From Candidatus Aminicenantes bacterium (GTDB lineage Bacteria > Acidobacteriota > Aminicenantia > Aminicenantales > Aminicenantaceae): a stretch of 47,017 bases of DNA. A model generated the notes under the pieces. That model had not been told where the DNA came from and did no database searches. It saw only the letters and a list, made by a program, of their open reading frames with translations. Shown piece after piece: positions 1-47,017 of this stretch (positions are counted from its first letter, which is position 1; each line of letters starts with the position of its first letter). The position numbers and the translations under genes are program-made. The stretch lies in NCBI GenBank assembly GCA_023133225.1, contig JAGLWV010000116.1, forward strand, positions 1 to 47,017, given 5' to 3'.

Positions 1-50
1 CATGGGCTGCGGCCTCGCCGCTACGGCAATCTCGACTCGTGAATAATCCA
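1..50 (-). repeat. Terminal copy of a 50-nt dispersed repeat (inverted relative to the copy at 46931-46980)
   Basis: The reverse complement of 1-50 (tggattattcacgagtcgagattgccgtagcggcgaggccgcagcccatg) matches 46931-46980 at 46/50 positions. It contains a small GC hairpin (GCGGC-ctc-GCCGC) and the GAGATTGCC core also seen at 34785 and 37529. Confidence 0.85.
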
Positions 51-56
51 AGCTTA

Positions 57-2744
57 TTAAGAACGAGGAGTTTTCACTTCTATTGTCCCTTCCAGCTTAA
101 TATCCCCGGCACGGATAACAACAGTGTATTTTCCGGGCCTCACTAATCTGGCACCCCGTTCATAAACAGTTGGAGCTACTTTTCCTCTTTTTGGGCTCAA
201 ATCCCACTCGGCTCTATTTATTCCTGGATCATTTGTTCCGGTCAGTTCTTTAATGACCTTGCCGGATTCATCCAGGATAGAGATCTTTACCTTGTTTGTT
301 TTCTTCAAATAGTAGTGAATGACAGCTTTTTTCCGGGTTTCCAGAGCCCAATCTCCCCTATAATCTCTGCTGTGTGGCAGTATAGCCGGTCTGATATCGA
401 ACAGATGAGCTTCTTTTCCGACATTTATCTCATTAAATTTTTGGATAGGATCAATATCCAGAATAAACGCGCTTCTTCCATGGGTTCCGATTACCAGTTC
501 ATTATCCCTGGGATGTACAGCAATGTCATGCACCGGGGTTGTGGGTAAATTGTTACAGAGCGAATGCCATGTTTTTCCGGCATCCAGTGAGGCATAAACA
601 CCTCCGTGGTCAGTTCCAATATAGAGAATATTTTTATTATGGGGGTCTTCCCTGATAACATTTATTGGTTCAGATGGGAAATTGCCTGCAATGGATTTCC
701 ATGTCTGTCCATAATCGGTCGACCTGTACAGGTATTTCTCAAAATCATCTTCACGATATCCGGTCAACGAGACATAAACCGTGCCTAAGTTATGGGAGGA
801 AGCAACCACACGGCTTACCCATTTGTCGGGAAGACCTTTATTGATCTTGGTCCAGTTCACTCCATCATTTTGGGTGATATGGACATATCCATCATCTGTA
901 CCGACATAGATCAAACCAGGCTTTAAAGGTGACTCGCTTACCATGGTAATTGTTCCATGGGGGACATTGCCCTGTCTTTCCGGACCGGGATCTGTTGTTA
1001 AATCCGGGCTTATACAGGACCAGCTATCTCCTCTGTTCAGGGATTTGAAAAGCTTGTTGGCTCCGTAATAAAGGGTGAAACGATTGTGATGTGAAATAAA
1101 AAAAGGAGTCATCCAATTGTAGCGAAGAGCCGGTTCTCCTTTTTTCGCTCTAGGTTGAATATTCTTTGTTTTTCCGGTTTTTATGTTTTTTCGTTTAAGA
1201 CTTCCAAATTGCTGCTCATAATAGATGATGTCGGCGTTACCTGGTTCGACCAGCGTGAAATATGAATCTCCGCCCCCCCAGATATCGATCCAAACATATT
1301 TCCAGGGATCTTCAATACCATCCTCGAGGTCCCGGTTGCCGGGCCCGTAAAGTGCAGCATTATCCTGGGTGCCTCCATAGACATTATATGGATCATCCAT
1401 GTCTACGGAGATCGCATAGAATTCAGCGATAGGAAGATTGTTCACATGAAGCCAGCTTTCTCCCCTATCGCTGGAAATAAAGAAGCCACCATCATTTCCA
1501 AGAAGCAATCGGTCGGGATTTAACGGGTCGATCCAGAGGTCATGCTGATCAAGATGTAGAGCTCTGGTGGGATGGTGATAAAGATGTACAACTGTCCCTC
1601 CAAGCCTTTTAAATGTTTCTCCCCCATCTTTTGACATCATGAGATTCACTCCTAAAACATAGATGGTATTTTTTTCGTCAGGAGAAACTCTGATGTCCCC
1701 GAAAGAATAATTAATACCGGCAAAAAAATCACCTGTGCTGACTTTTTTCCAGCTCTCTCCTTTATTATCTGAACGATAGATTTCTCCGCCGATCCTACCT
1801 CTGGATCTCTTTTCTTTCTTCAATCTAGGGCGGGGAGACTGGTTATCCAGCACAGCATAAATCACATCCGGATTTGAAGAGGAAACATCAAGGCCGATGC
1901 GCCCGATGTATTTTCCCGCAGGGAATCCATTGGTCAATCTCTTCCAGGTGCAGCCGGCATCGGTTGTTTTGTAAATCCCGCTTCCTTCGCCGCATATGAC
2001 ATTATTCCAGGCCTTTCTATCCCTTTCCCAGGATGCAGCATACAAAATCTTGCTGTCAGACGGATCCATCACAACATCGACAACACCTACCCTGTCATTT
2101 ATATAAAGACTTTTCTGCCAGGTCTTCCCTCCATCCGTAGTTTTAAATAATCCTCTTTCCACGTTAAACGTGTACTGACGGCCTAAAGCTGCCACATAGA
2201 CGATGTCAGGTTCCTTAGGGTCGATGACCACTCTTCCAATGTGGTGAGTATCGATAAGACCCATGTTTGACCAGGTTTTTCCACCGTCTTTGGATTTAAA
2301 AATGCCGGTTCCTGCAAAGGAACTCCTGGCCATAAGGTTCTCACCTGTCCCGACCCATATAATATTAGGATCTGATTTCGAAACCTCAATATCTCCAATG
2401 GCAAAAGTAGATTCATGTTCGAATATCGGATCCCAGGTTATTCCATTATTGACCGTCTTCCATATGTTTCCTGAGCCGGCTCCAACATATATCGTAGAAT
2501 TATAGCCGGATGGACAGGCAATAGTCTCGATTCTTCCCCCCTGAAGCTTTGGGCCCACTGTTCTCCATCTCAGGTTCTTAAAAATCGATTCGTTTTTCAT
2601 TTTGAGATGATGCTCCCATGATCTCATCCGGGCTTCAGGGGTGGTGGGACCTGCTTTTAGCTGACGGGCATCAACAGGTGACAAGAAATTGAAACTTAAA
2701 AGGAAGATACTCAAAAAATAAAGAGGGAAAAAATTTCTTTTCAT
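57..2744 (-). CDS. Secreted BNR/Asp-box repeat protein (sortilin/VPS10-like tandem beta-propeller)
   Basis: 895-aa ORF with an N-terminal Sec signal (MKRNFFPLYFLSIFLLSFNFLSPVDA). It has about 10 Asp-box motifs of the S/T-x-D-x-G-x-T/S-W type: SKDGGKTW, TTDGGKTW, TTDAGCTW, SDNKGESW, SSDRGESW, NRGDSW, NDGVNW, STDYGQTW, SLDAGKTW. Confidence 0.8.
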   Translation of the reverse strand: MKRNFFPLYFLSIFLLSFNFLSPVDARQLKAGPTTPEARMRSWEHHLKMKNESIFKNLRWRTVGPKLQGGRIETIACPSGYNSTIYVGAGSGNIWKTVNNGITWDPIFEHESTFAIGDIEVSKSDPNIIWVGTGENLMARSSFAGTGIFKSKDGGKTWSNMGLIDTHHIGRVVIDPKEPDIVYVAALGRQYTFNVERGLFKTTDGGKTWQKSLYINDRVGVVDVVMDPSDSKILYAASWERDRKAWNNVICGEGSGIYKTTDAGCTWKRLTNGFPAGKYIGRIGLDVSSSNPDVIYAVLDNQSPRPRLKKEKRSRGRIGGEIYRSDNKGESWKKVSTGDFFAGINYSFGDIRVSPDEKNTIYVLGVNLMMSKDGGETFKRLGGTVVHLYHHPTRALHLDQHDLWIDPLNPDRLLLGNDGGFFISSDRGESWLHVNNLPIAEFYAISVDMDDPYNVYGGTQDNAALYGPGNRDLEDGIEDPWKYVWIDIWGGGDSYFTLVEPGNADIIYYEQQFGSLKRKNIKTGKTKNIQPRAKKGEPALRYNWMTPFFISHHNRFTLYYGANKLFKSLNRGDSWSCISPDLTTDPGPERQGNVPHGTITMVSESPLKPGLIYVGTDDGYVHITQNDGVNWTKINKGLPDKWVSRVVASSHNLGTVYVSLTGYREDDFEKYLYRSTDYGQTWKSIAGNFPSEPINVIREDPHNKNILYIGTDHGGVYASLDAGKTWHSLCNNLPTTPVHDIAVHPRDNELVIGTHGRSAFILDIDPIQKFNEINVGKEAHLFDIRPAILPHSRDYRGDWALETRKKAVIHYYLKKTNKVKISILDESGKVIKELTGTNDPGINRAEWDLSPKRGKVAPTVYERGARLVRPGKYTVVIRAGDIKLEGTIEVKTPRS

Positions 2745-2761
2745 CAGATGCTCCTCTTATA

Positions 2762-2789
2762 ACCGGATGTGATAGATAAAACATCCGGT
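2762..2789 (-). terminator. Perfect 9-bp stem hairpin between two minus-strand genes (possible terminator or processing site)
   Basis: ACCGGATGT-N10-ACATCCGGT lies about 130 nt downstream of the stop at 2917. There is no strong U-tract, so its function is uncertain. Confidence 0.3.
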
Positions 2790-2916
2790 ACAAAATACCA
2801 TTTATCCTGTAAAAAGAGAATTGATTGTAAGACATATAGCACAGTGAATTTTCGAGGTCAAAAGCGGGGAGGCAAACCAGGAGGAAAGATAAGCACTGGG
2901 CTCTTTTTAAATATCC

Positions 2917-3774
2917 TCAGATAACAGACAGAACACCTCTGACATAGCCGAGCGATTCCGCCACACCGGGAAGAGGATCATCGGCATCTTTTTCAAATTC
3001 AAAGGACACGGTCCCCTTGTAGTTCAGTCTGAGCAATGTGCGGAGGAACCTGGGGATATCAATGACACCTCGACCGATCTCCACCGTCCTCCCTTCTTTT
3101 GAAGCAGCAGAGACATCCTTGATATGGACATCGAGCAACCGGTCGGCATACATCTCTGCTGATTCGGATGGGTCGATACCTGCACGCTGGGTGTGCCCTA
3201 TGTCGATACATAATCCAATGCGATGGTCCAGTTCTCCGATCTTCTCATATGCGCTTTCGGGCGTAGGATAGCGCTTATCACCCGGGCCGTGATTGTGGAT
3301 AGCCAGCTCGATATCGAACTCTTGAACTTTCCTGTTCACCAGATCCAGAAGATCATGGTTTGGAACTCCGATGATCACTTTCATTCCCGCTGTTTGAGCG
3401 TAGTTAAAGGCACGATGAACTTCCTCTTCATTGCTCATATAAACCACACCACAGCCGTAAAGATCGATGCCGGCATTTTTCACCTTTTCAGAAACCGCCT
3501 TTATCTCATCCTCCGTGCTCTCCAAAGGCAGATGAAAATCCTTAAAAGCTATTCTTTGCAGCCCGAGCCTCTTTGTCATGGCCAGGGTATCTTCCAGGTT
3601 AAAATTCCGGAATGAATAGGATGCCATGCCCAGATTCAGCCTCGTTTGCTCTTTTTTTGTTTTTTCCGGGCTGCTTTTTGAGCACGCCCCAATGAAGGAC
3701 GACAATGGCACAGCAGCCATTCCCATCCCGGCCCGCTTGATGAAATGTCTTCTTGTTGTTTTTTCCATGGTCAT
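2917..3774 (-). CDS. Tat-exported sugar phosphate isomerase/epimerase (xylose-isomerase-like TIM barrel)
   Basis: 285-aa ORF with a twin-arginine signal (TRRHFIKRAGMGMAAV). The body resembles the xylose-isomerase-like TIM-barrel family (AIHNHG, IDIGH, HIKD metal-ligand-type motifs). Confidence 0.8.
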   Translation of the reverse strand: MTMEKTTRRHFIKRAGMGMAAVPLSSFIGACSKSSPEKTKKEQTRLNLGMASYSFRNFNLEDTLAMTKRLGLQRIAFKDFHLPLESTEDEIKAVSEKVKNAGIDLYGCGVVYMSNEEEVHRAFNYAQTAGMKVIIGVPNHDLLDLVNRKVQEFDIELAIHNHGPGDKRYPTPESAYEKIGELDHRIGLCIDIGHTQRAGIDPSESAEMYADRLLDVHIKDVSAASKEGRTVEIGRGVIDIPRFLRTLLRLNYKGTVSFEFEKDADDPLPGVAESLGYVRGVLSVI

Positions 3775-3804
3775 CTTCCTTTTGAAGAAAACTTATCATA
3801 AAAA

Positions 3805-3903
3805 GGGTCGCATCTCAACATTTGACATTTCTCTCTCTTATCTTTAAATTGAGGATAAGTTTCTTTCTCTTGATTAATAATGTCAAATGTTGAGACGCGA
3901 CCC
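3805..3903. promoter_or_regulatory. 25-bp near-perfect inverted repeat spanning a divergent promoter region
   Basis: gggtcgcatctcaacatttgacatt (3805-3829) pairs with aatgtcaaatgttgagacgcgaccc (3879-3903) at 24/25 positions. Each arm carries TTGACA. On the plus strand, TTGACA (3822-3827) is followed by N17 and TAAATT. There is also an inner dyad CTTATC/GATAAG. Confidence 0.5.
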
Positions 3904-3925
3904 CAAAAAAAGAAAAATTCAAGCC

Positions 3926-4732
3926 ATGCAAAATAAACTCAAAGGAAGCGCTTTAGCGGTCATTGCTCTCCTCATAACAATTTCGTTTTCCTGTACCTCA
4001 AAACAGGACAGCGGGCCGGCCTCGAAATCCACGAATTTTCCTAACACCCTCACGGAACAAGAGAAAGGAGAGGGTTGGGTACTTCTTTTTGACGGGAAAA
4101 CCTTCAATGGCTGGCGTGGCCTCGGCAGGAACACAATCCCCGAAGGTCACTGGGCAATTGAGAATGGAGCAATTAAAAAAGTGCCAAGCCGTGAAGTACC
4201 GCTCCAGGAAGATGGACAGCCTTTGAAGGGAGGCGATATCATGACCATCCGCTCCTTTGAGAATTTCGAGCTCTATCTGGAATGGAAAATCAGCCCTGCT
4301 GGTAACAGTGGTATCAAGTATAACGTATCAGAGGAGATGTCGACATCGTATCCCCCAAAGTATGCAGCGCTTGGATTCGAATATCAAATACTCGATGACG
4401 AAAAGCATCCCGATGCAAAGAACGGTACAAACAGAACGGCAGCAGCGCTTTATGACTTGATTGCACCTGAAGGCAAAAAGCTTAAATCTATTGGTGAATT
4501 TAATACGGCTCGAATCGTATTCAGCGGCAATCACGGAGAACACTGGCTTAATGGAGTAAAGGTCCTGGAATATGAGTTAGGAACTCCTCAAATGGACACT
4601 TTTCTTGCCGCGAGTAAATACAGGGATATTCAAGGATTTGGCAACAAGCGCAATGGATATATTGTAATACAGGATCATACAGATGCGGCCTGGTTCCGCA
4701 CTATCAAGATTCGTGAATTAAAGCCATTTTAG
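3926..4732 (+). CDS. DUF1080 (3-keto-disaccharide hydrolase family) lipoprotein
   Basis: The ORF is open from 3887. I prefer the ATG at 3926 because it gives a canonical lipoprotein signal (MQNKLKGSALAVIALLITISFSC) and 3887 lies inside the inverted-repeat arm. The motif GWVLLFDGKTFNGWRG and the C-terminal IVIQDHTDAAWFRTIKIREL are typical of DUF1080. Confidence 0.75.
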   Translation: MQNKLKGSALAVIALLITISFSCTSKQDSGPASKSTNFPNTLTEQEKGEGWVLLFDGKTFNGWRGLGRNTIPEGHWAIENGAIKKVPSREVPLQEDGQPLKGGDIMTIRSFENFELYLEWKISPAGNSGIKYNVSEEMSTSYPPKYAALGFEYQILDDEKHPDAKNGTNRTAAALYDLIAPEGKKLKSIGEFNTARIVFSGNHGEHWLNGVKVLEYELGTPQMDTFLAASKYRDIQGFGNKRNGYIVIQDHTDAAWFRTIKIRELKPF

Positions 4733-4798
4733 GCTTATCTTCAGGTTCACGGGCTACTTTTAAAAGAGTGGGCCTGTGGCTGGAAAGGGAAGGTTAAT

Positions 4799-6136
4799 AT
4801 GAGCAAAAAAAAGATCACACGTCGGGATTTTGTCAAGACAGTAGCGGCCGGTGCAGCCGGTGCGGCATTTGCTATGCCCGCTGCAAGCTACCGTCGGATT
4901 ATTGGTTCCAATGATCGTGTACGGGTAGGGATTGTTGGCTTCTCTGACCGTGCGCGGAACTCTCTTATCCCTGCCATGCAGAATTATGCCCAGACATTCA
5001 ATTTTGAGTTTGTGGCTGTCTCGGATATCTGGAGTCTGCGAAGGAGTAAGGGAATAGCTTTTCTGGAAGAAAGTGCTGGACGAAAGATTGCCGGAATGCG
5101 AAACAACGAGGAGCTTTATGACTCGGGAATGGTGGATGCTGTGATCATCAGCACAGCTGACTTCCAGCATGCGCTGCACTGCATCGAAGCTGTAAAAGCG
5201 GGCTGCGACGCTTACGTCGAAAAGCCTTTTGCCAACACCATGGAAGACGCACGTGAATCACTTAAAGCGGTTGAGAAAAGCGGCAAGATCGTTCAGATTG
5301 GGACTCAACGCCGAAGTGCCAGCAACTACATCCAAGCAAACAACTTTATCCGCTCGGGCCGATTTGGTGAGATTGTTGCGGTGGATATGACCTGGAACGT
5401 AAACCAGCCGGGCCGCTGGAGGCGGCCACAACTTGTGGCAGTTCTCCGCAAAGAAGATGTTGACTGGAAGCGGTTTCTCATGAATCGTCCCTATGAGCCC
5501 TGGGATCCGCGCAAATACATCGAATACCGCCTCTTCTGGCCGTATTCCTCCGGAATCCCATGCCAGTGGATGGTACACCAGATTGATACAGTTCACTGGT
5601 TTACAGACCTCCCACACCCGCGAAGTGTCGTGGTTAACGGCGGGCTCTATCTGTGGAAGGACGGGCGGAAAAACTTTGACACACTCACGGCTGTTTTCGA
5701 TTACGGTCCTCTCAACAATACGTCCGGAGGCTTTCAAGTCGCGTACTCTTCCCGGCAGACAAATTCGGCCGGAGGGACCAAAGAATTATATTTTTCTAAT
5801 GGCGGCACACTTAACCTGGAGACAAACAAGATCACCTCCGAAGGCGGACTAACCCGGAAGATGGCTGAAGCCATGGGCTTGAAAGAAAACCTGCTGCCGG
5901 AAATGCCAATTGCTGAATCAGGAGGAGTGGAAACAGCCGCAAACACAGGGACCGATAATGCCACTTATGCACACATGCGGAACTGGATGGAGTGCGTGCG
6001 CAAGCGCAAGAAGCCAAACGCGGATATTCGTGCCGGCTACAACCACTCTGCAGCGCTATGTATGACGATCGCTGCAATGTTTACCGGAAAGCGCGTGACA
6101 TTCAACGACACGAAACAGGAGGTTGTGATCAAATAA
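4799..6136 (+). CDS. Tat-exported Gfo/Idh/MocA family oxidoreductase
   Basis: 445-aa ORF with a twin-arginine signal (TRRDFVKTVAAGAAGAAFA). It has an N-terminal Rossmann segment (VRVGIVGFSDRA) and the EKP motif (DAYVEKPFA) typical of Gfo/Idh/MocA. A GGGAAGG RBS precedes the start. Confidence 0.85.
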   Translation: MSKKKITRRDFVKTVAAGAAGAAFAMPAASYRRIIGSNDRVRVGIVGFSDRARNSLIPAMQNYAQTFNFEFVAVSDIWSLRRSKGIAFLEESAGRKIAGMRNNEELYDSGMVDAVIISTADFQHALHCIEAVKAGCDAYVEKPFANTMEDARESLKAVEKSGKIVQIGTQRRSASNYIQANNFIRSGRFGEIVAVDMTWNVNQPGRWRRPQLVAVLRKEDVDWKRFLMNRPYEPWDPRKYIEYRLFWPYSSGIPCQWMVHQIDTVHWFTDLPHPRSVVVNGGLYLWKDGRKNFDTLTAVFDYGPLNNTSGGFQVAYSSRQTNSAGGTKELYFSNGGTLNLETNKITSEGGLTRKMAEAMGLKENLLPEMPIAESGGVETAANTGTDNATYAHMRNWMECVRKRKKPNADIRAGYNHSAALCMTIAAMFTGKRVTFNDTKQEVVIK

Positions 6137-6148
6137 ACTGAGGGATTA

Positions 6149-7459
6149 TCACGGCACTGCAGTCGATTGACCCGGTTTCCAACCAGCCATGCTATCAAAA
6201 ACTTCTTTGAGTATCCTCACGCAATCATCTATTTGCGCTTTGGTATGCATCGAAGAAACGGAGAGTCTCAACCTGGTTTTATTCCTTGATACAGCGGGAT
6301 AAGCGACAACACCTGTGTATAATCCTTTCTGTTGAATCCTCTTGCTTATTTCACGCAGTCTTAGATCGGCTCCCGCCATGACCGGCACAACCTGTGACTT
6401 AGTATTTGCAATATCAAGCCCGACTTCTTTGAGCTTTGTATGCATATACCTTGTATTATCCCATAATTTATCAAGTTCAGATTTGTCTCTGCCGAATATC
6501 TCAAGCACTTTGAGTATACCGGCTGCGGTATGTGGAGCCATGGCACATGAGAAAACATAAGACCTCGCAACCATCCTCAGATAAGCCATCAGTTTCTCTT
6601 TTCCCGCGGCATATCCTCCAATGGCTCCAAATGATTTACTAAAGGTGCCGATAGAAATGTCGACCTCCTCCTCAAGGCCAAAATGTTCTGCCACTCCTCC
6701 CCCCTTTTCACCAAAGATCAAAGAAGCATGAGCTTCATCGACCAATATCTTTGCCCCGTATTTTTTGCAGACGGGGATTATCTCAGGAAGGTTTGCGAGG
6801 TCTCCATCCATACTGTAGACGCCTTCCACACAAACAATAACCCTTTTTGTATTTAAACCTTTAAGAACTTTTTCCAGCTGCCTTGGATTATTATGGGCAA
6901 AAATTTTTATATCGGCTCCGGATAATCTGACTCCATCATATATGGAGGCATGAGACACAATATCCAAGACAGCAACATCTCCAGGTCTTAATAGCCCTGA
7001 TAATACTCCCAAGTTGGTAGCATATCCAGTCGAGAATACTATTGCCGACTCTTTTCCTTTTATTTTTGCTATTTCTTCCTCCAGCATCCTTAATTGATCA
7101 TAGTATCCACTGAGCAACGGTGCGGAAACAGCCCCTGTTCCAAATTCGCTAATGGTGCTCTGCACAGCCTTGATCACTTCAGGATGAAGGGAATATCCAA
7201 GGTAATTGTAAGAGCAAAAATTTAAAAATCTTCTTACCGCATTGGCATTTCTGTCAAAAACTTCAAATTCCGACCCCGGACGAGACATTATTGGCTGGCC
7301 ATAAACCATATACTTCTTTCTTACAGCGTCAGACAAACACTCCCAGAAATAATCGGCTACTTCAAAGATGTCATCGCTTTCAAATCCCTGGAAGTCAACC
7401 AATGAGTAGTCATCACAATTTATTCTTTTTCCTTCAAGATCATCTTTTTTCAAGGCCAT
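6149..7459 (-). CDS. PLP-dependent alpha-oxoamine synthase family acyltransferase (Kbl/BioF/serine-palmitoyltransferase-like)
   Basis: 436-aa ORF with the PLP-lysine motif GTFSKSFGAIGGY, DEAHA, and SMDGD. It carries an N-terminal extension of about 70 aa relative to typical BioF/Kbl. Confidence 0.85.
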   Translation of the reverse strand: MALKKDDLEGKRINCDDYSLVDFQGFESDDIFEVADYFWECLSDAVRKKYMVYGQPIMSRPGSEFEVFDRNANAVRRFLNFCSYNYLGYSLHPEVIKAVQSTISEFGTGAVSAPLLSGYYDQLRMLEEEIAKIKGKESAIVFSTGYATNLGVLSGLLRPGDVAVLDIVSHASIYDGVRLSGADIKIFAHNNPRQLEKVLKGLNTKRVIVCVEGVYSMDGDLANLPEIIPVCKKYGAKILVDEAHASLIFGEKGGGVAEHFGLEEEVDISIGTFSKSFGAIGGYAAGKEKLMAYLRMVARSYVFSCAMAPHTAAGILKVLEIFGRDKSELDKLWDNTRYMHTKLKEVGLDIANTKSQVVPVMAGADLRLREISKRIQQKGLYTGVVAYPAVSRNKTRLRLSVSSMHTKAQIDDCVRILKEVFDSMAGWKPGQSTAVP

Positions 7460-7628
7460 CTTGTTCTCCTGTCATGATAAAAATCCATCTGATAAAAATT
7501 CTCTTTTATATCGTCTTTTTGAAAACTCTTCTTCCTGGAGATGTCTCTCGATACGCCACCTATTTTATTAAAAAATCCACGTTTTTGCCAAGAAAATATG
7601 CTACTTTGGACGAACGCCTCCATTTTTT

Positions 7629-8987
7629 TCAAATTTTGACAAGCTCTTCGATCTTAAACGGACGCTTCTGCTCGATACTGCGGCAAGCGGCGATTCCGAT
7701 CAGGACGGACAAGGCTCCTTCACGGCTCCCTGCATGCTGTCTCAGCAGATCCGGTCCTGGCTTGCGGAAGATTCTATCCTGCATGATCTGGTCGGCGCCC
7801 CAGTGACCGCTTCCTCCTGATTTAATACTCGAAGTCTTGCTTTTTTTAAAATTATGTGTGATCCGAAAATCGGCCAGGCTAGGAATTTTCCAGGGCTGTC
7901 TGTGGTAGATACGGGCATCCAGCCTCCCTTTTGTACCGTTGAACCCGACAAAATATCCTTCATAGGGCATAAAAGCGTTTAACGAATAGCTCATCGTCAC
8001 GCGATTATGATACTGCACCTGGACATTCATCGTATCCCAGATGTTTATCTTTTTTTGGAAGACACAGGCATCCCGGATATAGCCATCCTCAGATTCCGCT
8101 TTGACATACAAATTCATGTAATGTTCATTCGTGGTGATATCCCAGAAAAACTCGCACGTGCTCTTGTGCGGGCAATTCATGCATCGCACATTTCGGACAA
8201 GACCGTTGTATCCGTATTTACGTAAAATCCCGTAGGCGTTCACTTCCACCGGTTCGGCTGAAAGCCACCAATTCATAAGGTCAAAATGATGTGTTGCTTT
8301 ATGGACAAGAAGGGAACCCGAAAATTGTTTAAAGGCATGCCAGCGACGAAAATAAGAAGCGCCATGATAAACATCAAGGTAGTAATTAAAATCAACCGAA
8401 GTGATATCACCGATTTCACGGGACATAAGGATTTTTTTTATTCTTACGGCCTCTGGGCTGTATCTGTAATTAAAAGTTACGATCAGCTTCTTTCCTGTCT
8501 TTTTTTCTGTGTCTATAATATCCTGGGTCATTTTTTCATCTGTTGCCATGGGTTTTTCTGTTATCACATCGCATCCCATCCTCATGGCCATGCAGATATA
8601 CTTGGCATGAAAACTGTCCATTGTGGTTACAATCACAGTATCAGGATGTCTTTCCTCGATCATTTGTTTAAAGTCAGTATAAGTGCCACACTTTGCACCC
8701 ATAAAGTTTTTTGCATATTCCATACGCTTGGGATTGATATCACAAAGGCCAACCATTTCCAGAACATCGCTATATTTTGCAATGAGGGTTTTTCCCCAGA
8801 GAGAGCTTCCCCGGACCCCTGTTCCGACCAGAGCAACTTTTAATTTTGCACCTGCGGGTTTCCCCCATACAGATCCTGTTTTCAGCAAGGGAAGACTTGC
8901 CGCAGCCAGAGCCGCTCCGACCGACGAAGATAAAAATTTCCGGCGGCTGAGTTCATTTTTTTTCTTGGCCATTAAAAACTCCTTCAA
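7629..8987 (-). CDS. Tat-exported Gfo/Idh/MocA family oxidoreductase
   Basis: 452-aa ORF with a twin-arginine signal (SRRKFLSSSVGAALAAASLP), a Rossmann segment (LKVALVGTGVRG) and an EKP motif (VITEKPMA). Confidence 0.85.
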   Translation of the reverse strand: MKEFLMAKKKNELSRRKFLSSSVGAALAAASLPLLKTGSVWGKPAGAKLKVALVGTGVRGSSLWGKTLIAKYSDVLEMVGLCDINPKRMEYAKNFMGAKCGTYTDFKQMIEERHPDTVIVTTMDSFHAKYICMAMRMGCDVITEKPMATDEKMTQDIIDTEKKTGKKLIVTFNYRYSPEAVRIKKILMSREIGDITSVDFNYYLDVYHGASYFRRWHAFKQFSGSLLVHKATHHFDLMNWWLSAEPVEVNAYGILRKYGYNGLVRNVRCMNCPHKSTCEFFWDITTNEHYMNLYVKAESEDGYIRDACVFQKKINIWDTMNVQVQYHNRVTMSYSLNAFMPYEGYFVGFNGTKGRLDARIYHRQPWKIPSLADFRITHNFKKSKTSSIKSGGSGHWGADQIMQDRIFRKPGPDLLRQHAGSREGALSVLIGIAACRSIEQKRPFKIEELVKI

Positions 8988-9079
8988 AATATATTTAACA
9001 GCATTTCTCCTTTGTAGCTTCTACCACAGGAGAAAAAGGATGTCAAAAAAGACGAGTTTGATGAAATGGCAGGGGGGAA

Positions 9080-9562
9080 TTATTCCAGGATTTCAGCGGC
9101 TTTTTTGGAGAGGGGCATTCTTCTTTTTATAAACTCAGAGGAATCCGGCGTTAAGAGTTCTTTTATTTCAAGGTATTTTCTTTTGCCCTTTCCTGTGATC
9201 TTCTTCTCTTTTACCTTATCCCATGGGATAAATTTCATATGAAACAGAATTCCATCAGAGCCTATATAACCATTCCATCTGGGGGTAAAGACTAATAAAA
9301 AGATGAGGATCAAAAGCCTGAAGTAGCCGGAGTTGGATTCTGGTTCTGAAAAGATCTGATACATGCACCACAGGAAATAAGCAAACAGGACAGGAAACAC
9401 AAACCAGTTAAAAGGAAAATTAAAATTGTAGAATGAAGACCAGCTTGCCTGTATCTTCCCCAGGGATTTCTTTTTAATCTTTAAGCTCCACAGGTTAAAA
9501 AGAAAAAAGGCAAAGGCCAGGAAGAATAAGACAAGGTAAGCGGCAATAATAAAAGCACTCAT
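9080..9562 (-). CDS. Small integral membrane protein (about 3 TM helices plus a basic C-terminal domain), function unknown
   Basis: 160-aa ORF. Its ATG overlaps the upstream stop by 4 nt (ATGA), which implies translational coupling with the CxxC lipoprotein gene. It has three hydrophobic segments followed by a K-rich soluble tail. Confidence 0.6.
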   Translation of the reverse strand: MSAFIIAAYLVLFFLAFAFFLFNLWSLKIKKKSLGKIQASWSSFYNFNFPFNWFVFPVLFAYFLWCMYQIFSEPESNSGYFRLLILIFLLVFTPRWNGYIGSDGILFHMKFIPWDKVKEKKITGKGKRKYLEIKELLTPDSSEFIKRRMPLSKKAAEILE

Positions 9563-10095
9563 TTATCCCCCTCCCTCAATTTTCCTGAATCATTAAAAAA
9601 ATTGAGTATCTCCTTTTTTTGCTTCTCGTTTAAAGGGAAAACATATTTTTTTAAAATTCTATTCTCCCGCTCAAAAAGTAGAATAGCTGCACCCTTCTTA
9701 GAAAATATCTTAAAGCCATGGGAATGGTCAAGGACAATCGGACATGTAATGTTATTAGCCTTGAAAAATCCTCTGGACTTCTTCTCAACAATCCTGCGGT
9801 AGACCTCTCTCCTTTCTTTTTCCTCAGGATTGTCATAAACGATAATTCCCCAGACCATATTCTCTCGAGACGGATAAGGCAAAAATTGGTAAAAATCAAG
9901 AAAAGAATTCAGACAGGGAGAGCATATAAGATTATCATATTTGACTATGAAAAGGACAAGCTTATCGGACGGGAGGAATTCTAAGGGTCTATTTTGCAGG
10001 CCAGTTGTGTTTCCTAAGCAACTGAAAAAAAGTAAAATTAACACCGTACTAAAACAACGGTGAATTCGAAATTTCTTTTCATAAAATTGGCTCAT
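9559..10095 (-). CDS. TlpA/redoxin-like thiol-disulfide oxidoreductase lipoprotein (CxxC)
   Basis: 178-aa ORF with a lipobox-like signal (VLILLFFSC). It shows thioredoxin-fold hallmarks: a beta-strand followed by CSPC (LVLFIVKYDNLICSPC), then CPIVLD ... AAILLFERENRILKKY, resembling the TlpA/ResA pattern. Confidence 0.6.
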   Translation of the reverse strand: MSQFYEKKFRIHRCFSTVLILLFFSCLGNTTGLQNRPLEFLPSDKLVLFIVKYDNLICSPCLNSFLDFYQFLPYPSRENMVWGIIVYDNPEEKERREVYRRIVEKKSRGFFKANNITCPIVLDHSHGFKIFSKKGAAILLFERENRILKKYVFPLNEKQKKEILNFFNDSGKLREGDK

Positions 10096-10108
10096 GGCCC
10101 GGCTCCAT

Positions 10109-11128
10109 TTATCTATTGATATAATTCACCTTGTATTTTTTTAAAGTTACTCCTTCATTGGCTCTTGAATAAAGATAATCCTGACCATCTATGTATATGC
10201 AGTGACTCCAGTCAGGGAGGGTAAAAGTGGCTAACAGCTTGCCTTCGGAGCTGAGAACATACACATCCTGGCTGGGATTTTTCGAAAAACTTCCACCAAG
10301 GACAAACACATGTCCTTTGCTGTTCAGAGCAATATCTTTATAGGCGAACCCAGAGGGAAGCAAAAAATTATGCACTTTTTTCTTTTTGACTTTTTTTATG
10401 TCCAGTAACCCCTTTGACCATATCTTTTTCCCCTCAGGATTTATTTTTTCGATCTTATCCTGGTGACAGTAAGCAAGATAGAGATAGCCCTGAGGATCAA
10501 ATTGAATCTCTACCGTATCCATCATCAAAGGAGTTTTTTTATCTGCATATTCGATCTCACGGGTAATCTCTCCTTTTGAATTATAAATAAAAATCTTTCT
10601 CCCCTTCGTGAAGTCCATTGAGAGTGTGGAGACCGCAATCTCAGAATCAGAAATGACCTTAAAATCGCTTACAGGAATAAGAATCGGTATTTTGTTTTTG
10701 TAAGTCAGATCTTTGTCAAAAACTTGAATTCCAAAAATATTTTGATCTGAGACATAGAGAAAATGCTCCGAGCTGTCTATAAATCTGGGAGCCAAAAATT
10801 CACCCGGACCCCGTCCCTTTCGGCCGGTCTTTTTAACAAGGTTTCCCCGTTCATCAAAAATTTTTATCGAATAATCCATGGCATCCGTGACATAAATACG
10901 TTTACTGGAATCTGCAACAATCCCCACCAACATGAACAGATCATCATCATCCAAACTGCCGATGGAAAGGACTTCCTCCAGAGAGATTTTAAGACGGTCT
11001 TTTCCCCACATGAACACAACAAGCGAACAAAGAACACCTATCAGAAGTAAAGCTTCAAACAGGCGTATTATGCCCCTTCTTCGAGCTCTGGTGAATGTAT
11101 TAAGCGATCTTTTCCTTAAAAGTTTCAT
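10109..11128 (-). CDS. Six-bladed beta-propeller protein (NHL/TolB-like), N-terminal membrane anchor
   Basis: The ORF is open from a GTG at 11146. The ATG at 11128 is preceded by AAGGAGGG. It has an N-terminal TM helix followed by about six repeats of the type hydrophobic-YV-S/T-D ... I.VFD..G (RIYVTDAMDYSIKIFDERGN, FLYVSDQNIFGIQVFDKD, KIFIYNSKGE, YLYLAYCHQDKIEKINPEGK, HVFVLGG...VYVLSSEGK). Confidence 0.7.
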   Translation of the reverse strand: MKLLRKRSLNTFTRARRRGIIRLFEALLLIGVLCSLVVFMWGKDRLKISLEEVLSIGSLDDDDLFMLVGIVADSSKRIYVTDAMDYSIKIFDERGNLVKKTGRKGRGPGEFLAPRFIDSSEHFLYVSDQNIFGIQVFDKDLTYKNKIPILIPVSDFKVISDSEIAVSTLSMDFTKGRKIFIYNSKGEITREIEYADKKTPLMMDTVEIQFDPQGYLYLAYCHQDKIEKINPEGKKIWSKGLLDIKKVKKKKVHNFLLPSGFAYKDIALNSKGHVFVLGGSFSKNPSQDVYVLSSEGKLLATFTLPDWSHCIYIDGQDYLYSRANEGVTLKKYKVNYINR

Positions 11129-11150
11129 GCTCCACCCTCCTTTCACTTAT

Positions 11151-11182
11151 CCTGAATTATTCATAAAATATGCCGACACTTT
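11151..11182. repeat. 32-nt short dispersed repeat (second copy at 38888-38919)
   Basis: cctgaattattcataaaatatgccgacacttt matches cctgaattatttataaaaactgccgacacctt at 28/32 positions. Both copies are intergenic. Confidence 0.7.
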
Positions 11183-11365
11183 CATTTATCTTCAATAATA
11201 TCAATTGGCTGTATTGCGTTCTATAATATATGACGGCTCAAATGGAATTTTTTCTCAAAGAGAGGGACATTCCCCAAAGTACCAGCCTTTGAATATGATC
11301 TCGTGAAGGATGGCACTTTAAGGGAATGTCCCTTCCTACTTGAACTTTTCCTGATGAAAACGTCC

Positions 11366-11635
11366 CTATTTTTCCGGGAGGTGCTTCTCGACATACTTTT
11401 TGCAAAAAACCCAGCCGTAAGCACAATAAATTACTTTTTGAGGATCCAGAATAATAAGTATCAGGTTGTCCCCCAGACACTCCATGAAGGCCTCCCCGCA
11501 ACTTCTATATTCTTCTTCTCCTTCTTCTGCAGTGAGAAGAACTAAATCTACGCTCATCAAAAGCATAAAAAAAGCTAACAGGAGTGCCACTTTTTTCGTG
11601 TTCTTTTGAATTTTTAAAACCACTTTTACCTCCAT
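11366..11635 (-). CDS. Secreted/anchored 4-Cys mini-protein, paralog B
   Basis: 89-aa ORF; an alternative GTG four codons downstream is preceded by GGAGG. It has a hydrophobic N-terminal signal/anchor (KKVALLLAFFMLLMSVDLVLL). It shares two motifs with the upstream mini-protein: SCGEAFMECLGD and CAYGWVFCKKYV. Confidence 0.6.
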   Translation of the reverse strand: MEVKVVLKIQKNTKKVALLLAFFMLLMSVDLVLLTAEEGEEEYRSCGEAFMECLGDNLILIILDPQKVIYCAYGWVFCKKYVEKHLPEK

Positions 11636-11678
11636 TTGTTCATAAGTTACGTTTAGTCTCTTTTCCTATAAACCTTCA

Positions 11679-11990
11679 TTAAATCTTCACATATCTCATA
11701 CAAAAATCAAAACCAATCGCGCAGCCACTCATTGCAGCTACTCCAACTGCAATCCCGGCTGCAGCTCCAGTAAATATCGCTACCAATCCGCCAATTAGTC
11801 CTCCAGCAAATCCTGCAATACCGGCTAAAACCGCGCTAACGCCCGCATCGATCGTGCATTCAACTAAAGCATCTAAACATGGATTTTTTCCTGCTGACAG
11901 GTGATGGGGAGCTACAAAGAGGAAGAAAACCAATACTGCTAAAGCTGCAGCCATAATTCTCTTTCCCTTGTTTCTTTTTAAATCTTTCAT
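11679..11990 (-). CDS. Secreted 4-Cys glycine-zipper mini-protein, paralog A (microcin/class II bacteriocin-like composition)
   Basis: I chose the ATG at 11990 because AAGGAGG lies 6 nt upstream and the longer ORF to 12047 would swallow the sigma54 promoter. The 103-aa product has a Sec signal (MKDLKRNKGKRIMAAALAVLVFFLFVAPHHLSA). The mature part of about 70 aa contains PCLDALVEC, a 44-aa Gly/Ala zipper (AGIAGFAGGLIGGLVAIFTGAAAGIAVGVAAMSG) and CAIGFDFCMRYV. Confidence 0.65.
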   Translation of the reverse strand: MKDLKRNKGKRIMAAALAVLVFFLFVAPHHLSAGKNPCLDALVECTIDAGVSAVLAGIAGFAGGLIGGLVAIFTGAAAGIAVGVAAMSGCAIGFDFCMRYVKI

Positions 11991-12015
11991 TTTTAACCTC
12001 CTTTCATCTTTAAGA

Positions 12016-12030
12016 GCAAATTCTGTGCCA
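12016..12030 (-). promoter_or_regulatory. Sigma54 (RpoN) -24/-12 promoter
   Basis: The minus strand reads TGGCAC-AGAAT-TTGC(T), an exact match to TGGCAC-N5-TTGC. The C of TTGC is 26 nt upstream of the ATG at 11990. Caveat: the predicted transcript start near 12004 leaves only a leader of about 14 nt that begins at the RBS. Confidence 0.6.
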
Positions 12031-12056
12031 TCATGAAATATAAACATTTATCAATT

Positions 12057-12069
12057 TAAGTTATTGATA
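12057..12069 (-). promoter_or_regulatory. IHF-like site between the enhancer dyad and the sigma54 promoter
   Basis: The minus strand reads TATCAATAACTTA, which fits WATCAANNNNTTR. It is embedded in an A+T-rich dyad (TTATCAAT/ATTGATAA). Confidence 0.3.
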
Positions 12070-12184
12070 TAAATAAAGATAGAAAATCTCTGTGCTTGCT
12101 AAAAATACTTTGAATTAAAAGCGGATGTCACACTTTTCCCTGAGCTTTCTCTTTCTTTAATTATTACAATAACTTAGGAGAGGT

Positions 12185-12206
12185 TGTCACGGCACAAAGT
12201 GTGACA
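12185..12206. promoter_or_regulatory. Candidate enhancer-binding-protein site (UAS): TGTCAC-N10-GTGACA
   Basis: A perfect 6-bp dyad with a 10-nt spacer (TGT-N10-ACA class) lies about 165 nt upstream of the -24 element. A related half-site ATGTCACACTTT (12125-12136) is the exact inverted repeat of AAAGTGTGACAT (12196-12207). Confidence 0.45.
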
Positions 12207-12335
12207 TTTAGAACTTGTGCCCTCTTTAACGAAAAATGAAATACGTGCCCCAATTTTCCATCATGGGATTCGATGCAAAAAATGAGCACCTGGTTTTTTA
12301 ATTAAAGGGAACTAAATGAATATCCTACGAGCGGA

Positions 12336-12584
12336 TGAATCTGAGGGGATGGAGGAAGCGACTTTGAAGATTTAGCCTTTCCGAGCCGTTCTTCGAGGGA
12401 ACCCGACGAAGTCGGGACTGAGGACTGTTTGAGCACGTAAGATTCAACCGGGCGGTCATGAGTATGGATGCGGTACATCACTGCGTGAGTTCAAATATAC
12501 ATGCGGAGTTCCGCAGGGCCGAGAAGGTCGGGGAGGAAATGGCGTTAAAAATCTGAATGGAGCGAAGCCATCTCCTCAGATTCA
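12336..12584 (+). ncRNA. Candidate structured RNA (about 249 nt), family not recognised
   Basis: tgaatctgaggggatgg (12336-12352) pairs with ccatctcctcagattca (12568-12584) over 17 bp. The only non-Watson-Crick pair is G-U on the plus strand (it would be C-A on the minus strand), which favours plus-strand transcription. Internal hairpins are CCCGAC-gaa-GTCGGG (12402-12416) and TGCGG-agtt-CCGCA (12502-12515). Further complementary blocks are AGATTT/AAATCT and GCC/GGC. No convincing ORF is present. Confidence 0.35.
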
Positions 12585-12620
12585 CCTGCTCTTCTTCCTT
12601 ATTACCAACTCAGGAATCCA

Positions 12621-14306
12621 TTATTTTGATGAGCCCATCATGGGCACTTTTAATCCCTTTTTCCCGGCAAACTGAATCGCTTCATCATATCCAGCATCGG
12701 CATGGCGAGCCACACCTAAGCCAGGGTCAACCGTTAGAACTCTTTCCAATCTCTTCTCAGCAGAGGCCTGACCGTCTGCAACGATGACCATCCCGGCATG
12801 GATGGAAAGACCGATACCCACTCCGCCTCCGTGATGCACGGAAATCCAGGAAGCACCACATATTGCGTTTAAAAGAGCATTAAGTATCGGCCAATCAGCA
12901 ATAGCATCAGAACCGTCCTTCATCCCTTCTGTCTCTCTGTTTGGCGAAGCAACCGAACCCGCATCCAGATGATCCCGGCCGATAACAATGGGGGCGCTGA
13001 TCTTTCCTTTTTTCACAAAATGATTGATAACTGCGCCAAAACGTGCTCTCTCCCCATAGCCGAGCCAGCAAATTCGAGAGGGAAGCCCCTGGAATTTCAC
13101 GTGTTTTTGGGCTTTTCTTATCCATCTCTCCAGAGCTTTATCTTCGGGGAATTCTTTAAGCACAGCTTCGTCGGTTAAATAGATATCCTCGGGTTTCCCT
13201 GAAAGTGCTGCCCATCGGAAAGGGCCCTTGCCGTAGCAAAAAAGTGGCCGGATGTATTCAGAGACAAAACCTGGAACATCAAAGGCATTTTCAACACCGG
13301 CCTTCTGAGCCTGGCCCCGGATATTGTTTCCATAATCAAAGGCTTTCGCGCCTCTTTTCTGCAGTTCGATCATGGCTTCCATATGTACAGCCATGGAATG
13401 ATAGGCTCTCTTGATATAATCTTCAGGATCTTCTCTTCGAAGCCTCAGGGCTTTTTCATACGGGATGTCATGGGGAACATAACCATTCAGCTCATCATGG
13501 GCCGATGTCTGGTCGGTTAAAACATCAGGAGTAATTCCCCGCCTGACAAACTCGGGAAGGATATCAGCCGCATTACCAAGAAGGGCAATGGACAGTGCCT
13601 TCTCCTTCTTTTTTGCATCAAAGGCAAGCTCCAAAGCCTCATCCAAATCATTCACCATGGTATCCACATACTTTGTCTCAAGCCGTCTCTGTATTCTATC
13701 TTTATCAACTTCGATGACTACAGCAACTCCCTCATTCATGGTCACAGCCAGAGGCTGAGCGCCCCCCATGCCCCCCAATCCTGCAGTTAGAACTAATCTT
13801 CCTTTCAGAGTCCCGCCAAAATGGGCTTGGGCAACAGAGGCCAGGGTTTCGTATGTTCCCTGAAGAATTCCCTGAGTGCCTATGTAAATCCAGCTACCTG
13901 CCGTCATCTGGCCGTACATAGTCAGTCCTTTGGCTTCAAGCCTGCGGAATTCATCCCAGGTTGCCCATTTGGGAACAATCATAGAATTGACAATCAGCAC
14001 TCGAGGAGCTTCAGGATGAGTCTCAAACACTGCCACCGGTTTTCCGGACTGGACGACTAATGTCTCGTCATTCTCGAGTTCCCTTAAGCTCTTCACAATA
14101 GCCTGAAAACATTCCCAGTTTCGGGCTGCTTTGCCTGTTCCGCCGTAAACAATAAGCTCCTCTGGTTTTTCCCCGACTTCAGGATCCAGGTTATTCATCA
14201 GCATCCTTAGTGCACCTTCCTGGGACCATCCTTTTGTTTGAAGCTGAGTGCCTCGAGGAGCTCTTATTTCCTTGTAATCATAATCTCTCTGGATTGCCAT
14301 AACCAC
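12621..14306 (-). CDS. hutU: Urocanate hydratase
   Basis: 561-aa ORF with full-length resemblance to urocanase (IRAPRGT...[45 protein letters not shown]). A GAGGAGGTGG RBS precedes the start. Confidence 0.95.
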
Positions 14307-14415
14307 CTCCTCACGGTGTGGCTGTAAATATTTTGGACTTATCTATTGTTTACAGAAAACACCGGATAAGTATCTTACATCTTTGAAAAAAATTAAGGAA
14401 AAGAGTCGGTTTTTT

Positions 14416-16314
14416 TTATTCTATCCCTAACTCATCAATGATAAGTTTTACATAATTTTCCCTGGGAGTTATCAAGGAATAAAAATCATCTTTGATCTTC
14501 TTCACATATTCCTCAAAAAAGGTGAAATCATCCTGGTTGCTCCAGTTTTCCGTACTTAATTTTTCAAGAACCTCCTTGATGATATCCTTGTTCACAATCT
14601 CTATAGTGCATTCGGGAAGAGTGCCGGATTTTTCCTCTATCATCTTGCTGCTTCTCGAAAAAATATCTCGCAGGTCCTCTTGATATCTTATAATTTCCTG
14701 CTTCACAAAAAATTGATCTTTTGGAGATTCTGTCTGAGAAAGCTTTGTGTAAAGCTTCTTTCCTTCCTCTAAGTGACCGCTCAAGGTAGAAATGAGGCGT
14801 TCACTATCCAGGACAATTCTCTCCTTATTCTGATAATAGATAATGCCATTCTCATCATCTGGGGGATCGGTTTTTCGGTAATCCTTCAGAGGTTCATAAA
14901 CTTCCATGGATTCTTCGATTCCCGCTTCCTCTTTTTCTTCTGTTACCGGCATTTCCTCGGGTGGCTCTATAGTTATTGTATCTGATGTCTCATCCATCGC
15001 TTCCTGAAAACTGACTCCCTCTGCACCTTCCTCTTCTCCCTTTACTTCTTCCTTCTCAACTTCTTCTTTCTTCGGTAGTGTGCCCTTCAGTAAATCTTCA
15101 GCCTTGATTCTGATCGTCTCATCCATCGCTTCCAAAGGACTGATCTCTTCCTCGATTTTAAATTCCTCTTTTTCCGGTTCCTCCTCAGGTTTCTCTGTAT
15201 CCACCGTCATTGTCGTCTCATCCATCGCTTCCTGAAAACTGACTCCCTTTGCACCTTCCTCTTCTCCCTTTACTTCTTCCTTCTCAACTTCTTCTTCCTT
15301 TGGTAGTGTGCCCCTCATTAAATCTTCAGCTTTGATTTTAATCGTCTCGTCCATCGCTTCTAATGGACTGATCTCTTCCTCGACTATAAATTCCTCTTTT
15401 TCTGACACTTCCTTAGGTTCCTCTGCAGCCATAGTCTTTGTCGTCTCGTCCATTGCTTCTGAAAGGCTGACTTCTCCCTCCATTTTCTCCTCTGCTTCTG
15501 GAGGCTTCTCCTCTAGAGCCTCTTCCATTTCTTTCTCGGATAGCGGGGCTTCTATGTCTTCATCCTTTTCTTCCATCTCAAAATGAACATCATCACTTCC
15601 GGCTCTTTCTTCCTCGCTGATTCCAACTGTTTCTTCAGTCACCCCTGAAATAGGTGTGACTTCCTCTTTAGTTTCCTCTCCTATTGCTGTTTCCTCTCCT
15701 ACAATTTCAATTTCATCCTCTATACCAAACACATCCTTAATTTTTTTTACCTTTGCCAGGTCTTGCCCAAGGTCAACTCTCACCTCTTCTTGTTCAGCAC
15801 TTTCTGGAATCCAAGCCGGAGTCTCTGATTTTTCTTCAACTTTTTTTTTAATAGAGGATATTTTACTATCGGCCTCTTGATTGAATTCCTCCAACTTCTG
15901 GCTCAACTCGCTCACTTTCTTGAGTTCTTCGAGTGTTTGTCCAGTGATTGTCTTGAATTCTCTTTGGAATTGATTGGCCTTGTTGAGAAATTCATCTATA
16001 TTGCTTTTAAGATCTTCCCTTTTACGCTCATACTCGGCAATCAAATTCATGTAATTTACCCGGGATTCTTCATCCCCGGATTCCTTCTGCACTGGGTCTA
16101 TCTCCTTTATTTCTTCCTTTACTTCTTCCTTTATTTCTTTCTTTATTTCTTCCTTCTTTTCTTTCTTCTTTTCTTCCTTTCCCACCTGTTTGCCCTTTTC
16201 TTCAATTTCCTTCTCTATTTCCTCTTCTTTCCTGGCCAGTGCATCCTTTAATTTATTTTCAATATCCTCAATACTAAGGGGAGCTTTTTTCTTACTATTT
16301 TTATCTTTTGGCAT
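14416..16314 (-). CDS. Highly acidic Glu/Lys-rich repeat protein with a conserved-looking C-terminal globular domain, function unknown
   Basis: 632-aa ORF with a GAAGGAG RBS and its own sigma70-type promoter. It has an N-terminal K/E coiled-coil-like region, five copies of the [LQ]EAMDET motif within 76-aa tandem repeats, and a non-repetitive C-terminal region of about 170 aa. Confidence 0.7.
   Translation of the reverse strand: MPKDKNSKKKAPLSIEDIENKLKDALARKEEEIEKEIEEKGKQVGKEEKKKEKKEEIKKEIKEEVKEEIKEIDPVQKESGDEESRVNYMNLIAEYERKREDLKSNIDEFLNKANQFQREFKTITGQTLEELKKVSELSQKLEEFNQEADSKISSIKKKVEEKSETPAWIPESAEQEEVRVDLGQDLAKVKKIKDVFGIEDEIEIVGEETAIGEETKEEVTPISGVTEETVGISEEERAGSDDVHFEMEEKDEDIEAPLSEKEMEEALEEKPPEAEEKMEGEVSLSEAMDETTKTMAAEEPKEVSEKEEFIVEEEISPLEAMDETIKIKAEDLMRGTLPKEEEVEKEEVKGEEEGAKGVSFQEAMDETTMTVDTEKPEEEPEKEEFKIEEEISPLEAMDETIRIKAEDLLKGTLPKKEEVEKEEVKGEEEGAEGVSFQEAMDETSDTITIEPPEEMPVTEEKEEAGIEESMEVYEPLKDYRKTDPPDDENGIIYYQNKERIVLDSERLISTLSGHLEEGKKLYTKLSQTESPKDQFFVKQEIIRYQEDLRDIFSRSSKMIEEKSGTLPECTIEIVNKDIIKEVLEKLSTENWSNQDDFTFFEEYVKKIKDDFYSLITPRENYVKLIIDELGIE
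14990..15482. repeat. Intragenic 228-nt (76-aa) tandem repeat, about 2.2 copies
   Basis: Copies start at 14990, 15218 and 15446 (tcatccatcgcttcctgaaaactgactccc...). Copies 1 and 2 are near identical. Each unit contains two EAMDET-encoding sub-motifs. Confidence 0.85.
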
Positions 16315-16340
16315 ATCGGCTCTCCTTCACTTTTACTAAT

Positions 16341-16369
16341 ATTCTATATATGCATTAAAAATCTGTCAA
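16341..16369 (-). promoter_or_regulatory. Sigma70-type promoter for the acidic repeat protein gene
   Basis: The minus strand reads TTGACA-N17-TAGAAT. The -10 element ends about 27 nt upstream of the ATG at 16314. Confidence 0.5.
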
Positions 16370-16523
16370 GTATATACATCTCCCTACGCATCTCCCTATC
16401 TATTCTGTTTTTTTTGATAAAATATTGGCAAAACCGACAAATGAGTTCAATCACTACTTGAGGCGATTCTCAAGAGTATTTTTACCCCTATTCTTCCACC
16501 CAAAAGGGTGAAACCAGATAACC

Positions 16524-17372
16524 TTAAGAGGGTATTTTTCCAAGGGCTAATCTAGAAATCCCTGCAAGGTCTTTAAAAAAATTCACTTCTTCCCAACTGG
16601 GATTGAAAAAAGATAGGACTTTATCCTCCTGTCCGAATCCAATTTCGACAAGGAAATAACCTCCGGGTTTTAAATAAAGAAGGGCTCCCTGAACCAGCTT
16701 TTTTATAATCTCCAAACCGCTCTTTCCAGCCATTAAGGCCCCCTTTGGCTCATGATTCTTTATCTCTTCAGGGAGTTTCGCCCATTCCTCCTTTGATACA
16801 TAAGGAGGATTAGAGACAATAAAGTCACATTTTCTCTCTAAACAAAGCCTCCTCAAAGGAGAAAACAAGTTTCCCCTGGCAAAACGAATGACTGGAATTT
16901 GCTGCTTAAAAGCGTTTAATCTTGCCGTCTTTAAGGCTTTCTTTGACGTATCCGTTGCAACGATTCGTGCTTTTGGAAGCTCTCTCGCAAGGGAAATTGC
17001 TATATTTCCACATCCTGTCCCTATATCTACAATAGTTTCATCTCCTTGAGATGACAATTCTATCGTCTTCTCCACAATCAATTCTGTCTCTGGCCGCGGA
17101 ATCAAAACTCCTGGGAAAACACTGAACGGAATGGACCAGAACTCCTTTACTCCTGTTAAATATGGGAGAGGGTATCCAGCCAAACGTCTCGAAATCAATT
17201 TATAGAAATGTTTTTCTTGAACTCTCGAGAGTTTATGGTCAGGACAGGTATGGAACTGCTCCTCTGTTAAAGATACGCATTTGAGGAGCAAAAGCTTTGC
17301 CTCAAGATTCGGATGGGAAGTATTTTCTAAAAGAGATTTACCTTTAAGGAATAATTCTTGAATTTGACTCAA
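16524..17372 (-). CDS. prmC: Release factor glutamine N5-methyltransferase
   Basis: 282-aa ORF with a SAM-binding motif (VDIGTGCGNIA) and the NPPY motif (VSNPPYV). It lies immediately downstream of prfA, as in many bacteria. Confidence 0.9.
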   Translation of the reverse strand: MSQIQELFLKGKSLLENTSHPNLEAKLLLLKCVSLTEEQFHTCPDHKLSRVQEKHFYKLISRRLAGYPLPYLTGVKEFWSIPFSVFPGVLIPRPETELIVEKTIELSSQGDETIVDIGTGCGNIAISLARELPKARIVATDTSKKALKTARLNAFKQQIPVIRFARGNLFSPLRRLCLERKCDFIVSNPPYVSKEEWAKLPEEIKNHEPKGALMAGKSGLEIIKKLVQGALLYLKPGGYFLVEIGFGQEDKVLSFFNPSWEEVNFFKDLAGISRLALGKIPS

Positions 17373-17382
17373 CGTGAGCTCG

Positions 17383-18465
17383 TCAATTAGAGGCGTTTCC
17401 TCTCTTTTCCATCATCTGCGTCTGATGATGCAGGACTAGGGCGCCGATGATCCCTTCGATGCTTCCGTCAAGAATATCTTCCAGTTTATGGAGAGTCAAG
17501 TTCAGGCGGTGGTCTGTGACCCTGGATTGAGGAAAATTGTATGTTCTTATCTTTTCACTCCTTTTTCCAGTTCCCACTTGAGATTTTCTGTCCTGGGCGA
17601 TCCGCTCCTGCTGTTCTCCTTGGACTTTATCCATTAACCGCGATCGTAAAATCCTAAGGGCTTTATCCTTATTGCGGTGCTGGGATTTCTCGTCCTGACA
17701 GTTCACAACTAAACCAGACGGTTTGTGGGTGACTCGAATAGCTGAGTAATTTCTATTCACACTCTGCCCACCAGGTCCGGAAGCTCCAAAAGCTTCAATT
17801 TCAAGATCCTTGGGATTTAACTCTATGTCTACTTCATCGGCTTCCGGGAGAACAGCCACAGTGACCGTCGATGTATGGATTCGACCGCTGGCTTCAGTCC
17901 GGGGAACTCTTTGGACCCGGTGAACTCCGCTTTCATATTTTAGCTGAGAATAAATCCTTTCCCCCCGGATGTTAACAATAATCTCTTTAAAACCTCCTAT
18001 AGGAGAAGAACTCGTATTCATAATTTCAAACTTCCAGTTCTTCTTTTCTGCAAAGTGCGTATACATGCGGAATAAATCCTGTGCAAAGAGTGAAGCTTCG
18101 TCTCCACCAGCACCAGCTCTTATCTCCAGAATGACATTTTTTTCATCATTCGGGTCCTTAGGGAGAAGTAAAACCTTCATTTCTTCTTCAATTGTTTCTT
18201 CCTTTTGCCGCAGCTCCTTGAGCTCTTCCTCTGCTAGTGCCTTTAACTCAGAGTCAGATTGAGGGCTCCCAAGCATTTCCTTTAATTCTTCAATATCTTT
18301 TTTGATTTTTAGGAAATTTTCATATTTCTTAATCAGGGGTTCTAAATCTGCACGTTCTTTAGCGATTTTCTTGACTTTTTGATGATCGGAAATGAGGGCA
18401 GGGTCAGATAAAGAAAGGGTAAGTTTACGGTATTTTTCCTTTCTGCTCTCCAATTCTTGAAACAT
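17383..18465 (-). CDS. prfA: Peptide chain release factor 1
   Basis: 360-aa ORF with the GGQ motif (GPGGQSVN) and an RF1-type tripeptide region (RVQRVPRTEASGRIHTS). No frameshift site is present, which is consistent with RF1 rather than RF2. Confidence 0.95.
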   Translation of the reverse strand: MFQELESRKEKYRKLTLSLSDPALISDHQKVKKIAKERADLEPLIKKYENFLKIKKDIEELKEMLGSPQSDSELKALAEEELKELRQKEETIEEEMKVLLLPKDPNDEKNVILEIRAGAGGDEASLFAQDLFRMYTHFAEKKNWKFEIMNTSSSPIGGFKEIIVNIRGERIYSQLKYESGVHRVQRVPRTEASGRIHTSTVTVAVLPEADEVDIELNPKDLEIEAFGASGPGGQSVNRNYSAIRVTHKPSGLVVNCQDEKSQHRNKDKALRILRSRLMDKVQGEQQERIAQDRKSQVGTGKRSEKIRTYNFPQSRVTDHRLNLTLHKLEDILDGSIEGIIGALVLHHQTQMMEKRGNASN

Positions 18466-18470
18466 TTTGG

Positions 18471-18683
18471 TTATTTTTTAAACTTGACATCGCCATATTT
18501 CTTCCTGAATTTTTCCACTCTTCCCGCACTATCAACAAATTTCTGTTTGCCTGTGAAAAAAGGATGGCATTGGGAACAGATTTCTACGCGGATTTCTTTT
18601 TTTACGGAACGAGTAGTAAAAGTATTGCCACAAGCGCAAGTTATATTGCATTCGATGTATTCGGGATGGATATCTTTCTTCAT
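18471..18683 (-). CDS. rpmE: 50S ribosomal protein L31
   Basis: 70-aa ORF starting MKKDIHPEY, with CxxC...CxxCHPFFTG zinc-ribbon motifs. Confidence 0.95.
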
Positions 18684-18710
18684 TCTTCTCTTCTCCTAAA
18701 TCGGGGCTTG

Positions 18711-18739
18711 ATTATATCAGATAGAGGATTTTATGGCAA
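18711..18739 (-). promoter_or_regulatory. Sigma70-type promoter for rpmE-prfA-prmC
   Basis: The minus strand reads TTGCCA-N17-TATAAT with an extended -10 (TGATATAAT). It overlaps the stop codon of the upstream ORF. Confidence 0.5.
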
Positions 18740-19600
18740 TTTTTCAAGTCCTTCCTTTTCTATCCGTTTTTTATAACATATCCAATCGATATCGAATTTT
18801 AATCGTTCCTGTGTTTTTTTAACTTTATCTTTATAGGCTCTAGAACCAAAGTATTTTCTCAACGCCTTATTTATAGAGAATACCATCTCTTCTGCCTTCC
18901 ACTCATATATTCGTCCTTCCTTATCTTTCAGACAATTGAGATGAACAATCCATGCCATCTGTTTAAACGGAATATGGAAAAGAGACTTTCTTATGGCTAA
19001 AATCTCACCTTGTTTTTCTGGATTAAAAAAGTGGAACGCTCGGGAAAAAAGCAACGCATTATGGAAATACGCCGGGAAAGCAAGAAGCCCATCTTTTTTA
19101 GTCAGCCGAGCCAGGTGGATAAATATATCCAAAACCTTGTTTCCAAGGCTAAGACCAGGATGCATCTGGCCAGGGAGGGGTGATCTCTCAAGAGAAAAGT
19201 TGAGGAGGGGATTTTGAAGAGTGAGCCATTCCAAAAATAAAAACTTATACTCAGGAAGAGAATACTGAGACTCAATCTCTTTTCCCGGGCGAAAGACTCT
19301 TTCCCTGATCTTTAGATCAACAATCATGTTTTCAGGCTTCTTCCTCTGATAGAAAATTTGAAACCCTTGGATCGGGAATTCAGACGAATCGAGGTAAAAA
19401 TCCAGGGGCCACAATTTCCTTTTCTGAGCTTCCTTGAAAAAGCTCCTCTTTCTTAAGGCAGCCGAAACTTCATTCATAGTGTATCTACCTAAAAATAAAG
19501 AGGTCCCTCTAATCTCATTCGAATCTGAGAAGATTTCTATGTCCATGGGAGATGAAGAATCATGTCTGGATAGTGATTTTTTGGATTTCATTTTTTCCAT
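18731..19600 (-). CDS. Hypothetical protein (no family recognised)
   Basis: 289-aa ORF with no signal peptide or TM segment. It lies between rsmD and rpmE on the same strand. Confidence 0.55.
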   Translation of the reverse strand: MEKMKSKKSLSRHDSSSPMDIEIFSDSNEIRGTSLFLGRYTMNEVSAALRKRSFFKEAQKRKLWPLDFYLDSSEFPIQGFQIFYQRKKPENMIVDLKIRERVFRPGKEIESQYSLPEYKFLFLEWLTLQNPLLNFSLERSPLPGQMHPGLSLGNKVLDIFIHLARLTKKDGLLAFPAYFHNALLFSRAFHFFNPEKQGEILAIRKSLFHIPFKQMAWIVHLNCLKDKEGRIYEWKAEEMVFSINKALRKYFGSRAYKDKVKKTQERLKFDIDWICYKKRIEKEGLEKLP

Positions 19601-19658
19601 CTTCCCTCAGATGCTTGAAATTTTGATCCCTCTTTTACTATTTTAAGCTGGCAGTCCA

Positions 19659-20201
19659 TTATTCATAAAAAGAAATTGTATCATCGCCGATAGTCACTTT
19701 CCTTTTGAGGGCGAAATACTTTGCTTCAAATCTAGTCTTGAAATGATAGCGAAGAAGTATCTTCCCCCCTGACTCTAGAATCTCCCTTTTCTTAATGACT
19801 TTCAGAGGATTTCTTTCATCCAAAAAATCATAGGGAGGATCAAGGTAGATTAAATCAAATCTCTCTTTTTTTTGGGCCAATTGAATGACCGCCCGGTTAA
19901 ATTCTTTGTGAATAACACAAGCACTTGCTTCGGCTTCACACTTCGCCAAATTTGCCTTTATAACTTTCACAGCAGGGTAATAGTCATCGACAAAAACCAC
20001 GTGCTCTGCCCCCCGGCTCAAGGCTTCAATCCCCACTGAGCCAGTGCCTGCAAATCCGTCAAGAAAAAAACTGTCTCTTACATCATCTTGAATAATATTA
20101 AACAGAGCTTCCTTAAACTTGGCAGGTAAAGGACGGACTTTAGGACTCGACACCTTCTTGAGCCGTTTTCCCTTATAGATTCCACCAATAACCCTTATCA
20201 T
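19659..20201 (-). CDS. rsmD: 16S rRNA (guanine966-N2)-methyltransferase
   Basis: The ORF is open from 20228. MIRVIGGIYKGKRLK at 20201 is the typical RsmD N-terminus. It has a SAM motif (DGFAGTGSVGIEALSRGA) and the DPPY motif (YLDPPY). Confidence 0.85.
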   Translation of the reverse strand: MIRVIGGIYKGKRLKKVSSPKVRPLPAKFKEALFNIIQDDVRDSFFLDGFAGTGSVGIEALSRGAEHVVFVDDYYPAVKVIKANLAKCEAEASACVIHKEFNRAVIQLAQKKERFDLIYLDPPYDFLDERNPLKVIKKREILESGGKILLRYHFKTRFEAKYFALKRKVTIGDDTISFYE

Positions 20202-20258
20202 TGCTTCCTTTGTCCATTCAGCCCACAAACCCCTTTATTTCTGGTTTGTCTGGCTTTT

Positions 20259-20840
20259 TTAATAATAGAAAACCGCTTTACCGCGGTGGATTTTGATATC
20301 TTTTATTCCAAAAGGAATCTCATACCAATCTTTAATACTAGAGACTTCCCTGTTTTCAATTTTAGCTTGGATGTACAGAACGAGGTCTATGATCCTCACC
20401 TGAATACGCTGCCCTTCAAGGAATAAGTCTTTCATGTTAAACCTTGCCTGTCCATTTTTAACCTCAAGCCTTCCTCCAAAATACAGAGTCATCCGGGGTT
20501 TAAGAAATTTTGTGGCTTTATGGCCTTTTAAATCTATAAAGAACTTACCTTCGATTTTATTCCTCTTAAAAAATTTAAAGCGAAGCTCTTTCAAGGTTTC
20601 TGATTTTTCTTTTTCTATACGGTAGGCTACATAAGAATTAAATTCACTTTCGGTTATAACCATTTCTTTTAAAGTCTTTTTATCTGCTCTGGACGGCTCG
20701 CTCTCAATCCTCTCAATGGCCTTTAATACCTTTAAAGCTTCAGGAAGAGAATAATCTTGTATCTCAGAAGACAAGATTGAAAAATAAAGGAAAAGAAAGA
20801 CTAATGCAATTTTTCTTGCAAAATAAATCTTAAAATTCAC
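20259..20840 (-). CDS. Hypothetical secreted protein
   Basis: 193-aa ORF with a GTG start and a hydrophobic N-terminal signal (IALVFLFLYFSILSS). No family recognised. Confidence 0.5.
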   Translation of the reverse strand: MNFKIYFARKIALVFLFLYFSILSSEIQDYSLPEALKVLKAIERIESEPSRADKKTLKEMVITESEFNSYVAYRIEKEKSETLKELRFKFFKRNKIEGKFFIDLKGHKATKFLKPRMTLYFGGRLEVKNGQARFNMKDLFLEGQRIQVRIIDLVLYIQAKIENREVSSIKDWYEIPFGIKDIKIHRGKAVFYY

Positions 20841-21010
20841 TCCTTCTAGATGCTAACAAATTGGATAAAAAATAACTATGGTTTTCAATTTCGGCAATAC
20901 AAAAGAAATGTGAAAATTAAATGGTAATCCCTATTCACAGTCCAGGCCCAGGGCCTGGCATGCTTTCTCCGGGGAACAGGCTCTTCAAAGCTTGCTTCCC
21001 AAATATCATT

Positions 21011-21059
21011 GATAAAAAAAAGGGCAGGAACTTTTCAATAAAAAAGCTGCCTGCCCTTT
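21011..21059 (-). terminator. Rho-independent terminator
   Basis: On the minus strand, AAAGGGCAGG-N21-CCTGCCCTTT (10-bp stem with a 7-bp GC core) runs directly into T8. It lies downstream of the CDS at 21216-21785. Confidence 0.6.
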
Positions 21060-21084
21060 CTTTTCTTGCTACTCTATTAAAGTT

Positions 21085-21109
21085 AACAAAAGCCCGCAGG
21101 GAAACGGGC
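21085..21109 (-). terminator. Hairpin with a short U-tract (first of two tandem terminators)
   Basis: The minus strand reads GCCCG-tttccctg-CGGGC followed by TTTTGTT, about 105 nt downstream of the stop at 21216. Confidence 0.4.
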
Positions 21110-21215
21110 CCTTAATTTCCTTTTTGCTTTAACCATTTCAAATTTTCCATTTACCGGCCAGATAAAAATTTCAACCGCTAAATTATTTTCCCTTTTACGC
21201 CTTACGATTAACTCA

Positions 21216-21785
21216 CTACTTAAACGGCGATACTGGTTTTTCCTTTTCAACCAGCTTAACAATGCCATAGACAACCGCAGCAGAGGAGGCTACTATAACG
21301 GCAACACCGATGGGTGATGCAAAGAATTTCGCAATTTTAGAAACTTCCTTCACCATTTCTATGAATTTCACTCTCGCTCTAGCCTTTTTTGGCGCTCCTT
21401 TTAAGTAAGCTTTCAAGACAAAAGTAACCGATGCTGCTTGGTTTGCTTTAATTCCTATCAAACTCTCTACATTAAAATTTCCTTCTTTTGTAACTATACC
21501 TACGGCATACATCCCTTCTTCGAGTCCTGCGATCTTAAAGGTACCCATCTTGTCAGTATTGATGCTTTCATAAATCTTACCAGTGACAACATTTTTTATC
21601 CTAATAATGGCTCCTTCTACAGCTGTAGTCCCATCTTTGCCGTACACTTTTCCGATTAAATCCCCTTTACCCTTAGTCTTTCCAGTTTGTTCAGTTTGTC
21701 CGGTTAAAAGATATGGTGAATTAAACAGAATGAAAGAAAAAATCAATATAAGTGATACTGATTTTAACCTCACGGCTTTGAACAT
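21216..21785 (-). CDS. Carboxypeptidase-regulatory-like (CarboxypepD_reg/Ig-like) domain protein with signal peptide and C-terminal TM anchor
   Basis: 189-aa ORF. GKVYGKDGTTAVEGAIIRIKN...TDKMGTFKIAGLEEGMYAV is typical of the CarboxypepD_reg fold. The C-terminal hydrophobic helix is PIGVAVIVASSAAVVYGIV. Confidence 0.6.
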   Translation of the reverse strand: MFKAVRLKSVSLILIFSFILFNSPYLLTGQTEQTGKTKGKGDLIGKVYGKDGTTAVEGAIIRIKNVVTGKIYESINTDKMGTFKIAGLEEGMYAVGIVTKEGNFNVESLIGIKANQAASVTFVLKAYLKGAPKKARARVKFIEMVKEVSKIAKFFASPIGVAVIVASSAAVVYGIVKLVEKEKPVSPFK

Positions 21786-21867
21786 TGCTCCCTCCTCTCA
21801 AAATCTTTATCATAATACATAATTAAATCGCTTTTGTAAACCTGAATTAACAAATTTTTTTTAAAGT

Positions 21868-23622
21868 TTACTTTTCTAACCGGCAGGTTATCTTTAACAG
21901 GTTAACCGACCTGTTCACCGGCACAACAACGAGCATATTCTTCCCGATTTTGGACTTCAATGAAAGAGAGAGAATCTTATCAACATCTCCCCTGCCTTCC
22001 CTTTCCGGCTCCTCCTCAACTTCCTCCTCTTTAATCTTCAAATAATCATCCCAGACAACTCTGCCGTTAAAAAAGACAGAAATCAAAGGAGCAGCACCCT
22101 CAATTCTCTCCCTGCCATCTCCAAAATGCAAATCCAAAATAATCTTTTTTCCATCAAGGCTCAATGCATGTGAAAAGCTCCGGCCTTTATTTATTTGGGA
22201 TTTTTTTATTTCTATTTCTCCAGGGGTCAAAAGCTCCTCTATTCTCTCATTTATTATTCTAATCTTCTCCTCATCGTTCAACCGTTCATAATTAAGGCGA
22301 ATCCTCAACAGAGTCTCCAGGTTATCCGAGTCCATCTCCAGAGCCTTCTGGTAAAATTCCAGAGCATCATAGATATAATCGGCTTTTTGATAAGAATCAC
22401 CAACAAGCTGCAAAATCTTCACAAAGCTGCGCTTCTTTGCTTCTGTCACAACCACAAAACTTTCCCTGAGAAGGCGTCCTACCCTCATGATGTCCCTGTA
22501 CCGATTCTGCTTGAAGCTAAGCAGCATCTGAAAAGAAATGCGGTCCAGATCATCAAAGCTTGCTCCCAATTCCCCTTCTATCAATCCTCTCTCCTGAAGG
22601 TAGGATTCAAGTCTGCCTACTGCAGCCACCTCATCTTCCATTCCAAGATACCTGCGCAAATATCCTTCAACTTCCCCCAGCTCTCTCCTTTCCTCAAGCA
22701 AGCATTTGGCCAGGTTCAGCAGCACTGACTTTCGCAACTCGAAAAATTCTGAAGAATCTATCAGGGCCTGGTAAGCAAGGCTCTGGTAAAAACTTATTCT
22801 ATCCAGCGTATTCACACAGGATTCAAAATGCTTGATGGCTTCTTTCAATCTGAAATAGAGAAACTCATTCTCTCCAGAATGATAATCACTCTTTGCCCTC
22901 TCAAATTCCAAAAATTCAGCCCTGGCCAGCATCTCCTGCCTTACCTCAGGAGAGAGAGATTTCTCACCGAGAAACTTTGCATACAAACGGTAAACTGCTG
23001 CATCTTCAGGTAAAATCTTTACCATGACAGCGTAATCTTTAACATTCATATCCCAGATATGCATGAGAGTCTGAAGCTTCTCTCTCTCTTTTCCGCTCAC
23101 TATCTTTCTCAAGATCTCCAGAGTGAAATCTCTGTCTTTTTCTGAAAGCTCCGGCCATCTGGAAAGAAATATTTTCCCGACCTCATAAAAAACCTGGCTG
23201 TTGTGGCCCGCAAGAAGCGCTGCTTTCCTGTACTCATCAAAGGGGTTGATATCAGGGGAAGGAGAAACATAACTCATATAGAGGAGAGATTGAGCAAAAT
23301 TGAAATGGCTGAAGAAGGAGGCTGGATTAATTCTTATGGATCGAGCAAAACTTTCGATGGATTTTCGAAGATAAGCTTCACTGAGTGCTTTATCGTTAAG
23401 GCTTCCGATTCCTAAATCAAAATAAGCTTTTCCCAGTTCATAAAAGACGAGGTCATTGGAGGGAAAAATCCGATTCGCTTTCTCCAGGATTTTTATTTTC
23501 TTTTCATTATCCTCAATTTTCTCAGATCGATAATACAAATGACTATTCCAGTAAATAAAGATCTCCACCATTGCCACTACAGCCAGGACAATTATTAATA
23601 CTGTTCTTTTAAGATTACTCAA
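21868..23622 (-). CDS. TPR-repeat protein with N-terminal membrane anchor
   Basis: 584-aa ORF with a TTG start. It has an N-terminal TM helix (VLIIVLAVVAMVEIFIYW) and multiple TPR-like helical repeats (e.g. GKAYFDLG, YDALEFYQKALEMDSDN). Confidence 0.7.
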   Translation of the reverse strand: MSNLKRTVLIIVLAVVAMVEIFIYWNSHLYYRSEKIEDNEKKIKILEKANRIFPSNDLVFYELGKAYFDLGIGSLNDKALSEAYLRKSIESFARSIRINPASFFSHFNFAQSLLYMSYVSPSPDINPFDEYRKAALLAGHNSQVFYEVGKIFLSRWPELSEKDRDFTLEILRKIVSGKEREKLQTLMHIWDMNVKDYAVMVKILPEDAAVYRLYAKFLGEKSLSPEVRQEMLARAEFLEFERAKSDYHSGENEFLYFRLKEAIKHFESCVNTLDRISFYQSLAYQALIDSSEFFELRKSVLLNLAKCLLEERRELGEVEGYLRRYLGMEDEVAAVGRLESYLQERGLIEGELGASFDDLDRISFQMLLSFKQNRYRDIMRVGRLLRESFVVVTEAKKRSFVKILQLVGDSYQKADYIYDALEFYQKALEMDSDNLETLLRIRLNYERLNDEEKIRIINERIEELLTPGEIEIKKSQINKGRSFSHALSLDGKKIILDLHFGDGRERIEGAAPLISVFFNGRVVWDDYLKIKEEEVEEEPEREGRGDVDKILSLSLKSKIGKNMLVVVPVNRSVNLLKITCRLEK

Positions 23623-23632
23623 TGTACTAATC

Positions 23633-25108
23633 TTATTTTGTTTTATTATTCTCGCTTCGCTTATAAAATGCGGTCACGGCTGTCATCGATAAGACAACGG
23701 TAAACAGCACCATATTCGCCGGAATATGCAGATTGAAATCAGCGATGCTGTGAATAAGAATAACCACAATCGCAACAATACCTCCCATGGCCAGCCCTTT
23801 TACCTGGGGATGCCTTCTCACCCTCCAGATTAGAAAGGAACTAACGAGCATAAAAAGAATCCCGCCAGAAAGCAAAATCATCCCTACAATCCCAAGTTCT
23901 GATAAATACTCGAGGAAGTCGTTATGAGCATGGGAGAGATGTCCGGGCATCCTGCTCTCCTCATACGCCGGATAAACAGAGGCAAACGTCCCCAGTCCCG
24001 TCCCCAACAAAGGAAAATCTCCGACAATTGATGTCACATTACTCCAGTAAACCAGCCTTCCTTCAGGGGGGAGCTTATCCAGGGCAAATCTTTCGATAGT
24101 TGCATCTATCCCTATGTAAAGAGAAATGAAGATTATAATTAAAAAGCTAACTTTAAGAAAATTCTTTACCCCTTTTTGCTGATGCCTCACCCTGCCAAAA
24201 TAGAGGACAGTTAATCCAAAAAAGAGAATAAATGCAAAAACAAGGAGAAAAACTCCAGAGCGAGATTTAGAAAAGATAATAGCCAGTGACATGAGGATGA
24301 TGCCCCCCGTAAGAATCAAATTGATCGAGAATCCCTTTTGAGATAAGCGGAGGACTTTTCTCCTCCATTTAAGACCTGCCAGGGAAAAAAAGTCTATCCG
24401 GGCAATAATGAGCCCGATGGCTAAAGGGATGACCATCTCCAGGTAACCGGATAAGTGGTTTCGATTTACAAAAGTTCCTGATACAGTATCCAGGCCGTAT
24501 ATCTTTTTATAAAACAGAATTCGAGGATTTTTATTGTAAAGCTCGAACAATCCGTAAAAAGCCTCAAAAATTCCCATAATAACCAGAACGTAGAAAATCC
24601 TCATAATCTGCTGCCGCCTGGTTATAGTCTTCACGATGAGAAAACCTAGGAGAAAATAGGAGAGAAGCTCAAGGCCTTCCCGAAGTGTATGCGAAGGAAT
24701 CAGAGAGAGGCTCATGAATTTAATCCTGGAAAAATCAGAAGAGAAAATATTCTGAAATGAATGAATATTCGGAGAAAAGATTTTGACTATAAAATTAGGC
24801 AGAGGGATGATCTGAATAAAAATGAAGACAAAAAGGCCCACAAACAGGTACCTGGGCCACTTAAGTGAAAGAGAAAGAAGCTCGTTATTCTGCGGTTTCT
24901 CCTTCATCAGAATATAAGCAGCCATCATTACCAGCACCGCAATCTCTATCACCAGGATCGACCAATCGTACACCGATGCCGCCGGCAACGGGCTCCACAC
25001 AATCACCCCCAATATCCCATATTCAATTATTTTCCTGCATACCATATCCCTCTGTGAAAAAGCAATATTACCATTCCTTTTCCGTCTTATTTTTATCTTA
25101 TGTTTCAT
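23633..25108 (-). CDS. O-antigen ligase/polymerase-like (Wzy_C family) integral membrane protein
   Basis: 491-aa polytopic membrane protein. It has a periplasmic-loop motif (SHAHNDFLEYLSELGIVG) characteristic of the O-antigen ligase family. Confidence 0.8.
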   Translation of the reverse strand: MKHKIKIRRKRNGNIAFSQRDMVCRKIIEYGILGVIVWSPLPAASVYDWSILVIEIAVLVMMAAYILMKEKPQNNELLSLSLKWPRYLFVGLFVFIFIQIIPLPNFIVKIFSPNIHSFQNIFSSDFSRIKFMSLSLIPSHTLREGLELLSYFLLGFLIVKTITRRQQIMRIFYVLVIMGIFEAFYGLFELYNKNPRILFYKKIYGLDTVSGTFVNRNHLSGYLEMVIPLAIGLIIARIDFFSLAGLKWRRKVLRLSQKGFSINLILTGGIILMSLAIIFSKSRSGVFLLVFAFILFFGLTVLYFGRVRHQQKGVKNFLKVSFLIIIFISLYIGIDATIERFALDKLPPEGRLVYWSNVTSIVGDFPLLGTGLGTFASVYPAYEESRMPGHLSHAHNDFLEYLSELGIVGMILLSGGILFMLVSSFLIWRVRRHPQVKGLAMGGIVAIVVILIHSIADFNLHIPANMVLFTVVLSMTAVTAFYKRSENNKTK

Positions 25109-25120
25109 TAGGATAAGAAG

Positions 25121-25927
25121 TTAGTCCCTCCTCACTTTGAAAAACGGGTTTTTTATCTTAATCTTTTTTTGAATCTCACCGGGATTCACTGGCTCCGGTA
25201 AATTCGGAATTTCTTTATCCTCCAGCACAGCTCTAGGATTATCCTTCACAAGTGCTCTTGCCCTATCCTCCCCTATTACCATCCCCGCTCTCTCCACCGC
25301 CTCTGATAATCTCGGTGCCAAAGAGCGCGCATTATGCCCATCACTCCCTATAAAATGAATTAAATTCAACTCTAAAAAACTAAACACAGCCTCCTCAGCC
25401 TCCCTTCCATAAATACCGGAGAAACTTCCGCTGTTGGCCTGAGTCAGAGCTCCCATCCGGACTAACTCATAAAGAAATGAAGGATTACGGGCAAACACCG
25501 AGTTTCTCTCCGGATGGGCAATAACCGGCATTATCCCCTCACTCATTAATTCGAAAAAAAGTTCTTTAATGCCTGAGAAAACATGGTCAGAGGGAAATTC
25601 GACAAACATGTAAGAGCTTCTGTTCAGTACCAGATAGTTTCGATTTTTTCTTATCTCAACGATTAAATTATGAGAGATATGAACTTCAGCCCCACCCAGT
25701 ATCTCAACCTTGATATTTTTCGCTTCGAGCGCCCTGCTGAGTTCTCTACACTTTTCTTCGATGATGCCTAAATCTTCATACACAAAATTATTACGGAAAA
25801 AATGAAGAGTGGCCACAATCTTCTCTATACCATCCCTCTCTGCAATCCCAGCCATCTCCACCGCCTCTTCCAGATTCTGAGCCCCATCATCAAGACCGGG
25901 CAGGATGTGACAGTGCAAGTCTATCAT
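25121..25927 (-). CDS. CpsB/CapC-type (PHP family) protein-tyrosine phosphatase
   Basis: 268-aa ORF with the N-terminal motif MIDLHCHILPGLDDGA and the later motifs HPER and GSDGH. It overlaps the stop of the upstream kinase gene by 4 nt. Confidence 0.85.
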   Translation of the reverse strand: MIDLHCHILPGLDDGAQNLEEAVEMAGIAERDGIEKIVATLHFFRNNFVYEDLGIIEEKCRELSRALEAKNIKVEILGGAEVHISHNLIVEIRKNRNYLVLNRSSYMFVEFPSDHVFSGIKELFFELMSEGIMPVIAHPERNSVFARNPSFLYELVRMGALTQANSGSFSGIYGREAEEAVFSFLELNLIHFIGSDGHNARSLAPRLSEAVERAGMVIGEDRARALVKDNPRAVLEDKEIPNLPEPVNPGEIQKKIKIKNPFFKVRRD

Positions 25928-28230
25928 TGCTCTTCTGTCTCTTCCTCTCCATAATAATGGTAGCTGGACCGATAGTGATGATAATACGGTGAATAGTATC
26001 CCTCTCCTTTGGCCTTGACCTCGTTAAAGATCACACCAATAATCTTTCCATTAGCCCGTCTCAACTCCTCTACCGCTCGCAAAAAGGGCTTGCGTGTGGT
26101 CTCTCCGGCTTCAATGATCAAAACAGTACTATCTACGAAGGAAGAGATAATGACAGGGTCAACCACAACCAGCAGAGGAGGCGAATCAAGGAGAACAACA
26201 TCAAACTTTTTTTTCACCTGGCCAAGGAGTTCCTTCATTCTGTTTGAATTGAGAAGCTCGGATGGATTAGGTGGAATAGGCCCGCTTGGAATGATCCAGA
26301 TATTTTCTACGAATGTCTTCTGAATGACATCTTTTAAAGGAACCTTTCCCGTCAAAAAGCCGCTTAATCCCCCAATATTTTTTACCTTGAATACTCGATG
26401 AAGCCGGGGCTTCCTTAAATCCGAATCCACAAGGAGAACTTTCTCCTCAAGTTGAGAAAAGGCCACGGCCATATTAGCCAGAGTAGATGTTTTTCCTTCC
26501 CCAGGAAGTGCACTGGAAAAAGCAATAGTCTTAGGAGGGCTTTCTGCATGAGAAAGCAAAATGGAAGTCCTCACCGTCCTGTAATCCTCGGATACGAAAA
26601 ATTTCGGGTGAATGTGATTAATGAGTTCAATTTCTTTTATTTCTGGCAGGTTTTCCTCGCTCTTTGGATTTTTATCTTCAGAAGAGTAAGAATATTTCTT
26701 TTTATATTTCGAATAATAGCCATATCTCTTTTTCTTCTTCATCCCTTCTGGAGGAATGTAGGGAATAATTCCCAATGAAGGAAGGCCGGTCAATTTTTCC
26801 ACATCCTCCGGTCCCTTAACTGTATTGTCCAAATATTCCATGATAAAACAGAGGCCTACTCCCCCAAAAATACCGACGATCAAAGCCAGTATAAGACTCC
26901 GCTTCTTCTTCGGCGAAACAGGATTTTTGGGGATTTCTGCCTTATCAATAATGCTGATATTGCTGGTCTTAAGCCCTCTCAGCCTTGCTGAAACCTGAGT
27001 CTCATTCTGCCTTTCCACAAGAGAATTGAGCTGTCTGCGCTTATTCTCAACCTCTATCTTTATGCTGTTATAGAGAATGGCATTGCTGTCCATCCTGACC
27101 ACTTCAGCCCTGTGTTCCTCAAGCAGACGCTTTAAAGATACCTCCTCTTTTTTAGCAGACCGGTATTCTCTCTCAGCTCCATCCACTGCCTTTTTTATCT
27201 CGTTTCTAAGCCCCTCTCTCATGCTGTCAAGCTTTGCCTTGAGCTGAATCATCTCAGGATAGCCGGGCCTAAATATTTTACTCTTTTCCTCATACTCATT
27301 TTTAATTCTGAAATACTCAGTCTTGAGCTGTTGAAGCAGAGGATTAGCTGCAAATTGAGGCAGGGAGTCCGCATCTAATTCCTTCAACTCACGGTAAATG
27401 GCCTCTGTTTCGATGCGTTTAATCTCGGATTTTGTTAAAGCTTCTGTTAAATCAGCAAATTTACTGATTGCCACACTCTCTGTAGGACTTAAAAAGAAGA
27501 GTTCCTTCTCCTTGCCGTATCTTTGAAGTTCCCGCTCTTTTGCCGCTAAATCTTCCCTCACATTGGCAATCTGTTCGCTCAGAAAATAAGAAGCCTGCTG
27601 GGTTGTCTCATATCTTTTTTCAACAGAAAAGCTTATAAACTCTTCAGCTAAAGTATTTACTATATCAGCACTCAGAAAAGAATAAGGAGATTTGTAGCTC
27701 ACCTCTACTAATTTTGTATTACGTATAGGTGAGACCTCTATGTTTCCCTGAATACCCCTTGCCACTTCAGAATAAGGATTTAAAGGAATTTGAGATTTTA
27801 AACCTTCCTCTTCCGATTTTCTCTTAGGTAAAATCAAGCCTTTTAAGGATGCAAAAAAGCTCTTTTTTGGCTTTTTTCCTGCTCCAAACTCTGACCGAGA
27901 TAAAAGATTCATTTTTCTAGCCACTCTTTCTGCTAAAGATTTGCTTTTAAGAAGCTTTAGCTGTGTATTGTAAAATCTCAAATCTACTGCACGACGCTGA
28001 TAACCAAATTCATCTTCTATACTCAATATTCTTGAGCTTCCTTCTTCAATAAGTAAAGTTATTTTAGCTTCATATATAGGAGTTGTAGTAAAAGTTTTAA
28101 TAGCAACAAATAAAATAAGCACCCCCGCAAAAACAACAATTACACTCTTCCTCTTTACAATCACCCTCCAGTACTCTAACAAATCCACCTCTTTCTCTCT
28201 TTCTTCTCTATGATCCGTTTCAAAATCCAT
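25924..28230 (-). CDS. Polysaccharide co-polymerase / BY-tyrosine autokinase (Wzc/GumC-like, fused)
   Basis: 768-aa ORF. It has a Wzz-type N-terminus with a TM helix, a long coiled-coil periplasmic region and a second TM helix. The kinase domain has Walker A (SALPGEGKTSTLANMA), Walker A'/B (LVDSDLRKP, VVLLDSPP) and a C-terminal Tyr cluster (YYSPYYHHYRSSYHYY). Confidence 0.9.
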   Translation of the reverse strand: MDFETDHREEREKEVDLLEYWRVIVKRKSVIVVFAGVLILFVAIKTFTTTPIYEAKITLLIEEGSSRILSIEDEFGYQRRAVDLRFYNTQLKLLKSKSLAERVARKMNLLSRSEFGAGKKPKKSFFASLKGLILPKRKSEEEGLKSQIPLNPYSEVARGIQGNIEVSPIRNTKLVEVSYKSPYSFLSADIVNTLAEEFISFSVEKRYETTQQASYFLSEQIANVREDLAAKERELQRYGKEKELFFLSPTESVAISKFADLTEALTKSEIKRIETEAIYRELKELDADSLPQFAANPLLQQLKTEYFRIKNEYEEKSKIFRPGYPEMIQLKAKLDSMREGLRNEIKKAVDGAEREYRSAKKEEVSLKRLLEEHRAEVVRMDSNAILYNSIKIEVENKRRQLNSLVERQNETQVSARLRGLKTSNISIIDKAEIPKNPVSPKKKRSLILALIVGIFGGVGLCFIMEYLDNTVKGPEDVEKLTGLPSLGIIPYIPPEGMKKKKRYGYYSKYKKKYSYSSEDKNPKSEENLPEIKEIELINHIHPKFFVSEDYRTVRTSILLSHAESPPKTIAFSSALPGEGKTSTLANMAVAFSQLEEKVLLVDSDLRKPRLHRVFKVKNIGGLSGFLTGKVPLKDVIQKTFVENIWIIPSGPIPPNPSELLNSNRMKELLGQVKKKFDVVLLDSPPLLVVVDPVIISSFVDSTVLIIEAGETTRKPFLRAVEELRRANGKIIGVIFNEVKAKGEGYYSPYYHHYRSSYHYYGEEETEEQ

Positions 28231-28342
28231 TTTTCTTCCCTTTTTGTTTTTTTATATTTAAATACTATTAGCTCTTTAACCCTTTCTCTTCACTCATTTA
28301 TCAATTTTAAATTTTGATTTTTGAGTTAATCTTACTCTTCAT

Positions 28343-29182
28343 TTAAAATATCGTCTCGGGCACATAAACTACATCATTTTCCAATAATTGTATATCCTTC
28401 TTCTTCCCCTTAATAATATCCTTCACATTCACTTTTATCTTCTGTTCCTCTCCGTCCTTATCAATCCTTTTTATAAGCACCTTGCCTTTTGAGGCCCGCT
28501 CGGAAAAGCCCCCAGCTTGGGCAATAGCCTGAAGAAGTGTGGGTATATTGGACTTTTTGACCTTAAGAGCTCCTGGCCTTTTCACCTGGCCGAAAACGTA
28601 AATGAACACCTCTTTATCCACCGGAATATTTATAATATCATTTGCTTGCAGAGGTATATTCAGGCTGGCATCTCCTTCTAAAAACAAATCATCAATCGAG
28701 ATCTTAAAAACAGTGCTTGTGCCGTCCTGAAGCGGGCGGATAACAATAATCTTATCCCCTGCATTCTCCGTAAGCCCTCCGGCTTCAGAAATAAGCTGAA
28801 GCAGGGTTTGACGGCCGAGAAGCTCATAAGGGCCGGGCTTTCCAACTGCCCCAAGTACAGATATTCTTTTGCTTTGGTACTCCTTTATAAAAACCGTTAC
28901 TTGAGGGCTCTGGAGGTATTTTTCTTCAAATAGCTGACTTAACTTTTTTTCAAGCTCAGTTTTGGTTAAACCTTCAACCTCAACTTCGCCTAATAAGGGA
29001 AGAGTTATTTTCCCACCTTCTGAAACCCGCACAGTTTTATTCATATCATTCAGGCCAAAAACACTTATCTCTATAAGATCCTTAGCCCCTATTTTATAAT
29101 CCGCCGTAAACCTCGCCTGCCCAAATAAAATAATCGAAACCATCAATATAAAAGGAATCAACATAATACTTTTCTTATTCAT
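28343..29182 (-). CDS. Polysaccharide export protein (Wza-like: Poly_export + SLBB domains)
   Basis: 279-aa ORF with a signal peptide. It has the YKIGAKDLIEISVFG...V.VSEGG.I.LPL.GEV.V.G.T motif typical of Poly_export, followed by two SLBB-like repeats. Confidence 0.85.
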   Translation of the reverse strand: MNKKSIMLIPFILMVSIILFGQARFTADYKIGAKDLIEISVFGLNDMNKTVRVSEGGKITLPLLGEVEVEGLTKTELEKKLSQLFEEKYLQSPQVTVFIKEYQSKRISVLGAVGKPGPYELLGRQTLLQLISEAGGLTENAGDKIIVIRPLQDGTSTVFKISIDDLFLEGDASLNIPLQANDIINIPVDKEVFIYVFGQVKRPGALKVKKSNIPTLLQAIAQAGGFSERASKGKVLIKRIDKDGEEQKIKVNVKDIIKGKKKDIQLLENDVVYVPETIF

Positions 29183-29267
29183 AATCTAAACTCCCTGAAT
29201 ATTTATTATTAATCTGAATTTTTCTCATTCTTTCAGCAATTTAACAGTTTAACAGTTTTCTTATTTT

Positions 29268-30545
29268 TTAAAATTCATAAGTAATATAACCTCCAACAAA
29301 CATTCTCTCTCTGTTCTCCCAATAATAATTCGACTCTCTCTTCCAGAAATTAACCATCAATCCAATTCCAGTATTTCTTATAATCCTGAAAACAAAACCT
29401 ACTATATGAGCACGGTGTATATCTCGCCTTTTTATTTGTTCATATCGTCCATCTGGCATTCGTAGCATCATCGGTTCCGGATATTTGGCCTCTCCGTAAT
29501 TAAAATTATAATCAATCCTCAAGAATTTTGTTAAATAAAAAGATATTCCAGCACTATACCTGTCTTCATTGAAAAATATAATGTTTGTCCAGTAAGAAAA
29601 ATGAACATCTCTGTTATAATTGAGGCGAAATCCAAAACGGGCCAGTCTGAAATTAAGACCGGTATTGCCAACAAATCCTGAAAAACCTTTCTTTTCTTCT
29701 ATCTTAGGGATAAGCTTCTTGTAGCCAAGGGAAAGAGTTCCTCTCACTCTCCCCAAATGCGGAAATCTGATCCCCGAATAAACTTTGTAAGAAGATGAGT
29801 CTCGCCAGCTAGATTGAACATGCTCAAATTTGTATTCTGTATATCCTCCCCCTATAAAAAAAAAGCTCTCTGAAAAGATTCTGTAATAAAACTCAAAATT
29901 TCCATTTTTCTCTTTACGGTTTAAAGCGCGTGAGAGATAAATCTCTTCTCCGGGGAGTGTAATATCCTCATACATGATCGTTCTGACTGACCAGGAAAAA
30001 CCAAAAGATGTGCTTCGAGCCGTTTCATAAAATAAACGACTATTATACTTTTTAATCCTCTCATTTGCCCGGACATCAAATTCACTCGATGCACGCCGCC
30101 TTCTGTTACTATAAGAATAATTCCCTGAAATAACGAAACGATTGAGAAAAAGAAATTTAAACGCTGGGGATAAGGTGTTATTCCACCTTCTCTCCCTTTT
30201 TTGCTCAAAATAATAAACATATTCCGGATTCTCCATGAAAGAAAGAATTAAATAATTTCGAAAAAGAAAGTATAATTTGATCTCAGGCGAAACAGTCCCT
30301 GTGAAATCAGAAGCGGGATTGTCCTCCTCTCGTTGATAATAAACATTATTATCATAACCGATATTTTTAAAATTGACTGTTGGAAGAATCCGGAATGGTC
30401 CAAGTCGTAACTTAGCTTTTTTTACAATCTGATCAAGCTCAAATTTGAATGACTGATAACTCTGCCCATATGAAGAAATTGAAATTAGAAATAGCAACAG
30501 GAAAAACATAGACAATAAAAAGAAAACATAAAATGACTTTCTCAT
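29268..30545 (-). CDS. Outer-membrane beta-barrel protein associated with the polysaccharide export module
   Basis: The ORF is open from 30593. The Met at 30545 gives a clean signal peptide (MRKSFYVFFLLSMFFLLLFLISISSYGQ). It shows alternating aromatic/hydrophobic beta-strand patterning throughout and a C-terminal YEF. No specific family recognised. Confidence 0.6.
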   Translation of the reverse strand: MRKSFYVFFLLSMFFLLLFLISISSYGQSYQSFKFELDQIVKKAKLRLGPFRILPTVNFKNIGYDNNVYYQREEDNPASDFTGTVSPEIKLYFLFRNYLILSFMENPEYVYYFEQKRERRWNNTLSPAFKFLFLNRFVISGNYSYSNRRRRASSEFDVRANERIKKYNSRLFYETARSTSFGFSWSVRTIMYEDITLPGEEIYLSRALNRKEKNGNFEFYYRIFSESFFFIGGGYTEYKFEHVQSSWRDSSSYKVYSGIRFPHLGRVRGTLSLGYKKLIPKIEEKKGFSGFVGNTGLNFRLARFGFRLNYNRDVHFSYWTNIIFFNEDRYSAGISFYLTKFLRIDYNFNYGEAKYPEPMMLRMPDGRYEQIKRRDIHRAHIVGFVFRIIRNTGIGLMVNFWKRESNYYWENRERMFVGGYITYEF

Positions 30546-30688
30546 TCTAATCTCTATGTGAATTTTTAAGCATTTCTTCTGCTTTCGCGGCATCCCTCAA
30601 TTAGGTGGACCCCATTGGATTAATGGCATTTCCTATGAGCAGCCTTTATATATCTGAGATGACCTGCCCCCCATCAATGTACTACCGT

Positions 30689-31018
30689 TTAAGTTAAATT
30701 TTTCACCTTAAAAGCCTCTGGGGCTGGCGGTCTGTAACCCAGAGAACTGTGAGGCCGGAGCTGATTATATTTCCTTCTCCAGCGCTCTATGATCACCTTT
30801 GCCTCCAATAATGTATCAAATATTTCTCCATTCAGCAACTCATCTTTGAACTTTCCGATAAACGATTCTACATAGCCATTCTCCTAAGGACTTCCTGGTT
30901 CTCTGTATAGAGTTGTTACCCCGAGATTCAACAGCCATTTTCTTACTGCTTTCGCTGTGAATTCCGGAGCATCATCTGAGCGAATATGATCAAGTGTCCC
31001 TCGACTGTAAATTTCACT
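30689..31018 (-). pseudogene. Remnant of an IS3/IS481-type DDE (rve integrase-core) transposase: C-terminal ~100 codons with an in-frame stop
   Basis: The minus-strand translation reads ...RGTLDHIRSDDAPEFTAKAVRKWLLNLGVTTLYREPGSP*ENGYVESFIGKFKDELLNGEIFDTLLEAKVIIERWRRKYNQLRPHSSLGYRPPAPEAFKVKNLT*. The TAG at 30884-30886 replaces the conserved Trp of the SPWENGY motif. No N-terminal part is present, and upstream stop codons start at about 31049. Confidence 0.8.
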
Positions 31019-31053
31019 TCTATAAGTGGGGCAGGAAGATTCGACTCCTCATA

Positions 31054-31082
31054 TTGACAGGCGGGAAGACCTAATCTATACT
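31054..31082 (+). promoter_or_regulatory. Sigma70-type promoter for thiC
   Basis: TTGACA (31054-31059), N17, TATACT (31077-31082). A 9-bp dyad, GAAGACCTA (31065-31073) / TAGGTCTTC (31108-31116), overlaps the spacer and the leader. Confidence 0.55.
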
Positions 31083-31140
31083 TAGTAGTTAGAAAAAGAC
31101 CAAATTATAGGTCTTCATTTCAAATTTATCCTGGGAGACA

Positions 31141-32451
31141 ATGACTCAAATAGATGAAGCAAGAAAAGGCAATATCACTTCCTCTCTGAAAAAAGTTGCT
31201 GAGGAGGAAGGGTTGGCTCCTGAAACCCTGCTCGATCTAGTTTCAAAGGGAAAGGTTGTCATTCCTCATAATCCCAACCACTCCCCTATCCATCCTGTAG
31301 GCATCGGTCAAAAACTCAGAACAAAGGTCAATGTGAATATCGGAACTTCAATGGATTTTCCACAGGAAGAAAACGAACTCAAAAAAACTGAAATTGCTTT
31401 AAAACATGAAACCGATACACTGATGGATCTCAGCACAGGCGGCGACATCACGAAAATCCGCAGGATGATCCTCGAAAAAGCCCGCATCCCCTTGGGCACT
31501 GTTCCTGTCTACCAGGTGGCCATCGAAGCTATCGATAAACAAGGCTCCATCGTCGACATGACGGAAGACGATTTGTTTTCTGTCATCGAAGCTCAAGCCA
31601 AAGAAGGTGTGGATTTCATGACGGTCCACTCAGGGCTGACTTCTAGAGCTATAGATAGATTGAAGAATCAGGGAAGAGTGGCTGATATTGTCTCTCGAGG
31701 CGGTGCCTTTCATCTTGCCTGGATGCTTCACAACCAGAAAGAAAATCCCCTTTATGCCGGCTTTGACCGGCTGCTTGAAATAGCTCATAAATACGATATA
31801 ACGTTGAGCCTTGGAGACGCTCTTAGACCAGGCTCCATCCTTGATGCTACAGACCGTCCTCAGTTAGAAGAACTTTTAACTCTTGGAGAACTTGTTAAAA
31901 GAGCCTGGGAACAGAATGTACAGGTCATGGTGGAAGGACCAGGACATATACCTTTAGATCAGGTCGAGATGAACATAAAACTTCAGAAACGTGTTTGCCA
32001 TGAAGCACCCTTTTATGTTTTAGGCCCTCTGGTTACGGATATCGCTCCTGGCTATGATCACATCGTCTCGGCAATAGGGGGAGCAATAGCGGCTGCAGCC
32101 GGAGCAGATTTTCTCTGTTATGTCACACCCTCCGAACACATCGGTCTTCCATCGGTCGATGATGTCAGAGAAGGACTCATTGCCTCAAGGATTGCCGCCC
32201 ATGCTGCTGATATTGTAAAGGGTGTAAAAGGCGCATCAGACCGAGATTTAAAGATATCTGAAGCCCGGAAAAAACTCGACTGGGCAGAGCAAGAGAAACT
32301 TGCCCTAGATCCCTATAAATTCAAAGGTATCAGAAAAGAAAGAAAGTCGAAATCAGCGGCCTGTTCCATGTGTGGTAATTTTTGTGCCATGCAGATCGTA
32401 AGCGAATTCCTCAACTCTAAAGATGGAAAGGCCGATGACTTCTGCTTCTAA
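31141..32451 (+). CDS. thiC: Phosphomethylpyrimidine synthase (radical SAM, short anaerobe-type ThiC)
   Basis: 436-aa ORF with full-length ThiC resemblance ([29 protein letters not shown]) and the C-terminal CX2CX4C cluster motif (CSMCGNFC). Confidence 0.95.
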
Positions 32452-33271
32452 AAAACTTCTCTTCGGCACAGCAGGAGTGCCTCATTCTGCATCTGCAGCC
32501 TCAACCTTATCCGGTATTCAGCGAATCTCAGACCTGGGACTTGACTGTCTTGAGATCGAGTTTGTCAGAGGCGTAAAAATAGGGAACGACATGTGCCAAA
32601 AAATCAGAGAAAAAGCAAAAGCGCTCAACGTAAGTCTCAGTGTTCATGCGCCCTACTATATTAACTTGAATTCTCCTGAGGAGGGAAAAAAGCTGGCCAG
32701 TCAGGAAAGACTTTTGACCTCAGCCCGAATGGCAGAGAAGTGCGGGGCAAAGAGTGTGGTGTTTCACGCAGGCTATTATGGAGGGACTGACCCTGAGCAG
32801 GCATACAAAACCATTAAAAAAGGCCTTATGGATGTTGTCTCCATAGTGAAATCAGAAAGAAATCCCGCCACCTTCAGGCCTGAAACTATGGGAAAAAAAT
32901 CGCAGTTCGGGTCACTTAAGGAAATTCTTTTCCTCTGCCGCGATGTGGACGGAATCCTTCCCTGCATCGACTTCGCCCATATCCATGCACGAGAAGGGAA
33001 AGCGAATAGTTACAATGAGTTCCACCGGATTATAAAAAAAATTGAAAAAAAATTGGGGAAAGAAGCTTTAAAAAACAGCCATATTCATATCACAGGTGTC
33101 CATTATACCGCTAAAGGAGAAATAAAGCATTTAAACCTGAAAGATTCAGATTTTCGCTATGATGACTGGATCCAGGCTCTGAAAAATTGCACAGTTGAGG
33201 GCATGGTTATCTGTGAAAGCCCCAACCGGGAGAAGGATGCAAAAATGCTTAAAAACCTTTATTATAGTTGA
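32423..33271 (+). CDS. Xylose-isomerase-like TIM barrel protein (AP endonuclease family 2 / endonuclease IV-like)
   Basis: 282-aa ORF overlapping the thiC end; the alternative Met at 32435 is possible. [35 protein letters not shown] and the HITG metal-ligand pattern are typical of the family. Confidence 0.7.
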
Positions 33272-33279
33272 GAGTAGGG

Positions 33280-33340
33280 AAGGAGCTCATGGCTCATAGT
33301 AAGAAGAAGGAGTAAGGATTAAAGGATTAAGGAGTAAGGG
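33280..33340 (+). repeat. Heptamer-periodic intergenic repeat, copy A (AGCTCAT block followed by AAGGATT-type block)
   Basis: ggagctcatggctcatagtaagaagaaggagtaaggattaaaggattaaggagtaaggg. It has the same modules as 37341-37495 and lies directly upstream of the aldehyde dehydrogenase start. Confidence 0.8.
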
Positions 33341-33352
33341 GGAAGTTCAAAG

Positions 33353-34777
33353 ATGAAGAAATATACATTATTGATCAATGGAAAATGGAAAGAATCTAAA
33401 GACAGAAGAGAAATAAAATCTCCTTATGACCAGAGTCCTGTCGGAAAAGTACATTTTGCTGGAAACGAGGAAATAGAAGAGGCTATCGCTTCTGCCCATG
33501 AAGCTTTCTCTGAAACAAAAAAGCTGTCAAGCCATGAGCGGTCTCAAGTGCTGGAGAAAATCTCGTTGGAGATAGAAAATAGAAAAGAAGAGCTGGCCAG
33601 GTCAATCACTCTATCTGGAGGAAAACCGATCAAATCCTCACGGATTGAGGTCGAAAGAGCAGCCAATACATTCAAAATTGCTTCAGAAGAAGCCAAAAGA
33701 ATCGATGGAGAAATTATCCCTCTGGACTTGAGCGTTCAAACGAAGGAGAGGTGGGGCCTTGTGAGGCGATTCCCCATCGGTGTTATAAGCGCCATCTCAC
33801 CCTTCAATTTTCCCCTCAATCTCGTCGCCCACAAGGTTGCACCGGCCTTTGCTTCAGGGAACTCAGTTGTCCTGAGACCTTCCTCGCAGGTTTCCATCAC
33901 ATCGCTTCTTCTCGGAGAAATCATCAACGAAACTGATTATCCTGCGGGCGGAATGAATATCGTTCCTTCAAGCCATGAAGCTGCCGGAAGCCTTATTGAA
34001 GACAAAAGGATAGGCATGATCACATTCACCGGAAGCCCGTCTGTCGGATGGGATCTGAAGAGGAAAGCATACAAAAAAAAGGTGACACTGGAACTTGGCG
34101 GGAATGCAGCCGTAGTTATAGAACCCGATGTTGACCTGGATCCTATCATCCCCAGGATAGTGCAGGGCTCCTTTTCTTACTCGGGACAAATCTGCATCTC
34201 TATTCAGAGGATCTTTCTTCATGAAAAAATCTACGACCGGTTCATGGCTGATTTCATCAAAGCCACAAAGGAACTTAAAATGGGAAATCCTATTGAAGAA
34301 GAGACAGACATAGGACCCATGATAAATATGGAAGCTGCAAATCAGACTGAGGAATGGCTCTTGGAAGCAGTAGAGAACGGTGCAAAGATCATTACTGGCG
34401 GCAGAAGAGACGGTGTAATGTTTGAGCCGACAATCCTCGAAAATGTTAAGCCAGAACTTCGCATTTCCTGGCTGGAAGCCTTTGCGCCTGTAGTAGTGGT
34501 CTACCGCTATAAGGACTATGAAGAGGCTTTAAAAGGAGTCAATTATTCAATCTACGGCCTTCAAGCCGGAATTTTTACCAGCGACCTGAAAAAGGCTTTC
34601 CAGGCTTTTGAAGTACTGGATGTAGGAGGCGTGATTGTGAATGATATCCCTACCTTCCGAGTCGACCATATGCCCTATGGTGGAGTGAAGGAATCGGGCT
34701 TCGGCCGTGAAGGTTTGAAATACGCCATCGAAGAAATGACTGAATTGAAATTGATGGCGATCAATCTAAAAATTTAG
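33353..34777 (+). CDS. NAD(P)-dependent aldehyde dehydrogenase (GapN/lactaldehyde dehydrogenase-like)
   Basis: 474-aa ORF with the catalytic Glu motif (LELGGNA), the catalytic Cys motif (SGQICIS) and FTGS. The substrate cannot be assigned. Confidence 0.9.
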   Translation: MKKYTLLINGKWKESKDRREIKSPYDQSPVGKVHFAGNEEIEEAIASAHEAFSETKKLSSHERSQVLEKISLEIENRKEELARSITLSGGKPIKSSRIEVERAANTFKIASEEAKRIDGEIIPLDLSVQTKERWGLVRRFPIGVISAISPFNFPLNLVAHKVAPAFASGNSVVLRPSSQVSITSLLLGEIINETDYPAGGMNIVPSSHEAAGSLIEDKRIGMITFTGSPSVGWDLKRKAYKKKVTLELGGNAAVVIEPDVDLDPIIPRIVQGSFSYSGQICISIQRIFLHEKIYDRFMADFIKATKELKMGNPIEEETDIGPMINMEAANQTEEWLLEAVENGAKIITGGRRDGVMFEPTILENVKPELRISWLEAFAPVVVVYRYKDYEEALKGVNYSIYGLQAGIFTSDLKKAFQAFEVLDVGGVIVNDIPTFRVDHMPYGGVKESGFGREGLKYAIEEMTELKLMAINLKI

Positions 34778-34784
34778 AATTGTT

Positions 34785-34945
34785 GAGATTGCCGCGTCGC
34801 TTCCCGCCACGCTCTGCTCGCGGTTTCGGCTCACCCCCGCAATGACATTTTTTTCATGAGCTATGAGCTTCTTGCTTAATCCTTAATCCTTACCCCTTAA
34901 TCCTTCTATAAGCTATGAGCCATGAGCTTCTTGAGATGACATTTT
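34785..34945 (-). repeat. Composite intergenic repeat, copy B (inverted relative to copies A and C)
   Basis: A GAGATTGCC core and a GC-rich segment are followed by caatgacattttttt, then catgagctatgagcttcttgcttaatccttaatccttaccccttaatcctt...ctatgagccatgagcttcttgagatgacatttt. This is the reverse complement of the modules in 37341-37542. Confidence 0.85.
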
Positions 34946-35031
34946 ATTTTTCCTTGACACCTTTTCCTTAGAATCCTAAACTAAAGCTTAATTCATACCT
35001 TTTCAAATTTATCTTCACCCGGAGGTATTTT

Positions 35032-35889
35032 ATGAAAGTCATAAGCTTAGCTAAGGTCAGGGATACGATAAAAGACCTGGTTCAGAAAGCAAACTTCGAA
35101 CTCCAGGATGATGTCCTTGATGTCATCAAAGATATGGAGAAAAAGGAAGAATCTCCGGCAGGAAAAGAAGTCTTTAAACAAATTCTTGATAACGTAAAAA
35201 TTGCCAGAGATGAAAAATTAGGTCTTTGCCAGGATACTGGTCTTGCCGTGTTTTTTGTCGAACTCGGAGAGGATGTAGAACTTCAAAAAGATGGCGGTCT
35301 GGGCAGCCTGAGTGAAGCTATCACAGAGGGTACACGTGCCGGTTATGAGGAAGGATATCTCCGAAAATCCGTCGTCGAGGACCCCATCCGAAGAAAAAAC
35401 ACCGGCGATAACACACCTGCCTATATACACTGGGAACTTGTTCCAGGAGATACCTTTAAAGTAACGTTCATTGCTAAAGGCGGGGGAGCTGAAAATATGA
35501 GTGCTGTGCGGATGTTTGCACCGGCTGCTGGAATAGAGGGTGTTGAAAACTTTGTGGTCGAAACCGCAGACAAAGGAGGCTCCAATCCCTGCCCGCCAAT
35601 CATTGTCGGAGTTGGAGTCGGTGGAAACTTCGAGTATTCTGCTCTCCTGGCTAAAAAGGCCCTTTTGAGAAGGCCGCTTGGCTCTCACAACTCTGATCCT
35701 TTTTACGCAGACATGGAGAGAAGGCTACTCGAGAGGATTAATAATTTAGGGATAGGACCTCAGGGAATGGGTGGAAGAATCACGGCATTAGCCGTTCACG
35801 TTGAAGCATTTCCCTGTCACATCGCCTCCATGCCTGCTGCGGTAAACATCCAATGCCATTCCCATCGAGTCATGAACTTCGAACTATAA
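35032..35889 (+). CDS. Class I (Fe-S) fumarate/tartrate hydratase, alpha subunit
   Basis: 285-aa ORF with a GGAGG RBS. It has the LCQDTG motif, the GGG.ENMS motif (KGGGAENMS), and the PC.P...GVG.GG motif (NPCPPIIVGVGVGGN). No beta subunit lies adjacent. Confidence 0.9.
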   Translation: MKVISLAKVRDTIKDLVQKANFELQDDVLDVIKDMEKKEESPAGKEVFKQILDNVKIARDEKLGLCQDTGLAVFFVELGEDVELQKDGGLGSLSEAITEGTRAGYEEGYLRKSVVEDPIRRKNTGDNTPAYIHWELVPGDTFKVTFIAKGGGAENMSAVRMFAPAAGIEGVENFVVETADKGGSNPCPPIIVGVGVGGNFEYSALLAKKALLRRPLGSHNSDPFYADMERRLLERINNLGIGPQGMGGRITALAVHVEAFPCHIASMPAAVNIQCHSHRVMNFEL

Positions 35890-36021
35890 AGCTAAAGAAG
35901 ATAGAGGAGCTAGGCTGACAAGAAAAGGGAGAAACGCAAGGTTTTTTCTCAAGGCAATTGAAAGTCCTAAAGAAAACAATTCAAAAGGGCTCGCCGGAAC
36001 CCCTCGATGATGGAGGAATGA

Positions 36022-36258
36022 ATGCCATCAAAAGGTTATGTTGAAATTTCTGTTGAAAGCTGTAAAGGATGTAATTTTTGTGTGATCCACTGTCCCACCG
36101 AGTGTTTGGCGCTTAACACCTCTGATACAAATAGCTACGGCTTACACTACGCCTACCTGACTGATGAGGAGAAATGTATTGCCTGTCAAAACTGTGCAGT
36201 AATCTGTCCGGATGCGGCAATTACGGTCTATAAAAAGGCGAAGAAAAAGGCGGCTTAA
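36022..36258 (+). CDS. 2x[4Fe-4S] ferredoxin (delta subunit of 2-oxoacid:ferredoxin oxidoreductase)
   Basis: 78-aa ORF with two CxxCxxCxxxCP motifs (CKGCNFCVIHCP, CIACQNCAVICP). It lies immediately upstream of the OFOR alpha subunit. Confidence 0.85.
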   Translation: MPSKGYVEISVESCKGCNFCVIHCPTECLALNTSDTNSYGLHYAYLTDEEKCIACQNCAVICPDAAITVYKKAKKKAA

Positions 36259-36279
36259 CTTTCAATCAGGGAGGAAAAG

Positions 36280-37338
36280 TTGGGTGAAATAACATTTATG
36301 AAAGGTAACGAAGCCCTGGCAGAGGCAGCCATCCGCTCAGGCCTTCAGGGCTACTTCGGTTATCCGATAACTCCGCAGTCAGAGGTGATAGAATATCTGG
36401 CCCAGCAGAAGCCAAAACACAATTACGTTCTCATTCAGGCAGAGAGCGAACTGGCCGCCGTTAACATGCTCTACGGAGCAGCCGGGGCTGGAGGCCGTGT
36501 GATGACAACAACATCCTCCCCTGGGTTTTCATTGATGCAGGAAGGAATCTCCTACATCGCCTGTACTGAGCTTCCCTGTGTACTTGTTAACGTGGTACGG
36601 GGAGGCCCTGGGCTGGGAACCATTCAACCCAGCCAGGGCGACTATTTCCAGGCCACCAGAGGCGGCGGTCATGGAGATTACTATACACCAGTGCTGGGAC
36701 CGAACTCAGTCCAGGAAATGGTGGACCACGTTTATCTGGCCTTTGAGCTGGCCGACAAATACCTTACGCCGGTCGTGATTCTTTCCGACGGTGCCATCGG
36801 CCAGATGATGGAAAAGGTAATCCTGCCTGAACCCATACAATACAAACCCAATAAACCCTGGGCTACTACAGGGAAGACAGTCGACAGGGAAAGAAAAATA
36901 CTCACCTCCCTCTTTATTCAGTCCGAAGTTATGGAAAAAAGGAATTTAAAACTTCAGGAAAAATATAAAAAAATCAAAGAAAATGAAGTCCGCTTTGAAG
37001 AATATCAGATAGACGATGCTGAAATTATCGTTGTGGCTTACGGTCTATGTTCACGGATTTCAAAAAAGGTTGTTGAGTTTGGCCGGGAAGCCGGAATTAA
37101 AATGGGCCTTTTCAGGCCAATCACTCTATGGCCGTTCCCCTTGAAACAGCTAGAAGAAATTGCATCCAAGGATAGGGTCAAATTCTTTATTTCAATTGAA
37201 ATGAATGCCGGCCAGATGGTGGAAGATGTAAAGCTGGCTGTCCTGGGTAAAAAACCTGTTTATTTTTACGGCCGGCTTGGCGGTATTGTTCCGACTCCTG
37301 AGGAAACTTTTAATGCAATAAAAGAAAAACTGAACTAA
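36280..37338 (+). CDS. 2-oxoacid:ferredoxin oxidoreductase, alpha subunit
   Basis: 352-aa ORF with a TTG start 5 nt after AGGGAGG; the ATG at 36298 is an alternative. MKGNEALAEAAIRSG...GYPITPQSE is typical of KorA/PorA/VorA. Substrate specificity cannot be assigned. Confidence 0.9.
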   Translation: MGEITFMKGNEALAEAAIRSGLQGYFGYPITPQSEVIEYLAQQKPKHNYVLIQAESELAAVNMLYGAAGAGGRVMTTTSSPGFSLMQEGISYIACTELPCVLVNVVRGGPGLGTIQPSQGDYFQATRGGGHGDYYTPVLGPNSVQEMVDHVYLAFELADKYLTPVVILSDGAIGQMMEKVILPEPIQYKPNKPWATTGKTVDRERKILTSLFIQSEVMEKRNLKLQEKYKKIKENEVRFEEYQIDDAEIIVVAYGLCSRISKKVVEFGREAGIKMGLFRPITLWPFPLKQLEEIASKDRVKFFISIEMNAGQMVEDVKLAVLGKKPVYFYGRLGGIVPTPEETFNAIKEKLN

Positions 37339-37340
37339 TT

Positions 37341-37542
37341 AGGATTAAGGATTAAGCAAGAAGCTCATAGCTCATGGCTCATAGCTCATAGAAGGAGTAA
37401 GGATTAAGGATTAAGCAAGAAGCTCATAGCTCATGGCTCATAGCTCATAGAAGGATTTAGGAGTAAGGATTAAGGGAGAAGCTCATAGCTCATGGAAAAA
37501 AATGTCATTGAGAGGAATGCAGCAACGTGGCAATCTCACAAG
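37341..37542 (+). repeat. Composite intergenic repeat, copy C: 59-bp tandem repeat (about 2.6 units) plus terminal module
   Basis: Units start at 37341, 37400 and 37459 (aggattaaggattaagcaagaagctcatagctcatggctcatagctcatagaaggagta). Units 1 and 2 are identical except for the last 3 nt. Each unit is built from 7-nt periodic AAGGATT and AGCTCAT motifs. They are followed by aaaaaaatgtcattgagagg...ggcaatctca, the reverse complement of the copy B modules. Confidence 0.9.
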
Positions 37543-37587
37543 TTCAAAAATTAAAGATGAAAAACTTAGAAATAAAGGAGTAAGTCC

Positions 37588-38349
37588 ATGAAAGATGGAT
37601 ATAAGCTTATATATAAAAGGCCAAAAACTCTTCTCAGTACAAGGATGCACTATTGCCCGGGATGTTTTCATTCAACAATTCATAAATTTCTGATGGAAGT
37701 GATTGAGGAACTGGAAATTCAAGATAAAACAATCGGTGTTTGCCCGGTTGGATGTTCAGTGTTTGCTTATGACTACCTGGATATTGACATGCAGGAAGCC
37801 GCACACGGCCGCGCTGCTGCTGTGGCAACTGGAATTAAGCGGATCCTTCCTGACAGAATTGTATTTTCTTATCAGGGGGATGGCGACCTGGCAGCTATAG
37901 GCACAGCAGAAACACTGCACGCTTGCAACAGGGGCGAAAATTTTACTTTCATCTTCATCAATAACGGAATCTACGGTATGACCGGCGGCCAGATGGCCCC
38001 AACAACACTTGAGGGTCAAAAAACTACAACCTGTCCCTACGGCAGAGAAACAGCGGATTCCGGAATGCCCATGAAAATGGCAGAAATCATCTCTCAATTT
38101 GAAAAAGTGGCCTATGTTGAAAGGGTAAGCTGTGATACACCGGCAAATGCCAGGAAAGCCAAGCGAGCAATCAAAAAAGCCATCGAATTCCAGATGCAAG
38201 GCCTGGGAACCACATTTATCGAAGTGGCTTCCAACTGTCCTTCCGGATGGAAATGTACTCCAGAAGAATCTTTAAAATGGCTGGAAGAGCAAGTCTTCCC
38301 GTATTTTCCCCTCGGTGTTTTTAAAGAACCTGCCAAGAGGAGGCAGTGA
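37588..38349 (+). CDS. 2-oxoacid:ferredoxin oxidoreductase, beta (TPP-binding) subunit
   Basis: 253-aa ORF with an AAGGAG RBS. It has CPGC near the N-terminus and the TPP motif GDGD...NN.IYGMTGGQ. Confidence 0.9.
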   Translation: MKDGYKLIYKRPKTLLSTRMHYCPGCFHSTIHKFLMEVIEELEIQDKTIGVCPVGCSVFAYDYLDIDMQEAAHGRAAAVATGIKRILPDRIVFSYQGDGDLAAIGTAETLHACNRGENFTFIFINNGIYGMTGGQMAPTTLEGQKTTTCPYGRETADSGMPMKMAEIISQFEKVAYVERVSCDTPANARKAKRAIKKAIEFQMQGLGTTFIEVASNCPSGWKCTPEESLKWLEEQVFPYFPLGVFKEPAKRRQ

Positions 38350-38350
38350 A

Positions 38351-38887
38351 ATGTTACTGGAAATGATCTTTGCAGGTTTCGGCGGACAGGGTGTACTTTC
38401 AATGGGAACACTGCTCGCCTACGCAGCCATGAAGGAAGGAAAAGAGATAAGCTGGATGCCCTCTTACGGCCCAGAAATGAGAGGCGGCACAGCAAACTGC
38501 ATAGTTAACATCAGTGATCAAATGATCTCTTCTCCTATTGTCAGCAAATACGATGTGGCTGTGGCACTCAATCAACCTAGTCTTAAAAAATTTGAACCCA
38601 GGGTGAAAAAGGGCGGCATTCTCATCTGGGAAAGCAGCACCATAAAAGAACCTCCAACAAGAACAGATATAAATGTTTATGCAATTCCGGCAATTGAAAA
38701 AGCCATCAACGAACTTAAAAATATCAAAGTGATGAACATGCTTCTGCTCGGTGCCTTGGTCAAAATTAATAAGATTGTGAAGATAGAATCACTGCTCCTT
38801 GCATTAAAGGAAACCCTTCCCGAACGTCATCACCACCTTATCCCCTTGAATAAAAAAGCTATCGAGATGGGAATGAAGCTTGTTTAA
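38351..38887 (+). CDS. 2-oxoacid:ferredoxin oxidoreductase, gamma subunit
   Basis: The ORF is open from 38315. The ATG at 38351 is preceded by AGGAGG and gives the typical N-terminus (MLLEMIFAGFGGQGVL). SYGPEMRGG is the gamma-subunit signature. Confidence 0.9.
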   Translation: MLLEMIFAGFGGQGVLSMGTLLAYAAMKEGKEISWMPSYGPEMRGGTANCIVNISDQMISSPIVSKYDVAVALNQPSLKKFEPRVKKGGILIWESSTIKEPPTRTDINVYAIPAIEKAINELKNIKVMNMLLLGALVKINKIVKIESLLLALKETLPERHHHLIPLNKKAIEMGMKLV

Positions 38888-38919
38888 CCTGAATTATTTA
38901 TAAAAACTGCCGACACCTT
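38888..38919. repeat. 32-nt short dispersed repeat (second copy of 11151-11182)
   Basis: It matches 11151-11182 at 28/32 positions. It starts immediately after the stop of the OFOR gamma gene, in the convergent gap with fabH. Confidence 0.7.
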
Positions 38920-38931
38920 GCTACGATGCTG

Positions 38932-39927
38932 TTACCATCTATAAACAACGGCTGCCCAGGTAAAGCCTGCTCCAAAGGCATCCAGCACAAGAACATCTCC
39001 TTTTTTGAGCTTGTCTGCCTTGTGCAGCTCATCGAGACATATGGGGATAGTAGCCACAGAGGTATTGCCGTACTTATGGATGTTTGAATAGACTTTTTCC
39101 CGGGGAATTTTTAAGCGTCTTCCTGTCGCTTCAATAATTCTTATATTCGCCTGGTGCGGAATTAAATAATCCACATCTTCCCGTTTTAAACCTGCTGATT
39201 TCAGGGCTTCTAAAGCCGCCTCTCCCATGCACTTCACGGCATGCTTGAAGACCTCGTTGCCTTTCATCTGAAGATAATGAAGGTCCTGGGCTATAGATTG
39301 GACACTAGCGGGAATCCTTGAACCTCCGCCAGGTTGGGAAAGGAGGTTTCCCAGATTTCCGTCAGCTCTCCAGTAATAAGAAAGTATTCCTGAATCATCA
39401 TCGCTTTCTTCGAGAACTACGGCTCCGGCTGCATCTCCAAAAAGGACACAGGTATTACGATCCTTCCAGTTTGTGACCTTGGTCAGGATTTCTCCTCCTA
39501 TCAGAAGAATGCGCTTGTTTATTCCGCTTAAAATCATACCCTCTGCCAGAATCAGTCCATACAGAAAACCCGTACAGCCGACGGAGATATCAAAAGCAGG
39601 AATGTGGTCAGCTCTAAGACCTTTCTGGACCCAGCAAGCCGTGGAAGGAAAAATCGTATCAGGAGTGGAAGTTGCGACGATGATAAGGTCGATATCCTTA
39701 ACCTTAAGGCCAGCGTTCTTCAGAGCCCTCTTGCCAGCCTCAACCGCCAAATCAGAAGTCGCCTGGTCTTCGGATGCAATCCTTCTCTCTCTGATGCCTG
39801 TCCGTGTAAAAATCCATTCATCAGTGGTATCGACCATTTTTTCAAGATCAAAATTTGTCAAGATTTTATCTGGAGCATAAAATCCAGTGCCTGTGATCTT
39901 AATTTTTCGTTTCTTTTGGCTTTCCAT
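38932..39927 (-). CDS. fabH: Beta-ketoacyl-ACP synthase III
   Basis: The ORF is open from a TTG at 39939; I prefer the ATG at 39927. It has the active-site Cys context (GCTGFLYGL), His (PHQANIRI) and Asn (YGNTSVATIP). Confidence 0.9.
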   Translation of the reverse strand: MESQKKRKIKITGTGFYAPDKILTNFDLEKMVDTTDEWIFTRTGIRERRIASEDQATSDLAVEAGKRALKNAGLKVKDIDLIIVATSTPDTIFPSTACWVQKGLRADHIPAFDISVGCTGFLYGLILAEGMILSGINKRILLIGGEILTKVTNWKDRNTCVLFGDAAGAVVLEESDDDSGILSYYWRADGNLGNLLSQPGGGSRIPASVQSIAQDLHYLQMKGNEVFKHAVKCMGEAALEALKSAGLKREDVDYLIPHQANIRIIEATGRRLKIPREKVYSNIHKYGNTSVATIPICLDELHKADKLKKGDVLVLDAFGAGFTWAAVVYRW

Positions 39928-40015
39928 GGGTTTCTGCAAAAAAGATTACATCTATAGCATACTTATTTTCAATTTGCAATCAAATAAAAAGGCAGTTAAA
40001 ATCTAGAATTCAGAG

Positions 40016-41266
40016 ATGAGAAATCATAGATTTTTGTTTTCTTTTTTGCTTGTTCTCTCAATCCATATTTTTTTTCCAGGGACTTCCTGGCCTCAAATGA
40101 CACTGGGGCAGTATGAGGACGAAGCGCCTTTCAGAACCTGGAATTCTTTCGGCATCGCAACGGCTTCCTCTCTCGCATTGGGGGAGACTCAGTTTACAAT
40201 AGCGGCTGATTGTTCCGTGGCGCTTTCAAATCCTGCTCTCCTGAGCCACCTTCCCCGAATCACTTTTACTCTCAGCTCCTCTCTGAACTCTGCTTCATTC
40301 TATAAATATTCTATCGTGAACACAGGAGTTCTTTTTACGGGCGAAAACCTTTCTTCAGAACTGTTTGGATTGGATTTCGCCGGCGCTTCATTCAGAGTGA
40401 AAAACTGGACCCTGGCCTTAAGTATGGCCCTTGTTGAAAGTTACCACCGTCCTAAAGCTGGCTATAGTTCCACATACGGAGGCTATCTTTACGAGTCAAT
40501 ATATTTTGAGCAAGAAGGTGTACTCAAAAACATTAATTTCTCCATAGCCCGAGAGATCTTCAACGGCCTCTCTGCAGGCTTCGGCTTAAATTATGTATAT
40601 GGCCGTTTCGAAAAAACTGTAACAGATATTGATCATGCTTATAATATTACGATTACCGACATCCTATCCCATGAATTCAAAGGGTTCTTCCTCAACGGAG
40701 GCCTTCTTTGGAATTTAACAGAAAAAATCGCGATCGCTGCCGTATTCAGAACGCCCTTCGTGAAAAAATCAGACGGCAAAAGTCTAAAAAGAACCTATCT
40801 CCCTGATACAGACACCGATATTAAAATTGAGGTCTCCGGCCGCTCTGAGTATAAACAGCCCCTTGTGGTTGGTTTGGGAGTCAGCTACCAAATCTCACCA
40901 GAGCTTAAAGTCTCTTCTGATCTTATTTTTTATAACTGGTCAAAATACAGCATCATTTATTTTGGACAGGAAAATGAGCTCCCGAGGAATTTCAAAGACA
41001 CCATAAAGATTGGAGCAGGGATTGAGCAGATGGTCTCTGTCGATATCTTTGGTCAAAAAATCAGTATTCCTCTAAGAGCGGGTTTGAGCTATGATCCACA
41101 GCCGATGAAGAAGCCGGGCTCATCTTATTTTTACTATTCCCTCGGCACTGGATTTCACTGGGAGAAATTTCATCTTGATGCAGGATTACTTTTTGGTCAG
41201 GAGAAAGGTTCTGGAGACTCCCTCTCGGGACGAAAAGCTGTCCTATCCCTAACCCTTGAGTTATAG
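40016..41266 (+). CDS. Putative outer-membrane beta-barrel protein (family not recognised)
   Basis: 416-aa ORF with a signal peptide (FLFSFLLVLSIHIFFPGTSWPQ). It has alternating-hydrophobic beta-strand segments with aromatic girdle residues throughout. Confidence 0.45.
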   Translation: MRNHRFLFSFLLVLSIHIFFPGTSWPQMTLGQYEDEAPFRTWNSFGIATASSLALGETQFTIAADCSVALSNPALLSHLPRITFTLSSSLNSASFYKYSIVNTGVLFTGENLSSELFGLDFAGASFRVKNWTLALSMALVESYHRPKAGYSSTYGGYLYESIYFEQEGVLKNINFSIAREIFNGLSAGFGLNYVYGRFEKTVTDIDHAYNITITDILSHEFKGFFLNGGLLWNLTEKIAIAAVFRTPFVKKSDGKSLKRTYLPDTDTDIKIEVSGRSEYKQPLVVGLGVSYQISPELKVSSDLIFYNWSKYSIIYFGQENELPRNFKDTIKIGAGIEQMVSVDIFGQKISIPLRAGLSYDPQPMKKPGSSYFYYSLGTGFHWEKFHLDAGLLFGQEKGSGDSLSGRKAVLSLTLEL

Positions 41267-41274
41267 GTGTTTTC

Positions 41275-42699
41275 ATGACAAAAAAAATTATTTTTCTTAT
41301 TGTGACCCTTAGCCTTGTGCTTATTCCTCTAAAAGCACAGGATTACCTAATTAAGGAAATTATTAGTATCGAAAAAAATCGTAAAAATATAAAAAAACTC
41401 CAGGAGATGAGCCTTGATTTTCTGATGGAACGCAATAACAGGATTTATGTCATAGTCGGTACTAACGATTTCCTTAAGCTGTACGAGGAAAATATTCCAT
41501 ACATCCTGGAGACTTACAATTTTTATCCTTTCAAACAGAATAAGCTCTCCCTCCAGGGAGGAGTGAATGGCGCTTTTCATTCTTATAGAGAGGTAGAGAA
41601 AGAATTACTGAACCTTGAGAACACCTACCCTGAAATCGCCAGTGTTTTAAAGATCGGTGAAAGCTTGGAGGGAAGAAATATTTATGCCCTCAAAATAAGC
41701 GACCATGTCCATCTGGATGAGAACGAAGCCGAAGTGCTCTTCATCGGATGCCACCATGCACGCGAATGGATTTCGGTCGAAGTGCCCTTAATGCTGGGAA
41801 AATACCTGGCTGAAAACTACGGAAATAATTCCGAGGTCAAAGACATTGTCGATCAAAGCGAAATATGGATCATCCCCCTTTTAAATCCAGATGGTTTAGA
41901 TTATTCCATCCATTTTTATCGCTACTGGCGGAAAAACAGACGTGATAACGGAGATGGAACATATGGAGTCGACCTCAACAGGAATTACGGATACAAGTGG
42001 GGATACGACAACAGTGGGTCGAGCCCAAACACAGCCTCCAATGTCTTCAGGGGCATGTCTGCCTTTTCCGAGCCGGAATCGCAGGCCATAAGAGACTTTT
42101 ATGCAAGCAGGAATTTTCAAGCCATGATCACCTATCATAACTATTCCCAGCTTATCCTGTATCCATGGGGATATACAGAGGAACTCACAGAGCAAAATGA
42201 CCTTCTCAGTCAGATTGCGTCAGACATGTCTGGGCTAATAGAATCAGTAAACGGGAGAATCTACGTGGATGAGCCTGCAAGTTCACTGTATCTTACCAAC
42301 GGTGATACCACAGACTGGAGTTTTGGCGTCTACGGCATTCCTTCTTTTACTATAGAGCTCCCGCCCGAAGGCTGGGAGTACGGGGGCTTCTTCAATGCAG
42401 AGGAGGATATTCAGCCGATCTTCAATGAGAATCTTCCAGCAGCGCTCTATCTTATCGATTGGTCTGTTCAAAATTTCGGGTCTTCACTAGGAATCCCTGA
42501 AAAGAGAAGAATGATACCCGAAAAAAGGATTACAAAGCCAAACATTCGGAAAGAGCAGCTCAAACAAGATAGGCGAAATACACGAGATTCACATCATAAA
42601 CCTGTAAAGAGAGAAAAAATAAAGGATTCAAAGGTGAAATACAATCCTCCAGCGCAAGGTTCAAAGTCCAAGGCCAAAAATCGCAAGGGAATAAAATAA
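41275..42699 (+). CDS. Secreted M14-family zinc carboxypeptidase with a basic C-terminal tail
   Basis: 474-aa ORF with a signal peptide. It has the zinc motif HHAREW (HxxE), NPDG, DLNRNY and a later H ligand (ITYHNY). The C-terminal ~80 aa are Lys/Arg-rich and low complexity. Confidence 0.85.
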   Translation: MTKKIIFLIVTLSLVLIPLKAQDYLIKEIISIEKNRKNIKKLQEMSLDFLMERNNRIYVIVGTNDFLKLYEENIPYILETYNFYPFKQNKLSLQGGVNGAFHSYREVEKELLNLENTYPEIASVLKIGESLEGRNIYALKISDHVHLDENEAEVLFIGCHHAREWISVEVPLMLGKYLAENYGNNSEVKDIVDQSEIWIIPLLNPDGLDYSIHFYRYWRKNRRDNGDGTYGVDLNRNYGYKWGYDNSGSSPNTASNVFRGMSAFSEPESQAIRDFYASRNFQAMITYHNYSQLILYPWGYTEELTEQNDLLSQIASDMSGLIESVNGRIYVDEPASSLYLTNGDTTDWSFGVYGIPSFTIELPPEGWEYGGFFNAEEDIQPIFNENLPAALYLIDWSVQNFGSSLGIPEKRRMIPEKRITKPNIRKEQLKQDRRNTRDSHHKPVKREKIKDSKVKYNPPAQGSKSKAKNRKGIK

Positions 42700-42700
42700 A

Positions 42701-42729
42701 TTGACAAAGCGCATCTAAATGCTTATTAA
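42701..42729 (+). promoter_or_regulatory. Possible sigma70-type promoter for the coiled-coil protein gene
   Basis: TTGACA-N17-TATTAA, located 42 nt upstream of the ATG at 42771. Confidence 0.35.
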
Positions 42730-42770
42730 TAAAGGATAATATAAACCCTATTTAAGAGATAATATATACA

Positions 42771-43811
42771 ATGATAGCTTCCATCTTAAGTATTTTGTCT
42801 TTGCAGGAAACTTCTCCTATTCCAAAAGAAGGAGCTCCTTACTGGATCCTTTGGTTTTTCCTCTGCATAATTATTCTGCTAATCACTTTCATATTCTTAA
42901 GGGACAAATCCTTGAGGCAGCGAGTAAATCTATTTCTTTCCAAAGCAAAAAGAAGATTGGTAAAAACCCATCTCCAGACGAAGATCAGAAAGGAAAATCG
43001 TAAAAAAGACGAGCTCATAATGGAGCTGGGGATAAAAACCTGGAAAGAAGGCATTCGAAATGAAAAAAGTGAAAAAATAGACAAAAAACTCGAAACTCTA
43101 GATGAAAGCAGGAACAAATCCCAGAAAGAATTGGAAGAAATTCATTCTAAAATAAAGAAGCTTGACAATCAACTCACAGAAAGCGACGAGAAGAATGATG
43201 ATCTTATTGAAAAACAGGAGGGAGATAAAAAACCTTTCCAGGAAAAACTGGATGAAACAAAAGAAAAGGAAAGGCTTATAGAACTTCACCTTATCCAAAA
43301 GCAAAAAGAAATCGAGGGCGAGGAAAAAGACTTGAGTGCTGCAGAAAAGGAAGTCAAAGATCTAGAATTAAGCTCAAATCTTTCTGAAGAAGAGAAGAAA
43401 AGCAAAATAAATGAGGTCAAAGAAAAAATAAAAAAACTGGAAACGAGCAGAGAAAAGATTCAAAAAGAGCTTGAAGAACTCAGGAAAGAAAAACCGGAAT
43501 TGGAAAAAGAGATCAAAAACCTTCAAAGAAAAGTAAATGATTATGAAAGAACAATAAAGAAAATAAAAAAAGAGAAAAAAGAGAAAAGAGGAATAATCCT
43601 CAAGGAAATCAAGGAGTTGAGAAAAGACGACAGCACAGTCCAAAAAAAGATAAAAGAGACTGAAAAACAAAAAGAACCGCTCTTTGAAGACCTGGGTAAA
43701 GTCATTGACGAATTTAGGGTTGAAAGCAAAGAACTTACTCCTCTTTATTCTCAAATAGACAAGATAAATAGGCGCGTTCAAGATATCGAAAAACAGATAC
43801 AAAATATATAA
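42771..43811 (+). CDS. Membrane-anchored Lys/Glu-rich coiled-coil protein, function unknown
   Basis: 346-aa ORF with one N-terminal TM helix (YWILWFFLCIIILLITFIFL), followed by about 290 aa of heptad-like K/E-rich sequence. Confidence 0.6.
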   Translation: MIASILSILSLQETSPIPKEGAPYWILWFFLCIIILLITFIFLRDKSLRQRVNLFLSKAKRRLVKTHLQTKIRKENRKKDELIMELGIKTWKEGIRNEKSEKIDKKLETLDESRNKSQKELEEIHSKIKKLDNQLTESDEKNDDLIEKQEGDKKPFQEKLDETKEKERLIELHLIQKQKEIEGEEKDLSAAEKEVKDLELSSNLSEEEKKSKINEVKEKIKKLETSREKIQKELEELRKEKPELEKEIKNLQRKVNDYERTIKKIKKEKKEKRGIILKEIKELRKDDSTVQKKIKETEKQKEPLFEDLGKVIDEFRVESKELTPLYSQIDKINRRVQDIEKQIQNI

Positions 43812-43863
43812 ATAACAAACAAATCTTATTTACTCCCCACACCTTCCCGTTTACAATATAACT

Positions 43864-44421
43864 ATGGATAAGCCGAAAATGCTGGTTCATGTATGCTGTG
43901 CACCCGATGCGCTCTATGTCCTGGGCGTTCTTAAAGACAATTATGAAGTCAGCGGATATTTTTACAATCCCAACATCCATCCTCATGAAGAATACGATTT
44001 AAGATTGAAGGAGACAAAAAAAGTGGCTGAGGTACTAAATGTGAAGCTTTTCGAGGACCTCTATGATGATGAGCGATGGTTTAAGATCACTCAAAAATTC
44101 AAAGAGGAGCCCGAAAAGGGGCAGAGATGTGACGTTTGTTATGAGATGAGACTTGATAAGACAGCCCAGAAAGCCTCTCAACTCGGCTTCGATATATTCA
44201 CCTCGGTCATGAGTCTCAGCCCATGGAAAAAAGCCGATGTTCTTAACCGAATTGGAAAAATGTTTGCACACAGATACAAAATAAATTTTTTAGAGGCTGA
44301 TTTCAAAAAGAAAGATGGTTTCAGAAAAAGCATTGAACTCAGCAAACAATACGGACTCTACCGCCAGGACTATTGTGGATGCGTATACAGCAAAGACAAT
44401 AAGCATGAAAACAAAAAATAA
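43864..44421 (+). CDS. queH: Epoxyqueuosine reductase QueH (DUF208)
   Basis: 185-aa ORF with HVCCAPDA near the N-terminus, CDVCYEMRL, and the C-terminal YRQDYCGC, the characteristic DUF208/QueH cysteine pattern. Confidence 0.8.
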   Translation: MDKPKMLVHVCCAPDALYVLGVLKDNYEVSGYFYNPNIHPHEEYDLRLKETKKVAEVLNVKLFEDLYDDERWFKITQKFKEEPEKGQRCDVCYEMRLDKTAQKASQLGFDIFTSVMSLSPWKKADVLNRIGKMFAHRYKINFLEADFKKKDGFRKSIELSKQYGLYRQDYCGCVYSKDNKHENKK

Positions 44422-46705
44422 CACAAAAGAATCAAAAGGATCCGCGATTAAGATAGTTGTTTTTGGAGTCGTACAGGGCGTAGGATTCAGGCCTTTTATC
44501 TATCGACTGGCCGGTAAATTTTGTTTTAAAGGCTGGGTTCAAAATATTGGCTTCGGAGTGGGAATTCATCTTGAATCTGAGAAAGAAACGGATTTCAAAG
44601 ATTTCCTTAAAGCTTTCGATGATGAGAAACCTCCTCTTTCTCAGATCGAAGAAATCACCTTTCAGTCTGTTCATTTCCAAGATTTCAAAGATTTTACAAT
44701 AAAAAAATCAAAAAAAGGAAAAAGTTTTGTCTTCATTTCTCCCGATATATCTATCTGTAAGAGCTGCCACAAAGAGATGATGACTCCCACGGACAGAAGG
44801 TATCATTATCCTTTCATCAACTGTACCGATTGTGGCCCTCGCTACACGATTGTCCAATCCCTTCCCTATGACAGAAAACAAACCACTATGAAAAGCTTTA
44901 ACATGTGCGAAGAGTGTAGCCATGAATACACAGATCCCCTCGACAGGCGGTACCATGCCCAGCCCATCGCATGTTCAAAATGCGGACCTCATATGAGCCT
45001 GCTTGAGGGCAGATCAGGAAAAAAAATAGAAGGAGGCATCGGTAAAGCCGCTTCCCTTTTAAAAGAGGGGAAAATTTTGGCGGTTAAAGGACTCGGCGGT
45101 TTTCATCTTATCTGTCACGCTCTCAATCCTAAGGCTGTCCGCCGCTTGAGAAAAATAAAAGAACGCAAAATAAAACCTCTGGCTTTAATGGCCCGGGATT
45201 TGGAGACTATAGAGAAATATGCCTTCCTTACTCCCACAGAGAAAGAAATGCTCTGCTCAGCCCGCCGTCCGATTGTTCTTCTCAAGAAAAAAAAAGAGAT
45301 AGAAGGTATCGCTCCCTTCCTTGAAGAAATGGGATTCATGCTTCCCTACACCCCTCTCCACTACCTTCTGTTCACACATCTTGATCTCATTGTAGCCACA
45401 AGCTCCAACAGAAAAGATGCCCCCATCATAAAAGATGAGGAAGAAGGAATCGAAGAACTTTGCGATTACATCTTAACCCACAATCGCCCTATCCATATGA
45501 GAGCTGATGATTCAGTGATCAAAGTTGTCAACGATGAACCTCTTTTTTTAAGACGCGCTCGAGGTTATGTCCCATATCCCCAAAAAGTTCCCAATGAACT
45601 TGAGTCTCCTCTCCATGTTCTGGCATTGGGAGGAGAGCTAAAGGATACAATCTCTCTTTATAAAAACGGCTATGTGATTACAAGCCAGTTCCTGGGAGAT
45701 TTAGATGAATACCAGAATTATAAATATTTTAAGGAAACTATAAATCACCTGACTCAGCTTTTTGAAGCTAAGCCCGAGATTATGGTTTCTGATATGCACC
45801 CCAATTTTCATAGCACTCAGTACGCTCAAAAATCAGGGCTTCTTCACTTTCAGGTTCAACACCATTTTGCACATATCCTGGCAGCACTTCTTGAACATAA
45901 AATTCCGCCAAAAAAAAAAGTTCTTGGAGTAGCTTTTGACGGCTATGGCTACGGAGAGGATGGACTTGCTTGGGGAGGTGAGTTCCTTTTAGCTGACTAT
46001 TCATCTTGCGAGAGACTTGCTCATTTCAAATACGTACCTCTCCCGGGTGGGGACCTGGCTGCAAAGCAGCCCTGGAGAATGGCCTTATCCTACCTGAAGG
46101 ATGTTTATGGCTCCCAGCTCCCTTGCGTAAAGGCAATGGATAAAGTCAGCACAAATAAAATAAAAGGTGTTATGAGTATGATTGAACAGAAGATCAATAG
46201 CCCTCTCACTTCAAGCTGTGGGAGACTGTTCGATGCGGTCTCGTTTATTACAGGCCTTTCCCCGCTGGAGGTTGAATATGAAGCGGAGGCTCCGCTAAGA
46301 TTGGAATCGGTAGCCAGTAAAGAGATTGAAGAGAATTATAGGTTTTCGGTAGAGGGTAACAGCCCTCCTTTCCAAATCTCCTTTTCTCAGACAATAAAGT
46401 CGATCATTAAAAATCTGGAGCAAAAAACGTCCGCATCCATTATCTCAGCCAGGTTCCATAATACTTTGGCTCAGGTCATAGCTTCCATGGCAGAAAGGGC
46501 AAAAAGGGTACATGATATTGATACTGTGGTTTTGGCTGGTGGCGTTTTCTTAAATGAAAAATTACTTCATAGAGCTACAGGCCTTCTGGAAAAAAAAGGA
46601 TTCAATGTGCTCAGGCCTTTATTCTATTCTCCCAACGATGAGTCAATCTCCATTGGGCAAATTGCCTATGCTCTCAATAAATTAAAAACTAAGCGCTCAT
46701 TATAG
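44405..46705 (+). CDS. hypF: [NiFe]-hydrogenase maturation carbamoyltransferase HypF
   Basis: The ORF is open from 44315. The ATG at 44405 places the start just before the acylphosphatase domain (VFGVVQGVGFRPF). Two zinc-finger pairs follow (CKSC...CTDCGPRYT; CEEC...CSKCGP), then YrdC-like (AVKGLGGFHL) and Kae1-like C-terminal domains. It overlaps the queH end by 17 nt. Confidence 0.95.
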   Translation: MKTKNNTKESKGSAIKIVVFGVVQGVGFRPFIYRLAGKFCFKGWVQNIGFGVGIHLESEKETDFKDFLKAFDDEKPPLSQIEEITFQSVHFQDFKDFTIKKSKKGKSFVFISPDISICKSCHKEMMTPTDRRYHYPFINCTDCGPRYTIVQSLPYDRKQTTMKSFNMCEECSHEYTDPLDRRYHAQPIACSKCGPHMSLLEGRSGKKIEGGIGKAASLLKEGKILAVKGLGGFHLICHALNPKAVRRLRKIKERKIKPLALMARDLETIEKYAFLTPTEKEMLCSARRPIVLLKKKKEIEGIAPFLEEMGFMLPYTPLHYLLFTHLDLIVATSSNRKDAPIIKDEEEGIEELCDYILTHNRPIHMRADDSVIKVVNDEPLFLRRARGYVPYPQKVPNELESPLHVLALGGELKDTISLYKNGYVITSQFLGDLDEYQNYKYFKETINHLTQLFEAKPEIMVSDMHPNFHSTQYAQKSGLLHFQVQHHFAHILAALLEHKIPPKKKVLGVAFDGYGYGEDGLAWGGEFLLADYSSCERLAHFKYVPLPGGDLAAKQPWRMALSYLKDVYGSQLPCVKAMDKVSTNKIKGVMSMIEQKINSPLTSSCGRLFDAVSFITGLSPLEVEYEAEAPLRLESVASKEIEENYRFSVEGNSPPFQISFSQTIKSIIKNLEQKTSASIISARFHNTLAQVIASMAERAKRVHDIDTVVLAGGVFLNEKLLHRATGLLEKKGFNVLRPLFYSPNDESISIGQIAYALNKLKTKRSL

Positions 46706-46930
46706 TGATACGCCACATGAGTATTTATACTAATCTCCGTAATTTCTTTATTTTCAATACATTCATAATTCTCTTATTTTCTACTACTTAGCAGGCATGA
46801 CTAGTTTTTGTGCAATTTGTCATATATCCAAGAAAATTCTAAATATTGGTTACTTTTTTTGGCTCCTTTCCACGACTTTTCCACAGATTCTGTTAAAAAC
46901 TTTTTTCCTCATTTTTTTACTTTTCTCACC

Positions 46931-46980
46931 TGGATTATTTACGAGCCGAGATTGCTGTAGCGGCGAGGCCACAGCCCATG
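46931..46980 (+). repeat. Terminal copy of the 50-nt dispersed repeat, followed by the start of an inverted partner
   Basis: It matches the reverse complement of 1-50 at 46/50 positions. CAGCCCAT (46972-46979) pairs with ATGGGCTG (47006-47013) across a 26-nt loop. The element is therefore a long palindrome that the window cuts at 47017. Confidence 0.85.
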
Positions 46981-47017
46981 AAGCTGTAGTAGTCATCTAC
47001 TGCGAATGGGCTGCAAC

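Follow-up and report, generated by a model that had tools for sequence, protein, structure and literature searches.

A sigma54 operon for predicted disulfide-stapled hairpin peptides in the class Aminicenantia

We identified a previously undescribed operon, found throughout the uncultured bacterial class Aminicenantia, that encodes two small exported peptides predicted to form hairpins and sharing the cysteine spacing of the glycocin bacteriocins. The operon also encodes a beta-propeller and, in most loci, a CxxC protein that is a candidate thioredoxin-like helper. It was first noticed in a 47,017-nucleotide stretch of a Candidatus Aminicenantes metagenome-assembled genome (GCA_023133225.1, contig JAGLWV010000116.1; hereafter the window), where a preliminary description made from the sequence alone reported five tightly packed minus-strand genes behind a sigma54 promoter. 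That observation was confirmed by our analyses. Its interpretation, as a bacteriocin-type or signalling-peptide locus, was only partly supported.

All five minus-strand open reading frames are present in the window. Mini-protein A (11679-11990) is 103 amino acids long, with an ATG 6 nt after AGGAGG; a longer frame reaching 12047 would swallow the promoter. Mini-protein B (11366-11623, 85 amino acids) has a GTG start after GGAGG. These are followed by genes for a 339 amino acid six-bladed propeller (10109-11128), a 178 amino acid protein with the CxxC motif CSPC (9559-10095) and a 160 amino acid membrane protein (9080-9562). A 13-nt gap (10096-10108) separates the propeller and CxxC genes, and a 4-nt ATGA overlap (9559-9562) joins the last two. 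The reported A+T-richness proved not to be anomalous: the locus genes have GC contents of 0.36-0.44 against 0.487 for the flanking hutU, but this is only about one standard deviation below the mean of the window's genes (0.427 +/- 0.040, minimum 0.34) and GC3 is unremarkable, so the locus is not a compositional island.

To define the conserved unit, we compared 64 Aminicenantes loci. Of 60 loci with enough upstream DNA, 53 have two twin-Cx6C open reading frames directly upstream of the propeller gene on the same strand, and most of the rest carry motif variants. A CxxC gene follows in 41 of 55 loci, whereas the 160 amino acid membrane protein follows in only 11 of 55. The conserved core is peptide A, peptide B and the propeller. 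The unit is a core of three or four genes, and the fifth gene, the membrane protein, is accessory. One closed genome has three paralogous loci, and different small membrane proteins close the different locus classes. The preliminary description had named loss of neighbourhood across related genomes, or mini-genes without homologs or a coding signature, as grounds for rejection; we found instead that the neighbours are conserved across the class and that the mini-proteins have homologs with invariant cysteines and signal peptides under purifying selection.

The promoter region is also conserved. An exact sigma54 -24/-12 element, TGGCAC-N5-TTGC, lies at 12030-12016 on the minus strand, with an expected transcript start near 12004, and TGG[CT]A[CT]-N5-TTGC is found at the same distance from the A start codon in 41 of 53 two-peptide loci. 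Further upstream, the dyad TGTCACA-CTT-TGTGCCg (12206-12190, minus strand) is a candidate binding site for a sigma54 enhancer-binding protein. A 17-mer TGKCACA-N3-TGTGMCA with at most two mismatches occurs in 22 of 48 sigma54-bearing loci, against 0.1 expected from shuffles, and 18 of these lie 171-177 nt upstream of the -24 element; the window copy has one mismatch and sits at -176. Consistent with this arrangement, one locus of the set (L066) has a sigma54 activator without a sensor domain immediately upstream (Sigma54_activat, 1.9e-60). We also identified a long imperfect RNA hairpin in the gap between B and the propeller gene (11263-11333, minus strand; minimum free energy z-score -4.15) that may act as an attenuator or stabiliser. 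It is kept in a second locus (L007, z -4.5) but is not general across 54 loci (mean z -0.5) and is specific to this clade.

The A precursor has a Sec-type signal (residues 1-33, ...HLSA|G) and a 70 amino acid mature region with cysteines at positions 38, 45, 90 and 97. The 44 amino acid Gly/Ala-rich loop between C45 and C90 holds two GxxxGxxxG runs (G60/64/68 and G75/79/83). AF2 predicts a helix at 37-67, a turn at 68 and a helix at 69-100, at pLDDT 64. Positions 38 and 97, and 45 and 90, both sum to 135, which fits nested pairing across an antiparallel hairpin. The B precursor has a signal peptide, an acidic N-terminus and cysteines at positions 42, 49, 67 and 74, with a 17 amino acid loop; it has 13 relatives among 1.84 billion representative proteins, all with the same motif. 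The proposed paralogy of A and B is weak pairwise (13 amino acids, E=8e-4) but firm at the family level (hhalign probability 99.2%, E=2e-19). The glycine zipper, which the preliminary description noted in A, is not the defining feature of the peptides but a lineage-specific loop expansion: loops are 21-23 amino acids in 38 of 54 loci (22 in 34), and lengths range from 13 to 44. The true signature is a Sec signal followed by a twin C-x6-C...C-x6-C helical hairpin, in which the four cysteines, an Ala at C1+3, an Asp at C2+3, a Gly at C3+3, an aromatic residue at C3+4 and a Tyr at C4+3 are invariant.

The propeller is exported and probably signal-anchored. It matches Pfam DUF5128 (E=2e-10), and its profile matches NHL propellers in the PDB (down to 3e-27) and the Bacteroides DUF5128 structure 4raa (2e-7). 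We found more than 335 homologs, all from Aminicenantes-type contigs. The CxxC protein (C58-S-P-C61) is extracytoplasmic and a distant TlpA/ResA/StoA-like thioredoxin-fold candidate: its family profile matches StoA (3erw) at E=0.003 with the CxxC and the FPIxLD motif in register, AhpC-TSA is hit by 2 of 32 members, and NCBIfam StoA_CxxC scores 0.046. C58, C61 and D123 are invariant. Fold membership nevertheless rests on this weak profile hit, as the AF2 model failed (pLDDT 40). The lipobox cysteine is not conserved in the family, so the earlier designation of this protein as a lipoprotein is not supported. The accessory membrane protein has three predicted transmembrane segments, a small C-terminal beta-rich domain and no conserved cysteine; its DUF5673 match (7e-4) is below the cut-off.

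We next examined how these genes evolve. Pooled pN/pS is 1.20 for mature A and 0.57 for mature B, but 0.15-0.28 for hutU, the propeller (0.23), the CxxC protein, the membrane protein and both signal peptides (0.25 for that of A). In 16 alleles of A, 24 of 33 signal columns are invariant, compared with 22 of 70 mature columns. One strain (L005) is about 97% identical in the flanks and 100% in the A signal, yet only 40-57% identical (nucleotides) across mature A and 55-72% across the B core, and carries a replaced allele. The high value for A could, however, simply reflect near-neutral exchange among Gly, Ala, Val and Ile in a low-complexity loop.

Among characterized systems, the closest are the glycocins (sublancin 168, glycocin F, pallidocin, thermoglycocin). 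These are helix-loop-helix peptides of about 37-45 amino acids whose two alpha-helices are joined by two nested disulfides, Cys7-Cys30 and Cys14-Cys23, in a C-x6-C...C-x6-C arrangement (PMC12139839), and their clusters carry thioredoxin-like oxidoreductase genes (PMC6405829, PMC12457901). The B loops (13-20 amino acids) overlap the glycocin range, which includes 8 amino acids in thermoglycocin (Cys14 to Cys23, PMC12139839). The sublancin loop is 14 amino acids. Paralogous Aminicenantes loci of a second class (class II) carry a GT-A glycosyltransferase next to the peptides, echoing glycocin clusters, though this enzyme resembles GpgS/MGS and not SunS. The differences are considerable: we detected no sequence homology to glycocins, the leader is a Sec signal and not a double-glycine leader, there is no SunT-type ABC/C39 exporter, no glycosyltransferase in the window locus and no fifth (glycosylated) cysteine, the host is a diderm, two paralogous peptides occur per locus, a beta-propeller is always present and control is by sigma54.

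Other systems share fewer features. Two-peptide (class IIb) and Sec-dependent class II bacteriocins such as enterocin P likewise have two adjacent small peptide genes in one operon or a Sec signal, a small membrane protein encoded downstream and, as in the window's A, GxxxG motifs; however, they are Gram-positive, cationic and mostly free of disulfides, have specific immunity genes and lack a propeller and a thioredoxin-like gene, and GxxxG is not conserved in our family. The preliminary description offered, as a loose precedent, Bacteroidota six-bladed propellers paired with NVEALA-type small proteins. Our propeller does belong to the DUF5128 (BF3164-type) family and is paired with small N-terminally hydrophobic proteins, but the precedent is not borne out for the peptides: there was no NVEALA hit at E<=1 for the window's A and B or for the 24 B-family members (the wider A family was scanned only against NCBIfam), and no literature on such a pairing was found in the library searched. 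Twin CX9C (CHCH) and twin CX3C (small Tim) proteins of the mitochondrial intermembrane space are also small helix-loop-helix proteins stapled by two disulfides from paired CXnC motifs, are oxidised by a dedicated oxidoreductase (Mia40) in a periplasm-equivalent compartment and include paralogous pairs, such as Tim9/Tim10, that work together. The spacing differs (x6 here) and there is no homology, while the loops here are hydrophobic and variable and a propeller partner is present, making the comparison an analogy only. Finally, the methylamine dehydrogenase cluster has the same cast of a small exported cysteine-rich protein (mauA), a periplasmic propeller (mauB), a thioredoxin-like protein (mauD) and a small membrane protein (mauE), but that propeller is seven-bladed, the system carries a TTQ cofactor and its small subunit is conserved and not fast-evolving; we found no sequence similarity and no conserved Trp pair.

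Our analyses largely establish a class-wide Aminicenantia operon, switched on by sigma54 and a distal enhancer-binding protein, whose two paralogous Sec-exported products are, after signal cleavage, helix-turn-helix peptides of roughly 40-70 residues with C-x6-C on each helix at the open end and a variable hydrophobic loop at the closed end. How it works, including the disulfides, propeller binding and any activity, is inferred. We reason that in the periplasm the CxxC protein would form or proof-read two nested disulfides (C38-C97 and C45-C90 in A, C42-C74 and C49-C67 in B), giving the stapled-hairpin scaffold of glycocins. The conserved cap (CExA[LF]xxC..D ... CxxGYx[FW]Cx[KR]Y) would be the handle recognised by the strictly co-occurring, slowly evolving propeller, which would dock, chaperone or neutralise the peptides at the membrane. 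The fast-evolving hydrophobic loop would be the business end, expanded in this clade into two GxxxGxxxG arms long enough to span a bilayer.

The reading that we favor, tentatively, is that A and B act together as a two-peptide, membrane- or envelope-active antagonistic (bacteriocin-like) agent, with the small 3' membrane protein as an accessory or self-protection factor. The glycocin-type scaffold, fast-evolving cores and paired peptides strengthen this inference. Several findings weaken it. No exporter, lysis gene or outer-membrane component occurs in any locus, so Sec alone would leave the peptides in the periplasm of a diderm, and this reading does not explain their release. The peptides are not cationic (median net charge 0; about -5 for the window's B). 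The locus is near-universal in the class, unlike typical accessory bacteriocin islands, and is vertically inherited and syntenic next to hutU in lineages whose propellers are only 67% identical. The candidate immunity or partner genes do not co-diversify with the peptides, and no sequence homology to any bacteriocin family was detected.

The strongest alternative, somewhat less likely in our view, is an endogenous envelope module in which A and B are small periplasmic or inner-membrane subunits or ligands of a propeller-centred complex with a housekeeping or stress-response role, such as membrane homeostasis or chaperoning in the manner of small Tim or CHCH proteins, induced through a PspF-like sigma54 activator. 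The core, syntenic and vertically inherited locus, the extracytoplasmic location of all products without an export route beyond Sec, the non-cationic and hydrophobic peptides and the ordinary purifying selection on partner genes are consistent with this view, as is the L066 activator, which lacks a sensor domain as PspF does. In the window clade, the A loop could form a two-helix transmembrane hairpin with both cysteine motifs on the periplasmic side. In this view the loops vary only because they are weakly constrained. Yet allele replacement in a 97%-identical background and a pN/pS of about 1.2 beside a signal peptide at 0.25 are unusual for subunits of a housekeeping complex, there are multiple diverged paralogous loci per genome, and the variation in loop length is hard to reconcile with a fixed structural interface.

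Two further readings are unlikely. A and B could be secreted, pherotype-like signalling peptides sensed by the membrane-anchored propeller: the leader is conserved and the core variable, alleles differ among close strains, expression is tightly regulated, and NHL propellers serve as extracytoplasmic sensor domains elsewhere, for example in PknD. However, the propeller has only a short cytoplasmic tail and no signalling domain, no kinase or regulator is linked in most loci, the would-be receptor does not co-vary with the peptide alleles, and the peptides are very hydrophobic with no export route across the outer membrane. Equally, the propeller could be an enzyme, such as a lyase or cyclase as in PAL or glutaminyl cyclase propellers, that modifies the peptides in a RiPP-like maturation to give the active product. 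Propeller and peptides co-occur strictly, the propeller family has many invariant polar residues (including D82, D85, Y86, R115, D128, H309 and C310), and class II loci replace the CxxC gene with a glycosyltransferase, which suggests that the peptides are substrates of tailoring enzymes. Against this, the best sequence matches are to NHL binding modules such as TRIM, Brat and Thin, PAL scores only E=0.09, no metal-binding His cluster is conserved, and no DUF5128 enzyme is known. Least likely is a metal or redox carrier whose cysteines ligate a metal or Fe-S centre and are kept reduced by the CxxC protein: although four cysteines are invariant, TlpA-like proteins are usually reductants, the hosts are anaerobes from anoxic sediment and some loci carry a membrane protein with a 4Fe-4S dicluster domain after the CxxC gene, the i/i+7 spacing on two antiparallel helices matches the nested-disulfide geometry of glycocins (PMC12139839) and not known metal knuckles, class II loci lack the CxxC protein altogether, and no His or Met co-ligands are conserved.

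The Aminicenantia thus carry a genuine, conserved and previously undescribed sigma54-driven peptide locus for which a bacteriocin-like role is plausible but unproven, and for which an endogenous role in the cell envelope is a serious rival.

The five minus-strand ORFs of the locus were confirmed: peptide A at 11679-11990 (103 aa), peptide B at 11366-11623 (85 aa), the propeller at 10109-11128 (339 aa), the CxxC protein at 9559-10095 (178 aa, motif CSPC), and the membrane protein at 9080-9562 (160 aa). The 13-nt gap and the ATGA overlap of the preliminary description are correct. A TGGCAC-N5-TTGC element lies at 12030-12016 and is followed by AGGAGG and then the ATG of A – so the longer ORF reaching 12047 is not the gene – and a dyad, TGTCACA-CTT-TGTGCCg, lies at 12206-12190. 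Gene calls in a Candidatus Aminicenantes MAG (GCA_030640185.1) also give proteins of 103, 85, 339, 178, and 160 aa. The observation on which the preliminary description rests is confirmed.

That description had also judged the locus to be more A+T-rich than its flanks. The locus genes have a GC content of 0.36-0.44, below that of hutU (0.487), but remain within the spread of the window's other genes (0.427 +/- 0.040, minimum 0.34), and GC3 is unremarkable. We therefore rejected horizontal transfer or an AT-rich island as a description of the locus. A strong purine skew seen elsewhere in the composition profile is accounted for by a gene at 14416-16314 (minus strand), which encodes a 632-aa, extremely Glu/Lys-rich acidic protein with no Pfam hit on record and contains, at 14987-15472, a 228-nt (76-aa) unit repeated 2.1 times at 88% identity.

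To establish whether the gene arrangement exceeds chance, we scanned one genome per species and recovered 64 Aminicenantes loci encoding the propeller. Of 60 loci with at least 700 nt upstream, 53 carry two small same-strand ORFs directly upstream that match a strict twin C-x6-C...C-x6-C pattern, and most of the remainder are motif variants or ORFs fused in our ORF calling. The CxxC protein follows the propeller in 41 of 55 loci with enough downstream DNA, whereas the 160-aa membrane protein follows in only 11 of 55. The conserved unit is therefore A, B, and the propeller, usually with the CxxC protein, and the fifth gene is accessory. A closed genome (CP070825) has three paralogous loci, one of which is syntenic with the window, lies next to hutU, and has all five genes. 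Many of the MAG records that carry this Aminicenantes-type locus (L013-L016, L020, L024, and other 'binchicken' MAG loci, numbered here as loci of our set) are titled 'uncultured Eubacteriales' or 'Clostridia'; their propellers are 45-60% identical to the window's, and the titles look like placeholder taxonomy. An exact-pattern scan of metagenome contigs with the conserved leader DNA, using a pattern that carried a clade-specific CT prefix, found no matches, and a protein-based rescan gave only three loci, at least two of them on contigs already in the set. In loci L077 and L081 a 99-aa gene is called in place of the CxxC gene, but a truncation or pseudogene was rejected because the full 178-aa frame is intact.

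A and B share little in pairwise comparison, but their family profiles align at 99.2% probability with E=2e-19. Both have Sec-type signals with a basic n-region, a hydrophobic core, and an AxA-like end. The mature parts start 1-5 residues before the first cysteine in most family members (the window's B carries a 9-residue acidic extension) and end 4-8 residues after the last. The C-x6-C...C-x6-C motif is invariant in 54 A and 54 B sequences, and the positions that are invariant or near-invariant across these sequences are the four Cys, Ala at C1+3, Asp at C2+3, Gly at C3+3, an aromatic at C3+4 and at C4-1, and Tyr at C4+3.

The loop between the motifs is hydrophobic and variable. In A it is 21-23 aa in 38 of 54 loci (22 aa in 34), with other lengths of 29, 30, 37, and 38 aa and a single case of 44 aa; in B it is 13-20 aa. 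The 44-aa glycine zipper highlighted in the preliminary description is therefore a clade-specific expansion, which in the window forms two GxxxGxxxG arms (G60/64/68 and G75/79/83), and is not the family signature: most family members have 22-aa loops without such runs. AF2 with 16 close homologs predicts helix 37-67, a turn at G68, and helix 69-100, with a mean pLDDT of 64. In this model C38 and C97, like C45 and C90, are in register and symmetric about the turn, which fits nested pairing.

We found no described family for these peptides. Pfam and NCBIfam gave no consistent hit for the A or B families, though the 24 A-family members examined were scanned only against NCBIfam. PADLOC defence models gave no hits, and the PDB yielded no match. 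The NVEALA small proteins that the preliminary description offered as a loose precedent were not recovered: PF14055 gave no hit at E<=1 for the window's A and B or for the 24 B-family members. A Foldseek search with the A model found nothing significant, the best hit (E=1.5, to hydrophobic hairpins of the SmhB/AhlB pore toxins) being treated as noise. An exhaustive HMMER search of 1.84 billion representatives with B found only 13 relatives, all with the same motif, and A has 16 word-index relatives. The family appears confined to this lineage. Literature searches for DUF5128/NVEALA, for Aminicenantes with bacteriocin, and for the Cx6C motif found nothing relevant.

The propeller is a DUF5128/NHL six-bladed propeller: Pfam PF17170 scores 2e-10 (40.7 bits against a cut-off of 22.9), and three or four repeat stretches match TRIM/Thin NHL domains. 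Its N-terminus is long, basic, and hydrophobic, consistent with a signal anchor. The CxxC family has invariant C58, C61, and D123. Its profile matches the TlpA-like StoA (3erw) at E=0.003, with the CxxC and the FPIxLD motif in register, but this is modest support for a thioredoxin fold, accompanied by only weak Pfam and NCBIfam hits, and the usual cis-Pro is not evident in the alignment. An AF2 model built with six homologs gave a secondary-structure order that is compatible with a thioredoxin fold, though at a pLDDT of 40 it was unusable, and the protein remains a thioredoxin-fold candidate. The preliminary description had called it a lipoprotein. The window has LFFSC, but that cysteine is absent in most of the 32 family members, and so the term is not supported. 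The membrane protein has three hydrophobic segments and a small C-terminal domain (DUF5673 at 7e-4, below the cut-off). It has no conserved cysteine, so it is not a DsbB/CcdA-type redox partner, and there is no DsbB-like partner in the locus. In four class I loci – those with the sigma54 promoter and the CxxC gene, here L025 (6687-8033), L026, L035, and L046 – the gene after CxxC encodes a protein of about 404-451 aa with three N-terminal TM segments (the L046 copy is cut by masked sequence). In L025, the copy scanned against Pfam, it has a 4Fe-4S dicluster domain and may be an electron-transfer partner for the CxxC protein.

We next examined the regulation of the operon. TGG[CT]A[CT]-N5-TTGC sits at a constant distance upstream of the A start codon in 41 of 53 loci and is followed by a strongly conserved AAGGAGGT ribosome-binding site; the window's element is an exact match to TGGCAC-N5-TTGC. 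A palindrome, TGKCACA-N3-TGTGMCA with at most two mismatches, occurs in 22 of 48 such loci, where shuffles give 0.1, and 18 of these lie 171-177 nt upstream of the -24 element. In locus L066 a sigma54 enhancer-binding protein without an N-terminal sensor domain, a PspF-like architecture, lies immediately upstream of the operon (L066 1106-2119, Sigma54_activat 1.9e-60). L063, a second lineage, shows the homologous C-terminal fragment in the same position (L063 91-336), although the corresponding activator of the window's genome was not identified. The sigma54 claim is thus supported by phylogenetic footprinting rather than by transcript data. An imperfect RNA hairpin of roughly 30 bp (z = -4.15) lies at 11263-11333 (minus strand), in the 220-nt gap between B and the propeller gene, and may attenuate read-through or stabilise the A-B message. 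It is conserved in the close relative L007, but we rejected a conserved attenuator as a family-wide feature. Rfam gave no hits in the window.

Within the window's clade (8 strains or alleles), pooled pN/pS is 1.20 for mature A and 0.57 for mature B, 0.25 and 0.28 for their respective signal peptides, and 0.15-0.23 for hutU, the propeller, the CxxC protein, and the membrane protein, at similar pS. Part of the A value reflects exchange among Gly/Ala/Val/Ile, which may be nearly neutral. In 16 alleles of A, 24 of 33 signal columns are invariant against 22 of 70 mature columns. The region coding for the A signal peptide (11892-11990), which is 100% nucleotide-identical over 11909-11968 among three strains, is more conserved than the mature part, the reverse of the usual pattern. 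Strain L005 is about 97% identical to the window through hutU and 100% through the A signal, but only 40-57% identical across mature A and 55-72% across the B core, and returns to 92-97% afterwards: the peptide cores have been replaced as cassettes. We considered that L005's divergent A allele was shared with the distant L008 lineage (trans-specific polymorphism), but identity is 0.40, against 0.46 to the window allele, and this was rejected. In other clades, at propeller identity of 0.9 or more, the mature peptides are 0.73-0.89 identical. A further small, variable intergenic segment lies at 12205-12324, between hutU and the upstream activator site, and is only 43-55% identical to strain L007 although both flanks are above 90%.

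The twin Cx6C helical hairpin is the hallmark of glycocins, whose core peptides have two alpha-helices bridged by two nested disulfides (C-x6-C...C-x6-C) and whose clusters encode thioredoxin-like and DsbB-like proteins beside a SunS-type glycosyltransferase and a SunT ABC/C39 exporter, with double-glycine leaders (PMC6405829, PMC12457901). The present peptides share the scaffold spacing and have a candidate thioredoxin-like neighbour, but fail the other defining features. The A and B family HMMs score SunA and GccF (approximate sequences) no better than Cys-preserving shuffles, and the B profile finds no glycocin chain in the PDB at E<=10. The N-termini are Sec-type signals rather than double-glycine leaders, no ABC or C39 gene occurs in any locus, no SunS/GccA-type or other glycosyltransferase occurs in the locus or the window, and there is no fifth cysteine. 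The peptides are therefore not glycocins, but they may work like them.

The loci that lack both the sigma54 promoter and the CxxC gene (class II: A loop 38 aa, B loop 20 aa) add a parallel. Wherever the upstream DNA is available, these paralogous loci carry a 407-aa GT-A glycosyltransferase directly upstream of A (L009 3740-4963, L010 4497-5012, L012 2568-3791, L018 2691-3914, L020 2627-3838, L024 2773-4002), and this includes both class II paralogs of the one closed genome. The enzyme is closest to glucosyl-3-phosphoglycerate and mannosylglycerate synthases (GpgS/MGS) and has no hit to SunS-type structures, and its link to the peptides rests on conserved adjacency only. The class II A peptides have an invariant Gly-Asn at the predicted hairpin tip. 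In several class II loci (L009 7071-7328, and also L012, L017, and L018) an 85-aa protein with two TM segments and a highly charged tail follows the propeller, with a sub-threshold match to holin superfamily III (E=7e-5, 23 bits against a cut-off of 28).

Our analyses establish the gene set and its conservation, the promoter and enhancer architecture, the peptide framework, and the difference in rate between the peptide cores and their neighbours. By contrast, transcription from the promoter, nested disulfides made by the CxxC protein, binding of the conserved cap by the propeller, the variable loop as the active tip, and joint action of A and B are inferred. The interpretation offered in the preliminary description is partly supported, in that this is a real and undescribed secreted-peptide system whose function is unproven. 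We tentatively favour an antagonistic, bacteriocin-like role on the basis of the scaffold, the paired peptides, the conserved leader with a variable core, the allele replacement, the multiple paralogous loci, and the terminal small membrane proteins. The main rival, which we regard as doubtful but not far behind, is an endogenous envelope module, favoured by the absence of any route across the outer membrane, the non-cationic peptides, the vertical syntenic inheritance, the partner genes that do not co-diversify with the peptides, and a PspF-like activator. Signalling, enzymatic tailoring by the propeller, and metal binding are minor alternatives.

The system lies closest to glycocin-type stapled hairpins but differs in export, partners, regulation, and host. 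A bolder possibility, which we consider unlikely on present evidence, is that it is the founding example of a distinct, unrecognised class of Sec-routed, glycocin-fold hairpin peptides in a diderm candidate lineage, always made in pairs and always partnered with a DUF5128/NHL beta-propeller – which would be the first function assigned to that large 'unknown' propeller family. In this view there would be two tailoring flavours: class I, as here, using a thioredoxin-like oxidoreductase under sigma54 control, and class II using a non-SunS glycosyltransferase that may glycosylate the invariant Gly-Asn at the hairpin tip. The peptides are short enough to synthesise, and the central claims of nested disulfides, propeller binding, and membrane or antibacterial activity are thus directly testable.

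If the favoured reading is right, it extends the stapled-hairpin (glycocin-type) peptide scaffold from a handful of Firmicutes into an uncultured, sediment-dwelling diderm class, with a different export and partner logic. It would also give a first testable role, peptide binding, to DUF5128 propellers and supply a well-defined sigma54 enhancer and promoter pair for a lineage with no genetics. Even if the function is endogenous, this is a class-defining envelope module that no database currently names.

Follow-up and report, generated by a model that had tools for sequence, protein, structure and literature searches.

Twin-CX6C mini-proteins encoded beside an NHL propeller in Aminicenantes: candidate parts of an envelope redox module

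Aminicenantes are abundant uncultured bacteria of sediment and subsurface, for which, to our knowledge, few lineage-specific gene systems have been described. A contig of a Candidatus Aminicenantes bacterium (assembly GCA_023133225.1, JAGLWV010000116.1) carries two adjacent small genes, A and B, whose products each contain two CX6C motifs. What such a pair is made for, and whether it belongs to a larger system, is the question addressed here. The whole analysed stretch of 47,017 nucleotides is referred to as the window.

The gene pair and its family

Gene A (11679..11990, minus strand) encodes an A-type twin-CX6C protein of 103 aa, and gene B (11366..11623, minus strand) a B-type protein of 85 aa when read from GTG. 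The preliminary description of two adjacent ORFs with a C-x6-C ... C-x6-C scaffold was reproduced on the minus strand, with the translations as quoted there. In A, motif 1 (CLDALVEC, 11856-11879) is followed by a hydrophobic, Gly/Ala-rich 44-aa core (11724-11855), motif 2 (CAIGFDFC, 11700-11723) and the tail MRYVKI. B is built from motif 1 (CGEAFMEC, 11477-11500), a 17-aa core (11426-11476), motif 2 (CAYGWVFC, 11402-11425) and the tail KKYVEKHLPEK, all these elements lying on the minus strand. The start of A is the ATG at 11990 (MKDLK...), used equally in 15 of 16 homologue clusters. An ORF track had over-extended A to 12047, as was already suspected; the extension is non-coding and holds the promoter. 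The most likely start of B is the GTG at 11623, which has GGAGG 5 nt upstream and is homologous to the ATG start of other lineages. Translation from an alternative ATG at 11635 would yield 89 aa. A regex scan of all six frames of the window found the two specific motifs in ORFs A and B only; the bare twin-CX6C pattern also matched elsewhere, in three unrelated stretches that include a ferredoxin-like Cys cluster. Public gene callers list A and B as unnamed 'hypothetical protein', contrary to the expectation that such short ORFs escape annotation.

Both products carry tripartite signal peptides, in A at aa 1-33 (nt 11892-11990, minus strand) with a predicted cut after LSA, in B at approximately aa 1-32 (minus strand) with a predicted cut after LTA. 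Mature A is predicted to comprise about 70 aa, and mature proteins of the family about 36-70 aa. Sec signal peptides were scored by a heuristic scan for a charged n-region, an h-region and small -3/-1 residues. A K/R n-region, a hydrophobic h-region and a small -3/-1 site 0-10 residues before Cys1 were present in 138 of 141 members, in agreement with the earlier view of secreted-type mini-proteins. The leaders of the A/B-type proteins are Sec-type with AxA-like sites, and no double-glycine leader was found among them. The signal peptide of A is almost invariant in the window's lineage.

A database search (E <= 1e-3) recovered at least 159 family clusters at 50 % identity, and the further paralogs anticipated from a profile thus exist. 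All four cysteines and the twin CX6C spacing are kept in 147 of 148 members checked. Across 77 diverse members, C38, C45, C90, G93 and C97 do not vary, which upholds the conserved Cys framework proposed from the two proteins. The homologues of A form 16 clusters, and the four cysteines are invariant in the A ortholog alignment. A near-invariant Tyr follows Cys4, and an aromatic residue follows the invariant Gly of motif 2. By regex, 143 syntenic family genes were collected from the window and 74 of 78 loci; 141 have a usable start codon, nearly all of these with a strong ribosome binding site (RBS).

Pairwise BLASTP of A against B aligned the C-terminal 13 residues alone (E 8e-4). A profile-profile comparison of the two ortholog sets resulted in 94.7 % (E 6e-8). 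Using hhalign, 68 A-type and 68 B-type mature regions, compared without signal peptides, matched with 98.8 % probability (E 9e-17). By these comparisons A and B can be regarded as true paralogs. That they are ancient tandem paralogs forms part of the preferred explanation, which as a whole is held to be somewhat on the probable side.

Pfam, NCBIfam and PADLOC scans assigned A and B to no family, and a Pfam scan of 77 members likewise matched none, glycine-zipper families included. Even at E <= 10 no glycine-zipper Pfam family (Gly-zipper_Omp, Gly-zipper_YMGG, Rick_17kDa_Anti and similar) was matched, the best matches in this test being C19orf12 (E 0.84) and DUF6861 (E 1.1). A PDB sequence-profile search with the family gave nothing significant. 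Ten members looked up in the clusters bore the annotation 'hypothetical protein' alone, and no relevant literature was found on twin CX6C, DUF5128/PF17170 or Aminicenantes beta-propellers. The twin-CX6C proteins appear to constitute an undescribed, unnamed family of small Sec-type proteins, seen so far solely in Aminicenantes-type loci.

Promoter and neighbouring genes

An RBS (AGGAGG, 11997..12002, minus strand) lies 6 nt before the ATG of A, and AGGAGG with ATG occurs at the equivalent place in 95 of 141 family genes. It is preceded by a sequence match to a sigma-54 type promoter, TGGCACAGAATTTGCT (-24 GG / -12 GC; 12015..12030, minus strand). In 48 of 74 loci the pattern TGGCAC-N5-TTGCW precedes the A-type start by about 42 nt (39-46; three outliers 55-68), and a looser count admitting TGGTAT variants raised this to 53 of 74. 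Strict matches number 57 in all 1.23 Mb on both strands. The element preceding A is, judged by this pattern, a canonical sigma-54 promoter. Putative half-sites of an enhancer-binding protein (TGTCAC / GTGACA) are situated at 12126-12131, 12185-12190 and 12201-12206 (span 12126..12206, no strand assigned), about 100 and 160-176 nt upstream of the promoter. Half-sites occur at the same positions in about eight loci, and the conserved blocks ATGTCACACTTTGTG and GTGTGACAT are common to the window and the 60-67 % diverged locus L003. They may function in enhancer binding; a search of the window for GAFTGA or Walker A motifs detected no gene for an enhancer-binding protein. Scanning the surroundings of the locus for generic sigma-70 promoters and terminators was uninformative. 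The 219-nt spacer from B to the propeller gene contains a predicted stable RNA stem-loop (11260..11337, minus strand; spacer MFE -61.9 kcal/mol, z -4.2), which is kept in loci L001 and L002 and not in L003. Rfam and tRNA scans of the window found nothing.

The gene downstream of B (10109..11146, minus strand) encodes an NHL-repeat six-bladed beta-propeller with an N-terminal membrane anchor. Its likely start is the ATG at 11128, yielding 339 aa. The protein matches Pfam DUF5128 (E 2e-10, 40.7 bits, cut-off 22.9) and TRIM-NHL propellers in the PDB (E 1e-27 to 1e-11); NHLRC2 is absent from its PDB matches at E <= 0.01. The blade signature GxGPGEFxxPR is conserved, as is a block sHCiyiD (H315-C316), with C316 kept in 63 of 68 sequences. 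After a gap of 13 nt follows the gene for a 178-aa CxxC protein (CSPC; 9559..10095, minus strand) with predicted export, a divergent thioredoxin-fold candidate that probably bears a lipoprotein signal (LFFSC). C58 and C61 are invariant, P119, D123 and P154 are at least 90 % conserved, and the motif varies (CSPC, CFSC, CLSC and so on). Structure matches are weak (StoA 3erw, E 0.005; 2cvb, E 1.3), and so are the Pfam matches of the family, all below cut-offs (AhpC-TSA in 3 of 30 members, Redoxin in 1 of 30). This weakness of the thioredoxin-fold assignment counts against the module proposed below. In 57 of 78 loci the CxxC gene immediately follows that of the propeller. Its stop overlaps the start of a gene for a 160-aa membrane protein (9080..9562, minus strand) with a weak DUF5673 (PH-like) match, which occurs in 12 of 78 loci only and thus looks like an accessory part.

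Twin-CX6C genes, usually of both types, are located directly upstream of the NHL propeller in 74 of 78 Aminicenantes loci, and the four propeller loci without them are cut by a contig end. A divergent family member, too, is encoded in such a module. Spacers between A and B are mostly 10-30 nt long. With hutU near the module in 45 loci and gltX in 37, the locus appears to be a vertically inherited core-chromosome module next to these genes. Extra paralogous loci lack the CxxC gene and the sigma-54 promoter, an observation that also counts against the proposed module. Neither ABC or C39 exporters nor outer-membrane export genes form a recurrent gene family in the 78 loci. As A and B always precede the propeller and usually the CxxC gene, they look like envelope redox parts, not free-standing bacteriocins.

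Predicted fold, core and alternative functions

AF2 modelled A as a helix-turn-helix (helices 37-67 and 69-100) and B with helices 36-50, 54-59 and 61-81; pLDDT is about 65 for A and for the motif-bearing helices of B. Ala occupies i+3 of motif 1, and the invariant Gly i+3 of motif 2. The scaffold can be read as a hairpin of two helical arms, each showing Cys-Ala/Gly-Cys on a single face, and two disulfide staples would join the arms. The models of both proteins are of low confidence and the disulfides are predicted, which is to be counted on the negative side of the module. A Foldseek search with the B model returned nothing significant (Mic60-Mic19 chain 7pv0 at E 8). The core of the window's A is hydrophobic: Kyte-Doolittle values of 19-residue windows are >= 1.6 for the greater part of about 40 residues. 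B cores lack such a membrane-like character.

The preliminary description had assigned a glycine-zipper core to A. The window's A is indeed rich in GxxxG/AxxxG, but the feature is specific to its lineage. A-type cores fall into length classes of 21-23, 29-30, 37-38 and 44 aa, 52 of 68 belonging to the first and usually measuring 22 aa. Their single Pro is found at 0.54-0.62 of core length in every class. The 44-aa glycine zipper appears to be a lineage-specific lengthening of the usual 22-aa core. Since most A cores have 22 aa, a two-pass membrane topology was rejected as the general form of A.

Conserved features are recognisable in the cores within subfamilies, among them an initial xxDA, a G-P turn midway and Y..G ahead of Cys3. 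The cores hold 1.9-3.4 bits per position, compared with 2.2-3.8 for non-Cys motif positions. In the window's lineage, dN/dS of A and B is 0.74-0.92, eight of nine neighbour genes show 0.11-0.31, and the ninth, an unannotated 632-aa ORF, 0.51; amino-acid change in A and B is about 4 times faster than in neighbours. Such near-neutral values are unusual for obligate subunits and speak against the module in this lineage. Seventeen close pairs from other lineages gave dN/dS of 0.31 for A and 0.41 for B, and purifying selection acts on both genes in most lineages. With conserved core features, information close to that of the motifs and these ratios, the 'hypervariable core' seen in the two proteins was not confirmed, and positive selection on it was rejected as a general property.

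Class II bacteriocins include two-peptide (class IIb) and Sec-dependent kinds, and there are disulfide-containing bacteriocin loci that have a thiol-oxidoreductase accessory gene. Typical marks of the class are a double-glycine leader, removed by a dedicated ABC transporter with a C39 peptidase domain, and a cognate immunity gene beside the structural genes. PedC is the disulfide-forming accessory of pediocin-like bacteriocins, and thiol oxidoreductases occur in bacteroidetocin loci. A and B could accordingly be read as a Sec-dependent two-peptide bacteriocin or membrane-active toxin, released to permeabilise the membranes of competitors, with the CxxC protein as disulfide-forming accessory and the small membrane protein as immunity. 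The likeness consists of two adjacent, presumably co-transcribed small genes for hydrophobic peptides with signal peptides and conserved, predictedly stapled cysteines, of an oxidoreductase-like gene in the operon, of the GxxxG/AxxxG-rich mature A with its hydrophobicity of >= 1.6 over about 40 residues, and of the fast amino-acid change in the window's lineage beside an almost invariant A signal peptide. However, the twin-CX6C proteins have no double-glycine leader, and the 78 loci show no dedicated exporter (ABC/C39 or outer-membrane) as a recurrent gene and no regular immunity gene, the 160-aa candidate being confined to the 12 loci mentioned. Bacteriocin islands are patchy, whereas this module is inherited class-wide and vertically at a fixed chromosomal site (hutU, gltX), with a sigma-54 promoter and an invariable NHL propeller that has no role in known bacteriocin systems. 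The dN/dS of 0.31 and 0.41 outside the window's lineage, A cores mostly of 22 aa and B cores unlike membrane segments also argue against it, and a Sec signal in a diderm delivers to the periplasm only. The bacteriocin or toxin identity first suggested therefore finds poor support and is unlikely, with the two accessory roles that go with it.

Alternatively, A and B may be periplasmic metal-binding hairpins, whose cysteines ligate Cu, Zn or Fe and are kept reduced for metal loading by the CxxC protein as a TlpA/ResA-type reductase. The four invariant cysteines gathered at the hairpin base would suit this function, and in the host lineage, which is described as anaerobic, spontaneous oxidation would be limited. 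The best structure match of the CxxC protein, StoA, is a reductive extracytoplasmic oxidoreductase. The model for this reading is TlpA-ScoI/CoxB, a system represented in the reference list of an NHLRC2 study (PMC6107167). Judging from known structures, however, helical cysteines at i and i+7 with a small residue between them suggest helix-helix staple geometry, unlike usual metal knuckles. No conserved His, Met or Asp ligand is found beside the cysteines, the loci share no recurrent gene for metal transport or for a chaperone, and metal binding is considered quite unlikely.

The methylamine dehydrogenase set comprises the propeller MauB, the Cys-rich light chain MauA, the Trx-like MauD and the membrane protein MauE. 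Here, too, the products made together for the periplasm are of these four kinds: propeller, small exported Cys-rich proteins, CxxC protein and, in some loci, a small membrane protein. A and B might thus be light subunits of a propeller enzyme, with a cofactor from the conserved aromatics after the motif-2 Gly and after Cys4. These aromatic positions vary between F, Y, W and H and so provide no fixed cofactor residue, for which reason a quinone-cofactor light chain was rejected. There is, unlike in methylamine dehydrogenase, no conserved Trp pair, and no cofactor-maturation gene (MauG-like haem protein, radical SAM, flavoprotein) recurs. The propeller is six-bladed, not seven-bladed, and its NHL type is related to non-enzymatic TRIM-NHL domains. 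The small proteins are predicted helical hairpins, one hydrophobic, and neither the hydrophobic core of A nor the fast sequence change fits a catalytic light chain, leaving this function very improbable.

A chance likeness of two non-coding or unrelated short ORFs, for which the 13-residue BLASTP alignment could speak, is refuted to a negligible probability by the profile comparisons (E 6e-8 and 9e-17), the 143 syntenic genes (141 with start codon, RBS mostly strong), the 159 database clusters and dN/dS below 1 in 17 pairs.

A proposed envelope module

On balance, A and B are probably dedicated clients or small subunits of an envelope redox module made of the propeller and the CxxC protein. 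It is proposed that the pair would be produced from the sigma-54 promoter together with the membrane-anchored NHL propeller and the exported CxxC thioredoxin-fold protein. Each mature protein would fold as two antiparallel helices, with Cys, a small residue (Ala/Gly) and Cys at the a-d-a' heptad positions on one helix face. At its base the hairpin would be stapled by inter-helix disulfides C1-C4 and C2-C3. In B a short loop would connect the helices; in A the connector would be a hydrophobic helical extension, both arms of which lengthen together. In the window's A, the glycine-zipper-rich arms of about 22 residues each may be long enough to enter or span the membrane. The CxxC protein, with the propeller, would set the thiol/disulfide state of A and B. 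The observations cover the homology, the export signals, the conserved cysteines, the linkage of the genes and the promoter, whereas the pairing of the disulfides, the contacts between the proteins and what the module does physiologically are inferred.

Comparable scaffolds are known from other organisms. CHCH proteins carry twin CX9C motifs (Cox17, Mic19), small Tims twin CX3C, and plant alpha-hairpinins and scorpion kappa-hefutoxins CX3C...CX3C. All of these are small helix-turn-helix proteins with two same-face cysteines per helix, as is predicted for the twin-CX6C proteins at a pLDDT of about 65. Two inter-helix disulfides staple the CHCH-type hairpins and would do so here, and for both types the place of folding is, or would be, an oxidising compartment separate from the cytoplasm proper. 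Unlike CHCH proteins, the spacing is CX6C (i, i+7) with Ala/Gly at i+3, not CX9C. The twin-CX6C proteins differ further in being bacterial, Sec-exported and encoded as an A/B pair, with a connector that can be a long hydrophobic hairpin, and no sequence or Foldseek similarity connects the two types.

[quoted passage not shown] SOQ1 has its redox motif at the Trx-NHL interface (bioRxiv 10.1101/2021.03.16.435614) and acts by thiol chemistry on a small lumenal client (bioRxiv 10.1101/2021.03.16.435614, 10.1101/2024.11.01.621559). The Aminicenantes module shares the combination of a CxxC-type domain (TlpA/DsbE-like in NHLRC2 and SOQ1) with an NHL propeller in an extracytoplasmic-type compartment, here by gene adjacency only. 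NHL (10109-11146) and CxxC (9559-10095) are separate genes instead of a fusion, the motif CC(I/V)NC is replaced by C-x-x-C with variable x, and a DsbD-like C-terminal domain is missing. Unlike the bacterial NHLRC2 homologues, the module has an invariable pair of small partners. Since the propeller is nearer to TRIM-NHL than to NHLRC2 in sequence, the SOQ1/NHLRC2 parallel is an architectural analogy, not orthology.

A bolder version, regarded as doubtful, sees in the operon a natural 'split' Trx-NHL machine of the NHLRC2/SOQ1 kind combined with dedicated clients in the form of heterodimeric, redox-gated stapled hairpins, one of them membrane-inserting, as a hitherto unrecognised, sigma-54-driven envelope redox/stress system of Aminicenantes. 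If true, this would make the twin-CX6C proteins the first substrates or partners of a bacterial Trx-NHL module to be defined genetically, and they would form a new counterpart in bacteria of the mitochondrial twin-CXnC fold.

For Aminicenantes, the analysis defines a class-wide four-gene envelope module, predicted to be sigma-54-driven, the two smallest products of which represent a new protein family. The profiles could give a name to about 160 clusters of 'hypothetical' mini-proteins, and the predicted twin-CX6C stapled helical hairpin offers a simple, testable architecture. The module may serve as a bacterial setting, with candidate clients, for the study of cooperation between thioredoxin-like proteins and NHL propellers, a question open for human NHLRC2 (FINCA disease) and lately addressed for plant SOQ1.

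Genes A and B and the twin-CX6C family

Gene A (11679-11990, minus strand) encodes 103 aa; gene B (11366-11623, minus strand) encodes 85 aa from a GTG start. The ATG of A is preceded by AGGAGG at 6 nt, and its start methionine is common to 15 of 16 homologue clusters. Ribosome-binding site and homologue starts favour this ATG at 11990, confirming the suspected over-extension of the six-frame ORF to 12047. For B, GGAGG lies 5 nt upstream of the GTG, a position homologous to the ATG start of other lineages; starting instead at an ATG at 11635 would make B four residues longer. At each N-terminus a lysine-rich n-region is followed by a hydrophobic h-region and an AxA-like site, which is LSA in A and LTA in B. 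The shared motifs of the preliminary description, C1-x6-C2 and C3-x6-C4, are present in both translations as quoted: CLDALVEC, a 44-aa core and CAIGFDFC-MRYV in A; CGEAFMEC, a 17-aa core and CAYGWVFC-KKYV in B. A six-frame regex scan of the 47 kb detected the two specific motifs nowhere outside A and B. The bare twin-CX6C expression also matches CNFCVIHCP...CIACQNCAVIC at 36070-36207 (plus strand), in appearance a standard 2x[4Fe-4S] ferredoxin-type cysteine cluster and unrelated to A and B.

BLASTP of A against B aligns no more than the C-terminal 13 residues (pairwise E 8e-4). Profiles of narrow ortholog sets (16 clusters for A, 12 for B) match with 94.7 % probability and E 6e-8, spanning the signal peptide and both motifs. 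With signal peptides removed, hhalign of 68 A-type against 68 B-type mature regions from related genomes yielded 98.8 % (E 9e-17). Judged from these profile matches, A and B are paralogs of an old tandem duplication.

A search of 1.84 billion representative proteins with a profile combining A and B recovered 159 clusters at E <= 1e-3, the further paralogs that had been expected. All 150 family matches listed are 65-130 aa long. Among 148 newly fetched sequences, C-x6-C ... C-x6-C is kept in 147 and a stricter motif in 145. When 77 diverse members are aligned, only the four cysteines and a glycine three residues past Cys3 are invariant; a tyrosine three residues past Cys4 is conserved in at least 90 %. 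The anticipated conservation of the cysteine positions is upheld, and so is the picture of secreted, paralogous proteins on a cysteine framework. The A-type consensus is C-x-x-A-l-x-k-C-x-x-d-A ... y-x-x-g-C-l-x-G-Y-x-f-C-l-k-Y, the B-type consensus C-E-x-A-f-x-x-C-x-x-d ... y-C-x-x-G-Y-x-F-C-K-K-Y-I. Two members are degenerate: the B-type protein of locus L046 (1900-2160), with Cys3 replaced by Phe, and P0295, without Cys1 and Cys4. The family has no match in Pfam, NCBIfam, PADLOC or PDB. Its proteins stand in public records as 'hypothetical', and the supposition that annotation had missed them does not hold.

AlphaFold2 models of both proteins have low confidence, with a pLDDT of about 65. 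In A they place a signal helix and then helices 37-67 and 69-100, separated by a turn at 68; in B they place helices 36-50, 54-59 and 61-81. The cysteines at i and i+7, with a small residue at i+3 (Ala in motif 1, the invariant Gly in motif 2), form one helix face, heptad a-d-a'. Antiparallel packing of two such faces would bring C1 opposite C4 and C2 opposite C3, and we infer disulfide bonds in A and B. A-type cores fall into length classes of 21-23 (52 of 68), 29-30, 37-38 and 44 residues, in steps of about 7-8, equal to a helical turn in each arm. Their single proline moves from position 12-13 to 16, 20 and 22, at a constant 0.54-0.62 of core length. Such steps and the constant relative position are as expected of a hairpin whose arms lengthen in register. 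The longest core is that of the window's A, where 19-residue hydrophobicity windows reach at least 1.6 across most of a stretch of about 40 residues; as a hairpin it could insert into or span a membrane. The B core is loop-like and contains proline, and hydrophobicity in B peaks at 1.35.

The operon and its neighbourhood

Three minus-strand genes follow downstream of B. The first (10109-11146) encodes an NHL six-bladed beta-propeller that has a membrane anchor at its N-terminus (Pfam DUF5128 E 2e-10, TRIM-NHL structures E 1e-27). The second (9559-10095) encodes an exported protein of 178 aa bearing the motif CSPC, here the CxxC protein, and the third (9080-9562) a 160-aa membrane protein. A propeller profile scan, one genome per species, gave 78 loci. 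Twin-CX6C genes occur on the same strand within ~700 nt upstream of the propeller in 74 of these; at the other four the sequence ends at that edge. Two such genes are present in 68 loci, always A-type first and B-type second; a single one is visible at L074, L076 and L078. The CxxC gene directly follows the propeller in 57/78 loci and the membrane-protein gene is found in 12/78. A divergent database match, P0263, lies within an identical five-gene arrangement.

In the CxxC protein, the CxxC motif is invariant among homologues and a proline of the kind forming the thioredoxin cis-Pro loop is conserved. Matches to thioredoxin folds are weak (StoA E 0.005; AhpC-TSA or Redoxin in few members). The propeller carries a lone conserved cysteine, C316, adjoining a conserved histidine (sHCiyiD; C in 63/68, H in at least 95 %). 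A free thiol of this kind is unusual in an exported protein; it might exchange with A and B or with the CxxC protein.

In 45/78 loci the gene immediately upstream of the module is hutU (urocanate hydratase; 12621-14306, minus strand, in the window), and gltX (glutamyl-tRNA synthetase) is found further upstream in 37. This class-wide synteny with housekeeping genes makes the main locus a vertically inherited chromosomal position. Extra paralogous A-B-propeller modules in the same genome (L004/L014 and L005/L018 in the complete genome CP070825.1, which holds at least three modules; L007, L011-L015, L019, L021) form a distinct subfamily with cores of 38 aa in A and 20 aa in B, and lack the CxxC gene and the sigma-54 promoter described below. 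Many related contigs (e.g. L008-L011, L015, L019) come from MAGs titled 'uncultured Eubacteriales' or 'uncultured Clostridia'. Their module is the same as in Aminicenantes, and the identity of their propellers to the one in the window (33-61 %) falls in the range seen for named Aminicenantes MAGs; these doubtful titles are probably placeholders.

Regulatory signals and evolutionary rate

The region 5' of A was aligned for the window, two close relatives and one locus 60-67 % identical in protein. TGGCAC-N5-TTGCT is conserved immediately before the ribosome-binding site, and TGTCACA/TGTGACA blocks farther 5'. The former is the sigma-54 consensus, and a promoter is predicted at 12015-12030 (minus strand; TGGCACAGAATTTGCT), inside the stretch added to ORF A by the six-frame track. 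TGGCA[CT]-N5-TTGC[AT] occurs 39-46 nt before the A-type start in 48/74 loci, with three outliers at 55-68 (53/74 with TGGTAT variants allowed), and has only 57 matches across the whole 1.23 Mb on both strands. Palindromic TGTCAC/GTGACA blocks at 12126-12206, ~100 and 160-176 nt upstream of the promoter, are putative enhancer sites; no enhancer-binding protein gene is encoded within the window. The 219-nt B-propeller spacer (MFE z = -4.2) contains a stable long stem-loop (11260-11337, minus strand; GGGACAUUCCC...GGGAAUGUCCC), shared by the closest relatives alone. More widely conserved is a short block 3' of it (TTTGAGAAAA.AT...CGTCAT). The stem-loop could act as attenuator or processing site, giving A and B in excess of the propeller.

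Against two close relatives (dS about 0.15), dN/dS is 0.74-0.92 for A and 0.85-0.92 for B, compared with 0.11-0.31 for eight neighbouring genes including those of the propeller and the CxxC protein; A and B do evolve fast in the window's lineage, and on this point the earlier interpretation holds. In A, the signal peptide is almost invariant, in contrast to the variable mature part. The near-neutrality of A and B in this lineage may reflect relaxed or diversifying selection, between which three sequences do not discriminate. In 17 close pairs from other lineages the medians are 0.31 (A), 0.41 (B), 0.18 (propeller) and 0.19 (CxxC); the family overall is under purifying selection, though it changes 1.4-1.9 times faster than its partner. 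Conservation within subfamilies is somewhat lower in the cores than in the motifs, and the hypervariability once ascribed to the cores was not found. A 632-aa ORF between hutU and prmC (14416-16314, minus strand), with no Pfam match at E <= 0.001, shows a dN/dS of 0.51 against L002, markedly above the other neighbouring genes.

A split thioredoxin-NHL module as the proposed reading

The strongest facts are the obligatory linkage of A, B and the NHL propeller, usually joined by the CxxC protein, the predicted export of all products, and the invariant cysteine framework. NHLRC2 and plant SOQ1 are fusions of a thioredoxin-like domain and an NHL propeller, and their redox motif sits where the two domains meet (PMC6107167; 10.1101/2021.03.16.435614). 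A small client in the lumen is the target of SOQ1, which acts through thiol chemistry (10.1101/2024.11.01.621559). On these precedents the operon may be read as a Trx + NHL envelope module in split form. The parallel concerns architecture and assigns no family membership: here two separate genes take the place of the fusion, the redox motif of the CxxC protein differs, and the propeller is nearer to TRIM-NHL domains in sequence.

The bacteriocin reading first suggested retains some support from the pairing of the peptides, the glycine zipper, the putative accessory oxidoreductase and the rapid change in the window's lineage. However, the loci have no recurrent exporter and no regular immunity gene, the distribution is not patchy, and the propeller is left unexplained; A and B are probably not bacteriocins. 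Metal-binding proteins and dehydrogenase light chains are readings of low probability, with no positive support.

As parts of a split Trx + NHL module, the two stapled hairpins A and B would be its dedicated clients or small subunits, switched on via sigma-54. Precedents exist for the fold class, a disulfide-stapled helical hairpin, and for the Trx + NHL partnership; the twin-CX6C family itself is undescribed, within a conserved, undescribed operon.
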